NCBI GenBank assembly: GCA_051313645.2
Contig: JBNRSN020000007.1
Coordinates: forward strand, 234,980,001-235,044,000
Reading direction: 5' to 3'
Length of the DNA: 64,000 bases
Source: Centroscyllium fabricii
Lineage: Eukaryota
Shown: piece after piece, positions 1-64,000 of the stretch
Layout: every line of letters begins with the position of its first letter
Position numbering within the stretch: position 1 is the stretch's first letter
Position numbers and translations under genes: made by a program
The notes under the pieces: generated by a model
Seen by the model: the letters and a program-made list of their open reading frames with translations, nothing else
Database searches by the model: none
Told to the model about the DNA's origin: nothing

Positions 1-554
1 TCACTGTTTGTTTGTAGTTTCAATGGAATGTAAACAGAAACTGATCCCCTGGGTGATTGACAGCTTGGCTCACACAGACAGCTCCCAGCACGATCTGTAT
101 GAATGGCAGGGATTTAAAGGTTAGTGATTTCTATTTTTTGGGGCACTGCATTTTATCACCTTTGGGTGGCAGCTGCACCTCCAGCATGGTGGAGGCTAGC
201 AAGCTGCCATGTGCCTACTGTGCCCATGCCTTGAAGGTGGCAGTTACCTAGCTGACTGGGTGCCCACCACCTTTCAATGGTGGGGTTCCCACCAGGCAGG
301 TTTTGGGTGGGAAGAGGGTCAAAATAGCGGAGGGCCCTTAAAAAGGATTACTCATCCAATTAAGGGCCCTCAATGAGCTCAGTCTGCATCCCCGCCGGCG
401 GCCTGCAGGAAACATTCGGGGCGGCAAAACCCGCCCGACGAAAATCTGTAATCATTGGGGCTCCGGCGGGGTGGCTTCCCACCTGCCGGATTTGCGATTT
501 TACCCCCCCGCCCTGCCAGAACCCCGCACTCACGGCCCTCTGAAAATCTCCCCC
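1..554. mobile_element. Non-autonomous PIF/Harbinger-like MITE (cut by window start)
   Basis: Ends in AAAATCTCCCCC followed by ATA; carries the subterminal AGGGCCCT palindromes shared with the complete copies at 47090 and 48356; no coding capacity. Confidence 0.65.
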
Positions 555-557
555 ATA

Positions 558-1342
558 GGGGGGGATTTTGCCGGAAGTGCGGGAACCTGGCAGGGATTGG
601 TCTGGGCGGGTTCCTGTCCCACCTGGCCAAAGACCTTGGAAGCCCACGCAATTTTAATTTAATTGAGTTGTTAAATCCCCGCCAGCGGCAGCGGGTGGTA
701 ATTGACTCAATCAAGTCAGGCTGCAGCGGGGCTGCGAGGAGCTTGATTGACAGTTCCAGCACTGGTTGTTGACAGTTCACATGGAAACACTCCACTGTGA
801 CATCACAGGCGAGTGGAACCAATGGAAAAGGTCAAGTGCTGGTGACTGACAGGTGGGCGGGCGGGCAACGAATCCTTGACAGCTTGCACCGGCTGTGAGG
901 AAATGTGCAAAGCTGAGATTTCTCAGTTTTTGCCCACAGCTGGTGCAGCCACCATGGAGTAACTTACTCCTTTAAGGTGCTGGAGGCATGCCAAGCATTT
1001 GGCAGCATGTCCTTCACACCTTGAAGGAAAAAGTAATGACTAGCGCTGTGCTTCCGCTGGGTTTCACCAGCAGGGTTTAAGGTGACAGGGTCAGGGTGGG
1101 AAACGGCTCAAAATGGCTGAGGGCCCTTAAAATGGCATTAAACATGCCAATTAAGGGCCCTTAACGAGGTGACAACCCATCCCCACTGGCCGCCAGCGGG
1201 AAAGTTTCGGGGCGGGGATCAGGGCGGGGGAAAATGATAAAGCGGCGGCAATCCGGCGGGGGGGGTCACGACCCACTGGTTGCGCTATTTTGCCAGCCGA
1301 GCCGCCAAAACCCCGCCTCACGGGGACATGAAATTACCCCCC
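558..1342. mobile_element. Non-autonomous PIF/Harbinger-like MITE, complete (about 785 bp)
   Basis: Ends GGGGGGGATTTT ... AAATTACCCCCC, flanked by ATA on both sides (555-557, 1343-1345); closely similar to 51468-52235. G-rich TIRs with a 3-bp TSD fit PIF/Harbinger. Confidence 0.75.
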
Positions 1343-1345
1343 ATA

Positions 1346-2127
1346 GGGGGGTGTTTTCATGTCCCTGTGAGGCGGGGTTTTGGGCGGCCCGGCCGGCAAA
1401 ATAGCGGAACCAGCGGGTCCCACCCCTCCCCGCCGGATCCCCGCCGATTTCCCATTTTCGGTTGGCCTGTTTCCCCGACCCGAATCTTTCCCGCCGGCGG
1501 CCGGCGGGGATGGCTGATCAGATGATTGAGGGCCCTTAATTGCCATGTGTAATGCCATTTTAAGGGCCCTTGGGGATTTTCAGCCCCTTCCCACCCTAAC
1601 CCCGCCATCCTAAACCCCGCTGGGTGAAACCCATCGGGAGCACAATGATTTTAAAACTTACTCCTTTCAGCTGTTGAAGGCCTTGGAGCTAAATGCTTCC
1701 CAGGCCTTCATCACACTGCAGGAGTAAGTCACTCCCTTAGGGCAGCAGCAGCTGTGGGGAAAAAACTTCAAAAACTGCCTTCCCCATCTCCAATGACAGA
1801 CGCTGGCTCTCTGTCAAAAATTTGAAGCCTGCCCGCCCACCAGCAGCACATGCCTTTCCCCATTGGTTACACTTCACTGTGAGGTCACAGTGGAGTGTTT
1901 CCATGGGAACTGTAAACAAACAGTTCCCGCATTTCCCTCAAGGTGCAGTTTCAGCGCCGTAATTGGCCGCCGGACTGCTACAATTAGCTCAGGCACCCCG
2001 CACGCGGGGATTCAATTGACTAATTAGTCAAAAATAGTGTGGCCTTCCCAGGCCCTTGGCCGGGCGGTTCAGGAACCCACCCCGACCAATCCCAGCTAGG
2101 TTCCCGCTCGTCCAGCAAAATCCCCCC
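1346..2127. mobile_element. Harbinger-like MITE, related subfamily, inverted relative to 558-1342
   Basis: Ends GGGGGGTGTTTT ... AAAATCCCCCC; the first ~250 bp mirror the right end of the preceding copy. Confidence 0.7.
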
Positions 2128-2699
2128 GACAGTTTCTAGAAACAGATTCCCCATCCTAGGTAATGATGGAGTGTTGATTATGCCTCATTTGGCCAGCTTG
2201 TGGCTTATAAAGTGTGGTGAAATGCCTGAGTGTGAATGTCATTTAATTACAAAGATTAGTACAGATGAAGGAAACCTATGGTCCTCCATGTAAATGCTTC
2301 TTGAATGATCTCAGAGTTTATGAGGTAATTTTCACTTTGGGCACGGGTGGAAAACTGATGGCGATGGATTGGTTACCCATTATATAACCCACCCAATTTT
2401 CACTGCTGATATTTGAGGCTGAATATTCCTTAATCTGTCCCAACAGGGTAAGGGTGAGATTTCCACCCGCCACCCCAACCCTGCCATAACCCCAGCCAAG
2501 TTTCTTAGGTCAGGGGTTATTAAGTATTCATGGTGGGCTCCAGGCAGAATCCATGCGAGCAAATAGTGGCCTGCAGTGGCCCACAGTGGGACTATTGCTG
2601 CAGAGGATACAGAAGGTCACTTAGAGGGTCCTGAAGATTGCTGCAAATCCTTTGTGGAAATCCTTGGCTGCAGAAGGGACTTTCAGAAGGTAAGCGGGA

Positions 2700-2870
2700 G
2701 GAGAAACCGTTCCCTTCATCGGGAGACTTTGGGGCCTTCCCAAAGGTTAAAAGAACTAGAGGTGAAATTAGGAGAATTATTTTCACACAGAGGGTTGTTA
2801 AGATCTGGAACACACCATCTGACAGGATGCTGGAATCAGGTTACACAGGAACTTTCAAACGGTGATTACC
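2700..2870 (+). mobile_element. Degraded CR1 LINE ORF2 C-terminal fragment
   Basis: Translates to IRRIIFTQRVVKIWNT, the (R/K)NFFTQRVVxxWNxLP motif of the CR1 ORF2 end. Confidence 0.5.
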
Positions 2871-5080
2871 AACAGAAACATAAGAACAGGCTTCACCTGG
2901 CAGGCTCTGGGAGCAGCGGTAAGAAATAAGACACAAGTCAAATGGATTGGGAACCTGAACCCTGCTGGCATTTGAATGGGGTGGAAAGACAAAGTGGTTC
3001 TGGCAGGGGCTAGGGAGGGAAACTAAAGGACAGGGATGTAGCAGTAGGCCTCGTTGCCAGATTTTCCCATTGTTTCTACTGCTATCCTGCCCAATTTGGG
3101 GTGGGCTGCTGGAGGAAAATCCAGGCCTTCCTGTTTGTTCCCATTTTGGGGTGAGGTATTTGGGGCTGGCAGTGTTCATTGACTCATAACCCAGCCTGAG
3201 TCATTGCCTCTAAGAGGATTATAGGCAGAACACTGGGAAGTGGATATAAAGTTCCCATTTTGTAATAACATACATAATGGAAATCTTTCAGGAATTTATG
3301 CTTTGAATGTGATTCAAACCTACTGCCATTGCTTAGGTAATTAGCTAATATTTTAAATTAGTTGTGCTCACAGTAACTAACTGCTTCATCGGAGGGACAT
3401 TTCTTTTAACAAAAGCTTTCACTGGGCTCTAAACCTGAGCCGTGGAAATTCCATGCAATCATATTCTTATTAATGAAACAGACGCGAAAACACTGCAAAG
3501 ACATAAAACATGCACTGGCCATACAATTTTGCAATAATGAACTGTAAATGATTGTTGGAAAATCTGCAGCACTGGTGTGTAACTCTGCAGTGTGAACACA
3601 TTCGTGTAGCAGGAGTAATTGGCTTCATCAGTGAGAACTGCTGCCAACAGAAATAAAATCAAAGTGACCATAAATAGCAGATTAAAATTAAAGTAGAATA
3701 TCTACTTAAAATAGTGACTAATATTGGGGCTCAGATGACAGTTACGAAATCATTCAAAATTTCCTCTAGTATAATGTGGACTGTTTGTTTAGGTTACTGC
3801 TGGATCATTAGATTCAGGGATATGTTATTCAATATAAAATGCCTTGATTATTTACAAATAGTACGAGTTAATGACATATCAATCGCCAAACCTAGAATTG
3901 TTGTACATCTGTATAATGTGTATAAAATGTCATCAGTTGGATACAATGAATAACTTTTATGAGAGAAAAAGCAGGAGTGGAGTCAACCGTCATAAAAGAA
4001 GTTCTCAAGGTTATGCATTGGTTGATCAGTGGAGACACGGTGTTCAGTCACAGAATGCTGCTTTCTGAATGTTTGCTCAGCACTAACTGGTCATGGACCT
4101 CAAGTAAAATCTATTTAATATTAACAGATTTGGGAAAAGATTCCAATAGACACTGGGAATGCCTTACTTTCGCTTTTTTCCAGTTTCTGCTGGACTGTGA
4201 CATCTGGCCATGCAACTGTAACACTAGACATTGGTTCACACCAGCAGGCTGGCACAAACAGGGCACGGGGAAAGACCCCAGCGCCGGAACATATAAGCCT
4301 GAGGCCCAATCGATATTGGTCCTTGGGCCTCAATTTTAAACCAGACTTGTGAGCTGTGGATGCCTATTTCACATCCCCAGGCAGCCTGCCGGTGAAGTGG
4401 GGATGAATGTTGCGCCGGGGGTATGGGGTAGCGGGGTGGAGGGCGGAGAGGGAGCGGGTGGAGGCATTTGGGTAGGAGGCCAAGTGAGGTCTAGCCGGGG
4501 CTGGCAGCAGTGCTGAGGAGCCAGATGGAATATTACTGTTCTTGGCTCTGAATTATGGTGCACATTTGTTTTTTAAAACATGCTTTTTTGGTGGTGCCCT
4601 CCCAACAGTCCCTTTGAGGATTGTTAGTAAGGCTGCAAGTAAACCAGGTAAGCCCAAGTGAAGCAGGCCTGACACCTGCTGGTCTTGAGGCAAATGAATT
4701 TCTGGAATCGATTCTAAAACAGGCGTTGAGCCCCTTATTTGCATATTCAAGGGGCCTGTTTAGGCTGACACCAGGGAAGCCTCTTCAGCAACTAAAAATA
4801 TGGCATCAGGTGTGTTCCTGATGCTGTTCAGGTGCATGAGGTTGGCCCCCTAAATTGGGCCTATGCTCCATTTTCCACCTAGAAGTGGACACAATGAGGT
4901 CCAATTTCCCCCTTGATGTGCATTTTTTGTTAATTGGCACAAACCCAGTTTTCTGTCTGTATCTGTGGATCATTTCCTGTTTTGTTGATCACAAACACCG
5001 TAGTGCAGTGTTCATATCATTCACAGGAATTGTCAAATTTCCTTTCATCAAAGTTTTATTTATAGACCAGACAATTCTAT

Positions 5081-5220
5081 AGCAAAATACTGCGGATGCT
5101 GGAAATCTGAAATGAAAACAGAAAATGCTGGAAATACTCAGCAGGTCAGGCAGCATCTGTGGAGAGAGAAACAGAGTTAACGTTTCAGGTCGATGACCCT
5201 TCGTCAGAACTGGAAAAAGT
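5081..5220 (-). mobile_element. Penelope-like element terminal repeat (pLTR) fragment
   Basis: Contains a hammerhead core; its right end (GAACTGGAAAAA) overlaps the start of the GIY-YIG-bearing piece at 7081. Confidence 0.65.
5175..5211 (-). ncRNA. Minimal type I hammerhead ribozyme
   Basis: Minus strand AGTT-CTGACGA-A-GGGTC-ATC-GACCT-GAAA-CGTT-AACT: CUGANGA and GAAA cores, stem II GGGUC/GACCU, stem I AGUU/AACU, palindromic stem III AACGUU. Confidence 0.8.
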
Positions 5221-5253
5221 CTGTAGCATCGTGTTAGATCAACTGGATGATGA

Positions 5254-6730
5254 CAACAACAACTTACATTTCTGTAGTGCAGCTCACACACAGAAAGATG
5301 TCTCCAGGAAGCAGAAGAAAATGGAGATTGAGCAGGAGAGAGAAGGGAAACTGAAGGTTTGGGAAGGGGTTCAAAACACAACGGAAGAGAAGGATTTCTT
5401 GGAGGTTTTTGTAAGCAGTGAGGGAGGCGGCAAGGCAGAGAGATTCAGGGAGGGAGTTCTTGAAAGCTAGGGCATAATGACTGAAAGACCAGCGATGGAT
5501 GTTGAAGCAGAGGGAGTGGAAGAGAAGAAATAAGCCAATGTCAGGAGTAGAGGGTGTGATGGCTAGAGGAGATCATCGGGGTGGGGGTGAGGCCATGGAG
5601 TGATTGCAAGGTGAAGATTAGGGTCTTGAAATCAATTCACTGGGGAACAGGGAGACAGTGGAGTTTTCCAAGGATGGGGGTGCTGAACATGTAGGCATTT
5701 ATGGGGGTGAGGACACAGGCTGTTGCACCTTGAATAAATTATAGTTTATGGGTGGGGAAGGTGAGGCGCTGAATAAGGAGAGTGTGGTAACCGTTATATA
5801 TGCTATTTTACCACCGTAATATTGTTGCACAATATTAACCAGCATGTATAGCGGCCGGGTGCATGATACACAGCTTTGTATTGCGACACTGTCGCGGGGC
5901 CAGGTCAGCCACACCTCTAACTCCTCCCCTCAGGTGAGCGCCTTATAGGTGGGGTCTGACCGGCCCCCATTCATTGTGTACCTGATGTTCGATCGGAGCG
6001 TAGCTCCTTTGTAAGCTAATAAAAGCCTTTAGTTAAGGTAACTACGCGTCTTTAGTTTTATTAGACTATTGACGATACGTCAGAGAGAATTAGAAAATTT
6101 GAGCCAATAGGTGATATTAGGGTGTCAGCAGTTAGGGAAGATTTAACGTCTGAGGCAGGCAATGTTTCAGAGGTAAAATAAAGTGGGCTTGGTAACAGAT
6201 CAGATATGTAGAAAGAAATAAGCTGGGTTCAGTCTGAACTGTACACCAAAGTTCAAAACGTCTGGACTTAGCTTAATGTGGCAGACAGGGAGAGTGATGG
6301 AATCAAAAGTGATGACATGTAAAAGACTGATGGGAGTGAAGATTTCTCTTACCTTTTTTATTTTTACTTGGAGGAAATTTCAACTCATCCAGATGTTGGG
6401 CAGGCAGGAGGGAGTGTAGCAATAGCCTTGGGACTGATGGAGAATGCAGAGAAGTAGAGTTGGGTGTTGTCAGAGTACATGTCAAAGGTAACCTCATATT
6501 TCTGGATGACGTTATCGAGGGGGAGCATGCAAATAAAGAGCAGGGGGACCAATAATGGAGCTCGTGGGTATACAGGAGAATATGAGAGAAGATATGACAG
6601 GTATAAGTAAAACAATAAAAAACAGTGCCTCAGAGTTAAACTATAGCAGACATAGTGCAGAAGAAAAAGGATTGGTCAATGGTGTTAAAGGCATTGGGAA
6701 TGGGGAGAGACAATGAGCCATGGTCACAGT
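5254..6730 (-). mobile_element. Old L2-clade LINE 3' fragment, interrupted by a solo LTR
   Basis: Minus ORFs give PLLFICMLPL and DMYSDNTQLYFS (degenerate YADDTQLY); (GTT)n-type tail near 5254. Confidence 0.55.
5783..6082 (+). mobile_element. Gypsy solo LTR (300 bp)
   Basis: TGTGGTAACC...GATACGTCA termini; 5-bp TSD GAGAG at 5778-5782 and 6083-6087; AATAAA near 6018; related to the LTRs at 23066, 31708 and 33404. Confidence 0.85.
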
Positions 6731-6746
6731 TGTACAGATGGCATTT

Positions 6747-7078
6747 ACATAGAAACATAGAAGATAGGAGCAGGAGTAGGCCATTCGGCCCCTTGAGCCT
6801 GCTCCGCCATGCAATGCGATCATGGCTGATCATCCAAATTCAGTACCCTGTCCCTGCCTTCTTCCCATATCCCTTGATCGCTTTAGCCTCAAGAAATATA
6901 TCCAACTCCATCTTGAATACATTTAATGAGTTGGCCTCCACCGCCTTCTGTGGTAGAGAATTCCACAGGTTCACCATTCTCTGGGTGAAGAAATTCCTCC
7001 TCATCTCTGTCCTAAATGACTTACCCCTTATCCTTAGACTGTGACCCCTGGTTCTGGACTCCCCCACCATCGGGAACA
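6747..7078 (-). mobile_element. CR1/HER1 LINE 3' end
   Basis: RTRGHSLRIRGKSFRTEMRRNFFTQRMVNLWNSLP, the conserved 3' UTR and a (TTCTATGT)n tail. Confidence 0.85.
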
Positions 7079-7080
7079 AC

Positions 7081-8630
7081 AGAGCTGGAAAAACTTGGGG
7101 AAGTAACAGATTTTTAAGCAAGTGTGGGGCAGGGAGAGGGAGGAGGGGAGGAAAGAACCAAGGGAAGGTCTGTGATAGGATCGAAAGCAGGAGAGATTAA
7201 AAGACAAAAGGGATGATGGTGCAAGGTAAAAGGAGATGGTAATGGGACAGGTTAAGAAACAAAAGATGACTCTAGATGAGGTGTTAAATGGCAATGGCAG
7301 AATCATCAACAGCTGCCATGTGAGAGAAAAAATAAAACACAGGGACCGAGGTTATAGTCTGAAATTGTTGAACTCGATGTTCAGTCCAAAAGGCTTTAAA
7401 GTGTCTAATTGAAAGATGAGGTGCTGTTCCTCGAGCTTACGTTGAGCTTCGTTACAATAATGTAACAGACCGAGGATGGAGAGATCAGAGTGGGAGTGGA
7501 GCGGAGAATTAAAGTGACAAATGACCGGAAGCTCGGGGTCACACTTACGGACTGAATGGAGGTGTTCTGCAAAGCGATCACCCAATCTGCATTTGGTCTC
7601 GGCACGGTAGCATAGTGGTTAGCACTGTTGCCTCACAACTCTGGAGACCCGGGTTCAAATCCAGCCTCGGGTACTATCTGTGTGGAGTTTGCACATTCTC
7701 CCCGTGTCTGCGTGGGTTTCCTCCGGGTGCTCCGGTTTCCTCCCACAGTCCAAAGATGTGCGGGTTAGGTTGATTTGCCATGATAAATTGATCCTTAGGG
7801 TTAGGGGGATTGAATATGTGGGGTTACGGGGATAGGGTGGGATATGTGTCGGTGCAGGCTCGATAGGGATCGAGGGATATGGGGAGAAAGCAGGGACAGG
7901 GTACTGGGTTTGGATGATCAGCCATGATCTCATTGAATGGTGGAGCAGGCTCAAAGGGCCGAATGGCCTACTCCTGCTCCTATGTTTCTATGTCTCCCCA
8001 ATGTAGAGGAGACCGCATCATGAGCAGCGAATACAGTATACTAAATTGTAAGAAATACAAGCAAATTGCTGTTTCACCTGAAAGGAGTGTTTGGGGCCCT
8101 GGACATGTTTCACCTGGAAGGAGTGTTTGGGGCCCTGGACAGTGGGAAGGGAGGAGCTAAATGGGCAGGTGTTGCATCTCCCGTGCTTGCATGTTAAGGT
8201 GTCGTGGGAAGGAGAAGGGGGGTTGGGGGGTGATAGAGGATTGGACCGGAGGGAGTGGTCCCTTCGGAATGCTGAAAGGTGGGGGGGAGGGGAAGATGTG
8301 TTTGGTGGTGGGATCACGCTGGAGGTGGCAGAAATGGCAGAGGATGATCTGTTGAATGGGAAGGCTGGTGGGGTGAAAGGTGAGGACAAGGGGAACTCTA
8401 TCGTGGTTCTGGGAGGAAGAGGAAGGGGTGAGAGCAGAAGTGCAGGAAATGGAACGGACATGGTCAAGGGCCGTGTCAACCACAGTAGAGGGGAAAAAGG
8501 AAGACATATAAGAAGCACTAGTATGGAATGTGGCATTGTCAGAACAGATGCAGCAGAGACGGAGATACTGGGAGAATGGGATAGAGTCCTTACAGGAAGC
8601 GGGGTGGGAGGAAGTGCAGTCCAGGTAGCT
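7081..8630 (-). mobile_element. Penelope-like element 3' part (GIY-YIG endonuclease region), decayed and interrupted by a SINE
   Basis: Minus ORFs RVPLVLTFHP, CKHGRCNTCP...NLVYCIRCS and GDRFAEHLHSV...HFNS...QRKLEEQHLIFQLDTLKPFGLN; 36-bp tandem duplication near 8070-8140. Confidence 0.75.
7601..7991 (+). mobile_element. HE1-type V-SINE (tRNA head, V domain, CR1/HER1 tail)
   Basis: A box TAGCATAGTGG, B box GGTTCAAATCC, V domain GTTTGCACATTCTCCCCGTGTCTGCGTGGGTTTCCTCCGGGTGCTCCGGTTTCCTCCCAC; tail shared with CR1 3' ends in this window. Confidence 0.9.
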
Positions 8631-10380
8631 GTGTGCACTAACAGGAGGAGCAAAGCAACCACATTTTTCCCCGTTTGGGTCCAGGACCTGTCAGATGGTT
8701 AGAAACTGAGTTCAGCTTGAAAAACTGATGTATATTAAGTGTGTATGCATATATGTATGTGTATGTGCGTGTGTGTATTTACATAGATACATTCATAATG
8801 AAATATGTTCATTTGGTGACCTAGATTAAAAGTGACAATAATAAAATATTTAAATTTAAGGGAATGATACAACTGCTATGTTATATAAATTTTTAGTTTT
8901 CAATATATTTTCACAATTAATTTGTTATAGCCTGGCATGTTTGTTATAGTGATGGCATGCAATTATCATGCCAATCTTTTAAATCTAGCTAACTGTACTA
9001 ATTTGAAGATTTATAACTGAGTGAATAGAATTGAAGATCCCAACTCAATGGTCTTTGAAATACTGGGAGATAAATGTAAACAGAAGACAGGGAATTCTTT
9101 ATTATACGGCTCCGGCGGGACCGGCGTGTTGATGGATTATGAAAATGTCTGGATAACGGAGAGGGTATCCACTGAGGTTTTTTTTAAACAAAAAAAAATC
9201 AAGAAATGTGCAGTATACAGTAATTGGGTACTCACCAACAACATGTTGTGTTAAATGGATGTGGATTGTGGCAGTTTGGAGAACTGCCCTGTGGTGATTG
9301 TCCTTGTTTTGTAAGAAGCATTGTGGTTGGTTGCCTGTTTTTCCTACCTTGAAATATATGCTGTAACCTTATTGGTTAATCGATATCATGAGACCAACGG
9401 TGGCCATCTTAAATTTAGTTTAGTTTGGACTGGATGCTCAACATGTGTGTGCTGGTTTTTAAAGTTAATAAAGCCTAGTTTTTGGAAAGGCTTTCTACTC
9501 TTCATTTCATACCCCACTGATTAACTCAGCCATCACACGAGACTTGGACTCGGCAACATTGCTGGTTATTGAGGTGTTGTTTTCGCATGCCGGTTAGTAG
9601 AGAATTCCGGATATTTAGGTGTCGGGTAATAAAGAGTTTCCTGTATTTGATTTAGGTTCTGAGTGTGCATCTATATGATGCAGGTTTTAAACTACCTGCC
9701 GAAAGTGAGATTAGAAGTTTTTCCCCCTCCAACAGAATAATAGAAATGTGGGACAGGCTGCAAGTAAAATCAGTTAATGCTTCAAAAAAGGAGCTGACAT
9801 GGCTAGGCATAGACTGAGCTGATCAAATTGTCCATGAGACTATGTTGTTGAGAGTTGTGCATGAAGGGATTCTAGCCAGGAGTGAAAAGAAGGATTGAGT
9901 AAATACTCTGGAGTTCGTTCGGTTATCACTAGGGGTCAGAGAGCATTTATGCAGAATTTCCCCTCAAGCGATTAAATAGGTGGGACAGAGGTCTCAATGG
10001 CGTATATTGCATGTGGTTTGTGGAAGGATCTAGCCTCTGACTAAACAGTCTTTACTTATTCCTTTCTCCTCCTCTGAAACTTAAATTACATTCCCTTTCT
10101 CTCATTGTAAGTGTTAACACCCTGCTGGGCTATAGTTCCATAGGCACAAGTTACCTGCTGGTACTTTGCACAAATGCTTATTCTTCATGTTTCAACATCG
10201 ATGGTAGGTGGTGGTAGCTGTTTTTCACCCTGGAGGTTATTACAGCTGAGCCCGATTCTGCTGTTGTTGATGTCTGCAGATGTCCACTTTCAGCAGGTTT
10301 TTCTGCATTGTGATCAGGAGTGGGAGCCTTTGCTAATTTTCTCTTTGTAACCCTGGATACTAAGGCTAATTCTAATGTAG

Positions 10381-12844
10381 CCATGATGTGGAGGTGCCAG
10401 TGTTGGACTGGGGTGGACAAATGCAAGAAGTCACACAACACCAGGTTATAGTCCAACAGTTTTATTTGAAATCACAAGCTTTCGGAGCGTTGCTCCTTCA
10501 TCAGGTGTAATAGGGATGCATAAAGACACAGCATATATAGTTGGAGAACAATGTAATCTTTCCAACTGCCCTACATTACACCTCAGCAGAGAGATATTCA
10601 TAGCAATCAAAGGTGTGAATGGTGTTCAAACAGATCAGTCAGGTAGGAACCATCCGAAGAACAATGAAGTGGAGTCACAAAGGGTCAAATGTTACACAGT
10701 CTGGGGTCTGTATGAGAACCAACACAGAATAATTTTTTTAAAAGATTTTTCTTGCTGGAAATCGCAGCCGGTACAGCCGCATCTGTGTAATGAGGACAAG
10801 CCAAAGACGACTCGAGTCTGGATGACTCTACGTCAGGTGGGGTTACATGTAGTGTGACAGGAAGCCAAGCTCTCTCTTGAGGCCGTGCTCATGAGTGCGG
10901 AACTTGGCTATCTGTTTCTGCTCAACAATTTTGCTTGTCGTGTGTCTCGAAGGCCGCCTTGGAGAATGCTTACCCGAAGATTGGAGGCTGAATGTCCTTG
11001 ATTGCTGAAGTGTTCCCCGGCTGGGAGGAAACACTCCTGCCTGGCGATTGTTGTGCGGTGTCCGTTCATCCATTGTCGTAGTGTCTGCATGGTCTTGCCG
11101 ATGTACCATGCTCCGGGGCATCCTTTCCTGCAACGTATGAAGTAGACAACGTTGGCCGAGTCACATGAGTATGTACCATGTACCCAGTGTGTGGTGTCCT
11201 CACGTGTGATGATGGTATCTGTGCTGATGATCTGGCAGAGGTTGCCGTGGCAGGGTTGTGTGGTGTCATGGCCGCTGTTCTCGTGAAAGCTGGGTAATTT
11301 GCTGCGAACGATGGTCTGTTTGAGGTTAGGCAGCTGTTTGAAGGCGAGTATTGGAGGCATGGGGATGGCCTTAGCGAGGTGTTCGTCGTCATCGATGACA
11401 TGTTGAAGGCTGTGAAGAACATGGCGTAGTTTCTCCACTCCGGGGAAGTACTGGACGACAAAGGGTACTCTGTTGGTTGTGTCCCATGTTCGTCTTCTGA
11501 GGAGGTCTATGCGATTTTTCACTGTGGCCCGTCGGAACTGTCGATCGATGAGTCGAGTGTCATACCCCGTTCTTACAAAGGCATCTTTCAGTGTCTGTAG
11601 GTGTCCATCGCGGTCCTCCTCATCTGAGCAGATCCTGTGTATTCGCAGGGCTTGTCCATAGGGGATGGCTTCTTTAACGTGGTTAGGGTGGAAGCTGGAG
11701 TAGTGGATCATCGTGAGGTTGTCCGTGGGCTTGCGGTAGAGGGAAGTGCTGAGGTGTCCTTCTTTGATGGAGATTCATGTATCCAAGAATGAAATCGATT
11801 CTGAGGAGTAGTCCATGGTGAGTTTGATGGTGGGATGGAACTTGTTTATGTTATCGTGTAGTCTTTTCAGTGATTCTTCGCTGTGGGTCCACAGGAGGAA
11901 AATGCCGTTGATGTATCTGGTGTATAGCGTTGGTTGGAAGTACTGTGCAGCGAAGAAGTCTGCTCAAACTTGTGCATGAAGATGTTGGTGTATTGGGGTG
12001 CGAATTTGGTCCCCATGGCTGTTCCATGTGTTTGGGTAAAAAACTGGTTGTTGAAGGTGAAGACATTGTGGTCAAGGATGAAGCGGATGAGTTGTAGGAT
12101 GGCGTCTGGAGATTGGCTATTGTTGGTATTGAGTACTGAGGCTGTCGCAACAATGCCGTCATCGTGGGGGATACTGGTGTAGAGTGCCGAGACATCCATT
12201 GTGGTGAGGAGTGTTCCTGGTTCAACTAGTCCGTGGGTGCTGAGTTTCTGTAAGAAGTCTGTAGTGTCACGACAGAAGCTGGGGGTTCTCTGTACGATGG
12301 GTTTCAGGATGCCCTTGATGTATCCAGAGAGGTTCTCACACAGGGTTCCATTGCCTGATACGATAGGGCGTCCGGGTGTGTTGGCTTTGTGTATCTTTGG
12401 GAGGCAGTAGAATACTCCCACACGGGGATTACGTGGGATGAGAGTACGTAGGATGCTCTGAAAATCTGGATCGAAGGTCTTGATCAATCTGTTGAGTTGG
12501 CAGGTGTGTTCCTTGGTCAGATCTGCGGGTAACTGTCTGTAGTGTTCCTGGTTGTTCAGTTGTCGGTATGCTTCTTTGCAATAGTCCATTCTGTTCTGTA
12601 TGACAATGGCTCCTCCTTTGTCTGCCGGTTTGATGACGATGTTGCGGTTGGTCTTGAGAGCGCGGATGGTGTTGCGTTGTGCTTGGGTGACATTCTGGAC
12701 TGTCTTGTGAGTGCGGCTGATGAATCTAGCATTGATGCATCTCTTGACAGCTTGAGCATACATGTCATCGTCATGTCCATCGCGTTCCTCCTCATCTGAG
12801 CAGATCCTGGAGCCATCATCATACAGAACAGAATGGACTATTGC
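10381..12844 (-). mobile_element. Penelope-like retroelement, 5'-truncated, RT plus GIY-YIG pseudogene
   Basis: ORF 11867-12763 has PLE RT motifs (KPADKGG, PGRPIVS, MDVSALYTSIPH, GTAMGTKFAP); ORF 10908-11711 has the thumb and GIY-YIG region (NVVYFIRC...YIGKT...LRQWMNGH); frameshifted; pLTR at about 10381-10510. Confidence 0.9.
10473..10507 (-). ncRNA. Minimal type I hammerhead ribozyme in the Penelope pLTR
   Basis: Minus strand CAC-CTGATGA-A-GGAGC-AAC-GCTCC-GAAA-GCTT-GTG: perfect core, stem II GGAGC/GCUCC, stem I CAC/GUG, palindromic stem III AAGCUU. Confidence 0.85.
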
Positions 12845-13291
12845 GTCAGCTGTGGCTCAGTTGGTAGCACACTCGCCTTTGAGTCAGAAGGTTGTGGGTT
12901 CAAGTCCCGCTTCCGGGACTTGAGCACATAAAGCTAGGCTGACACTCCAGTGCAGTGCTGGGGGAGTGCTGCGCTGTTGGAGGTGCCGTCTTTCAGATGA
13001 GCCGTTAAACCGAGGCCCCGTCTGCTCTCTCAGGTGGACGTAAAAGATCCTATGGCACTATTTCGAAGAAGAGCAGGGGAGTTATCCCCAGTACCCTGGC
13101 CAATAGTTATCCCTCAACCAACATAAAAAACAGATTATCTGGTCATTATCACATTGCTGTGCGCAAATTGGCTGCCGCATTTCCAACATTACAACAGTGA
13201 CTCCACTTCGAAAGTAATTCATTGGCTGTAAAGTGCTTTGAGATGTCCAGTGGTCATGAAAGGTGCTATATAAATGCAAGTCTTTCTTTCT
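12845..13291 (+). mobile_element. tRNA-derived Deu-domain SINE (SacSINE1-like)
   Basis: A box TGGCTCAGTTGG, B box GGTTCAAGTCC, central GGAGGTGCCGTCTTTCAGATGAG...GTAAAAGATCC block, 3' tail AAAGGTGCTATATAAATGCAAGTCTTTCTTT; second copy at 19813. Confidence 0.8.
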
Positions 13292-13610
13292 ATGATTTCT
13301 CAAGCCTCAGAAAATTCAAGACATCTTTCAGCATCATTCCTGTGAATAGATTGAACTCCAGTTGTATAAAGTAGAAGATACTAACAAAAGGTCTGTTCAA
13401 TTGGATGTGTATACAAATAATTGCCTTGTTTCAAGCCAGTGGCAACACAATGCTTAATGGGACTGTTATACGTACTTGGTTGGGGTGAGTGAAGCACATT
13501 AAGTACTCCTGATAGCCAGGTTATCCCTACTGTGCATGTTGGACATTACAGTTATCCGGATACTCAGAGCACCATTCTGTTTGTGTGTTTTGATTTGTGC
13601 ATGAAGAGGT

Positions 13611-13896
13611 TGTGGGGAACGGTAGTTTCCCACTCTTTAAATACTAAGAAATGGAGGAAAACAGCGGAGCAAATTCAAACAAGTCTTTATTCAACTCTAT
13701 CCATGCAGAACTAACTAGAAAATGTCGCAAAAACGCAAAGCATCGTGGGGCTCTTGAGTGACAGCCCTCCGGACCAGTCAGGGACCATAATCATTGATCT
13801 AACTTATCCAATGGGGAAACGGGGGCGGGACCACTCGGGAAATGTGGATTCTGTGTCCGAGAGAGACCGGATTGTCTCTCGAGTGGCTACGCTACA
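13611..13896 (-). mobile_element. Solo LTR (286 bp) with 4-bp TSD
   Basis: TGTGG...CTACA termini; AGGT at 13607-13610 and 13897-13900; minus-strand AATAAA near 13686; CCAAT and GC box inside. Confidence 0.65.
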
Positions 13897-14027
13897 AGGT
13901 GCGGTGGTGCCCTAAGTATTGGAGTGTGTATTGTGTGCTGGACACACATTGGCCCCAATTTTTGTGTGTAGATTACATCGGATGTCCAGTGGGTAGAGCA
14001 ATCAGACCACCCATCCGATGATGTCAT

Positions 14028-15100
14028 TAAGAAAATAAGAACATGGAGCAGGAGTAGGCCATACAGCCCTTCCAGCCTGCTTCGCCATTCAATAAGACCA
14101 TGGCTGATCGTCAACCTCAACTCCACTTTTCTGCCCGATCCCCATACACCTTGATTTCCCCATGAGTTCAAAAATCTATCTATCTCAGCCTTGAATATAC
14201 TCAAAGACTCTGCATCCACAGCCCTTTGGATAGAGAATTCCAAAGATTCACAACCCTCTGAGTGAAAAAATTCCTCCTCATCTCAGTCTTAAATGACCGA
14301 TCCCTTATCCTGAGACTCTGCCCCCTAGTTCTAGATTCTGCAGTCAAGGAAAAAACTCTCAGCATCTACCCAGTCAATCCCTCTCAGAATCTTATACATT
14401 TCAATGAGTTTTCCTCTCATTCGTCTAAACTCCGGAGAGTATAGGCCCAATCTACTCGATCTCGCTTCATAGGACAACCCTCTCATCCTAGGGATCAATC
14501 TAGTGAACCTTCATTGCACCGCCTCTAATGCATGTATGTCCTTTCTCCAATAAGGAGACCAAAACTCTGCACAGTACTCCAGGTGTGGTCTCATCAAAGC
14601 CCTGTACAATTGTAGTAAAACTTCCTCACTCTAGTACTCCAACCCCATTGCAATAAAGGCTAACATGCCATTTGCTTTCCTAATTGCTTGCTGTACCTGC
14701 ATGTTAACTTTCTGTGTTTCCTGTACGAGGCCACCTGAATCTTTTTGAACACCAACATTTGAAAGTTTCTCCCCATTTAAAAAAATTCTGTCTTTCTATT
14801 CTTCCTACAAAAGTGAATAACCTCACATTTCCTCACATTATAGTCCATCTGCCACCATATTACCCATTCACTAAACCTGTCTATATCCCTTTGCAGGCTC
14901 TTTGTGTCCTCCTCACAGCTTACTTTTCCACCTAGCTTTGTATCGTCAATAAATTTGGATACATTGCACTCGGTCCCTTTCTCTAAGTCATTTAATATAG
15001 ATTGTAAATAGCTGAGGCCCAAGCACTGATCCTCGCTGCATCACACTAGTTGCAGCCTGCCAACCGGAAAATTACCCGTTTATCCCTACTCTCTATTTTT
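14028..15100 (-). mobile_element. CR1/HER1 LINE 3' fragment (RT region to tail)
   Basis: NDLEKGTECNVSKFIDDTKLGG, KCEVIHF, conserved 3' UTR. Confidence 0.85.
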
Positions 15101-15759
15101 GACCTGTTTATCCCTACTGTCTGTTTTGGAAAGCCCGAAACATTTTCAGTGTTGGGCCTTATTTGAATGCGAGGGGTGAACCGATGGTGTGAATCGTGCT
15201 GCTTATAGATAGCTCGATATTTGGGAGGGTGGTAAAGCTGGCAGCGGAAACACTGATAATGGGCTTGCAGGAGCACTTTAAAGGGGAATGTTGTAAAGAT
15301 AGGAAGGTCAATAAAGTAGTTTATTTTACCATTGGAAAATTCAAACAGCACACCCAGGAGCAAGGAGTTCAAGTTAAGGAAGCCTTAAGGCTCAAAACCT
15401 CCAAATTAATCTCGGAAAAATGCCTGGTTCCAGCTTTCCCAACTGTTTCCCTTTAAGTGAGTGCAGGAACTGGATATTTCAAGCCCTGTCCTGCCCATGC
15501 TTTGAGAACGGGTCCAGATTGTTTCTGGCCAGAGTGCTGGCCACCTAAATCAAGGCCCACTTGAAAATCACAGTGGGTGGGCCTTGGCAGTAAGTCACCG
15601 ATTGTTTTCTTTTCTTCCAGGTTTTGTCCTGCTACTGTTCTGTTCATGGGCTGGAAGGTAGATAGAAATTACTTCCATTATATCTATTTATAATTGCATC
15701 TCTACTGGCTCATGGGGTCAGGCTCTTGCAGGTAGGCAGTTATAGGCAGTTGCAAAGGA

Positions 15760-15900
15760 TCATAGAATGATACAGCACAGAAAGAGGCCATTCGGCCCAT
15801 CGTGCCTGTTCTGGTTCTTTGGTAGAGCTACTCAATTAGTCCCACGCCCCTGCTCTTTCCCCATAGCCCTGTTTTCCCTTCAAGCACTTATCTAATTCCC
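15760..15900 (-). mobile_element. Short CR1 3' tail
   Basis: ATCATAGAAT tail and GGCCATTCGGCCCA hairpin like the tail near 44800. Confidence 0.55.
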
Positions 15901-16333
15901 ATTCTTAAACATTGTGTTAGCTCCTTTGTTTTACAACAGCTGACATAATACTACTCCTCCAATGAACTACATAATTGCATAGTCTTGTTGGAGGTAACAT
16001 AACAAATTGGACTGAAATTTGCAGACTCCTAATTTGCTAAGGTTTTGCACCAGATTTATGGTGTTGCAGATGCAAATTCAGCCTGAATCCTTTAGTGTAA
16101 ATTCAAGCACTAGCACAACACACAAATCAGTATCTGATCAGCTCTTATTGTTGCCAAACAGGCAGCACTGTGTGTGGTGATGGAAGATCCCTCCAGTGTT
16201 GTTCTTCTAGATGCTATGTGGTTGGAACCTAACCACCGTTGAATGCAAATGCTGCAGATTCTAGACTTTATTTGGAATAGGCTCTTCATATAAGAGAGTT
16301 AAGAGAATTGCCTGAACACGAAGCACTGTGGCT

Positions 16334-17110
16334 ATAGAAACATAGAAGATAGGAGCAGGAATAGGCCATTCGGCCCCTCGAGCCTGCTCCACCATTTAAT
16401 GAGATCATGGCTGTTGATCCAAATTCAGTACCCTGTCCCTGCTTTCCCCCCATATCCCTTGATCCCTTTAACCTCAAGAAATATATCCAACTCCTTCTTG
16501 AATATATTTAATGAATTGGCCTCAACTGCCCTGTGTGGCACAGAATTCCACAGGTTCACCACTCTCTGGGTGAAGAAATTCCTCCTCATCTCAGTCTTCA
16601 ATTTCCCGTTCACTGCACTCCTCCATTATAAGAACATCCTTCCTCAGATAAGGCGACCAAAACTGCACACAATACTCAAGGTGTGGTCTCACCAAGGCCC
16701 TGTACAACTGCAGCAAGACATCCTTGCTCCTATACTCAAATCCTCTCACTATGAAGGCCAACATACCATTTGCCTTCTTAACCGCCTGCTGCACTTGCAT
16801 GCTTACCTTCAGCGACTGGTGCACAAGGACACCCAGGTCTCATTGCACTTCCCCTTCTCCCAATCTATTGCCATTCAAATAATAATCTGTCTTCCTGTTT
16901 TTGCCACTGAAGTGGATAACCTCGCATTTATCCACATTATACTGCATCTGCCCAATCACCCACCCTGTCCAAATCGTATTGGAGTTTCTCTGCATACTCC
17001 TCACAGCACACATGCCCACCCAGCTTTGTGTCATCTGCAAACTTGGAGGTATTACATCTAGTTCCTGGATCATTAATATATATTGTGAATAGCTGGGGTC
17101 CTAGCACCAA
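16334..17110 (-). mobile_element. CR1/HER1 LINE 3' fragment with an internal deletion
   Basis: [19 protein letters not shown] and RRNFFTQRVVNLWNS with the intervening ORF2 segment missing near 16600; 3' tail at 16334. Confidence 0.85.
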
Positions 17111-17149
17111 TCCTATCTTCTTCCAACACTCGTGAAAATTCCTATGCTA

Positions 17150-17332
<183 letters not shown>

Positions 17333-17520
17333 CTATAGATCAAATGAGACACTTCATACTCACCATACAGTTAAAACATATCCAAAGGAATGTGAATGCT
17401 TTCAGTTTTGTACGTGTCACCATTCCAGCATGCTGTAAATGCAGAAATCTAACATTGAAACAAGTCACTACTGACATATTTATAAGCACAAATAAACTCT
17501 CCTCAATCGACAGGAACAAA

Positions 17521-18130
17521 GGGGGCGATTTTCATGTCCCCGTCAGTTGGGGTCTTCGGCGGCCTGGCCGGCAAAATAGCGGAACCGGAGCACAGTACTG
17601 GTTATTACGGTTGGACTATAACCTGGTGTTGTGTGACTTCTTGCATTTATAACTTTCTCCTTCAAGGTGTGAAGGACATGCTGCCAAATGCTTGGCATGC
17701 CTCCAGCACCTTAGAGGAGTAAGTTACTCCATTCTGGCTGCAGTAGCAGCTTTGAGCAGAAACTGAGAAATCTCAGTTCTGCACAGTTCCTGACAGCCAC
17801 TGAGAGTTGTGAGGGATTCTGAGCCCGCCCGCCCAACTGTCAGTCACCAGCACTTGGCCTTTCCCATTGGCTGCACTCCACTGTGATGTCACAATGGAGT
17901 GTTTCCATGGGAACTGACAACAACCAGTGCTGAACTGTCAATCAAACTGCTCGCAGTCCCGCTGCAGCCCGACTCGATTGACCTAATTACCTCCTGCTGC
18001 CGCCGATGGGGATTTAACAACCTAATTAAACTAAAATTGCGTGGCCTTCCCAGCTGTTTGGGCGGGCAAGGCCAGAGGCGGCCCAGACCAATCCCCGCCA
18101 GGTTCCCACCCTTCCAGCAAAATCCTCCCC
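17521..18130. mobile_element. Harbinger-like MITE with an internal deletion and filler DNA
   Basis: Ends GGGGGCGATTTT ... AAAATCCTCCCC; 3-bp TSD AAA at 17518-17520 and 18131-18133; inverted relative to 558-1342. Confidence 0.75.
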
Positions 18131-18494
18131 AAAGCGGGGGAGTGGCGTCATTTCACTACTTTTACTCTTTTATTTTCTCACTAAAATTGACAAAGATAGG
18201 AATTTTAGCCCCATATGTTTCTGTCTTTGACTTTGAAATATTTGTGCAACGGGAGCCACAGTGGAATTCTCAGCTCTTTGGTGGAACTGCAGGACTAGGT
18301 TGCTGTTGAGAGATTAAACATACCCCGCTTATTGAAAAAGATTGGTTGCTCGTTACAAATAAAAGGTTTAATTCTGTCCAATATAAACAACATTTACAAT
18401 GGAGTCCAACTAAAATCCTTCAGCTAAAATATTTCCTATTTCTATTTTAATCATTCCCATAAATTAGAAGAAACATTTTCTGGTTGAGAGCATT

Positions 18495-18888
18495 TAGAAA
18501 CATAGAAACTAGGAGCAGGAGTAGGCCATTCGGCCCTTCGAGCCTGCTCCGCCATTCAATGAGATCATGGCTGATCATCCAAACCCAGTACCCTGCCCTC
18601 TCCCCATATCCCTCGATCCCTATTGAGCCTGCACCGACACATATCCCACCCTATACCCGTAACCCCACATATTCAATCCCCCTAACACTAAGGGTCAATT
18701 TATCCTGGCCAATCAACCTAACCCGCACATCTTTGGACTGTGGGAGGAAACCGGAGCACCCGGAGGAAACCCACGCAGACACGGGGAGAATGTGCAAACT
18801 CCACACAGATAGTACCCGAGGCTGGATTTGAACCCGGGTCTCCAGTGCTGTGAGACAACAGTGCTAACCGCTGTGCCACCGTGCCGCC
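18495..18888 (-). mobile_element. HE1-type V-SINE
   Basis: Reverse complement of the SINE at 20261; tRNA head, V domain, CR1 tail. Confidence 0.9.
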
Positions 18889-19812
18889 TATCAATATAGT
18901 AATTTTCTTGAGTGAAAATTGATTTTAAACATGATTATTTTTTGGAAGGGAGACATTGCTCATTGGCCATAACCAAAGTTTATACTTGAGATTCTATAAG
19001 AGCTAATCATGCTTCAAATCAAATATTTTAGATCCCAAATTACAGTCCTTTATCTCACCCTCCATTCCCATACCACAAGCTACTGTGAACAAGCAGAATT
19101 GACAAACATGCACAGTTAATTTCTCTTATTACTTACTTTATTTCAAATCATTCAGGTTTTGTGAGGCCCACCTGGAACCCAGCAACATCTGCCTTTTATA
19201 TATGTTTGTTAATTATGTTATTTTTAATTAAGCAGGTTTGTTGCTCGCACAGTGATTTGATGAGTCTATGATTGTGGCATAGCAGTGAAGGAAACTTTTC
19301 TCACAACTGTAACCCAGCATGCAGTTAACACTTGTATGTGAGGAGGATGGAATTGCCGGTAAAGAAAACCTGGATTAACAAAAGGTCATTCGGGCCCTCA
19401 GGTCTATTCCTTCCACAAAGTACAATTTACCCTTTTATGTTCAATCTACCCCATCATAGATTCTACCCATTTTTGTCAGGCAAGCATATTCAGCTGTGAT
19501 GTTCGCCTGATACTGTTAAGGTTTAATCATGATTACTAGCCAACTGGATGAGGTACTATTTGCAAGAGGAAAAAGAAGAACATGAAAGCATCCACCAAAA
19601 TACAAGAAGAAATGAATGCAGGGACTACTCCAGGAAAGTCACTTTAATGTACCCCCCACCCCGTCTCATCACCTGGCTTGAAACTCACAGGCCCGTTTTA
19701 CGTCCCGCCCGATTTTACTTTTCATTGCAGTCAGGGAGAAAAACCACAGCTGCACATCATGTTATATCATTTGATGCAATTTCTATTGTCATATTATTTT
19801 ACTCAGCATAAG

Positions 19813-20258
19813 TGTCAGCTGTGACTCAGTTAGTGGCACTCTCATCAGAAGGTTGTGGGTTCAAGTCCCACTCCAGAGACTGGAGCACAAAATTCTAGGC
19901 TGACCCATCAGTGCAGTGCTGAGGGAGTGCTGCACTGTCGGAGGTGCCGTCTTTTGGATGAGGCACGAAACCAAGGCCCCCTCTGCTCTCCCAGGTGGAC
20001 ATAAAAGATAAAAATTGCACTATTTTGAAGAAGAACAGGGGAGTTATCCTCAGTGTCCTGGCCAATGTTTATTCCTCAATCAACATCACTAATAAAAAAC
20101 AAATTATCTGGTCATTATCACATTGCTATTTCTGTGAGCTTGCTGTGTGCAAACTGACTGCTGCGTTTCCTACATTACAACAGTGATTACACTTCCAAGG
20201 TCCTTAATTGGCTGTAAGACACTTTGGGATGTCCTGTGGTTGTTAAAGGTGCTATATT
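19813..20258 (+). mobile_element. Deu-domain SINE (SacSINE1-like), tail interrupted by an HE1 SINE
   Basis: Colinear with 12845-13291. Confidence 0.8.
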
Positions 20259-20260
20259 AA

Positions 20261-20663
20261 AGGGCGGCACGGTGGCACAGTGGTTAGCACTGTTGTCTCA
20301 CAGCACTGGAGACCCGGGTTCAAATCCAGCCTCGGATACTATCTGTGTGGAGTTTGCACATTCTCCCCGTGTCTGCGTGGGTTTCCTCCGGGTGCTCCGG
20401 TTTCCTCCCACAGTCCAAAGATGTGCGGGTTAGGTTGATTGGCCATGATAAATTGACCCTTAGTGTTAGGGGGATTGAATATGTGGGGTTACGGGGATAG
20501 GGGGGGATATGTGTCGGTGCAGGCTCGATATGGATCGAGGGATTTGGGGAGAGGGCAGGGACAGGGTACTGGGGTTTGGATGATCAGCCATGATCTCATT
20601 GAATGGCGGAGCAGGCTCGAAGGGCCGAATGGCCTTCTCCTGCTCCTAGTTTCTATGTTTCTA
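20261..20663 (+). mobile_element. HE1-type V-SINE
   Basis: GGGCGGCACGGTGGCACAGTGG head, B box GGTTCAAATCC, V domain, TTTCTATGTTTCTA tail. Confidence 0.9.
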
Positions 20664-23065
20664 TTACCACAAATCTTTCTTTTCTTTTAACTCTTCTGCA
20701 TGAAGGCAGTAACCCTTAAATTCAACTATCTTTGTTGCTGTTGCTCTAACAGTTCGCAATTGCTTGACTGTCACCCACCAACGATTGATAAACCGCGATA
20801 GGATATGGAAAATGACCACACATATCTAGAGTGGAGCTATGTACCACTGATTGTACATGATGCCTTGCAAACCTGGCCTGTTGCTCATCCTCAATTACAG
20901 CAGTGAACTCTTAACAGAGGCAAGCTCAGATTGAACCTGGCAAAGATTGAATCACCCTATCTCCCTATGTGATGCGCTATCAATAACTCCAAAAGACTAG
21001 AAGTTATACAAGTAACAAATAAGCTTTTATTCACTAAAGAATGAGAGCATGCCTTTGCTGATCAACTGGTCCAGGACTGAAGGGGGATGGGAAACAGTCA
21101 CCTTTATACCTGGGCCTGAGGGAGGAGCCACAGGCGGAGTCAGCAGAGGCATGTCCAGCTAGGTTACATACATCAGGCAAGAGTGAACTATAATACAACA
21201 ACAACAGTGGTTTACCACATTCACCCCTTGTTTAAAATGAGTCCGGCGGGGTGAAGTGGATTAACATTTATTATAAATTAAGTTTTTCTGGGGGTCTGGT
21301 CTGCCGCTGCGACTGTTGTAGTGCAAGTTCCGGTGTCGAATCCTGGGCGGTCTGGAGCACTGGTGTGTCATCCTCAGCTGCGTTGAGTTGGCGGGTGCTC
21401 AGCGACGGATCCTGGGGCCTTGGCGTGCCGTCTACAGGGGCTAGAAGAACATGCCTTGGCACTGGTGCATCGTGGGTAGCGGTGGGGGTAATGGTGAGGG
21501 GTGGTGGGTAATGGTGGTCTCGGGCTCCGGAGGGTGCTAGATCTCTAATGGAGACCGTGTCCTCCCGCCCGTCAGGGTACACAACATAGGCGTATTGGGG
21601 GTTGGCATGCAGCCCTGTTCCTGGGACTAGGGACAGGGTCACTGGCAAGGCTTGGAAGCTAAGCAGAGCCAGGCCTGGTTAGTACTTGGAAGGGTGACCA
21701 CCAGGGAATACCAGGTGCAGAAGGTCACGAAAGGAGCCCCGGGGAGGGGCGGTTGGCTGAAGATTGTCAGAATGATGGAAAGATGGAATGGCGGCGTGCA
21801 CAGACGCAGCGGCTTTGCTGGACTCTTGGGAGCTCGCAAGATCACATTTCGTTGTTCATGTACTTGTACATTGTATAATGACAATAAAGTTGAATTATTA
21901 TTATTATTAGGAGATGGACCCTTTCGACCAGGGGGTCCGACTTATGGCTCCTCACGTGCTTCCGAAGTAGGACGGGCCCCGGGGATGTCAGCCACGATGG
22001 TAGCGAGGTCCCTGAGGTGGACTTCCTAGGGAAGAGAAACATTTTTTCGTGAGGAGTAGAGTTGGTGGTACAGAGTAGGGATCTGATTGAGTGGAGCGCA
22101 TCAGGGAGGACTTCTTGCCAGCGGGAGACTGGAAGTCTAGCAAGGCGGCCTTCCAGACTGTTGCGTTCTCCCTCTCTACCTGTCCGTTCCCCCGGGGGTT
22201 GTAGCTGGTAGTCCTGCTCCTGGCGACTCCTCTTGCGAGCAGGTACTGGCGCAGCTCGTCACTCATAAAGGAAGAACCCCGGTCGCTATGGATATAGCTG
22301 GGGAACCTGAACAGGGCGAAGAGATTGCGCAGACACTTGATGACTGTGGCAGAGGTCATGTCCGGGCAGGGGATGGCAAAAGGGAAACGTGAGTACTCAT
22401 CAATAATATTGAGGAAGTACACATTGCGGTCAGAGGAGGGGAGGGGCCCTTTGAAGTCGACGCTCAGGCGCTCGAAAGGGCGGGTGGCCTTTATCAGGTG
22501 TGCTCTGTCTGGCCTATGAAAGTGCAGTTTGCACTCGGCACAGACTTGGCAGTTCCTGGTCATGGTCCTGACCTCCTCGCTGGAGTAAGGTAGGTTGCAG
22601 GCCTTGACAAAGTGGAAGAACCTGGTGACTCCCGGCTGGCAGAGATCATTGTGGAGGGACTGCAGTCGATCCAACTGTGCGCTAGCACATGTTCCGCGGG
22701 ATAGGGAATCTGGGGCTCATTGAGCTTCCCGGGCCAGTACAAGATATCATAATTGTAAGTGGCAAGTTTGATTCTCCACCTCAATATCTTGTCATTTTTG
22801 ATTTTGCCCCGCTGCTTGTTATTAAACATGAAAGCAACTGAACGTTGGTCAGTGAGCAGGGTGAATTGTTTACTGGCCAGGTAAAGCCTCCAGTGCCGCA
22901 CAGCTTCCACAATGGCCTGGGCCTCCTTTTCGACAGAGGAGTGTCTAATTTCGGGGCCCTGGAGGGTTCGTGAGAAGAAGGCCACGGGTTTTCCCGCCTG
23001 GTTAAGGGTAGTGGCCAGGGCAAAATCGGACGCATTGCTCTCCACCTGGAACGGGGTGGATTAGT

Positions 23066-26000
23066 TGACGTATCGTCAATAATACTCAAAGACGAATAGT
23101 GACCTTAACTAAAGGCTTTTATTAACTATAAATGGAGCTGGTCTTCGGACGAGATCAGGATGGTGAGTGAATGGGAAATGGTGAGCGCCCACCTATGTAC
23201 TCCGACCTGAGGGGAGGAGTTAGGTGTGGGGCCGTTCCTGTCGTCAGGTATTTACAGATATGTACAGGTGCAGGCTCAGTAATGCCGTCAGGTCATTACT
23301 GCTGTAAACATTATATACAGTTGGTAAATATACGTTTACCACATTCACCCCTTCTTTAAAAATGAGTCCTGCGGGGTGAATGTATGTTAAAACAGTTGGT
23401 CATTTAACATTCCGCGATCAGTCTCTCCGGTGGCCTTGTCTGCCAGAGGGACCGACGGGGTGCCGGTGCTGGCGGTTCCGCCCGCGGGGTCGGGGGTGTG
23501 TCATCCCCCAGTGGTGCCAGCAGCGCGCTGTCCGTCCTCCACTCATCAGCCAGTGATGTCGAGGGCCCCGGTGTGTGTGTGTATGGGGGCCAGTGTTCGG
23601 TGGGTGGTAGCTGAGGCTCCACCGGGGGTTCCATGGTCGTGATCCCGGCGGGAGCCAGGTCCCTGATTGAGACCATGTCTTCGCGCCCGTCCGGGTATGC
23701 CACGTAAGCATATTGCGGGTGGCGTGGAGCAGGTGCACCCGTTCCACCAGGGGGTCCGTCTTGTGGCCGCGGACATGCTTCCTAAGCAAGACTGGCCCCG
23801 GGGTGGTCAGCCACAGTGGGAGTGTTGTTCCCGAAGTTGATTTCCTAGGGAAGGAAAACAGTCGTTCGTGAGGTGTGGCATTGGTAGTGGTGCACAGCAG
23901 AGAGCGGATAAAATGGAGCGCGTCGGGGAGGACCTGCTGCCAACGGAAGACTGGAAGGCCTCTGGACTTCAGGGCCAGGGTGACCGCCTTCCAGATCGTC
24001 CCCTTCTCCCTTTCTACCTGGCCGTTCCCCCGGGGGTTGTAACTGGTTGTTCTGCTCGAGGCAATCCCCCTCTGGAGCAGAAACTGACGTAGTTCGTCGC
24101 TCATAATTGACGACCCCCGGTCGCTGTGGATGTAGCTGGGGAGACCGAAAATGGCGAAGAGCATGGTGAAGTGTTTGATCACCGTTGTGCTCATCATATC
24201 TGGGCAGGGGAAGGCAAAGGGGAAGCGGGAGAACTCGTCGATGACCGTCAGGAAATACGTGTTGCGGTCAGTGGAGGGGAGGGGACCTTTGAAGTCCACA
24301 CTCAGGCGCTCGAAGGGGCGGGTGGCCTTGATGAGGTGCACCCTGTCTGGCCTGTAAAATTGGGGGTTGCATTCAGCACAGACAGAGCATTCTTTGGTCA
24401 TAGCCTTAATCTCCGAGATGGAGTAGGGGAGGCTACGGGACGTCACAAAGTGGGCGAGTCTGGTGACACCCGGGTGGCAGAGGTTGTCGTGGAGGGCCTG
24501 CAGCTGGTCAAGCTGGGCGCTGGCGCACGTTCCCCTGACAGAGCGTCCGGGGGCTCGTTGAGCTTACCTGGCTGGTAAAGTATGTCGTACTCGTAAGTCG
24601 AGAGCTCGATCCGCCACCGAAGGATCTTGTCGTTCTTAATTTTACCCCGCTGTTTATTGTTAAACATAAACACCACCGACTGTTGGTCGGTGAGCAGGGT
24701 AAATCTCTTGCTGACCAGATAGTGGTGCCAGTAGCGCACTGCCTCCACGATAGCCTGGGCCTCCTTTTCCACTGCGGAGTGGCGAATTTTGGGTCCCTGT
24801 AGGGTCCGGGAGAAGAACGCTACGGGCCTGCCCGCCTGGATGAGGGTGGCGGCGAGGGCAAAGTCCGATGCGTCGCTTTCCACCTGGAAAGGGATGGACT
24901 CATCAACGGCGTGCATGGTCGCCTTGATGATGTCTTTCTTGATATGGGCGAATGCCATTTGGGCTTCTGCCGGGAGTGGGAAGACATCAGCCTTGAGCAG
25001 AGGTCTGGCCTTATCTGCATACTGGGGAACCCATTGTGCGTAATAGGAGAAAAGCCCCAGAGATCTCTTCAGGGCTTTGAGGTTGTGAGGTAAGGGCAGC
25101 TCCTGCAGGTGACGCATACGCTGGGGATCGGGGCCGTGGACCCCGTTTTCCACCACGTAGCCGAGGATGGTGAGCCGGTCCATACTAAAGACACATTTGT
25201 CCTTATTGTACTTCAGGTTCAACCGTTGGGCTGTGCGAAGGAATTTGGCGAGGATGGCATCGTGGTCCTGCTGGTCATGGCCGCAGATGGTTATGTTGTC
25301 CAGGTAGGGGAAAGTGGCCTGCAACTCGTTCTGGTCAACCATCTGGTCCATCTCCTGTTGGAAGACCGACACTCCATTGGTCACGCCGAAGGGAACCCGG
25401 AGGAAGTGGTAGAGCCGACCGTTCGCCTCAAAGGCGGTGTACCGGCGGTCGGAATTCCGGATGGGGAGCTGGTGATACGCCGACTTGAGGTCAATCGTGG
25501 AGAAGACCCTGTACTGGGCGATCTGGTTTACCATACCCGAGATGCGGAGGAGGGGGGTAAGCATCGAGCCCGTGTAGCGGTTAATCGTCTGGCTATAGTC
25601 GATGGCCATGCACAGTTTTTCGCCTGTCTTAACCACCACGACCTGGGCCCTCCAGGGGCTGGTGCTGGCCTCAATGATCCCTTCCTTTAGCATGCGCTTG
25701 ACCTCCGACCTGATAAACGCCCGGTCCCCTGCACTGTATCGCCGACTCTTGGTCGCAATGGGTTTGCACTTGGGGTCGAGGTTGGTGAACAGCGAGGAGG
25801 GGGGTCGACTTTCAGTGTGGACAGGCCGCAAGTCGAGCGCCGCGTTAGGTTGGGATCATCCCGGCTACAGATGGTGAGGGGGGCCAGGGACTCCCCGAAT
25901 GCCATCGTCCCGCTCTTCAGGTGACACTGGAAGTCCAGTCCCAGTAATACAGGGGAGCAAAGCTGTGGGAGAATGTACAGCTTAAAGTTGTGGTAAATGC

Positions 26001-27365
26001 GGTCCCTGATGGTGAGCGTGACACTGCAGTAGCCGGTGATGTCTGCTGTGTGGGACTTTGAGGCTAGGGAGATTTGGTAATGTGTGGGCTGGGTCTGCAG
26101 TGCGTAGCGCTGCACGGGGTCAGGATGAATAAAGCTCTCTGTGCTACCTGTGTCGAACAGGCAGTTAGTGGCGTGCCCCTCCACCTTGATCCCCATCATA
26201 GAGTTGGACAAGGCGTGCGGCCTGGCCTGATTGACTGTGGCTGAGGCCGATGTTGTGTGTGTGTGGGGGCCCTCCGCTAGCTCGGGCCCCAGCTGGGGCG
26301 AATGGCAAGATGGCCGCACTGAAGATGGCGGCGCCGGTGATTCACCAGTTACTGGCTGTTGTTGCGGCAAAGATGGCGGCGCCCGTGATTCGCACGCGGC
26401 TGACCGCTGTGAGTAAGATGGCGGCGCCCGTGGTTCGCACACGGCTGACCGCTGTGGGTAAGATGGCGGCACCCGTGGTTCGCACGCGGCTGACCGCTGA
26501 GGGTAAGATGGCGGCGCCCATGGTTCGCACGCGGCTGGTCGCGACTGTGCCGAAGATGGCGGCGCTGGTGGGTCGCACATGGCCGGCCACGGTTGCGCTG
26601 AAGATGGCGGTGCTGGTGGAACGCACATGGCCGACCGCAGTCGCGCTGGCCGCCGCCATAATTTCAACAGGGATGCTTTTAACAGGGATGGCGGCGCCCG
26701 TGGTTTTCACGCGGCTGACCGCTGCTGGGTCGCGCTGCAGCACCGTACCTCTGGCCACAGAGTGGCATCGTTGGCTTCGCAGGCCGCGCTGTTGGGCCGT
26801 GAGGTCAGGCTGGTCTTGCAGGCCTTAGCGAAGTGGCCCTTCTTCCCATACCTCGCGCAGGTCGCGCTCTTCTCGGGGCACAGCTCCCGAGGGTGTTTCG
26901 CCTGGCTGCAGAAGTAGCACTTGGACCCCGCCGGCGTCTTCGCAGCTGCCGCTGCCGTCGTTGGGGCTTCGGCCCGTGTCTGCGGCGCCCAGAGGTTAGG
27001 TTAGCCCGCGTGGGAGTTATTGTCCCCATAACGTCCATGCGCTTGAGCGCCCCATCCACCACATTAGATAGTGTAATGGCGGATTCGAGCGATAGTGTCT
27101 CTTGTTCCAGCTGCCGTTGGCGGGCCTGGCTGGACCCGAGTCCTGCTACATACGTGTCGCGGCCCAGTTGATTGGTGTTTTCTTCTGCCGTCACTGCCTG
27201 GCAGTCGCAGGCCCGTACGAGGGCTTGGAGCGCTAGCAAGAATTCTTCGGTGGACTCACCCAGCCGTTGCCTTCTGGTCGCCAATATATGCCTGGCGTAG
27301 ACCGAGTGGACCGGGCGCATATAGCTGTCCTTCAGTTACTTGGCAGCTTCTGCATACGTCTTGAT
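23066..27365 (-). mobile_element. Nested Gypsy, minus strand, 5' LTR and gag N-terminus lost
   Basis: 3' LTR 23066-23343, PPT at 23344; integrase (SVDFKGP, HSDRGS, GNGQVER) 23418-24446; RT/RNase H 24443-25831 with YLDN; protease LFDTGS; gag remnant to about 27365. Confidence 0.9.
26307..26735. repeat. Tandem array of ~45-bp units in the gag-protease linker
   Basis: Unit AAGATGGCGGCGCCCGTGGTTCGCACGCGGCTGACCGCTGTGGGT, encoding PPSYPQRSAACEPRA repeats on the minus strand; homologous array at about 28500-28730. Confidence 0.85.
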
Positions 27366-30300
27366 GCGTACGGAGACCACAGCCCACACGATACCCCTGA
27401 CCCCTGGGCGACACAGAGACTGGCCGAGACCCCCACAATGGCAGCTGGCTACTTCTGCGGCCAAGGGAAGCACCCGCGGGCGCAGTGCCCCGCGAGGAAC
27501 GCAACCTGCGAGCAGTGCGCGAAGAGGGGGCACTATGCGAAGTCCAGCCCAGCCCACCCTCCACCTCCAGACCCAACAGCGCGGCCTGTAAGAACAGCGA
27601 TGCCACACCATGGCCCAAGGTACGGTGTTCATAGAATCATAGAATCATAGAATCATAGAAGATAGGAGCAGGAGTAGGCCATTCAGCCCTTCGAGCCTGC
27701 TCCGCCATTCAATGAGATCATGGCTGATCTTTAGCAAGCTAGTACCCCGTCCCCGCCTTTTCTCCATAACCTTTAATCCCTTTAGCTTGAAGAAATATAT
27801 CCAATTCCCTCTTGAATATGTTTAATGAACTGGCCTCCACCGCCCTCTGTGGCAGGGAATTCCACAGGCCCACCACTCTCTGAGTGAAGAAATTCTTCCT
27901 CATGTCTGTCCTAAATGGTTTACCCGTTATCCTTAGACTGTGGCCCCTGGTTCTGGACTCCCCCGCCATTGGAAACATTCTCTCTGAATCTAACCTGTCC
28001 AGACCTTTCAGAATTTTATACGTCTCAATGAGATCGCCTCTCAATCTTCTAAACTCCAACGAGTACAAGCCCAGACTACACAATCTCTCCTCGTAGGTCA
28101 TTCCTGCCATTCCAGGAATCAGCCTGGTGAAACGCCGCTGCACTCCTTCCATCGCAAGAACATCCTTCCTCAGGCGAGGCGACCAGAACTGTACACAATA
28201 CTCGAGGTGTGGTCTCACCAGTGCCTTTTACAGCTGCAGTAAGGTATCCTTATTCCTATACTCGAACCCTCTTGATATGAAGGCCAACATACCATTTGCC
28301 GTCCTAACCGCCTGCTGCACCTGCGTGCTCGCCTTCAGCGACTGGTGCACAAGAACACCCAGGTCTCTCTGCACCTCTGCACCTCCCCAGCAGCGGTCAG
28401 CCGGGGGTAAATCGCGGGCACCTCAATCCCATTTAACTATAAGGCGGAGGCTGGCCGCGTGCGAGGCACATGCGCCGCCACTCCAAACATGACCGCGACC
28501 GGCCATGTGCGACCCCCTGGCGCCGCAATCTTCTCTACCGCGGTCGGCCGCGTGTGAACCACAGGCGCCACCATCTTGTTCACCGTGGTCGGGCGCATGC
28601 GAACCACGGGCGCCGCCATCTTATCCACAGCGGTCGGCCGCGTGTGAACCACGGGAGCCGCCATCTTGTCCACAGCAGCCGGACACAGGTGCATTGCCAG
28701 CGCCGCCATCTTCTGAGCGGCCATCTTGCCAACTGCCCCGGCCGGGGCCCCAGCTAGCGGAGGGCCCCCACTCTCACACATACACTTCGGCCTCAGCCAC
28801 TGTCGATCAGGCTAGGCCGCACACCTTGTCCAACTCCATGATGGGGATTAAGGTGGACAGGCACGTCACTAACTGCCTGTTCGACACCGGTAGCACAGAG
28901 AGCTTTATATATCCCGACACAGTGCGGCGCTACGCACTGCAGACCCAGCCCACGCACTACTAAGTCTCCCTTGCCTCAAAGTCCCACACGACGGACGTCA
29001 CTGGCTACTGCAGCATCACGCGCATGATCAGGGACTGCATTTACCGCAACTTTAAGTTGTACGTACTCCAGCAGCTGTGCGCCCCAGTCTTACTGGGACT
29101 GGATTTCCAGTGTCACCTGAAGAGCGTGACGATCGATTTCCGTGGAACCCTGGCCCCCATCACCGTCAGTAGCCGGGACAATCCCAACTTAACGCGGAGC
29201 TTGACTTGCGGCCTGTCCACATTAAAAGTCGACCACCCCTCACTGTTCGCCAATCTCGACCCCAAATGCAAGCCCATTGCTACCAAAAGTCGGCGTGACA
29301 GTGCAGGGGACCGGGCGTTTATCAGGTCGGAGGTCGAGCGCATGCAGAAAGAAGGGATCATTGAGGCCAGCACCAGCCCCTGGCAGGCCCAGGTCGTGGT
29401 GGTTGAGACAGGCGAGAAACTACGCATGGTCATCGACTATAGCTAGATGATTAACCGCTACACCGGGCTCGACGCCTACCCCCTCCCCCGCATCTCGGAT
29501 ATGGTACACCAGATCGCCCAGTACAAGGTCTTTTCCACAATCGCCCTCAAGTCGGCGTATCACCAACTCCCCATCCGGAAAGCCGACCGCCAGTACACCG
29601 CCTTCGAGGCGATCGGCCGGCTCTACCACTTCCTCTGGGTCCCCTTCGGTGTGACCAACGGGGTGTCGGTGTTCCAGAGGGAGATGGACCGCATGGTTGA
29701 CCAGAACGGGTTGCAGGCCACCTTCCCCTACTTGGACAACGTGACCATCTGCGGCCATGACCAGCCGGACCACGATGCCAACCTCGCCAAATTCCTGCAC
29801 ACGGCGAAACGGCTGGACCTCATGTACAATAAAGACAAGTGTGTCTTTAGTATGGATCGGCTCGCTATCCTCGGAAATGTGGTGGAAAACGGGATCCTCG
29901 GCCCCCACCCACAGCGTATGCGCCCCTTGCAAGAGCTGCCCTTACCTCACAACCCCAAAGCCCTGAGGAGATGTCTAGGGTTCTTTTCTATTACGCGCAA
30001 TGGGTCCCCCAGTACGCAGATAAGGCCAGACCTCTCCTCAAGGCTGACATCTTCCCCCTCTCGGAAGAAGCCCAAACGGCATTCGCTCGGATTAAGGAAG
30101 ACATCATCAAGGCGACCATGCACGCCGTTGATGAGTCCATCCCTTTCCAGGTGGAGAGTGACGCTTCGGACTTCGCCCTTGCAGCCACCCTGAACCAGGC
30201 AGGCAGGCCCGTAGTGTATTTCTCCCGGACCCTACAGGGACCCGAAACTCGCCACTCACCAGTGGAAAAGGAGGCCCAGGCCATCGTGGAGGCAGTGCGC

Positions 30301-31974
30301 TACTGGCGTCATTACCTGGCCGGTAAGCATTTTACCCTGCTCACTGACCAACGGTCGGTGGCGTTTATGTTTAATAATAAACAACGGGGTAAGATCAAGA
30401 ATGATAAGATCCTGCGGTGGCGGATCGAACTCTCAACTTACGAGTACGACATTCTTTACCGGCCAGGAACGTGCGCCAGCACCCAGCTTGACCGGCTGAA
30501 GGCCCTCCACGATCGCGTCTGCCACCCGGGTGTCACCAGACTCGCCCACTTCGTCAAATCCCGTAGTCTCCCCTACTCCATCACGGAGATAAAGGCTATG
30601 ACAAAGGACTGCCCTGTCTGCGGCGAGTGCAAACCCCAATTCTACAGGCCAGACATGGCGCACGTCATCAAGGCCACCCGCCCTTTGAACGCCTGAGCGT
30701 GGACTTCAAAGGCCCTCTCCCCTGCACTGACCGCAACTCGTATTTCCTCACGGTCATAGACGAGTTCTCACGCTTCCCCTTTGCCTTCCCCTGCCCAGAT
30801 ATGACGAGCGCAACGGTGATCAAACACTTCACCATGCTGTTCGCCATTTTCGGTCTCCCCAGCTACATCCATAGCGACCACGGGTCGTCGTTCATGAGTG
30901 ATGAACTGCGTCAGTTTTTGCTTCAGAAAGGGGTTGCCTCAAGCAGAACGACCAGTTACAACCCCTGGGGGAACGGCCAGGTAGAAAGGGAGAACAGGAC
31001 CAACTGGAAGGCGGTCAACCTGGGCCTGAAGTCCAGAGGCCTTCCAGTTTCCCGTTGGCAGGAGGTCCTCCCCGACGCGCTCCATGCCATTCGCTCTCTG
31101 TTGTGTACCGCTACTAACTCAACACCTCATGACCTGTTATTTTCATTCCCCAGGAAGTCGACTTCGGGGACAGCACTGCCGCTGTGGCTCACAGCGCAGG
31201 GGCCGGTGTTGCTTAGGAAACACGTCCGCGGCCACAAGACCGACCCCCTGGTGGAACGGGTGCACCTGCTCCACGCCAACCCGCAGTATGCTTACGTGAC
31301 ATTCTCAGACAGGCGCGAGGATACGGTCTCGATCAGGGATCTGGCGCCCGCCGGGAGCACTAGGGCAGAACCCCCGGTTGAGCCTCAGCCCGACCAGCCA
31401 CCACCCACCGAATACTGGCTTCCATACATACACACACCGGGGCCCTCAACACCACCGATCAACGACCCGGGATCGGACACTGCACCGCCGGCACCGTTGG
31501 CGGAGAGCTCGATCCCGGCCCTGCAACCGGCACCACCGCCATTACTGGCACCCCGGCGGTCCTCCAGTCAGTCTCGACCGCCGGAGAGACTAATAGCGCA
31601 ATGCTGATTGCGTATAATGGACATATTGATTTTTTTTTTCTCCTCTCTCTTCCTCTCACCAGAAGGCACGTTCACCCCGCCGGACTTGTTTTTAAAGAAG
31701 GGGTGAATGTGGTAATCGTGTATTACCATTGTATATAGTGATGTGCTCACCTTACCATTGTATATAGTTGATGTGCTCACCTTGACATTGTATGCTAGGC
31801 CAGGTCAGCCACACCCCTAACTCCTCCCCTCAGGTCGGAGCATATAGCTGAGGGCTGCCCTGCCCCCGCTCACTCTCGCCCTGAACTTGACAGGAGACTA
31901 GCTCCATTGTAAGTGAATAAAAGCCTATAGTTTGGGTAACTACTCGTCTTTTGCATTTGATTGACGATACATCA
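27361..31974 (+). mobile_element. Nested Gypsy, plus strand, 5' LTR and most of gag lost
   Basis: CCHC knuckle near 27450-27540, protease LFDTGS, RT with YLDN (29729-29740), RNase H, integrase 30627-31607, PPT to 31707, 3' LTR 31708-31974 (TGTGG...CATCA). Confidence 0.9.
27631..28380 (-). mobile_element. CR1/HER1 LINE 3' end inserted in the plus-strand Gypsy
   Basis: Open ORF2 C-terminus [13 protein letters not shown]...RKNFFTQRVVGLWNSLP; (ATTCTATG)n tail at 27631-27660. Confidence 0.9.
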
Positions 31975-33403
31975 TCCAGGTACGGGACTGTGGCCTGCAG
32001 CCCGTTCTGGTCAACTATTCGGTCCAGCTCCCGCTGGAAGACCGAGACCCCATTGGTGATGCCGAAGGGGACCCTAAGGAAGTGGTAGAGGCGGCCATCC
32101 GCCTCAAAGGCAGAGTACTGGTGGTCCTCCGGGCGGATAGGGAGTTGGCGGTACGCGGACTTTAAGACGATTGTGGAGAATACCCGGTGCTGTGCAATCT
32201 GATTGACCATGTCAGATATGCGGGGAAGGGGGTTTGCGCCCAGCTGCGTATATCGGTTGATGGTCTGGCTATAGTCAATGAGCAGGCAGTGTTTCTCACC
32301 GGTCTTGACGACCACCATTTGGGCTCTCCAGGGGCTCGTGCTAGCCTCAATGATCCCCTCCTTCAGGAGCTGTTGCACCTCTGATTTGATAAACATTCTG
32401 TCCCCAGCATTGTATCACCTACTCTTGGTGGCGACGGGCTTACAGTCTGGGGTAAGGTTAGCGAACAGCGGGGGAGTGGTGACGTAAGATTCGAGAGGCT
32501 GCAGATGGTGCGTGGTGGCCGATTTAAAGGCTGTTGGTTGTAGACAGTGGGGGAGGGGGTGATGGTGCGTGGTGGGCGATTTTAAATACTGCTGGCTGCA
32601 GACAGTGAGAGGGGGAAGGGGCCCATCGTACTCCATTGTGACACTTTTAAGGTGGCATTGGAAATCTAGCCCCAGTAGCACGGCAGCGCAGAGCAGTGCT
32701 AGAATGAGGAGGTTGAAATCTTTGTACTCCGTGCCCCTCACAGTCAGGGTCACTACACAGTAGCCGCCGACATCCGCTGTATGGAACTTGGAGGCCATAG
32801 AGTTCTTTTGGCTTGCTGGCATTACTGGGAGGGAGTAGCGCCGCACTGTGTTGGGGTGGACAAAGCTCTCCGTGCTCCCGCAGTCAAACAGGCAGTTCAT
32901 ATCGCGGCCGTTTACCTTAATGTTCATCATGGACCTGGCGAGTTGGTGAGGCCTGGATTGATCCAGGGTGATGGAGGCCAGCGTTAAGTTTGTTGGGTCA
33001 CTGTCGTACTCAGTTGAGGCGGTGGGGGAAGTCAGGGGCCTGATCCAAAAATGGCGGCCTGCACGGCTCACGTGGCAGATGGCGTCCAAGATGGCAGCCC
33101 CCATGGCCCACACGCGGCGCTGCTGGAGTTGGAGGTCGATTTGGCCTTGCACACCTTAGCGTAGTGCCCCTTCTTACAGCAACTGGAGCAGATGGCATCC
33201 TTTGCCAGGCAGCGTTGTCTGAGGTGCTTGGCCTGGCCGCAGAAGTAGCACTTCAGGCCCCTGGACATTGCAGCTGTAGTCGGGTCGCTGGTGGGTCACA
33301 GGCCTCTGGACATCGCGGCTGTAGTCGGGTCGCTGGTGGGTCACGGCGGTGGCGGCGTGGCGCAGGCTGGCGGCACTCCTGAGTCCCAAGGTGGCGGCGC
33401 CCG

Positions 33404-33639
33404 TGTGGTAATCGTGTAATAACCACTGTAAATAGTTGCTGGTTCACCTGTACTGTTTGCAGGCCAGGTCAGCCACACCCCTAACTCCTCCCCTCAGGTC
33501 GGAGTATATAGGTGAGTGCCGCCCTGCCCCCACTCATTCTTCACCTTGACATCATCAGGAGACCAGCTCCATTCTTAGTTAATAAAAGCCTGTAGTTTAG
33601 GTAACTACTCGTCTTTGTGTATTAATTGACGATACATCA
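33404..33639 (+). mobile_element. Solo LTR related to 31708-31974, inside the outer gag
   Basis: TGTGGTAATC...GATACATCA; no short TSD, but flanked by a 127-bp direct duplication. Confidence 0.85.
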
Positions 33640-35781
33640 ATAGTCGGGTCGCTGGTGGGTCGCAGGCCTCTGGACATCGCGGCTGTAGTCGGGTCGCTGG
33701 TGGCTCGCAGCGGTGGCGGCGTGGCACAGGCTTGCGGCCCTCCCGAGTCCCAAGATGGTGGCGCCCGCGACATCTACGATGTGGCCACGTCGTCAGGGGA
33801 GTAGGCGTGCATGTTTTGGTGGGCTACGTCCAGTGAGTCAGCGAGGATCACAGCCTTCTGCAGGTCGAGTCCACTCTGTTCTAACAGTCTCTGCCAGGTG
33901 TAGCTGGACCTGATGCCGGCGCCATAGGCATCCCAGATTAAGTCCTCCGTGTTTTCTGTGGCTATCACCGCTTTGCACTGACAGGCCCAACCGAGGACTC
34001 TCAGTGCCCTTAGATATTCGTCGCCCGACTCCCCGGGTCGCTGCTTGTAGGTAGCCAGGTGGTGTCTGGCGTAGACCTCATTGACCATTTTAGTATATTG
34101 ACTTTTCAGGAGTTTGATCGCGCCCGTATAGGATTTAGCGTCTCTGATCATCGAATACACTTGGTGGCTCACCCGGGAGTTGAGTACAAGCAACTTGTCG
34201 GCATCGGACTTGACGGTAGCGGTGGAGGCCTGCAGGAATGCTTCGAAGCAGCTCAGCCAATGCTCGAAATTGTTGGAGGCATCCGCTGATTGAGGATCCA
34301 GTTCTAGCCATTCAGGCTTCAATCTTTGCTCCATAGTAAACATTTAGTGAATAAAATTGATGCGCTATCAATAACTCCAAAAGACTAGAAGTTAAACAAG
34401 TAACAAATAGGCTTTTATTCACTAAAGAATGAGAGCATGCCTCTGCTGATCAACTGGTCCAGGACTGAAGGGGGATGGGAAACAGCCACCTTTATACCTG
34501 GGCCTGAGGGAGGAGCCACAGGCGGAGTCAGCAGGGGCATGTCCAGCCAGGTTACATACATCAGGTAAGAGTGAACTATAATACAACAACAGTGGTTTAC
34601 CACACTATGTAAATAAGAATTGCTGTTCAGGCCTCCAAAATTATCTTGTATCCTTAACAGAAAACCAGTCCTGGGACTGTTGAATCAGACTAGATGTCAC
34701 TGTATTTGAATAAACATGTTTAACAATGATAAACAGTTACAATTGCAAGAAAAAACAACATGGAACCACATCGTAATTGCCTCAGTACAAACTTGCCTCG
34801 GTGTCTCCTTTGCCTTGCTGTATGCAAGTTAAATGTTAAACCAGCTTAGTGCCCTTGTATATTTTAAAATATGTGTGATAATTTTTAATATATTTTTGTG
34901 GCAGAGATTCTGAATGAAATGTTACATTTGTGACTGTATTCCAGACATGCTGGGTAGATGGAATTCTACCCTTGTTTCACTAACATGAAACAGAATTTTT
35001 ATGGAATAATAATTAGTGCTAATCATTAACAGACTGGCTATGAAGGAAAGAAAATTGTAGACATAATTCTTTTGAAATTTAAACTAATCTTTGTAAAACA
35101 AATTCCTGGTTGCTATGGCAGAGTCTATTTAGTTGTTGAAATAAACCACTATTATATATCATAGACATATCATAAAGATGTTATCAATGGAAACTCTTAA
35201 CAAAAGTGTCGATCTTTGGCTCACACCAAATGCTAATAGTAGCTTGACTTGGATCACATCCATCCTTATACATTGGAGTCTTCTTAAGATCATGTTTTAT
35301 TTGGCAGAGGAATTTAATGACCTCAAGGGTTAATAGATGTACAGCGTTAATCTTAACCAAGAAAATTTACATTTCAGTGAATGGAAACTTGTTCAGGTGG
35401 ACACTTTTCTAGGTGTGCAATTTGTTCTCTGTTTCAGACCCATTTGCTGCCCTTTCACCTATGCACTCATTGCCTTCAGTTAGTAATGTAAGTTAGTCAA
35501 ACTAATGCCCTTCATAACTGCTATGAGTGCTCCTCTATTTTGGATGAAAGAAGTCATGGAATAAAATAGGTTTCTCTGACTTTAAAATAAAAATCTCAGA
35601 TGGAGCAGTCCACTAAGGTGAGACCTCATACTTGGCAGCTGAACAAGAAAATGGCATTACTTTTTCCCACAGAGTACATGAAAAATCTTGGACCTGTAGC
35701 AGGATTGTTCTTTTCAGAGTTAATCTTGCGTGGGCTCTGCTGTGCTTTGTTTTTACACATAGGCCAGTACCGATGTTGAAA

Positions 35782-36660
35782 TAAGAACATAAGAAATAGG
35801 AGCAGGAGTAGGCCATACGGCCCATCAAGTCTACTCCGCCATTCAATAAGATCATGGCTAAATTATTACATCAACTCCACTTTCCCGCCCTATCCCCATA
35901 TCCCTTGATTCACTTAGTGCCCAAAAATCTATCAATCTCAGTCTTGAATATACTCAACAACTGAGCCTCCACAGCTCTCTGGGGTAGAGAATTCCAAAGA
36001 TTCACAACCCTCTGAGTGAAGAAATTTCTCCTCATCTCAGTCCAAAATGGCCAAAACCTTATCCTGAGACTATAACCCCTGGTTCTATAATCTCCAGTCA
36101 GGGGACTCAGCCTTTCAGCATCTACCCTGTCTAGCCCGCTAAGATTTTTATATGTTTCAATGAGATCACCGCTCATTCTTCTAAACTCTGGAGAGTATCG
36201 GCCCATTCTACTCAATCTCTCATCATAGGACAGCCCTCTCATCCCAGGAATCAATCTGGTGAACCTTCATTGCACCCCCTCTAAGGCAAGGAGACCAAAA
36301 CTGTACACAGTACTCCAGGTGTGGTCTCACTAAAACCCTACATAATTGCAGCAAGACTTCCTTACTCTTCTACTCCAACCTCCTTGCAATAAAAGCTAAC
36401 ATACCATTTGCCTTCCTAATTGTTTGCTGTCCCTGCATGTTAACTTTCTGTGATTTGTGTGCAAGGACACCTAAATCTCTCTGAATAGCAACATTTACTA
36501 GTCTGTCACATTAAAAAAAATATTCTGCTTTTCCATTCTTCAAAGTGAATAATTTCATACTTCCCCACATTATACTCCATCTGCCACCGTGTTGCCCAAT
36601 TACTTAACTGGCCTATATCCCTTTGCAGCAACTTTGTATTCTCCTCGCAGCTTACTTTTG
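35782..36660 (-). mobile_element. CR1/HER1 LINE 3' fragment
   Basis: [13 protein letters not shown]...GDLIETYK...RRNFFTQRVVNLWNSLP and the 3' tail. Confidence 0.85.
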
Positions 36661-36902
36661 CAATGCGCAAATCCAAAACTAAACTGAACGGAGTCAACTT
36701 GCTGTAATGTGTATCAGAAGTTCTTCTGGGGATGCTGATGTACATGATCTATTTTCTAGAATTTAATTTGACTTTAATATACAATATAGACCTCTTGTAA
36801 GAGTCTCCTAAGTCTTGAAATGCATGTGATTGTTTCTTTCAATTGCATGCCATGTTTACACCTCCGAACTGTCATTTTCTGGAGTGTATTGGCATATTGT
36901 AA

Positions 36903-37275
36903 TTTATTTATTTATTCATTCATGGGATGTGGGTGTTGCTGGCAAGGCCAGCATTTATTGCCAATTGCTAATTATCCTTGACAAGGTGGTGTTGAGCCTC
37001 TTTCTTGAACCGGTGCAGTTTGCGTGGTGAAGGTGCTCACACAGTGCTGTTGGGTAGGGAGTTCCAGGATTTTGACCCAGGGGCGATGAAGGAACGGTGA
37101 TCTATGTCCAAGCTAAGATGGTGTGTGACTTGGAGGGGAGCTTGGAGTTGGTGTTCCCATGCACCTGCTGCCCTTGCCCTTCTAGGTGGGGTAGACCACG
37201 GTTTTGGGAGGTGCTGTTGCAGAAGCCTTAGTGAGTTGCTGTAGTGCATCTTGTAGATATGCACATTATGCCATG
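36903..37275 (-). mobile_element. 3' fragment of the LINE family represented by 40661-43993
   Basis: Colinear with 40680-41050 (YKMHYSNSLRLLQQHLP...SKSWNSLPN and the same GGGATGTGGG 3' end). Confidence 0.85.
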
Positions 37276-37760
37276 CACCTCTTCTCTCCAAGTTTTAAGA
37301 TAGAGAAGTTATGCAATTACTCCAGTCACACAGAATATTTTGACACTCATGCTGGATGCACAAGACTTCCAGAATGATTGTTGTAGAAACCATGGCCTTC
37401 CGAGCTGGGGGTGGGGGGTGAGAGGGGGAGAGGATTTTTGGACTGGAAAACCGGAAGTAGGAGTACTTTCCCACCCGCCTGCAACCCATCCATCATTGGG
37501 GCTTAAAATTTCCCCCCCATACGGAACTATAACATATAACATTCTGCAATAGTCTATAGTAGACAAAGCCCTTCCTCACTTTTTGTCAAGGTACAGTATT
37601 TCCCTATTTCATGGTAAAGAGAACTGGAGAAACATGCAATGTGCTTGCAGTAAAGTCAGAATGGAGAGTGACCTAAACGCTGACCAATGTGGTGCATGAC
37701 CTTTGTGAAGTATATAAGGAATAAACTGTACAACCTACTAAATTAGTTTGAGGAGTTTTA

Positions 37761-37961
<201 letters not shown>

Positions 37962-39739
37962 TTAAAGGGAGTTCAGATGCAGTTAAAAATGAAAATAGAA
38001 GAAAGATGAATACACTTGTAAGTTGGGTCTTGTTCAGCTTGGAGGGGAAGGTGGCCTGCAGCTGGGACACTTTGATGGTCACCATCAGTGACAATTTGTT
38101 CTGGCCAATAGGAAGGATGGTAAGTGAAACAGGACAATTCTCCAGCAATTTCAAGGTCATCAGGTAACCCAGTCAAGAGCTTTGAAGATCATTCATTATA
38201 TAAGTTGCAGCCAAGTTTAAAAATCAATTTGGGTTGGGGTTTGAACCCAAGTCCTTTGAATGGAAACCCAATGCTCTAATGCAAAAGCTATTAGGTTGCA
38301 ATATAAAATAGGCAGAATTTAAGACTGAGATTGTATTAAGATTAAATCCCATTTAATGGCCTTCATAAATAAAACTTGGTCATCAGTTATGAAAGATATG
38401 AGACATTATGAAAAGTAATGAAAGTAAAATAACCATGTCAGAACAAAATCAGCAAGAGAAAAGAAAATCTCTCTTTAAACCTAATTCTAATTAGCCTGAG
38501 AGGTATAAAGCCAACACCTGCCATTAGATTCTCATTGACTTAGGTCTCACATTAACCACATTAAAAGGTTAACATATTCAATGACTTTCTTTCTGAGTTA
38601 CTGCCTATTCATTGCAACTAATTACATACTTCAGTGAAAAACATCCTTCTCTGCTATATTTGAAAGAATTAGAAGTTAGTTCACAATTGGTCTGCGAGAG
38701 GGGTTACCACTGTAACTGTCAAAATTTCTTGTTAGACCATTCCTTGTTGAGGAGGAGAATAGTCGTTTCATACAATGCAAATTTCAAAGCTGCTAATTTC
38801 AAAGCTGCTTTTTAATGTTATGCTCCATTCTAAAATTAGCCAGAACTGGTCAGAAATAGATAAACTAATAATATTTATTATAATCTTCCAAATTATGAAA
38901 TTAACATTTAAAAAAAGTTGTAAATTATGAAGAAAATATCGAACATTACCATCGGAATCTAGATAATATTCTGCAAACAATTTAGAATTAAGACACATTT
39001 TCTCAAACTTTTCTTAGAATGTGAAGATTGTTTGACCTAAATTGGTAGAGTAACAACCAAGGTATAATCTAAAGTTAAATAGTTCACAAAGGGACAAATT
39101 ACTTCGACACTAGATTTACTTTATGATTAAAAATTTCTGCTCAACCAAATGTAACTTTTTTTGTTGTTCTTCCATTTTTCTGATTCTTATTTCCTCCTGA
39201 CAAGGAGCACTTTTATATCCTTTACACTAATAGTTTACAAATAAAGGTTTATACTTGTGCTTCTGGATTTTCTTTCCTCTATTCTCTGACCCACAAGTAC
39301 TGGCTTTCAACATAGGCCTGTTTGCATTGAAATGTTTTAATTACAAACAGCAACCATAACTCTACATGCAGTAATCTGATACAGAACCCATGGTAATTGC
39401 CAAAAGAATGTTTTACATTTTAAAATAATGATGATTTTTCTTTTGTGCTGATTAAGGTGAGGGATATTAATGCTGTAAAATGTAACTTTGCTTTACTTTG
39501 AGGACTCAGTGCTGTAATCAATTACTCAAGGGATAGGCATAATATGAAATGCTGCAGAGTACAGATCACTCTGCACTGACCAACAATGTGCCTTGGCCCA
39601 GTCCGCAGACAAATACCTTTTTCTATACCAACAACAGCTTGTCTTTATATAGCACTTTTTAGGTAGAAAAATGCCTCAAAGTGCTTCTTAGAGGCATAAT
39701 CAGACAAAAATGGGTTCTGTGACAAAGAAGGGGAGGGGA

Positions 39740-40660
39740 TAAACCCGCAACTACAGTCAGTCAGCCTAACGTCGGTGGTAGGGAAACTTTTAGAGACAGT
39801 AATCTGGGACAAATTTTATTGTCACTTGGGGAAAAATATGCATTAATAAATGACAGCCAGCACTGATTTGTTGAAGGCAAATTGTGTTTGACTAACTTGA
39901 TTTGAGTTCTTTGATGAAATAACAGAGTGTAGTGCTGTTGATGTTGTGTGTATGGACTTTCAAAAGACGTTTGATAAAGTATTACCTAATGGACTTATTA
40001 GCATAATTGAAGCCCATGGGATTAAAGGGGCAGTGGCAGCATAGATACAAAATTGGCTAAGGAACAGAAAGCAGAGAGTCATGGTGAACAGTTGGTTTTC
40101 AGATTGGAGGGAAGTATACAGTGGTGTTCCCCAGGGGTCAGTATTAAGGCGACTGCTCTTTTTAATATATAATAATGACCTGGACTTGGGTATACGTGGC
40201 ATAATTTCAACGTTAGTAGATGACACAAAACTCGGAAATGTAGTGAACAATGAGGAGGCTAGTAACTGATTTCAGGAGGACATAGACAGACTGGTGAAAT
40301 GGGCGGACACATGGCAGATTAATTTTAACTCAGAGAAGTGATATATTTTGGTAGGAAGGATGAGGAGAGGCAATATAAAATAAATGGTACAATTCTAAAG
40401 AGAGACCTGTGGGTGTATGTACACAAATCTTTGAAGGTGGCAGGACAAGTTGAGAAGGCTGATAAAAAATCATATGGGATCCTTGGCTTTATAAACAGCA
40501 GTGTAGATCACAAAAGCAAGAAAGTTATGCTAAACCTTTTTAAGTCACTGGTTAAGCCCCAGCTGGAGTATTGTGTCCAATTCTGGGCACCACACTGTCA
40601 AGGCCATGGAGAGGGTGCAGAGGAGGTTTATTAAAATGGTACCAGGGATGGGGGATTTCA
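39740..40660 (+). mobile_element. CR1 LINE RT region, left part (split by the 40661-43993 insertion)
   Basis: [31 protein letters not shown]. Confidence 0.85.
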
Positions 40661-40743
40661 TTTTTTTAATTTTATTTTTATTTTTATTCATTGATGGGAT
40701 GTGGGCGTCGCTGGCTGGCTAGGCCTGCATTTAGTGCCCATCC

Positions 40744-43524
40744 CTAATTGCCCTTGAGAAGATGGTGGTGAGCCACCTTCTTGAACCGCTGCAGTCCATA
40801 TGGTGTAGGTACACCTACAATGTTGTTAGGAAGGGAGTTCCAGGATTTTGGCCCAGCGACAGTGAAGGAGCGGCGATACAGGTCCAAGTCAGGATGGTGT
40901 GTGGCTTGGAGGGAAACTTGTAGGTGGTGCTGTTCCCATGCATCTGCTGCCCTTGTCCTTCTAAGTGGTAGAGGTCGTGGGTTTGGAAGGTGCTGTTGAA
41001 GGAGCTTTGGCGAGTTGCTGCAGTGCATCTTGCAGATGGTACACACTGCAGCCACAGTGCGCCGGTGGTGGAGGGAGTTAATGTTGAAGGTGGTGGCTGG
41101 AGTGCCAATCAAGCGGCCTGCTTTATCCTGAATGGTGTCGAGCTTCTTGAGGGTTGTTGGAGCTGCACTCATCCAGGCAAGTGGAGAGTATTCCATCACA
41201 CTCCTGACTTGTGCCTTGTAGATGGTGGAAAGGCTTTGGGGAGTCAGGAGGTGAGACACTCGCCGCAGAATTCCCAGCCTCTGGCCTGCTCTTGTAGCCA
41301 CAGTATTTATATGGCTGGTCCAGTTCAGTTTCCGATCAATGGTAACCCCCAGGATGTTGATAGTGGGGGATTCAGCGATGATAATGCCATTGAATGTCAA
41401 GGGGAGATGGTTAGAGTCTCGCTTGTTGGAGATGGTCATTGCCTGGCACTTGTGTGGTGCGAATGTTACTTGCCACTTGTCAGCCCAAGTCTGAATGTTG
41501 TCCAGGTCTTGCTGCATATGGACACGGACTGCGTCAGTATCTGCCGAGTCTCGAATGGTGCTGAACAGTGTGCAATCATCAGCGAACATCCCCACTTCTG
41601 ACTTTATGATGGAGGGAAGGTCATTGATGAAACAGCTGAAGATGGTTGTGCCTAGGACACTGCCCTGAGGAACTCCTGCAGTGATGTCCTGTGGTTGAGA
41701 TGAATGACCTCCAACAACCACAGCCAACTTCCTTTGTGCTAGGTATGATTCCAACCAATGGAGAGTTTTCCCCTTGATTCCCATTGACTTCAGCTTTGCC
41801 AGGGCTCCTTGATGCCACACTCGATCAAATGCTGCCTTGATGGCAAGGGCAGTCACTCTCACCTCACCTCTTGAGTTCAGCTCTTTTGCCCATGTTTGGA
41901 CCAAGGCTGTGATGAGGTCAGGAGCTGAGTGGCCCTGGCGGAACCCAAACTGGGCGTCAGTTAGCAGGTTATTGCTGAGTAAGTGCCGCTTGATAGCACT
42001 GTCGACGACACCTTCCATCACTTTGCTGATGATTGAGAGTAGACTGATGGGACGATAATTGGCCGGGTCGGATTTGTCCTGCTTTTTGTGGACAGGACAT
42101 ACTTGGGCAATTTTCCACATTGCTGGGTAGATGCCAGTGTTGTAGCTGTACTGGAACAGCTTGGCTAGGGGCGCAGCTAGTTCTGGAGCACAGGTCTTCA
42201 GTACTATTGCCGGAATGTTGTCAGGGCCCATAGCCTTTGCAGTATCCAGTGTCTTCAGCCGTTTCTTGACATCACGTGGAGTGAATTGAATGGGCTGAAG
42301 ACTGGCATCTGTGATGCTGGGGACCTCAGGAGGAGGCCGAGATGGATCATCCACTCGGCATTTCTGGCTGAAGATAGTTGCAAATGCTTCAGCCTTGTCT
42401 TTTGCACTCACGTGCTGGGCTCCACCATCGTTGAGGATGGGGATATTTTTGGAGCCTCCTCCTCCTGTTAACTGTTTAATAGTCCACCACCACTCACGAC
42501 TGGATGTGGCAGGACTGCAGAGCTTTGATTTGATCCGATGGTTGTGAGATCGCTTAGCTCTGTCTATCGCATGTTGCTTCTGTTGTTTGGCATGCAAGTA
42601 GTCCTGTGTTGTAGCCTCGCCAGGTTGACAACTCATTTTTCGGTATGCCTGGTGCTGTTCCCGGCATGCTCTCCTGCACTCTTCGTTAAACCAGGGTTGA
42701 TCTCCCGGCTTGATGGTAATGGTAGAGTGAGGGATATGCCGGGCCATGAGGTCACAGATTGTGGTTGAATACAATTCTGCTGCTGCTGATGGCCCACAGC
42801 GCCTCATGGATGCCCAGTTTTGAGTTGCCAGATCTGTTCGAAATCTGTCCCATTTAGCACGGTGGTAGTGCCACACAACACGGTGGAGGGTATCCTCAAC
42901 ATGAAGACGGGACTTCATCTCCACAAGGACTGTGCGGTGGTCACTTCCACCAATGCTGTCATGGACAGATGCATCTGCAACAGGTAGATTGGTGAGGACG
43001 AGATCAAGTAGGTTTTTCCCTCTTGTTGGTTCCCTCACCACCTGTCGCAGCCCCAGTCTGGCAGCTATGTCCTTTAGGACTCGGCCAGCTCGGTCAGTTG
43101 TGGTGCTATCGAGCCACTCTTGGTGATGGACATTGAAGTCCCCCACCCAGAGGACATTTTGTGCCCTTGCTACTCTCAGTGCTTCTTCCAATTGATGTTC
43201 AACATGGAGGAGTACTGATTCATCAGCTGAGGGAGGGCGGTAGGTGGTAATTAGTAGGAGGTTTCCTTGCCCATGTTTGACTTGATGCCATGAGACCTCA
43301 TGGGGTCCTGAGTCAATGTTGAGGACTCCCAGGGCTACTCCCTCCCGACTGTATACCACAGTGCCACCACCTCTGGTGGGTCTGTCCTGCCGGTGGGACA
43401 GGACATACCCAGGAATGGTGATGCTGGTGTCTGGGACATTGGCTGTGAGGTATGATTCTGTGAGTATGACTATGTCAGGCTGTTGCTTGACTAGTCTGTG
43501 GGACAGCTCTCCCAATTTTGGCAC
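40744..43524 (-). CDS. APE endonuclease-reverse transcriptase polyprotein (frame open from 43662; true start unknown)
   Basis: APE motifs NIWGL, LTES, YRPP, GDFN, LDL, SDH; RT motifs NYRPISLL, QFGFR, AFD, GVPQGS, FADD; no stop or frameshift in 972 sense codons; the track's start codon is GTG. Confidence 0.9.
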   Translation of the reverse strand: MPKLGELSHRLVKQQPDIVILTESYLTANVPDTSITIPGYVLSHRQDRPTRGGGTVVYSREGVALGVLNIDSGPHEVSWHQVKHGQGNLLLITTYRPPSADESVLLHVEHQLEEALRVARAQNVLWVGDFNVHHQEWLDSTTTDRAGRVLKDIAARLGLRQVVREPTRGKNLLDLVLTNLPVADASVHDSIGGSDHRTVLVEMKSRLHVEDTLHRVVWHYHRAKWDRFRTDLATQNWASMRRCGPSAAAELYSTTICDLMARHIPHSTITIKPGDQPWFNEECRRACREQHQAYRKMSCQPGEATTQDYLHAKQQKQHAIDRAKRSHNHRIKSKLCSPATSSREWWWTIKQLTGGGGSKNIPILNDGGAQHVSAKDKAEAFATIFSQKCRVDDPSRPPPEVPSITDASLQPIQFTPRDVKKRLKTLDTAKAMGPDNIPAIVLKTCAPELAAPLAKLFQYSYNTGIYPAMWKIAQVCPVHKKQDKSDPANYRPISLLSIISKVMEGVVDSAIKRHLLSNNLLTDAQFGFRQGHSAPDLITALVQTWAKELNSRGEVRVTALAIKAAFDRVWHQGALAKLKSMGIKGKTLHWLESYLAQRKLAVVVGGHSSQPQDITAGVPQGSVLGTTIFSCFINDLPSIIKSEVGMFADDCTLFSTIRDSADTDAVRVHMQQDLDNIQTWADKWQVTFAPHKCQAMTISNKRDSNHLPLTFNGIIIAESPTINILGVTIDRKLNWTSHINTVATRAGQRLGILRRVSHLLTPQSLSTIYKAQVRSVMEYSPLAWMSAAPTTLKKLDTIQDKAGRLIGTPATTFNINSLHHRRTVAAVCTICKMHCSNSPKLLQQHLPNPRPLPLRRTRAADAWEQHHLQVSLQATHHPDLDLYRRSFTVAGPKSWNSLPNNIVGVPTPYGLQRFKKVAHHHLLKGN

Positions 43525-43906
43525 AAGTCCCCAGATGTTTGTGAGGAGGACTTTGCAGGGTCGACAGGGCCAGGTTTGCCGTTGACGTTGTCGTTTCCGG
43601 TGCCGAGGTCGATGCCGGGTGGTCCATCCGGTTTTATTTTTATTGGTTTTCGTAGCGGTTGATTACAACTGAGTGGCTTGCTAGGCCATTTCAGAGGGCA
43701 TTAAGAGTCAACCACATTGCTGTGGGTCTGGAGTCACATGTAGGCCAGACCAGGTAAGGACGGCAGATTTCCTTCCCTAAAGGACATTAGTGAACCAGAT
43801 GGGTTTTGCAACAATCGACAATGGTATCATGGTCGCCATTACTAAGAATAACATTTAATTCCAGAATTAAATTGAATTGAATTTAAATTCCACCAGCTGC
43901 CGTGGT

Positions 43907-43982
43907 GGGATTTGAACCCATATCCTCAGAGCATTTGACTGAGCCTCTGGCTTACTAGTCTAGTGATATAACCACTACGCCA
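43907..43982 (-). promoter_or_regulatory. Type 2 RNA polymerase III internal promoter (A and B boxes)
   Basis: A box TGGCGTAGTGG at 43982-43972, starting 11 nt inside the element; B box GGTTCAAATCCC at 43918-43907. Confidence 0.8.
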
Positions 43983-43993
43983 CCGCCTCCCCC

Positions 43994-44842
43994 TGTGGAG
44001 AGATGAGAAAAACTGGGGGTTTCTCCTTGGAGCAGAGAAGGGTAAGAGGAAATGTAATCGAGGTGTTCCAAATCATGAAGGGTTTTGATAGAGTAAATAA
44101 AGAAAAAGGATTTAGAGTGGCAGAAGGGTTGGTAACCAGAGGAAACAGATTTAAGGTAAAGGGCGGCACGGTGGCATAGTGGTTAGCACTGTTGCCTTAC
44201 AGCACTAGAAACCCGGGTTCAAATCCAGCCTTGAGGTACTGTCTGTGTGGAGTTTGCACATTCTCCCCGTGTCTGCGTGGGTTTCCTCCGGGTGCTCCGG
44301 TTTCCTCCCACAGTCCAAAAGATGTGCAAGTTAGGTTGATTGGCCAGGATAAATTGACCCTTAGTGTTAGGGGGATTGAATATGTGGGGTTACGGGGATA
44401 GGGTGGGATATGTGTCGGTGCAGGCTCGCTAGGGATCGAGGGATATGGGGACAAGGCAGGGACAGGGTACTGGGTTTAGATGATCAGCCATGATCTCATT
44501 GAATGGCGGAGCAGGCTCGAAGGGCCGAATGGCCTACTCCTGCTCCTATCTTCTATGTTTCTATTTAATTGGCAAAAGAACCAGAGGTAAGATGAGGCGA
44601 ATTTTTTTGTGCAGCGAGTTGTTATGATCTGGAATACACTGCCTGAAAGGGTGGTGGAAGCAGATTCAATAATAACTTTCAAAAGGGAATTTGATATATA
44701 CTTGAAAAGCAAGAATTTGCAGGGCTATTGGGAAAGGGCAGGAGAATGGGACGAATTGGATAGCTTTTTTAAAGAGCTGGCACAGGTACGATGGGCCAAA
44801 GTGTGCTGTATCATTCTATGATTCTATCTATGATTCTATGAT
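43994..44842 (+). mobile_element. CR1 LINE 3' part (continuation of 39740-40660), interrupted by an HE1 SINE
   Basis: FSLEQRR, RRIFFVQRVVMIWNTLPERVVEA, (ATTCTATG)n tail. Confidence 0.85.
44161..44563 (+). mobile_element. HE1-type V-SINE
   Basis: Same head, V domain and tail as 20261-20663. Confidence 0.9.
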
Positions 44843-44849
44843 TAAGAGG

Positions 44850-45320
44850 AGTGACCTAAAACTTACTCAAAGAGGTGGGTTTTAAAGAGGGCCTTAAAGG
44901 AGGAGAGGGAAGTAGAGAGGTAGAGGGGGCTTGAGGAGCGAATTCCAAAGCATGGGCCTAGGCAGCTGAAGCAATGGGTGCCCATGGTGGGGGTGAAGAG
45001 GGAGAGGGATGTACAAGAGGCCAGAGACAGAGGAACAGAGAGTTCTGGGGAGAACAATTGTTGAACTGGAGGGGGTTATGGAGGTAAGGAGGGTCAAGAC
45101 TATGAAAGGATTTAAACATGAAGATGACAATTTTTAAATGGAGGTATTTGAGGACTGGGAGCCAAGGTAGGTCACCAAGGATAGGAGTAATGTACGAGAG
45201 GGATGGTGTAGGATGGGATAAAAACAGCAGCATTTCAGATGTGCTGAAGTTTACAGTGGCTGAGGGATGAGAGCCCAGCTAGGAGAGCATGGGAATAGTT
45301 GAGTCTGGAGGTGACAAAGG
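44850..45320 (-). mobile_element. L2-clade LINE 3' fragment
   Basis: ITPILGDLPWLPV and SLSSFKALFKTHLF, typical of the L2 ORF2 C-terminus. Confidence 0.7.
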
Positions 45321-45634
45321 CACAAATTTGACAGTTCTACATCCTACACCAGCTAAACCAAACTATGGCCTCTGAGTGAAAGTACTAATTTGGTGTGTAG
45401 TTTTTATCGTGGACCCATGCCCATTAGGAACTGGTTTGAAACACCCCAATTCATTTTATATAGAATCCTCACAAATGGCAGCTGAGGACATTTTCATCTG
45501 ACCAATCTAGGCTGAATTGGAGGCGAATTGAATGTGTGCTAGCCCACTGCGCCAGCCAGTCAAACGGTCTGGGATATTTCTGCTGTTTTAAGAATTTTAT
45601 TTACTTATTCACAAGACAACCAGATAATTATAGA

Positions 45635-46280
45635 TAAGGCAGGCCATTCAACCCATCTCAATTCATAAATCCAGAGAGATCCTAACTTCTCCCTGGTGGC
45701 CTCCCAACTATTTCTTAAATTATTCTGGAGGTTTTACTTCTTCTACGACTCTACCTGAAAGTTCATTTCACATATTCGTCACTCTTTCCTGACATCCGCT
45801 CTAAAATGACCTTTTACTAGTTTGACCTTGTGCCCCTATTTCTACTCCTGCAGTTTAGTTCAAAGTAATATTCCAGGTTGACTATTTCTATACCTTAACG
45901 ATGATAAGATGCCCCCTTTTCAGCTGAAAAATCCAAGTCTATCCGGACTTGTCTCATTGCTCAGCCTCCTGACACTGGTGATCAGCCTTGTGGCTCTTCC
46001 CTGCACTTCCTCCAGCATTTGAATGTCTCTGTTTTCTCTTGGTGAACAGAACTGGGTGTAGTATTCAAGGTGTGGTTCGAGACTCACTATACTCTTTGAT
46101 CATTACTTTCTCTGACTGTTTTGGCTGTGTAGTTAGCTTATTTTTGTTGACTGCTGTTTTTGCAATGGTCGGATATGGTTAGGGTTGAGTGCACAACGAC
46201 GCCTAGGTGTCTTTCTGCGTCATGTTTAGCTATCACAGCACCATTCATGGAGTATGCAAGTCATCTATTTTTCCCTCCTG
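45635..46280 (-). mobile_element. Very old CR1-like fragment
   Basis: Degenerate RTTP*ILHPVLF/PHLEY-type segment near 46050-46080 and a GGCCATTCAACCCA tail hairpin. Confidence 0.45.
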
Positions 46281-47089
46281 CGTGTAGCATTTTATACTTT
46301 GTTGAAATGGATGATTGAGCTCCGTTCAAAATTTCCAAATATAGTTTATGTTCTGCTTTACCAGCTGTCTCTCTTGCATCATAAATATGTGCAAATCTAT
46401 GCTAATAACTAATACAGCAATAAAACACTAACTGCATTTTATAATTTGATTGGAAAGATTCTAACCCACAGTCAACATTCCACAAGAAATTATAGCCCGG
46501 AGTGATTTTGGGCTCTCTGTGAAGAGGTAGCCAACAGCAGTAAGTAATGTTCTTTATAGGAACAACCCTTACGGCTAGAATCTAATTTCTGCTTTGTTGG
46601 CTAGTGTTTACATCCATATTAATACATCTATGACTATTAGATTTTGTTTATGCATTACATTATTTGTATGGATTACTCAAGTTATGAGTGTGAAGACTCC
46701 CAGCAGTAAGTCTCAATGCCATTAAAGACTGGTTGTTTGTCCAGGGAGAGACCACTACCCAAGTTAGTATTCCTCTGCTGCATCATTAATTGAAAGGGTT
46801 AATAAAGTGAGGTAAAGAATTTGATTCCCAACCAAAATCCTGTAAATCTGAATCTTAGCCTTAAATTTACTGGCACTCAAAAAAAGTATAATGGTTTTCT
46901 TTTGATGGGGAAAAGGGAGGGGAAGGAAAATAAATCTGGCAGGGCCAATTTGACTCTACAAGAACTTGCCTTCTCTCTTAATTTATTTCTTTTCATACTG
47001 TTCTGACATTGAAAAAGTAGGTATTAAATGTGGGAAATGAAAGAACTGGTGCAAAGGGTTAGACATTGCTTTTTCACTGTTAAGACAAC

Positions 47090-47977
47090 GGGGGGGATTT
47101 TAGGAGGTCCCGGAGTGCGGGTTTCTGGCGGGTCCGTTACTAAAATTCCAATCCGGCGGGCGGGAAGGCACCCCGCCGGATCCCCGCCCATTTGGGATTT
47201 TCGTCAGGCGGGTTTTGCTGCCCCCGCATGTTTCCCGCCCGCCGCCGGCGGAGATACAGATTGACGTCATTGAGGGCCCTTAATTGGATGGCTAATACTA
47301 TTTTAAGGGCCCTCAGCTATTTTAGCCCTCTTCCCACCCAAAACCCGCCTGGTGAAAACCCCGCCGTGAAAAAGGTGGTGGGAACCCAGGTGGCTGGGTG
47401 TCTACCACCTTCAAGGCATGGGCATAGCACCCACACAGCAGCTTGCTAGCCTCCACCATGCTAGAGGTGCAGCTGCCACCCAAGGGTGAGACACCTCAGA
47501 GCCCAAAACCTTGAAATCGCTCATATTCAACAGAGATCGCGCTGCTGTGCTGTCTGTGAGCCCAGCTGTCAATCACCCAGGGGATCAGTTTCTGTTTGCA
47601 TTCCATTGAAACCACAAACAAACAGTGACTCACTTCAACTGTTTGTTTTGTGGTTTCAAGTGTTCCTTTCATAGTCTGACTCACAGAGGCTATGTAAACA
47701 TAGAAACAAAGGCAACACTTCAGTTCTGTCAATCAAGCTTAGTGAGTTCTTACTACTCAGGCCTGTCAATCAACAGCCCGCCCAACTCAAACTGTGAATG
47801 TAAAGGGCTATGTTCCCACCCATTAGTGTGTATTGGAAGCCCGACATTTCGCCGGGGATTTAATTGGCCACTTGAGCCAAAATCGCTCGGGCCTCCCAGG
47901 TCCTTGGGTGGGCGGGACAGAAAACTGACCCGCCCAGAACCCGCCAGCTTCCCACAGCTTTTTAAAAATTCCCCCCC
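47090..47977. mobile_element. Harbinger-like MITE, complete
   Basis: TIRs GGGGGGGATTTT / AAAATTCCCCCCC; related to 1-554 in the opposite orientation. Confidence 0.75.
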
Positions 47978-48355
47978 ATAATTCAGATCTAGGCCAGACT
48001 GATTGGATGAATGTCTCCTTTGTCTTCAGGGCTATAAGGTGTTATGTGAATTGAATTTGGGTAGCTTTAATCTAAGTCATAGTGGTCATGGGCCAACACC
48101 ATAAAACTGCTCTTACATTAAATTGGCAATCTCCTGTAGGGAGGCCACAGAGTGCCTGGTGTGGGAGATGGAAAAATATTGCACTGGTGCATTAGGGATG
48201 TCATTCTGAAGCTGGAGCTGAGGCATATTTTTGGGTGGAGTTAGGGAGCTCTACTCCATGGGGCTACTAATTCAACGATGGGTGCCTGACGCACAGAACC
48301 CAGCAGCTACCCACTACCCATATTATTTAGTGTGGAGTCCTAAAACATACACAAG

Positions 48356-49251
48356 GGGCAGGATTTTCCTGAAGGTGTGGGAAATGGGTGGGATCCCCAC
48401 TGATCACTATACCTTCCCACTTTCTGAAGGGTGTGGAATCCCCATGCAATTTTGGCTTAATCAGCCAATCAAGTCCCTGAGTGTGGGAAGATCCCAGCAT
48501 TTGAGGTATTTTGCCTAGAAACTGGGCAGGCTTTGACCTGTGTCAGCAGCAGAGCTGATGATTGGTAGCTGTACTGATAGGCTTGGTGTTTCTCTTTCTG
48601 TGGTTTCAGGGCATTATAATGTCATAATGCTATGTCAACAGATGAAACCACAAATCTAAGAGTGACAGCTTTAAGTAGGCTGCCTCTGTTTGTTTGTGGT
48701 TTCAGTGGAATGTAAACAGAAACTGATGCACTGGTGATTGACAGTGGAGCTGCTTTGCTTCACAGACACAGCTCGCAGCATGATGTCTGTGAGTGAATGG
48801 GATGCAGCTGGTAGGTAAGTGATTTTAAGGTTTTTGGGCACTGAAGTTTGGCACCCTTGGGTGCCAGTTACACCTCCAGCATGTTGGAGGCTAGTAAGCT
48901 GCTGTGTGGCTGCTGTTATCCATGCCTTGAAGGTGACAGTCTCCCAGCCGATTGGGTGCCCGCCAGCTTTCAACGGCGGTGTTCCCACCAGGCGGGTTCT
49001 GGGTGGGAAGAGGGTCAAAATAGCAAGGGCCCCTTAAAGTGGCATTACAAATGCCAATTAAGGACTCCTAATGAGCCTAACGAGCACCCCCGCCAATGCC
49101 GGGCGGGACTGAGGCAGGCCGATCAGACCCGCCGGGTGAAATTGACAAGCTGGCGGGAAGGCGGCGGGAGGGGTCGCGGACCCCCATTTCTGCTATTTCC
49201 ATTGAAGTCGCACCCAGAAACCCACCTCACGGCCCGAGGAAAATCCTGCCC
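48356..49251. mobile_element. Harbinger-like MITE, complete
   Basis: Perfect 15-bp TIR GGGCAGGATTTTCCT / AGGAAAATCCTGCCC; 3-bp TSD AAG at 48353-48355 and 49252-49254. Confidence 0.8.
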
Positions 49252-50724
49252 AAGGTGTTTAGTGCAGCTCAATGAGGCTGGCCAGTGAAAAGGGAACTAA
49301 GACACTGTGCACAAGCTGAGAAGGTATGATCACTGGCATGTAGGTGTGTAGGGCCTGCAGAAATGGTTGGTGGCATCTTGTCACCTGAACCAATTACACA
49401 TCACTGAATCGTGATTATCCTAGCATTCCTTCTTTCCTGCAGTAACATATAAAGCAAAGCATGCATAATGATTAGTCAGACATCCACATCTCTTCGTGAT
49501 GCACTGGGCGTCTGCTGGTGCAGCTTCCTTTAGAAATAGGAACTCCATCAGCACATTTGTCAATGCGAGGTCATTCATTTCTCCCTGCAGATGTGGAGGT
49601 GTGGGTGTCAGCAGAAGGGTACGGAGCTGCTCTTGGGCAGCCTAACCTGCCCTCCATCCCCCGCCCCCCATAGGTTCTTCTCTTCTTCTGACACGTCAAC
49701 TCGGAGAATCTTCACTGGCAGACCAATTGGTCCTCGTAAAGGTAGCTGGGGCAAAAGTAGAAACACCTGACACAAAGGTTCATGAAAGCCGATGTGCCAG
49801 CAGAAACAAATGGAATAAAATTAACAAGAAGGATTTGGAAAAAGGCCTCTCCCTTACAATCTGTGAGCCCCTTAAAGGTTTTCCTACCTAAAGGTCTTCT
49901 CCAAGTCCTCTTACTACCAAGCTTGCTGGGTGTGCCGGGATTTTGGTGGCAAAAATTGTTCTTGAGCAGTGGTGCAAAATAAGCGAGTCTGCAGCCTGTT
50001 TTACACGGCTTTGGAACGAGCTGCCGATTCACTATCGCCCATTTTGCGCTATCGCCCCAGGTCAATTTCAATCCCCTAGAGTCCAGCATATCTGTGGGCT
50101 GAGAAATAGTATATCTTAAATGATGCTCCTCTGATTTTAAATATAAACATAAGCTACAACATGTGCAATCAGTACAGTCCAACATATTTCAAGATTGCTC
50201 TCTGTTATTTTCTCTCTTGCACATAAACAGGCAGCCTTTCAATTTAAAAAGAACTCCATATAGACTTTTACCTCAGTCAAGCTTTTGAAATGTATCCTCT
50301 AGCTTTTCTTCAAATAAATTTGAAAAAGCCCAAGCAGGTACTGCTGGAAGCTGATCATTTCAGCAGTTGGACTGACTAAATGCTGCTGATCCCTCCTGGG
50401 AAATGATATACACGCCATATGCTCAGACAGAGAATCTGTCTTCAACTAATACAGTAAAGGTGAGAAAGCACACTGCTCCAAGTCCTGGCATTTGGGAAAG
50501 GCTGAAGAGTTCAAGTAAAAACATTAATGGAGATACTAAAAGACATGTTTGAGAATTAAGTAGGTAAATTTAATTATGTTACAGTATTGTGAAATTTGTA
50601 ATTAGGTTATGTTTTTCATTTAGCTAAAACCTTACCTTGGACAAAGAAATTTCAATTACTGAAAAAAAGTAGGCTTTTTTTAAAAAAATAGAAGCATTTT
50701 GAGTGATTCAAATAACACATTTAG

Positions 50725-53700
50725 AAAAGGTATAATGCATTTAGAAAAGATAGGGAGGGAAAAAGGGGAGGCGGAGTAACGGTATTTATTAGGGATAGCA
50801 TAATGGCAGCAGACAAAATTGACACAGGTATCAGCAAGACAAAAAATAGAATCCATATGGTAGCGATAAAAGATAATAAAGGATCAATCACACTAATAGG
50901 CATAGTCTACAGACCATCTAATAGTGGAAGGGAGGTTGAGGAAGAAATATGCCGCAAATTAGGGAAATTAGTAAAAAACATAGAATAATAATCATGGGGT
51001 ATTTCAATTACCCCGATATTAATTGGACAGAAGGGGTAGGTTAAGGGGATAAGGGAATGAAGTTCCTACATGTGTACAGGACTCCTTTCTAACCCAATAT
51101 GTAAAAGGTCCAACAAGGGAGGATTCAATACTGGATCTAGTAATGGGGAATGAACCAGAGCAGAGAAGAGAAGTAAAGATAGGGGCACATATAGGCAATA
51201 GTGACCATAATATAATACACTTTAAGATGAGAATTGAGAAGGACATATGTATGACGAAAACCAGGTTAATAGATTGGAGAAAAGATGATTTTGAGGGGCT
51301 GGGAATAGAACTTTGGGAACAAAATGGGCAACAATATTGGCAAACAACGATGTAGAACTGCAATGGGAAACATTTAAAACGAGTGCAGGAAAAATATATT
51401 CTGCTAAAAGGAAAGAACATATTCCGCTAAAAGGAAAGAACAAACTAAACAATAATGAGACTCCGTGGGGGGGATTTTTCCGGAAGTGCGGGAACTTAGT
51501 GGGGATTGGTCAGGGCGGGTTCCTGTCCCGCCAACCCAAAGACCTGGGAACCCCATGCAATTTTCATTTAATTGAGTAATTAAGTCCATGCATTTGGCAG
51601 CCGGTGGTAATTGACTCAATCGAGTCGGGGCTCCAGCGGGGATCGAGCAGCTTGATTGACAGTTCCAGCACTGGTTGTTGACAGTTCCCATGGAAACACT
51701 CCACTGTGACATCACAGTCGAGTGGAACCAATGGGAACGGTCAAGTGCTGGTGACTGACAGGTGGGTGGGTGGGCTCCGAATCCTTGCCAGCTTGACACC
51801 GACTGTGAGGAAATGTGAAAAGCTGAGATTTCTCAGTTTTTGCCCACAACTGGTGCACCCACCATGCTGAAGGCGAGTGAAGCATTTTGCAGCATGTCCT
51901 TCAACACCTTGAAGGAGAAAGTAATGAACAGCGCCGTGCTCCCGCTGGGTTTCACCCAGCAGGGTTTTAGGCTGGCAGGGTTAGGGTGGCAATGGGATGA
52001 AAATTTGGAAGGGCCCTTAAAATGGCATTACACATGCCAATTAAGGGCCCTTAATGAGGTAACAACCCATCCCCGCCTGCCGCCGGTGGGAAGGTTTCGG
52101 GGCAGGGAGTCAGGGCGGGGAAAAATGTTAAAGCAGTGGGGATCTGGCAGGGGGGGTCGCGACCTTCTGGCTCCGCTATTTTGCCGGCCGACCCGCCGAA
52201 AACCCTGCCTCACGGGGACATGAAAATCCCCCCCCATGGATGAATAAAGCCATAGGGAACAATTGAGGGTAAGGAATGAGGCATACATTAAGTACACAGA
52301 CAGCAGGGGAGTGCATTATAAGAGAGAATACAAAAAGATTAGGAGAGAAGTCAAAAAACAATTAGGGAGGCAAAGAGGAACTATGAAATTAAATTATCAA
52401 GGAACATAAAACAATACAGTAAAATATTTTATTGGCACATCAATAAAAAAAGATGGTTGGGATGGGATTAGGGCCATTAAGGGATAGTCAGGATATTACC
52501 ACAGGTAATGATAGAGAGATGACAGAAATATTAAATAATTATTTTGCTTCAGTAGTTATCAGGGAGATAGAACAAGTGGACATGCCATTGGTTGATGAGA
52601 TTAGTAATGAGATAAGTGCATTTAAAATAAAAAAGGGGATATATTAAATAAATTAATCAAACTCAAAGAGAATAAAACCCCTCTGGATGGATTGCATCCA
52701 CACATTTTAAAAGAATCTAGGGAAGAGATAGCAGAGGCATTACTACGCATATATAATAATTCATTAGAAAAAGGTATAGTGCCAGAGGACTGGTGGATAG
52801 TTAATGTAATATCGATTTAAGAAGGGGGATAGAACAAGTTCAGGGAATTATAGACCAGTCAGCTTAATATTGGTGGTAGGAAAAATACTGGAATCCCTAC
52901 TAAAGGAGAAAATAGAAGAACATCTAGAAACCAAAGATATAATAATGAATAGTCAACATGGATTTCAAAAGGGAAAGTCTTGTTTGACCAACTTTATTGA
53001 ATTTTTTGAAGAGGTAACAGAGAGAGTAGACAATGGTAATGCCGTAGATGTAATGTATCTGGATTTTCAAAAGGCCTTCAATAAGGTACCTCATAATAGA
53101 CTGACAAAGAAGGTGACAGAATGCGAAGTCAGGGGACAAGTAGCAGATTGGATTGCTGACTGGCTTCAGGACAGAAAGCACAGAGTAGGAGTAAAGGGTA
53201 GCTATTCACAGTGGCAGAAGGTGGGTCGTGGTGTTCCACTGGGATCAGTGCTGAGACCACTGCTGTTCACAATTTACATTAACAATTTAGACTCAGGAAT
53301 CAAAAACACAATTTCTGAGGAGGACTGCAACAAATTACAGGAGGACATTAATAAACTTGCAGATTGGACATATAATTGGCAAATGAAGTTCAACACAGAT
53401 AAATGTGAGGTATTACATTTCCATAGGAAGAATAAGGAGGTCATTTATCACTTGGAGGGTGCGAGTCTAGGTCAGGTAGAGGAACAAAGGGATCGCGGAG
53501 TACAAATGCACAAATCACTAAAAGTTGCAACACAGGTTAGCAAGGCCATAAAAAAGCAAACCAAGCAGTAGGGTTTATTTCTAGAGGGATAGAATTGAAA
53601 AGTAGGGAAGTTACGCTAAACCTGTATCGAACCTTGATTGGATCACACTTGGAGTACTGTGTGCAGTTCTGGTCGCCATATTATAAAAAGAATATAGAGG

Positions 53701-54193
53701 CACTGGAGAGGGTGCAGAGAAGATTTGCAATGATGATACCAGAAATGTGAGGGTATGCATATCAGGAAAGGATGAACAGGCTGGGTGTCTTTTCTCTTGA
53801 AAAAGAAGGCTGAGGGTGACCTAATAGAGGTTTTTAAAATGATGAAAACTTTGATAGAGTGGAAGTTTCCGCTTGTGGGGAAGAGCATAACTAGTGGCCA
53901 TCAATATAAGATAGTCACCAAGAAATCCAACAGGGAATTCAGAAGAAACTTCTTTACCCAAAGAGTGGTGAGACTGTGGAACTCGCTACCACAGGGAGTG
54001 GTTGAAGTGAATAGTATGGATGCATTTAAGGGGTGGTTAGACAAGCATATGAAGGAAAAGGGAATAGAGGGTTATGCTGATAGATTTAGATGAGAAAAGA
54101 CGGGAGGTGGCTCGTGTGGAGCATAAACGTCAGCATGGACTGGTTGGGTCAAATGGCCTGTTTCTGTGCCGTATATCCTGTGTAATCCTATGA
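50725..54193 (+). mobile_element. CR1 LINE, nearly full ORF2 pseudogene, interrupted by a MITE
   Basis: [73 protein letters not shown]; many stops. Confidence 0.9.
51468..52235. mobile_element. Harbinger-like MITE inserted in CR1 ORF2
   Basis: TIRs GGGGGGATTTT / AAAATCCCCCC; TSD GTG/ATG, and removing the element restores the CR1 PWM codons. Confidence 0.8.
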
Positions 54194-54909
54194 ATCAATT
54201 GGTTCACTTTCTTCATCTTTGATCTGTTCATTCTGTACCTCTTCAGTTATAATTTTCTGCTGTTTAACTTTGATCAACAAAGTCTGACAGTGAAAGCGAG
54301 ATGGGAAAAGTATTACATGAGGTAAGTGTGGCAATTATAAAAAGTGCAAACTATATACAAGGCTTACTATATAAATAATAATTTTAAAACATATCACACA
54401 TTTTTCCTGTTTGTCCACTACTGATTAAGAATGAGTTCTTATATTTGCTCACTGCTATGGCTTCATTCACCATAGGACAAAGAGTTTAACTGCACAGGTG
54501 GACGTCACTTACAGGTCTGGCCATTTGTGCTGTTTTGTTTGGCCCAGATGTAATTAATAATCTCCTCAGTATTCATAACAATGATTCAAAGCAAGTTTTT
54601 GACTGCTTCCTATTGCAGGGTGCTCAAAGGAGACATTCAGTTTGTGTTAGTTTGTTAGGAAAGAGATAAGTCATTCTGTTTGTATTACATTATGAACCCT
54701 CAGACTCAGATAATGCACAGGGCAATGACACATTGCTTAAATACTGTACAAATAAATGGACACAAGTATAAATACTGAATATTGTGCAAAAACTGTACAT
54801 TACAAGTTAAGAAAAACAAAGATTGTAGCAACCAAGTAGGCTAGCCATGAGTTTCCAACATTTCATGTCAAATTTTATCATAAAATCTCCACTTCATTTT
54901 AGAAACAGT

Positions 54910-55703
54910 GGCGGCGGGGGGGGGGGGGGGGGGGGAAGAAGAATCAGGTTTCTGACATGAATGTTCAAGGGCCTGGGAGCCCCACGCAATTTTGGCTTAA
55001 TTGGTCAATTAATTGCCCGCGTGTCAGAGCCCCTGCCAATTGACTGATTCCAGTCAGCAAATGGCGGAGCTGCAGTTGACAGCTGGAGGTTTGCTTGACA
55101 GGGGTAAGGACTGTGTGTTAGTTTCTATGGAAACAGTGCATTGTGACATCACAATGGAGTGCAACCAATCTCAAAGATCAAGTGGGTTGAGTGACAGGTC
55201 TAAGGAATCGCTGGAAAGCTCACTGTTAGGGGCCGTCTCTCTCTGAAGCGTTTCCATTCATCTGTCAGGTAAGTTTCTGGAAAGGTTTCTCCACAGCTGC
55301 TCCTCAGACAAGGGAATCACTTGCACCTGCAGGGTGTTGAAGGCCTGGAAGGCATTCTGCTACAGGTCCTTCAGTGCCTTGAAGGTGAAAGTGACCAAGC
55401 CGACTGTGATCCCCCTAGGTTTCACTGGCGGGGTTTCAGGATGGTGGGGTATGGGTGGGACGGGCTCAAAAATCATGAGGGGCCCTTAAAATGGGATTAC
55501 CCATGGCAATTAAGGGCCCCTAATGAGCACAACGATCAACCCCGCCGGTGGCGGACGGGAAAGATTCGGGCCGGCTAGACACGCCGGCTGAAAACTGCAA
55601 AGCGGTGGGAATCCGGCAGGAGGGGTCGGGACCCCCCCGGTTTTGGGAGTTTAAGCCCCGCCCTGCCGGAAACCCACCCTCATGACCCTCCAAATCCCCC
55701 CCC
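54910..55703. mobile_element. Harbinger-like MITE, left end obscured by a poly-G run
   Basis: Right end CAAATCCCCCCCC then ATA; same AGGGCCC palindromes and internal motifs as the other copies. Confidence 0.65.
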
Positions 55704-57574
55704 ATAGTCTTTTCAATGTGTAACAGTGAAAAGTGTAGAATGATCAATTCTTACAAAAGCAATTCAGTTTAGCCAAAACAAACAGAAGATTTTAAAAGGG
55801 TACCAGCACTGAAGAGTGCTTAACAAACCTTTTTGCAAGTGTTTCTATAAATAGAATGTAAGTGCCACAATCCACAAAATTATTAATGCCACCGTTATGT
55901 CTCTAAACATGTTTTTAAAGGTATATTAAAATAATTAGCACAATCCCACAAAATTATATGGGGAAATTTCATTGAGGAGCAAACATCACATCAGCTACAG
56001 TCAACATAGTTGATAAGAAACAAACGCCCGAAAATCTTCTCCCCCAGTGGAAGTGCCAGGGCATGCCTGCTGGGGACCTTTGCTCCTGACCCAGCCAAAC
56101 TATCCAAGTCGATGGAGGTTTCCTAATTTGAACTTGGCTGGTGGGCATCCATGCCCATATGGGCACATCTTGGATTTCTGCCAGACCAGGAGGGGGCGGG
56201 TGTGGAGTAGATGGCAGCTAATGCAGCAATGGTCAGTTGCTCACTCTTCAGCCGGCAGTCCTGACCCAATAAAAAGTTTTCAAAAAGTCTATCACTCTCT
56301 TGTAAAGGGAACTGATCTCACCCCTGTTTTCTATGGGGTTCAGGCCTGGACCCATAAATGAGCTCCACTTTCACCAGAACAAATGCTGCTATGCCTTATT
56401 CAGACCAGTGTATCATCCACCCAGTGTAACCCATGCCTGGGATGAGAACATTCCTAGCCTGGGAATTCTCTCACTCTGGCCCTGCTTCCTCTGACGTAAG
56501 GGTTTATGTTTGGAGGTTCTGCCCAAATAGGTCTGCCTGGAAACTTATAGATGAGGTTGTTCTCAGCATATATCGGACTTGGTCTAATTCTTAGGCCTTC
56601 TGCCACAATTCGGGACATACTGGAAAGGTCCATGGATTTTTGGAGCCCAGAGTTTCTGGGGTAGGTTGATCCGGCTGTTCCAAAACTAAGTCTGCCTGAA
56701 AGCTCTTTGAAAGAGAGTTGAGACCCCTTTATAAAAAGAGGAAAATTGGCTTCTGAAAGATGAAATCATATAAACTAATAAATGAATAACAATAATGAAT
56801 ATAGTGAGATGATCAGTTATGTGGAATAGACGACTCAGTAAGACAATAGCTTTGGTGCTAAACATGAGTTTGTACAGGTATTTATACATTTATTGTCACT
56901 TAATTTTGATTGAGGAAACAGGGACATAAGAAAGCATGGAATGGGGAAATGCCATTCATTCAGTCAATCTCATTTCTTCGCCAGACCATAAATAATCTGT
57001 TCTATCGTGGATTCTACCCGTCTATTTAACCTCCAGAGGAGAAGATCTGGAAAACTTTTCTCTACCCCAAAAAGTTTCTTTCATCAATCATACCTTGCCT
57101 GACACTCTTGAATATGAATATATATATATTTATTTATACTAATTGTTATTACGTATTGTAATGTAACTTATTAGAAAGTTACAAAGTGCATTCTGTCATT
57201 ATGCGATAGTGAATCTATAAAAAATCTCATGATTTTATCTGCATTTGGAATAAAGTGATTTCCGATTGATACCTAGGCAATCTCCTAGGCTCCCTCAGTG
57301 ATACATTTTTGAAGTAACATGAAATAAAACATGCCAGGTAAGTCAGACCTTTTTTTACATAAACTGAATGCACTCAATTCCTTTTGGCGTACTAGGATTT
57401 ATCAAGATACCCTGGCATTTAACCTATGTTAAATGCCAGGGTATTTAACATTACGAATTAGATTTTTCACATTGCTATTTAATTTCTACCATCTTTTAGC
57501 TTATCCCTCATTTGTTCCTGAGCCTCTGCTCCCCAAATTTACTTCCTTATATCCATGCAGTTCTCCTTAATTCG

Positions 57575-60500
57575 TCACGTGGAACTTACGGGTTGTTGAG
57601 AACCCTGGTGTCCCCAGATATGCCAGCGGACAAAATGCTACAACAGATTATAGACATTTTAAAAGAGAACTTGAACCCCAAACCATCATTTATAGCAGAA
57701 CGCTTCAAGTTCTTTATACATGACCAACAAAAAGTAGAGTCGCAGTCAGAGTACCTAACGGAACTCAGAAGATTGTCTAAAAACTGTGTATTGGGGATGA
57801 ACTGCCAAACTACTTAAGGGACAGACTTGTGTGTGGAATTTTGGATGAATCTACCCAAAAGAGACTATTAGCCAAAAAGACGCTCACGCTAGAGCAGGCG
57901 ATAGATAATCGCAGCAGCACACGAGGCAGCTGCTGTGGGGGCAGCAGAGGTAAGGAACAGGGGGATCTACTATGATACCCATGAAATTACAACCCACACT
58001 AAAAAGTGCTACCATTGCAGCAAGACCACACACCACCAGAGCAAGTGTTGGGCTAAAGATAAGGATTGTCCACAATGTGGCAAGATAGGCCATATAGCGG
58101 CAGTTTGCAGATCTGGGAAGCTAACTAAAATATTACAGAAACAGACCAGGTCTAAGAAGGGCAGGAAGGTACACAAACTCTCTGAAGATGGTTCGGGTGA
58201 CGAATCAGAAAATTCAAATAGGGAAGAATGGGGTCTCGGAAGTCTCAAAGTCCACAATATGGTCAATTCCACAGACCGCAGTATTATGTGGGTTCCCTTC
58301 AAGATCGCGGGGGTTGAAATGTCAATGGAATTAGATACGGGGTCAGCACTATCTGTTATCAATGAAAAAGTTTACAGAAAGGCATTCAGAGGGGTGCCTT
58401 TAGAAGAATCCCCGGTTATTTTAAAAACATATACGGGACAGAAGTTCCAGACAATGGGGAGACTGCCCGTAACAGTTCAATATAAGTACAAGGAAGTAAA
58501 GGGGCTATATATATATGTCCTGAGGGATGGTGGATCGCCACTTCTGGGGCGGGAATGGATCAGGAGGATCCACCTCGACTGGAGTACAGTAAACAATCTC
58601 CAGATTTCGAGTAAGACCAACGGTAAACGATCGGTTGATGGGAGACTAACCACAATATTTGAGAAAAACCCAGAGGTTTTCCAACCTGGGCTGGGGAAAT
58701 TAAAGAATATAAGTGCTAAAGTGACGATTGCACAGGGGGCCACACCACAATTTGCAAAAGCACGGCCGGTACCATATGCCATAAGACCAGCTGTGGAGGC
58801 AGAATTAGAGGCCTTAGAATCAGAAGGGGTCTTGTCGAAGGCCGAATGGAGCGTGTGGGCAACACCCATAGTGCCGGTAATAAAAAGAGCACAGAATAAA
58901 GAGGGTGAACAGAAAAAAGTCCGCATTTGCGGGGATTTCAAAATGACCGTTAATCATGTTCTGAAGGTTGTACAGTACCCACTACCAAGGACTGAAGACA
59001 TTTTTGCTTCTTTAGCAGGTGGGAAACGTTTTAGTAAGATTGACCTTTTGCAAGCGTACTTGCAGATGGAGGTGGAACAGGATTCCAGGAAGCTGCTGAT
59101 CATTAATACACACAAAGGGCTGTACCAATACAACCGAATGGTATTCGGGATTGCGTCAGCTCCAGCCATATGGCAGAGGGCCATGGACCAGGTATTACAA
59201 GGTATTCCAGGGACACAATGCTACCTGGATGACATTCTAGTAACGGGAAAAATGGATGGGGAACATTTGGCCAATCTAGAAATGGTATTGGAGAGACTAA
59301 AGTAGTATGGTCTGCGGGCCAACAAACAAAGGTGCGAATTCTTCAAGGACCGCATTTCATATTGCGGACACGAGATGGATAGCGAGGGTCTCCATAAATC
59401 GCCAGACAAGATTGCAGCCGTTGTAAATGCCCCACCCCCTGAAAACATTTCACAGTTACGGTCATTCTTGGGCCTCATAAATTATTATAAGTTCCTACCC
59501 AACTTGTCAACAGTGATATACCCACTGAATGCACTACTCCAAGCGGGAACACCCTGGAGGTGGGAGGAAACCTGTGAGGCAGCTTTTCAGAATAGTAAAA
59601 ACATGATCACCTCCAGAGAAGTGTTGGTCCATTTTGATCCCAGCTTGCCCATAAGATTGGCATGTGATGCATCCCCGTATGGCATTGGGGCGGTGCTATC
59701 ACACAAATGTCGAGATGGTTCAGAAAGACCAATCGCATTTGCGTCTAAATCACTCACCACAGCAGAGAAAGATTACGCCCAGATAGACCGAGAAGCACTC
59801 AGCCTCGTGTGGGGAGTGAAAAAGTTTCATCACTACTTACACGGGCAGAAATTCACTCTATTGACTGATCACCAACCTTTGGTCTCGATATTCCACCCGG
59901 GAAAAGGGGTACCCCAGATAAGACGGCTCAGAGGCTACAGTGATGGGCATTGTTCTTGGGTGCACACCAATACACAATCGAACATAAGGGAACCAAATGG
60001 CATGGCAATGCGGATGGCCTGTCTCGGCTACCCCTGCCAGAAACAGGAGAGGAGGGACAACAAGATCCTTTAGATATGTATCACACAGCAGTGGTGGAAC
60101 ACTTGCCCGTTACTAGCCAGCAAATAGAACGGGAAACTAGGAATGACGCTATCCTGTCAAAAATTTACAGCATCACGGTAAAAGGGTGGTCCAGGGAGGA
60201 CCTAACCCTATGGCGAGATTACGCGGCAAGAAAAGACCAGTTGTCGGTCTGCCGGGGCACGTTAATGTGCGGGGCAAGAGTGGTGATTTCACCAAAATTA
60301 CGAAAGAAAGTCTTAAGTGACTGACACAAAGGACACTTGGGGGGTGTCAAGATGAAGTCCCTAGCCAGGGCATACGTGTGGTGGCCGGGGATCAACAAAG
60401 ACATCGAACAACTGGCAAAATAATATTTAGGTTGCCAGATGGTGCAGAATGCACCGCCCCAGGCACCCCTACACACTTGGGAGTGGCCATCATCCCCGTG

Positions 60501-61651
60501 GCAAAGGATCCACATTGATTTCGCTGGGCCATTTATGGACGCTATGTTCCTTGTGGTAGTGGACGCCCATTCCAAATGGCCAGAGGTGATAAAAATGTCC
60601 TCCGCCACAGCGGAAAAGACAGTAGCGGTTGTCCGGACCATGTTCGCCAGAAATGGCGTCCCTGAACAAATCTGCTCAGATAACAGACCTCAATTCGTTT
60701 CTGAAGAGTTCCAGTCGTTCCTAAAAAGGAACGGAATACAGTATTATAGATCAGTGCCATATCACCCGGCCACTAATGGATTGGCCGAAAGGTTCGTCCA
60801 GACGTTCAAAAAGGCCTTCAAGGCCATGGGGGGAGGAAAGTTGGCTTTGCAACACAAAGTCGATAATTTCCTATTTGCGTACCGCAACGTTGCCCACACA
60901 ATAACTAACCAAGCGCCTGCAGTTTTGTTTTTTAACAGGAGATTATGCAACAGACTGGATCTGTTACAACCTAACATCAGACGAGATGTGGAAAACCGAG
61001 TGTTCCAAAGAGCTTCTGACAGGGAAATCAGGAGCTTCGAAGTGGGTCAAGCTGTAATGGCCTGAGACTATCAAAACGATAAATGGCAGGCCGGAACTAT
61101 CAGCCACCGACAAGGACCATTATCGTACACTGTGGACACACCAGAGGGGCAAATTCAAAGACACGCTGACCAAATTGTGAAGGCTACGGTAACCATTAAA
61201 ATGTTGCCTCAGACCGTGGTACCAACAGAACAGACGATCTCCCAGGACACTATCACAGAAGACGAGGTGCTTGAGGGCAGTCTACCGGATGTAGACATGG
61301 ATAGTGAGTCACCAAGGACCACTACCACACCGGCCGTTAGAAGACAGTATCCGGCTAGAGACTGAAGACCCCCTCAGAGACTGAACCTTTAAACATAACT
61401 AGAACATGTACATTTACTACTGTTTGTAAAAATCGTTAATTGTTATTCCCCTCGTATTCTGAAGCATTGTAACCGAAAAGGTAAATTAAGAGGGGAGGAA
61501 TGTTGTGTATGTGCCTTTAAGTAATTATACTGGGCACTACTTTGTGTAGGGCCATAATACTGTAGTACCGCGGTCTACCACAAGCGTATATAAGTTCGTA
61601 CGTGGAGGGATATGTTCAGTTCCATACTCTGTAATTGAAGAATAATCACCT
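57575..61651 (+). mobile_element. Mag-clade-like Gypsy, 5'-truncated, decayed
   Basis: gag remnant (AERFKF, DRLVCG), two CCHC knuckles, protease ELDTGS, RT WATPIVPV/RICGDFK/YLDDILV, RNase H CDASPYG, integrase IHIDFAGP...NGLAERFV; several stops; PPT AAGAGGGGAGGAA to 61500; 3' LTR starts at 61501 and is interrupted at 61652. Confidence 0.85.
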
Positions 61652-64000
61652 TGTGGCGGTACGCCCACTGGGACATTGAATCCACCACGGGGACTCCGCG
61701 GAGCAAAGCCCCGCTCATCCGGGTGACGCGACGACGTCATCACGTCGGCCGACGACGTCATCACGTCGGCCGACGCGATGACGTCACCAACCGCGGGACC
61801 GTTTAAATATGCCTGTCTCGAGTGGTTCAGTCTCTTTCTTGTTTTGTTCTAGTTGATTAAAGCTGTGTTCTCTCTAGCTCTGGCTCACGTGTGGTTCCTA
61901 GGCCTGCAGTGGTGACCCCGAACTGGAACGACTTCCAGAGAAGAAAAGCTGCCGCAGGATCTGGGACCACCAGCCAAAGACTTTTATCAGAGAACATGGT
62001 AAACCCAAGAAACCAAGCTCCACGAACGCAGGGAGCTGGACAGAACGCCGGACGTGGACTAACTCTACCCGAGTTCTGGGAGCAACGGCCAGCGGCCTGG
62101 TTCATCTGTATTGAGGCCAGCTGCCGCGCACATGGCATTCAAGGGGACGACCGCTACGACCTGGTGTTCTCAGCCCTACCACAGACGACGATTGATCGGA
62201 TGTGGTCAAAAATACAGCGCGTGCCCGTCGCAGGCAGGTATGAAACGCTTAAGGCCGCGCTTATCAAAAAATTTACACCCTCCCAATTTGAGCGCGACTG
62301 CCAGCTCCTCGACCTCCCCGAACTCGGGGACGCAGACCCATCGGACCTCTTAGGTCAGATGCAAGCGCTCACACCCAACTCGGCCTCCCTCTTCCGTACC
62401 GTCTTCCTCCTCAAACTGCCCCGCGCCATCAGACCGGCCTTGGCGGCCCTTGGCCACCGGAGCGATGACGAGCTCGGAGAGGAAGCCGACAGGCTCATGG
62501 AGGCGCAGCGCACCCGCTCTACCACGTGCGAACCTAACTCCGCATCGGTAGCACGCAGCCAATCACCCCCCAGGCACAACTTTACGCCTGAACCTAGGGC
62601 CCCGCGCCCGCCCAGACAACCGCGTCCCTCTAGCACCGGCTGGTGCTACTACCACACGCGGTTCGAACACAAAGCGCACCGCTGCGTTCAGCCATGCGCG
62701 TTCAAGCCACGGCCCAACTCAGCCCCCACCATGTCTGTAGGCCACACAGGAGCACTGCTCTTCGCCACAGACAGCGGTACAGGCCTCAGGTTCCTCTGCG
62801 ACACAGGCGCGCAGCACAGCATCGTGCCAGCCTCCCCCGCAGAAACCAAACGAGGTACCCGGGGCCTGCCACTAGCGGCAGCCAACGGCTCTAATATAAA
62901 AACGTACGGCACCCGCAAGCTAACCATAACCCTTGCAAGCCACGCGTACACCTGGGATTTTGTAACGGCCCAGGTCACTTCTCCCCTCCTCGGGGCAGAC
63001 TTCCTCTGCGCCTACGGCCTACTGGTCGATGTAACTCGGCGCCGCTTGGTAAATATAAACACCATGACGACCATCCCATGCTCCACAGGGCCCGCACTCC
63101 TGGCCAACGCGGCAGCCCAATGCCGCTCCAGGGACTCCGATGCCTACGGCACGCTCCTGGCAGAGTTCCCCGCCCTAACCAACCCCACGTTCACCGCCCG
63201 CAAGGCCAAACACGGGGTGGAACATTTTATAACTACCACAGGCCCTCCCGTCCATGCCCACGCCCGTAGGCTCGACCCGGCCAAGCAGGAGATCGCGCGC
63301 ACCGAGTTCCACACTATGGAACAACTCGGTATAATCCGCCGCTCCAGCAGCCCCTGGTCCTCTCCGCTCCACATAGCCCCCAAGCCCGACGGAGGCTGGC
63401 GCCCCTGCGGCGACTACCGCCGCCTTAACAACGCCACCACCCCGGATAGGTACCCCGTACCCCACATCCAGGATTTTTCCGCCAGACTAGCGGGTTGTAC
63501 GATCTTTTCTAAGATCGACCTGGTGCGTGGCTACCACCAGGTTCCGGTGCACCCGGCGGACATTCCTAAAACGGCCGTCATTACCCCCTTCGGACTCTTC
63601 GAGTTTCTTAGGATGCCCTTCGGCCTCAAAAATGCGGCCCAGGCCTTCCAGCGCCTCATGGACTCGGTCCTACGGGACCTGAAGTTCATCTTCGTCTATT
63701 TAGACGACATCCTCGTGGCCAGCACCTCCCCCCAGGAACACCTCCTGCACCTCAGGACCCTGTTCCAACGCCTTACCGAACACGGCCTTATCTTAAGCCC
63801 CACTAAATGTAAATTCGGCCTCGAGACCATTGACTTCCTCGGCCACCGCATTTCCCAAACAGGGGCCATACCCCTGCCCTCTAAGGTGCAGGCAGTACAA
63901 GAATTCCCCCGCCCGCACTCCATTAAAGGGCTGCAGGAATTTCTGGGGATGGTTAATTTTTATAACCGCTTTATCCCGGGAGCAGCCGCTCTCATGGCCC
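61652..64000 (+). mobile_element. CsRn1-clade-like Gypsy, young, 5' part
   Basis: 5' LTR 61652-61908 (TG...CA); PBS TGGTGACCCCG at 61910-61920 (tRNA-Trp type); CHCC nucleocapsid motif CYYH-X9-C-X3-C; CpG-rich. Confidence 0.9.
61996..64000 (+). CDS. Uninterrupted gag-pol polyprotein (partial, runs off the window)
   Basis: Hand translation from ATG 61996 gives 668 codons with no stop: [79 protein letters not shown]. It is absent from the ORF track, presumably because no stop falls inside the window. Confidence 0.92.

What the first reader, a model, noticed from the sequence alone, without database searches (positions are those of the whole stretch)
34343..34426. Gypsy with no tRNA primer-binding site: a 14-nt perfect complement to its own LTR takes its place
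Seen: on the sense (minus) strand the 5' LTR ends ...GCGCATCA and is followed by A-TTTTATTCACTAAA instead of TGG. These 14 nt (34343-34356) are the exact reverse complement of LTR bases 34413-34426, which include the AATAAA signal. Established: most LTR elements prime on a tRNA 3' end (PBS begins TGG), while Tf1/sushi elements self-prime using the first nucleotides of their RNA. Inference: here the pairing partner seems to be internal and overlaps the poly(A) signal, so it could be a different self-priming mode, or a way to mask the 5' poly(A) signal, or both.
Basis: partly seen in the sequence, partly recalled or inferred. Interest (0 to 1): 0.7.

Follow-up and report, generated by a model that had tools for sequence, protein, structure and literature searches.

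The report
Gypsy element primes at polyA signal
This jumping gene and thousands of its relatives have, where a host tRNA normally binds, a short sequence that matches their own end-repeat across the polyadenylation signal, and copying errors left in the genome show that this spot likely serves to start copying with a piece of the element's own RNA taken from inside the repeat, not from its very front as in the one proven yeast case.

Summary
Confirmed. The 14 nt after the 5' LTR (34356-34343, minus strand) are the exact complement of LTR 34426-34413, which ends on AATAAAA. The pairing holds in thousands of copies of many sister families, with compensatory changes (positions 8, 9, 12: 431 of 456 pairs; shuffles at most 292), and in 3 of 3 distant relatives whose 5' junction was recovered. 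No single tRNA can follow these changes. Two footprints mark the site as a working primer-binding site: base changes pile up at its far end (57 of 376 against 1 of 376 in the LTR partner; a recurrent A>C at position 13), and fold-back copies start exactly there, some integrated with target-site duplications. TATA/initiator spacing and 6 fold-back ends put the RNA start about 40 nt upstream of the helix, so the primer is not the first bases as in Tf1. Which R copy donates it (3' end or second RNA versus 5' end) is unresolved; poly(A) masking is untested. No RNA data. This scan found the same arrangement before in at least five other genomes; I found no paper on it.

The parts
34358..34604 (-). 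5' LTR (247 nt, TG...CA) of element A
   Evidence: 96-97% identical to 21219-20970; TSD CATAG
34605..34609 (-). target-site duplication CATAG, 5' side
34491..34496 (-). TATA box (TATAAA)
   Evidence: 30 nt before the initiator A; spacing 30-32 nt in 9 of 12 reference LTRs, no TATA-motif match in the other 3
34462..34468 (-). initiator-like TCAGTCC; inferred RNA start at A 34466 (+1)
   Evidence: motif spacing; 6 of 38 fold-back arms end within 3 nt of the equivalent base; no RNA data
34428..34436 (-). segment that can pair with the gag start codon region (possible second helix)
   Evidence: predicted; AUG pairing probability above 0.5 in about half of 201 folded copies; not tested for covariation
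34413..34426 (-). self-primer sequence in R (+41 to +54), ending on the poly(A) signal AATAAA (34419-34414) plus one A
   Evidence: exact complement of 34343-34356; covaries across families
34357..34357 (-). one-base spacer A; faces G of the LTR, unpaired
   Evidence: G.A in 106 of 107 copies
34343..34356 (-). primer-binding site without TGG
   Evidence: error hot spot at positions 11-14 and fold-back junctions in family copies
33774..34334 (-). gag 5' part of element A, ending in a stop at 33774
   Evidence: 186 aa, no Pfam hit
31975..33155 (-). protease and RT pieces of element A
   Evidence: Pfam gag-asp_proteas, RVT_1
21909..23060 (-). RNase H and integrase pieces of element A
   Evidence: Pfam RT_RNaseH, rve
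21220..21233 (-). polypurine tract AAACAAGGGGTGAA, preceded by a T run
20970..21219 (-). 3' LTR (250 nt), with the second copy of the primer sequence
20965..20969 (-). target-site duplication CATAG, 3' side

Best explanation
This is a compact Gypsy retrotransposon whose primer-binding site pairs with its own repeat sequence ending on the polyadenylation signal, and which likely starts reverse transcription from that piece of its own RNA instead of a host tRNA. Shown: the pairing, its covariation, and DNA footprints that place the 3' end of plus-strand strong-stop DNA 10-14 nt into this site. Inferred: the RNA starts about 40 nt upstream of the helix; an R copy is cut or trimmed just after AAUAAAA to free a 3' OH; its 5' part is then removed by RNase H once minus-strand DNA complementary to R exists, leaving a purine-rich remnant of about 12 nt that plus-strand synthesis copies, often adding a C. 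I lean (about 0.45) to the donor being the R copy at the RNA 3' end or on the partner RNA, against about 0.3 for a cut in the template's own 5' R and about 0.15 for a second, Tf1-like start at the primer itself.
For: Covariation: positions 8, 9, 12 pair in 431 of 456 cells of 152 copies, 5,000 shuffles mean 257, maximum 292; 12 different perfectly paired 12-mers. Genome-wide, LTRs with AGTT before AATAAAA have the complementary A in 3,251 and another base in 95. A junction predicted from sister LTR ends was found 3,156 times, control 0; 23 of 30 fetched keep 11-14 bp. Distant relatives L160, L292, L293 (45-63% identity over RT-RNase H) have 12, 14 and 13 bp at the same place, L292 with ATTAAA/TTTAAT; three outgroup elements have TGG-type sites. 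Error footprint: positions 11-14 depart in 57 of 376 cells in the site, 1 of 376 in the LTR partner, while positions 1-7 do not differ (12 vs 7 of 658); A>C at 13 in 20 of 94 copies, scattered on the tree (18 changes, shuffled mean 18.6), also C at 13 in 9 of 77 copies of other families. Fold-backs: of 38 examined, 15 arms end at the LTR start, 6 within 3 nt of the inferred RNA start, 5 run past the purine tract; 4 of 6 with a U3 end on both sides have a 5-bp target duplication. For a donor other than the template's own 5' end: no error hot spot at +54 (14 variant LTRs, one of them G, against 45 at a control A); G excess at -1 (17 of 35 variants, about 19% expected); three copies (L201, L281, L385) carry a two-base foreign allele in the binding site while R, U5, leader and gag are their own type.
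Against: No RNA or cDNA end was observed. Fold-backs can form from plus-strand DNA annealing to any R copy, so they mark the site and the RNA 5' end but not the donor. Shuffle tests ignore relatedness. The G at -1 was not shared by the mate LTR in 0 of 2 true pairs, though it was in 2 pairs of one sublineage. Minus-strand transfer leaves little footprint anywhere, which weakens the +54 result, and the control A lies in a different mutation context. Two copies (L383, L386) have the two-base swap in the 5' LTR only, so short conversion or assembly mixing also occurs here; L237 belongs to an intermediate lineage. The local 5' hairpin folds with pair probability about 0.96, which favours a cis 5' partner. 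The C at 13 could also be a copy of a cap on a 12-nt primer.
Confidence: 0.8

Rival explanations
1. Self-priming in cis from the 5' R: the local hairpin forms, is cut after AAUAAAA (+54/+55), the 54-nt capped fragment primes and is trimmed later. A sub-case of the best explanation, differing in the donor.
For: Local helix probability 0.95-0.97 in the window element and median 0.97 over 201 copies; flanking U5 stems resemble part of the Tf1 structure described in PMC10085805; 6 fold-backs end at the inferred RNA start.
Against: No error footprint at +54 in 94 5' LTRs or genome-wide; mild G excess at -1; three copies with a foreign allele in the binding site but own U5. All weak.
Confidence: 0.3
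2. Plain Tf1 mode from a second start site: the packaged RNA begins at the primer (about 12 nt, capped), and the TATA-driven start makes only mRNA.
For: The added base at position 13 is C in 20 of 26 departures, as a copied cap G would give (recalled RT behaviour); A and G at positions 11 and 10 are nearly invariant; Tf2 uses alternative starts (PMC5341516, passages).
Against: No TATA 30 nt before the primer; +1 would be a U in most families; C and G also appear at 14-16 and A/G at 11, which looks like ragged ends; no cluster of fold-back arms can be seen at that point, and 6 end at the upstream start.
Confidence: 0.15
3. The helix only hides the 5' poly(A) signal (and perhaps the gag AUG); priming uses something else.
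For: The helix covers the hexamer in all families and in 3 of 3 distant relatives; only the 5' LTR has the partner in cis.
Against: No other primer site fits in the 24 nt before the ATG; a primer at this position must itself read like the LTR segment; error and fold-back footprints need a DNA 3' end there. Masking as a second role stays open (about 0.4).
Confidence: 0.05
4. A host tRNA, tRNA half or other host RNA is the primer and the LTR match is incidental.
For: The tRNA set checked was small: 30 loci, of which the 8 typed were Lys or Cys.
Against: 12 different paired 12-mers in one genome and ATTAAA/TTTAAT in a relative follow the LTR, not a fixed host RNA; no CCA complement; longest match to the fetched tRNA regions 5 nt; no Rfam match at gathering score.
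Confidence: 0.03

Closest known systems
Tf1/Tf2 (Schizosaccharomyces pombe), Tj1, Tosmo and the Tf1/sushi chromoviruses
   Same: No tRNA site; the position after the 5' LTR pairs with the element's own R sequence; short primer (11 nt in Tf1); Ty3/Gypsy domain order. In Tf1 RNase H cuts between bases 11 and 12 (PMC7175516, passages); Tf1 RT adds non-templated bases (PMC3185545, passage).
   Different: [quoted passage not shown] No chromodomain found. Elements are about 4.4 kb. Only one of the two extra Tf1 'pretzel' duplexes has a visible counterpart.
Plant Tcn1 chromoviruses and TAR copia elements (predicted self-priming)
   Same: Self-complementary site predicted from sequence (PMC6317226, passages).
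   Different: Other lineages and hosts; the passages seen do not place the partner on the poly(A) signal.
Mag-lineage Gypsy elements of marine invertebrates (A/B/C clades, MolGy clades)
   Same: Host range of the nearest proteins (rays, cnidarians, molluscs, flatworm, nematode, arthropods) and short LTRs fit; the gag start looks Mag-like (recalled, from no call).
   Different: Placement against named Mag elements was not tested (no reference sequences on hand). PMC6238403 and PMC8220671 (passages) say nothing on priming.
Retroviral poly(A) hairpin and U5:AUG pairing (HIV-1)
   Same: A 5' structure that can hide AAUAAA and the gag AUG (recalled).
   Different: Those viruses prime on tRNA; here the masking partner is the primer-binding site itself.

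Membership tests
Ty3/Gypsy LTR retrotransposon | Two LTRs TG...CA with short target duplication and purine tract | tested here: met
   22 of 23 checked family pairs have 4-5 of 5 matching duplication bases
Ty3/Gypsy LTR retrotransposon | gag-PR-RT-RH-IN order, RT nearest to Ty3 | tested here: met
   Pfam order in element A; best solved-structure match Ty3 RT, E 1e-41, for the nested sister element D
Tf1/sushi self-priming group | No tRNA site; site pairs with own LTR | tested here: met
Tf1/sushi self-priming group | Primer is the first bases of the transcript | tested here: not met
   Indirect only: TATA-initiator spacing and 6 of 17 internal fold-back ends put the start about 40 nt upstream; a second start is not excluded
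Tf1/sushi self-priming group | Chromodomain after integrase | tested here: not met
   No Pfam chromodomain at E up to 1 in 5 family pieces and 2 nested integrases
Tf1/sushi self-priming group | RT groups with chromoviruses | not tested
   No Tf1 or sushi sequence was available; the tree holds none
Tf1/sushi self-priming group | RNase H cuts the RNA duplex to free the primer | not testable with these tools
   needs biochemistry
Tf1/sushi self-priming group | Three-duplex 'pretzel' structure | tested here: inconclusive
   Predicted fold shows the central helix and a U5 extension, and pairs the leader upstream rather than downstream of the primer; no covariation test
Mag lineage (A/B/C clades) | RT groups with Mag, SURL, CFG1, Gulliver | not tested
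   No reference sequences; resemblance recalled only
tRNA-primed LTR elements | Site begins TGG and matches a tRNA 3' end or half | tested here: not met
   No TGG in 30 + 30 + 100 listed junctions (one search's set was selected for TTTTATT); tRNA set checked was small

The most novel reading that the evidence does not exclude
A widespread, chromodomain-less Gypsy clade of animals primes reverse transcription with the 3' end of its own (or its partner's) RNA: the R copy next to the poly(A) tail is trimmed back to AAUAAAA on the primer-binding site, so the poly(A) signal doubles as primer, the same helix hides the 5' poly(A) signal, and self-priming arose independently of Tf1.
Probability: 0.4. 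Interest if true: 0.8.

Novelty: new variant of a known kind. Interest (0 to 1): 0.62.

Why it matters
How reverse transcription starts is a defining trait of LTR elements, and tRNA-free priming is proven only for Tf1. A second geometry, in an abundant animal clade with thousands of copies in a vertebrate genome, would mean an independent origin of self-priming, would put these elements out of reach of host tRNA-fragment defences aimed at the primer site (inference), and would tie 3'-end formation to priming. The footprints used here (error peak at the end of the site, integrated fold-backs) let one map reverse-transcription intermediates from genome sequence alone. Annotation tools that demand a tRNA site will miss or mis-score these elements.

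Tried and rejected
RNA evidence: no RNA holder listed; the three runs laid were contigs and cannot show starts or ends. Poly(A) site from processed copies: none among 582 hexamer sites in fetched loci. Viral contigs: no relative. Metagenome and genome contigs gave 12 loci; 3 in-clade loci had a 5' junction, 3 partial ones (L295, L296, L298) did not, 6 were more distant. tRNA search returned only the top-scoring genes, Lys and Cys among those typed, so it is not a full test. Global fold z-score not significant. Linkage of U3, R, U5 and gag among families did not reveal clean recombinants that fix the strand-transfer point. G at -1 as cap footprint: inconclusive. Foreign alleles in the binding site as proof of trans priming: 9 genome-wide hits, 3 clean, 1 explained by a deletion, 1 in an intermediate lineage, 1 with gag disrupted, 2 with the swap in the 5' LTR only, 1 with no mate found. 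A second initiator at CTCATT just before the helix was considered; it may instead pair with the gag AUG, in about half of copies. Literature: 10 searches found no paper on this arrangement; the primary Tf1 papers were not held, so Tf1 facts come from passages of reviews. Repbase and GyDB pages are not searchable here; I recall Repbase notes on 'self-primed' animal Gypsy families but could not check them. No supplements were read.

Full report
1. The observation. On the minus strand the LTR ends GCGCATCA at 34358, followed by A and TTTTATTCACTAAA (34356-34343), the exact reverse complement of 34426-34413, which ends on AATAAAA. The LTR is 34604-34358, its mate 21219-20970 (96-97% identical), both flanked by CATAG, with a purine tract before the 3' LTR. 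The gag ATG follows 24 nt after the LTR. None of 20,000 shuffles of the LTR gave 14 bp at this position (largest 12). Other perfect inverted repeats of this size exist in the window and the overall fold is not unusual (z -0.40), so the position carries the signal.

2. The element. Element A is a broken Gypsy element (protease, RT, RNase H, integrase by Pfam), stretched to 13.6 kb by nested sister elements. Family copies with both LTRs mostly span 4.1-4.2 kb between LTR ends. No chromodomain was found in 5 family pieces or 2 nested integrases. Because A's pol is in pieces, protein searches used the RT-RNase H frame of nested sister D (76% identical to A's RT piece). Its nearest named relatives are from rays, cnidarians, a mollusc, a fluke, nematodes and arthropods. 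The genome is 7.2 Gb. A Mag-lineage placement is recalled, not tested.

3. Conservation and covariation. Of the 30 fetched best copies (window included), 21 keep 14 of 14 pairs. From LTR ends of the nested sisters, whose 5' junctions are not in the window, I predicted LTR end + N + TTTTATT and found 3,156 matches, control 0. Of 30 fetched, 23 keep 11-14 bp, 5 are broken by a mismatch and 2 lost the partner to insertions. In 152 copies (one counted twice) positions 8, 9 and 12 pair in 431 of 456 cells (G-C, T-A and C-G at position 8); 5,000 shuffles gave mean 257, maximum 292; 12 different 12-mers pair perfectly. These copies are related, so this is not a probability. Genome-wide, LTRs with AGTT before the hexamer have the complementary base in 3,251 cases and another in 95. 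The helix ends sharply: the next pair is G.A in 106 of 107 copies. Outside this genome, 3 of 3 in-clade loci with a 5' junction show the same design (L160 12 bp, L292 14 bp with ATTAAA/TTTAAT, L293 13 bp), and three more distant elements have TGG-type sites; the two sets fall on opposite sides of a supported branch. A fixed host RNA cannot follow these changes. The direct tRNA check was small.

4. Is it a working primer site? A pattern that leaves the site free found 1,673 junctions. I fetched 99 of the first 100; 95 kept the partner, 42 had both LTRs; one outlier was left out of the counts. In 94 copies positions 11-14 of the site depart from the expected base in 57 of 376 cells, against 1 of 376 in the LTR partner, while positions 1-7 do not differ (12 against 7 of 658). 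Position 13 is A>C in 20 copies and position 11 changes to A, G or C in 12. The C is scattered over the tree (18 changes for 20 rows, shuffled mean 18.6) and also appears in 9 of 77 copies of other families, so it recurs in each cycle. This is what a DNA 3' end with added bases would leave where plus-strand strong-stop DNA ends; Tf1 RT is known to add such bases (PMC3185545, passage). Following a lead from an earlier finding I searched for fold-backs, where the site runs on as the complement of upstream LTR: 33 and 9 matches, 38 distinct loci examined. Fifteen arms end at the LTR start, 5 run past the purine tract, 6 end within 3 nt of the inferred RNA start, 11 end elsewhere inside and 1 is unclear. 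Four of 6 with a U3 end on both sides carry a 5-bp target duplication (three 5 of 5, one 4 of 5), the other two run into the purine tract; these were made before integration, not in the chromosome.

5. Where does the RNA start? TATAAA lies 30 nt before the A of TCAGTCC (34466), and the spacing is 30-32 nt in 9 of 12 reference LTRs. Six of 17 internal fold-back ends fall in a 6-nt window there (rough p 7e-6), and five of them then jump into gag or pol at short homologies. The primer is therefore at about +41 to +54, not the first bases as in Tf1 (PMC7175516, PMC10085805, PMC4600332, passages). No RNA data could be had, and a second start at the primer, with the C at 13 as a copied cap, is not excluded.

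6. Which copy donates the primer? A cut in the template's own 5' R would end minus-strand strong-stop DNA at +55. No variant excess is seen there (0 of 94 5' LTRs at +54; genome-wide 14 variants, one G, against 45 at a control A in another context). At -1, G is the commonest variant (17 of 35, about 19% expected from host changes), as cap copying would give, but 0 of 2 true mate LTRs share it, while 2 pairs of one sublineage do. Three copies carry a two-base foreign allele in the site with their own R, U5, leader and gag, suggesting a primer from another RNA, but two others carry such a swap in the 5' LTR only. The local hairpin is strongly predicted. I lean to a 3'-end or partner-RNA donor (0.45) over a cis 5' cut (0.3) and a Tf1-like second start (0.15). 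In the first two cases RNase H could trim the primer's 5' part once minus DNA covers R (inference).

7. Poly(A) masking. The helix covers the hexamer in every family, and may extend to the gag AUG in about half of 201 folded copies. This is a plausible second role, untested, and cannot be the only role, since no other primer site exists.

8. Comparison and novelty. It works like Tf1 but fails two tested Tf1/sushi features (primer at the RNA front, chromodomain). Ten literature searches found no description; of the papers opened I saw passages only. Repbase, GyDB and subscription journals were out of reach and may already note self-priming in such families. This scan reported the same arrangement in at least five other genomes; those notes gave me the fold-back and footprint leads and are not counted as support. 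Verdict: real, new variant of a known kind, interest 0.62.

Noticed in passing
window 23065-31974: Two sister-family elements nested in element A lie head to head: D (minus, 3' LTR about 23334-23065) and C (plus, 3' LTR ending 31974). Both lack their 5' LTR and meet near 27340-27400, an inversion or deletion junction.
   Followed up: partly
window about 33404-33639: A lone LTR of another sister family (plus strand) sits in gag of element A, between two copies of a 127-nt stretch (33277-33403 and 33641-33767, 92% alike) instead of a short target duplication.
   Followed up: no
window 26321-26732 and 28453-28716: 45-48 nt tandem repeats between the gag zinc knuckle and the protease in elements D and C.
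   Followed up: no
L069, L078, L079, L092: Small palindromic elements (LTR, binding site, inverted R-U3) with two U3 ends and a 5-bp target duplication: integrated by-products of reverse transcription.
   Followed up: yes
window 34413-34426 and 21220-21237: The self-primer is built like the purine tract: a T run followed by 11-12 mostly purine bases, which may make it resist RNase H in the same way.
   Followed up: no
L383, L386 (mates in L391, L388): The 5' LTR alone carries another subfamily's two-base allele in the primer sequence, while the 3' LTR and binding site keep their own; unexplained (short conversion or assembly mixing).
   Followed up: partly
window 34435-34447 and sister LTRs: A small hairpin (GGAG-n5-CTCC type) just upstream of the primer recurs in many families; 6 short fold-back arms end at +21 to +32, in or beside it.
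   Followed up: partly
L292, L293, L294, L297, L300: Contigs filed in bacterial metagenome-assembled genomes are whole LTR retrotransposons, likely host contamination.
   Followed up: no
window 20258-20665, 44157-44565, 27647-27781, 35774-35912: Copies of a short interspersed repeat with a tandem tail, recalled as typical of cartilaginous fishes; the nearest named RT proteins are from rays.
   Followed up: no
window 40744-43662: A 972-codon open frame on the minus strand, not examined.
   Followed up: no

Follow-up and report, generated by a model that had tools for sequence, protein, structure and literature searches.

A tRNA-headed Zenon-type LINE with a candidate tRNA-mimic leader and no shared AUG ahead of its endonuclease

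How a LINE protein can be translated when no AUG is usable has been asked for a long time, and the question is raised by one locus in a 64,000-nucleotide stretch of Centroscyllium fabricii DNA (the window), in which a long minus-strand frame runs through a whole endonuclease before its first in-frame ATG. A sequence-only reading of this stretch had suggested non-AUG, cap-independent translation of an uncapped Pol III RNA, with the leader or a frameshift from a short ORF as the means. It had placed the frame, the TAA before it, ATG 42918 after the SDH motif and the A-rich tract (43650-43632) correctly.

The element and its tRNA-like head

The element at 40661-43993 is a young, tRNA-headed, single-ORF LINE of Zenon type (Table 1). 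Its other copies are 96-99% identical and have unrelated flanks, and when the flanks of the window copy were joined in silico, the alignment spanned the junction in 8 of 19 matches at other loci. The ORF (43662-40744, minus strand) comprises 972 codons from stop to stop, starts past TAA 43665-43663 and reads STATKTNKNKTGWTTRHRPRHRKRQRQRQTWPCRPCKVLLTNIWGLVPK; many copies retain this frame, in which Pfam places Exo_endo_phos at residues 42-242 and RVT_1 at residues 528-775. As in Zenon, a single ORF encodes APE and RT without an ORF1, the 330-nt leader holding short ORFs only, and the A-rich end (40688-40661) is of the poly-A type. Motifs of the window element recur in seven elasmobranch Zenon consensus rows of the PMC13343379 supplement, with high identity over the first 400 nt of each row, compared by eye; a 9-nt motif used in this comparison also matched one unrelated Rex1 row. 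A search of the genome for a second Zenon family returned only the same family, and a search by sequence for a solved structure found none. RT motif A has Ala in the window copy and Asp in 37 of 37 other copies, so this copy is likely inactive.

Table 1. Coordinates of the features of the LINE in the window
Feature	Positions	Strand	Basis or remark
tRNA-headed single-ORF Zenon-type LINE, whole	40661..43993	-	one insertion within an older CR1-like repeat
tRNA-like head	43903..43993	-	A box and B box; 3' limit approximate
Predicted domain-1 hairpin	43727..43799	-	helix 43799-43790 with 43737-43727, MFE fold of 43803-43722
Predicted hairpin with 7-nt anticodon-like loop CUAGCAA (43684-43678)	43669..43694	-	MFE fold; AGC at loop positions 3-5
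In-frame TAA in the 12-nt linker from hairpin to GCT	43663..43665	-	28/28 young copies; TAC/TAT in part of an older subfamily
GCT in frame, predicted to pair with the AGC loop	43654..43656	-	frame conserved from this codon on
ACG, predicted first decoded codon	43651..43653	-	ACA or AAA in four published shark/ray consensuses
N-terminal extension, basic: A-rich codons followed by an Arg-x repeat (43617-43579)	43555..43650	-	length variable, frame kept
Out-of-frame 50-codon ORF	43475..43627	-	due to CpG decay at copy level; no trait of the family
APE endonuclease domain	42937..43554	-	Pfam PF03372/PF14529; all 5' of the first family AUG (42807)
Reverse transcriptase domain	41340..42081	-	Pfam PF00078, residues 528-775
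3' tail and A-rich end	40661..40756	-	common to short non-coding derivatives

The head contains an A box (43982-43972) and a B box (43918-43908), and 38 of 62 alignments begin at 43980-43999, a count that takes in the window copy and two loci that are duplicates; ARAGORN called no true tRNA in the head. The coding strand has 16 runs of A4 and none of T4, the T4 deficit of the ORF relative to codon shuffles being modest (0 against a mean of 2.7, p 0.04). The boxes, a 5' end at the tRNA start and the lack of T4 terminators correspond to the sequence features of type 2 Pol III genes, and transcription of the element by Pol III into uncapped RNA, as the sequence-only reading had supposed, is plausible on these grounds. 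Leader and junction are also present in four presumed-RNA contig sets from four organisms, in which neither start nor strand is visible.

Start codons and conservation of the frame

Most copies have no in-frame AUG upstream of the endonuclease, which makes this a property of the family; the first family-wide in-frame ATG, at 42807, lies 3' of the endonuclease and is present in 27 of 27 covering copies. ATG 42918, past the SDH motif (42945-42937), is indeed the first in the window copy, but it arose by copy-level CpG decay and occurs in only 1 of 27 covering copies. With none shared before 42807, the absence of an AUG does not merely reflect a loss by this copy.

The endonuclease is under purifying selection, with 22 synonymous to 6 nonsynonymous and 24 to 9 changes between subfamilies in which ACG is the commonest codon after GCT. 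Since the first common AUG lies 3' of this selected domain, the endonuclease is likely made without an AUG, and the non-AUG initiation first raised as a possibility is what the family sequence and this selection together call for. The frame is preserved from GCT 43656 on and not upstream: among non-modal lengths, 35 of 48 between GCT and the endonuclease differ by a multiple of three; for four segments of the leader the figure is 12 of 72. The N-terminal extension shows 2 synonymous to 5 nonsynonymous changes. Repeats of six bases and of AAT make slippage by triplets likely even without selection.

ATG 43627 opens 50 out-of-frame codons in the window copy, as had been noted, but it is a product of CpG decay: it occurs in 0 of 28 copies picked by a query not covering that site, in 6 of 29 picked by a query carrying it and in 5 of 19 loci picked by a foreign protein (read from translations). 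Pfam found no domain in the 50-codon ORF.

The leader hairpin and its relatives

Just 5' of GCT, a predicted hairpin presents in its loop AGC, the anticodon for GCU 43656. Across 170 such hairpins, loop positions 34, 35 and 36 are unchanged in 168, 168 and 167, and position 33 varies (T102/C46/G18/A4). The predicted loop-codon pseudoknot comprises three invariant pairs only. A compensatory change occurs in a single copy (L244, whose AAC loop is matched by GTT); GCT is retained in the second copy that has an AAC loop. The covariation analysis that had been advised gave a divided answer, with co-conservation of AGC and GCT and almost no compensatory change. A fourth pair, between loop position 33 and +4, was hinted at by a few old SINE copies and was rejected when testing gave no covariation. 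The predicted hairpin together with GCT is a candidate structure for the initiation signal that the leader had been proposed to supply.

Further upstream, the predicted domain-1 helix has the loops UAAUG(U) and CCUACAU on its inner side, with ambiguous interior pairing and competing folds. Among 23 sequences, 11 have U-A and 8 have A-U as the outer pair of this helix, an inherited two-sided change that occurred once. The fold of the whole leader is weakly supported (z -1.81; 5 of 100 shuffles equally stable). Pairing of leader AACCGCT (43660-43654) with tail AGCGGTT (40790-40784) is real in the family, but the tail of the homolog L201, compared by eye, has no complement to that element's own site, and the pairing was set aside. 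Short forms account for 18 of 30 sampled leaders; the non-coding SINE forms retain the hairpin and many also GCT, so the structure may serve a non-translational role.

In the first 400 nt of the seven elasmobranch Zenon rows (PMC13343379 supplement, by eye), GCT followed by A is found in 7/7 and the CTAGCAA loop in 6/7, with a linker of 11 or 12 nt. GCT is in frame in four rows, representing four of five species, and out of frame in the three Squalus rows; the next codon is ACA, AAA or ACG, never ATG.

Two metagenome homologs, L201 and L203, with about 40% protein identity to the window element, have a hairpin of 11-12 pairs with a 7-nt loop centred on AGC, on stems that differ from the shark stem. 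In both, GCT ACA stands in frame and as far from the endonuclease as the GCT codon of the window element does, and AGC and GCT are 28 and 29 nt apart (26 nt in the window). A covariance model of the shark leader, searched against 38 loci, gave no significant match to either (best overlap E 7.6), and the homology of their leaders therefore rests on position and motif. A descriptor of hairpin plus complementary codon, built after inspection of its three positive leaders, matched these 3/3 (window, L201, L203) and 0/8 leaders of more distant LINEs; among 1500 shuffles it matched 34-49, 0-1 of them with AGC. The homolog P0021 has Ala-Thr at the same alignment column and no Met before the endonuclease; P0027 has the leader too, but no Ala-Thr. 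In-frame ATGs are scattered among the distant homologs (three codons before the match in L201, about 20 in L203; also in P0001 and P0020), and of 130 aligned distant proteins, the 57 with at least 50 residues before the catalytic Asn had no Ala-Thr position in common. Viral contigs yielded no protein relative, and a 16-mer gave 16 matches there, about chance level; prokaryote genome contigs yielded three distant matches, none with a useful leader.

Proposed initiation, alternatives and known systems

The reading that we prefer, and to which we give about an even chance, is that the leader starts translation by a codon-anticodon mimic like that of dicistrovirus IGR IRESs, in a single frame without a family AUG before the endonuclease. 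In this hypothetical scheme, (i) Pol III would transcribe the element; (ii) the AGC loop of the last leader hairpin would pair with the in-frame GCU, like pseudoknot I of dicistrovirus IRESs; (iii) the ribosome would bind and decoding would begin at the codon after GCU without cap, AUG or initiator tRNA, the first decoded codon of the window copy then being presumably ACG, or alternatively GCU. Against this reading speak the small number of loop-codon pairs (three), the near lack of compensatory change, the absence of an Rfam match, the three Squalus rows out of frame, the in-frame ATGs of distant homologs and the ATG directly after GCT in 18 of 100 copies. The putatively cap-independent leader probably predates the tRNA head, because L201, which has the hairpin and GCT, carries seven T4 runs within the ORF and gave no tRNA call; the leader would have allowed a coding element on a SINE-type promoter. 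More tentatively, at somewhat short of even confidence, we suggest that Zenon LINEs carry a factor-independent tRNA-mimic IRES. Such IRESs are known to date from RNA viruses alone; that of Zenon would predate the family's shark-invertebrate split and would have let the shark lineage become a Pol III-transcribed coding element that spawned its own SINEs by internal deletion.

The best placed of the alternatives, which we nevertheless regard as unlikely, is a structure-dependent non-AUG start at or next to GCU without any mimicry, in which the hairpin would be a binding site for the ribosome, for a factor or for the protein that the element encodes, and decoding would begin with GCU itself. That the invariant loop triplet is the exact anticodon of the invariant codon, at the anticodon positions of a 7-nt loop, speaks against it, as does the finding that the shark and L201/L203 leaders have in common no further loop that could pair with the bases directly 5' of GCT. 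It would agree with the onset of frame conservation at GCT, with loop-codon pairs nearly without covariation, with the retention of the hairpin in SINE forms and with the use of GCU as first codon by type 6a-6d IRESs more often than any other (PMC12221177).

We consider quite improbable a near-cognate start in which Met-tRNAi is used at ACG 43653, reached by scanning or 5'-end-dependent entry. In the 100 genome matches listed first, out of 1866, the codon after GCT (counted by eye) is ACG in 73, ATG in 18, ACA in 6 and another in 3; ACG is thus in frame in most copies, with a purine at -3, and ATG outnumbers ACA at this CpG (p 0.02), as if it were tolerated or favoured. However, C>T exceeds G>A across all 41 CpGs as well (143 vs 109), ten ATGs lie upstream of ACG in the leader, and the codon is ACA or AAA, not near-cognate, in the consensuses of four of five species (PMC13343379) and ACA in L201 and L203.

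An equally poor prospect is that the Pol III RNAs are untranslated templates. The protein would then be supplied in trans, either by the minority of copies in which a CpG has given rise to an ATG or by host read-through transcripts that are capped and spliced. Untranslated passengers would lose their ORF, yet the ACG lineages are under purifying selection and many hold the 972-codon frame, and ACA/AAA lineages cannot reach ATG through one CpG step; these points have to be set against the 18 in-frame ATGs among 100 copies, the many non-coding derivatives that the family mobilises in trans and two database gene models (P0005, P0010) that fuse element pieces to host genes. That the frame is reached by frameshifting or reinitiation after translation of an AUG ORF in the leader region is very improbable: the frameshift idea fails with ATG 43627, which is no feature of the family, ATG 43701 is owed solely to a 1-nt deletion in the young subfamily, and ATG 43689, in frame in 27/28 copies, lies within the hairpin stem, is followed by TAG in 21/28 and TAA in 28/28 and loses the frame in the whale-shark row (11-nt linker; PMC13343379).

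If the codon-anticodon mimic is correct, a cellular genome would provide a case of factorless initiation, the expression of a protein-coding element from a Pol III promoter would be explained, and the conserved SINE-like body would have a function; the leader could also be a vertebrate-adapted cap-independent element for expression from uncapped or circular RNA. For a 150-nt leader, the account reduces to a three-base prediction.

R2 elements, like the window LINE, have a single ORF, often no AUG, and a structured 5' region, and their RNA is uncapped; they differ in being Pol I co-transcripts released by a ribozyme, in their restriction-like endonuclease and in lacking a tRNA head. The elasmobranch Zenon (CR1-Zenon) of Stuart et al. 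2026 (PMC13343379) likewise measures about 3.3 kb, has APE and RT without ORF1 and ends in poly-A, and its consensus rows closely match leader and junction of the window element; its main text does not contain 'tRNA', 'start codon', 'polymerase III' or 'Deu' and does not discuss head or initiation. Short elements made from LINE 5' and 3' ends were described as bipartite non-autonomous LINEs and SINE bodies (Kojima 2018, PMC5786205), where only RTE, Ingi, Vingi and R2 yield them and the tRNA head is added later, whereas here the coding LINE itself is tRNA-headed. DeuSINEs (SacSINE1, LmeSINE1, AmnSINE1; PMC5499810, PMC4824008, PMC7245038) share the tRNA-type head, conserved body, LINE-type tail and kind of genome. 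A Deu domain in the leader was rejected, three core motifs (PMC7245038) giving no match at one mismatch and 10 Deu-core-like loci of the same genome showing no body alignment.

A 2013 review (PMC3894237) remarked, in a passage that gives no example, that ORF2 would have to be thought about anew if non-LTR elements contained IGR IRESs, and a literature search, with most subscription papers outside its reach, found no paper on an IRES in Zenon or on this mechanism in a LINE. Rfam IRES models gave no match to the window, L201 or L203 leaders at E up to 5, and the leader folds established neither PKII nor PKIII and offered no consistent candidate for PKIII with SLIV/SLV, which characterises types 6a and 6b and is absent from 6c (PMC12221177, PMC10516663, PMC10275262). 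The proposed Zenon signal lies in the 5' leader of a retrotransposon, whereas a type 6 IRES separates two ORFs in the genome of an RNA virus, so that the Zenon signal would work like a type 6 IRES without being a member. In most type 6 IRESs GCU is decoded first (PMC12221177, PMC10516663), whereas in the Zenon model it is the paired codon, with three pairs only. The internal loop of the upstream Zenon hairpin resembles L1.1a, with 4/5 letters in the domain-1 loop (UAAUG/UGAUG/UGAUC in the leaders vs U[G/A]A[U/C]C; PMC10275262), the match to L1.1b is partial, and the distance from helix start to GCT is about 146 nt, against 126-205 nt in type 6 IRESs (PMC10516663). At sequence level, the Zenon leader has the non-AUG first codon of type 6 IRESs, and in both a non-AUG frame directly follows a hairpin whose loop is able, here by prediction, to pair with the mRNA (PMC12221177, PMC10516663, PMC10275262).

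Anatomy of the element and its AUG-less endonuclease frame

The joined flanks of the tRNA-headed, Zenon-type LINE at 43993-40661 align continuously to CR1-like repeat copies elsewhere (junction spanned in 8 of 19 matches), so that the element represents a single insertion from head to tail. In the 7.2-Gb assembly of Centroscyllium fabricii its copies are 96-99% identical, and 38 of 62 alignments start at 43980-43999 with unrelated flanks; the tRNA head is therefore a property of the family. The window copy is likely dead, because its RT motif A (41853-41818) reads ALAIK, with Ala replacing the Asp present in 37 of 37 other copies. A V-SINE-like insertion (44560-44160, minus-strand reading), which we take to be HE1-like, lies just upstream of the LINE within the same older CR1-like repeat, and an older 3' fragment of the LINE's own family (79% identity) occupies 36903-37258. 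Two Heterodontus-named gene models, P0005 and P0010, join host genes to pieces of the LINE endonuclease; these fusions are probably annotation artefacts or exonisation.

Coordinates of the LINE, its leader structures and the junctions of its SINE-like derivatives
Feature	Positions	Strand	Remark
Leader, 330 nt	from 43993	minus	starts with tRNA-like head
Helix	43799-43790/43737-43727	minus	MFE fold of that stretch
Hairpin, 7-nt loop CUAGCAA	43694-43669	minus	ends twelve bases 5' of GCT
Single frame, 972 codons	43662-40744	minus	encodes APE endonuclease and reverse transcriptase
A-rich end	40688-40661	minus	
SINE-like junction	43993-43667 joined to 40757-40661		loci L061-L110
SINE-like junction	43652/40825		loci L061-L110
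SINE-like junction	43640/40796		loci L061-L110

The sequence-only reading held that no in-frame AUG precedes the endonuclease, an observation now confirmed and strengthened; its coordinates are all correct for the window copy. Across 28 copies obtained with a protein query outside the junction (30 fetched minus 2 duplicates), the first in-frame ATG common to the copies lies at 42807, 3' of the endonuclease. The ATGs at 42918 and 43627, both C-to-T changes at CpG, occur in 1 of 27 and 0 of 28 copies respectively, and the latter is not a family feature. Synonymous and nonsynonymous changes in the endonuclease stand at 22:6 and 24:9 between the young copy group and two older groups, so that this domain is under purifying selection. 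It follows that the endonuclease, although it lies 5' of the first AUG, was translated in the source lineages. Non-AUG initiation is very likely when three readings that need or allow it are taken jointly, namely an anticodon-mimicking hairpin, a structure-dependent start without the mimic and initiation at a near-cognate ACG.

The GCU codon and the AGC hairpin

The leader is unchanged in kind in older subfamilies (74-87% identical). Where the stretch from GCT 43656 to the endonuclease departs from its modal length, the departure is a multiple of three in 35 of 48 cases; for four leader segments the count is 12 of 72. Alone, these lengths are moderate evidence for coding from GCT, because hexamer and AAT repeats ease triplet slips. 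In the elasmobranch Zenon consensuses of the PMC13343379 supplement (first 400 nt, by eye), all 7 of 7 rows have GCT followed by A; four of them are in frame with the Arg-rich stretch and the three Squalus rows are out of frame. The hairpin of these rows lies 11 or 12 nt from GCT, and because this distance varies the frame is not kept upstream of GCT. Since the next codon in these rows is ACA, AAA or ACG, the conserved element is GCT, not ACG.

Loop positions 34-36 of the hairpin, AGC, are the anticodon of GCU and are kept in 167-168 of 170 hairpins from fetched loci; position 33 is variable. Two of 20 metagenome loci, L201 and L203, which are the close ones among the distant homologs with a leader (protein identity about 40%), each have an 11-12-pair hairpin with a stem sequence unlike the shark's and a 7-nt loop centred on AGC. 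An in-frame GCT ACA follows 28-29 nt after AGC (26 in the window), equally far from the endonuclease as in the window LINE. The database protein P0021 has Ala-Thr aligned at the GCT-ACA column and no Met before the endonuclease; P0027 has the leader in common but lacks Ala-Thr. A hairpin and complementary-codon descriptor, devised after seeing the window, L201 and L203 leaders, had 0 matches among 8 LINE leaders that are more distant; of 1500 shuffles it matched 34-49 (0-1 with AGC required). We propose codon-anticodon mimicry, in which the AGC loop would pair with the GCU, as the best mechanism for the start, and rate its chances as even.

A hairpin variant (stem GAC, loop ending GA) has 320 genome matches, is often attached to the young linker and seems clustered on contig ends and small contigs; it would represent a separate source lineage or gene conversion. 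The L201 leader (452-650) contains an extra structured stretch of ~60 nt that is absent from L203.

The main competing reading is a structure-dependent start without the mimic. Against mimicry, the loop-codon helix comprises three nearly invariant pairs, one of two AAC-loop copies has the matching GTT while the other retains GCT, and changes at position 33 are not accompanied by changes in the base that follows GCT. Covariation in the leader gave a divided answer in sequences that are related to each other: pair counts over the whole structure are above those of shuffles (covariation score, 1 of 500), but pairs with two-sided change are no more numerous than in shuffles (395 of 500). RNAalifold favours a different fold in which the hairpin is disrupted, a model of the shark leader failed to pick up the L201 and L203 leaders, and distant homologs have in-frame ATGs at scattered positions. 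Initiation at the near-cognate ACG 43653, or translation from the minority of copies with ATG there, draws mainly on the codons after GCT in the first 100 of 1866 genome matches (ACG 73, ATG 18, ACA 6, other 3), in which ATG is in excess (p 0.02); however, C>T outnumbers G>A over 41 CpGs too, 143 to 109. A frameshift from the short overlapping ORF is refuted by the absence of its ATG from all 28 copies.

Transcription and SINE-like derivatives

A and B boxes are present, 5' ends lie at the tRNA start, and the coding strand has 0 T4 runs vs 16 A4 runs, a deficit that is modest against codon shuffles (p 0.04). Boxes, 5' ends and T4 absence fit transcription by Pol III. The L201 ORF holds 7 T4 runs and its locus gave no tRNA call, which suggests that the hairpin-GCU signal predates the tRNA head.

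The last 17 bases of the leader occur 28,512 times in the genome. Among the 30 leader occurrences first in genome order, the ORF follows in 11, whereas 18 pass directly to the tail, with four breakpoints represented among them, and 1 is ambiguous; a fifth leader-tail junction occurs 133 times (control 0). With junctions at multiple breakpoints, the short forms are thus internal deletions that have head, body and tail in common with the LINE. At least five such SINE-like deletions are young and abundant, and they outnumber the coding form in the 30-locus sample. The body recurs, at 75-87% identity, in an older family (L225-L248). The hairpin is retained in non-coding forms as well, which counts against a purely translational reading.

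The leader motif AACCGCT (43660-43654), which includes the GCT, is the reverse complement of AGCGGTT in the tail (40790-40784). Common short forms retain both motifs or lose both, and pairing of the two motifs could act as a switch between copying and translation; no such complementarity was seen in L201.

Relation to known elements and to type 6 IRESs

Stuart et al. 2026 (PMC13343379) described this LINE family as elasmobranch Zenon; their main text makes no mention of tRNA, start codon or polymerase III. Identity of the leader with the Deu domain was rejected: the Deu core, as given in PMC7245038, is absent from the leader, and true Deu copies found in this genome show no alignment to the leader body. 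A Deu-core-like match lies separately at about 13000-13050 (+). The literature covered, which included few subscription papers, yielded no description of a LINE with a tRNA-mimic IRES; an IRES of this kind in non-LTR elements appears as a hypothetical remark in PMC3894237.

An Rfam search of the leaders returned no IRES match. At the outer pair of the upstream helix, 11 of 23 sequences have U-A and 8 have A-U, a single event that separates the LINE from the old SINE family; by eye, the helix's inner UCAC/GUGA corresponds to GCAC/GUGC in L201 and L203. The type 6 IRESs of dicistrovirus intergenic regions offer several points of comparison. The loop after the helix (UAAUG, UGAUG, UGAUC) resembles their L1.1a motif U[G/A]A[U/C]C (PMC10275262), and the unit length of about 146 nt falls inside their range (PMC10516663). 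In most of them GCU is decoded, unlike the paired GCU of our model, and in type 6f the commonest predicted start is ACA (PMC12221177). If the model is right, the leader, which we do not class as a member, would work like a type 6 IRES.
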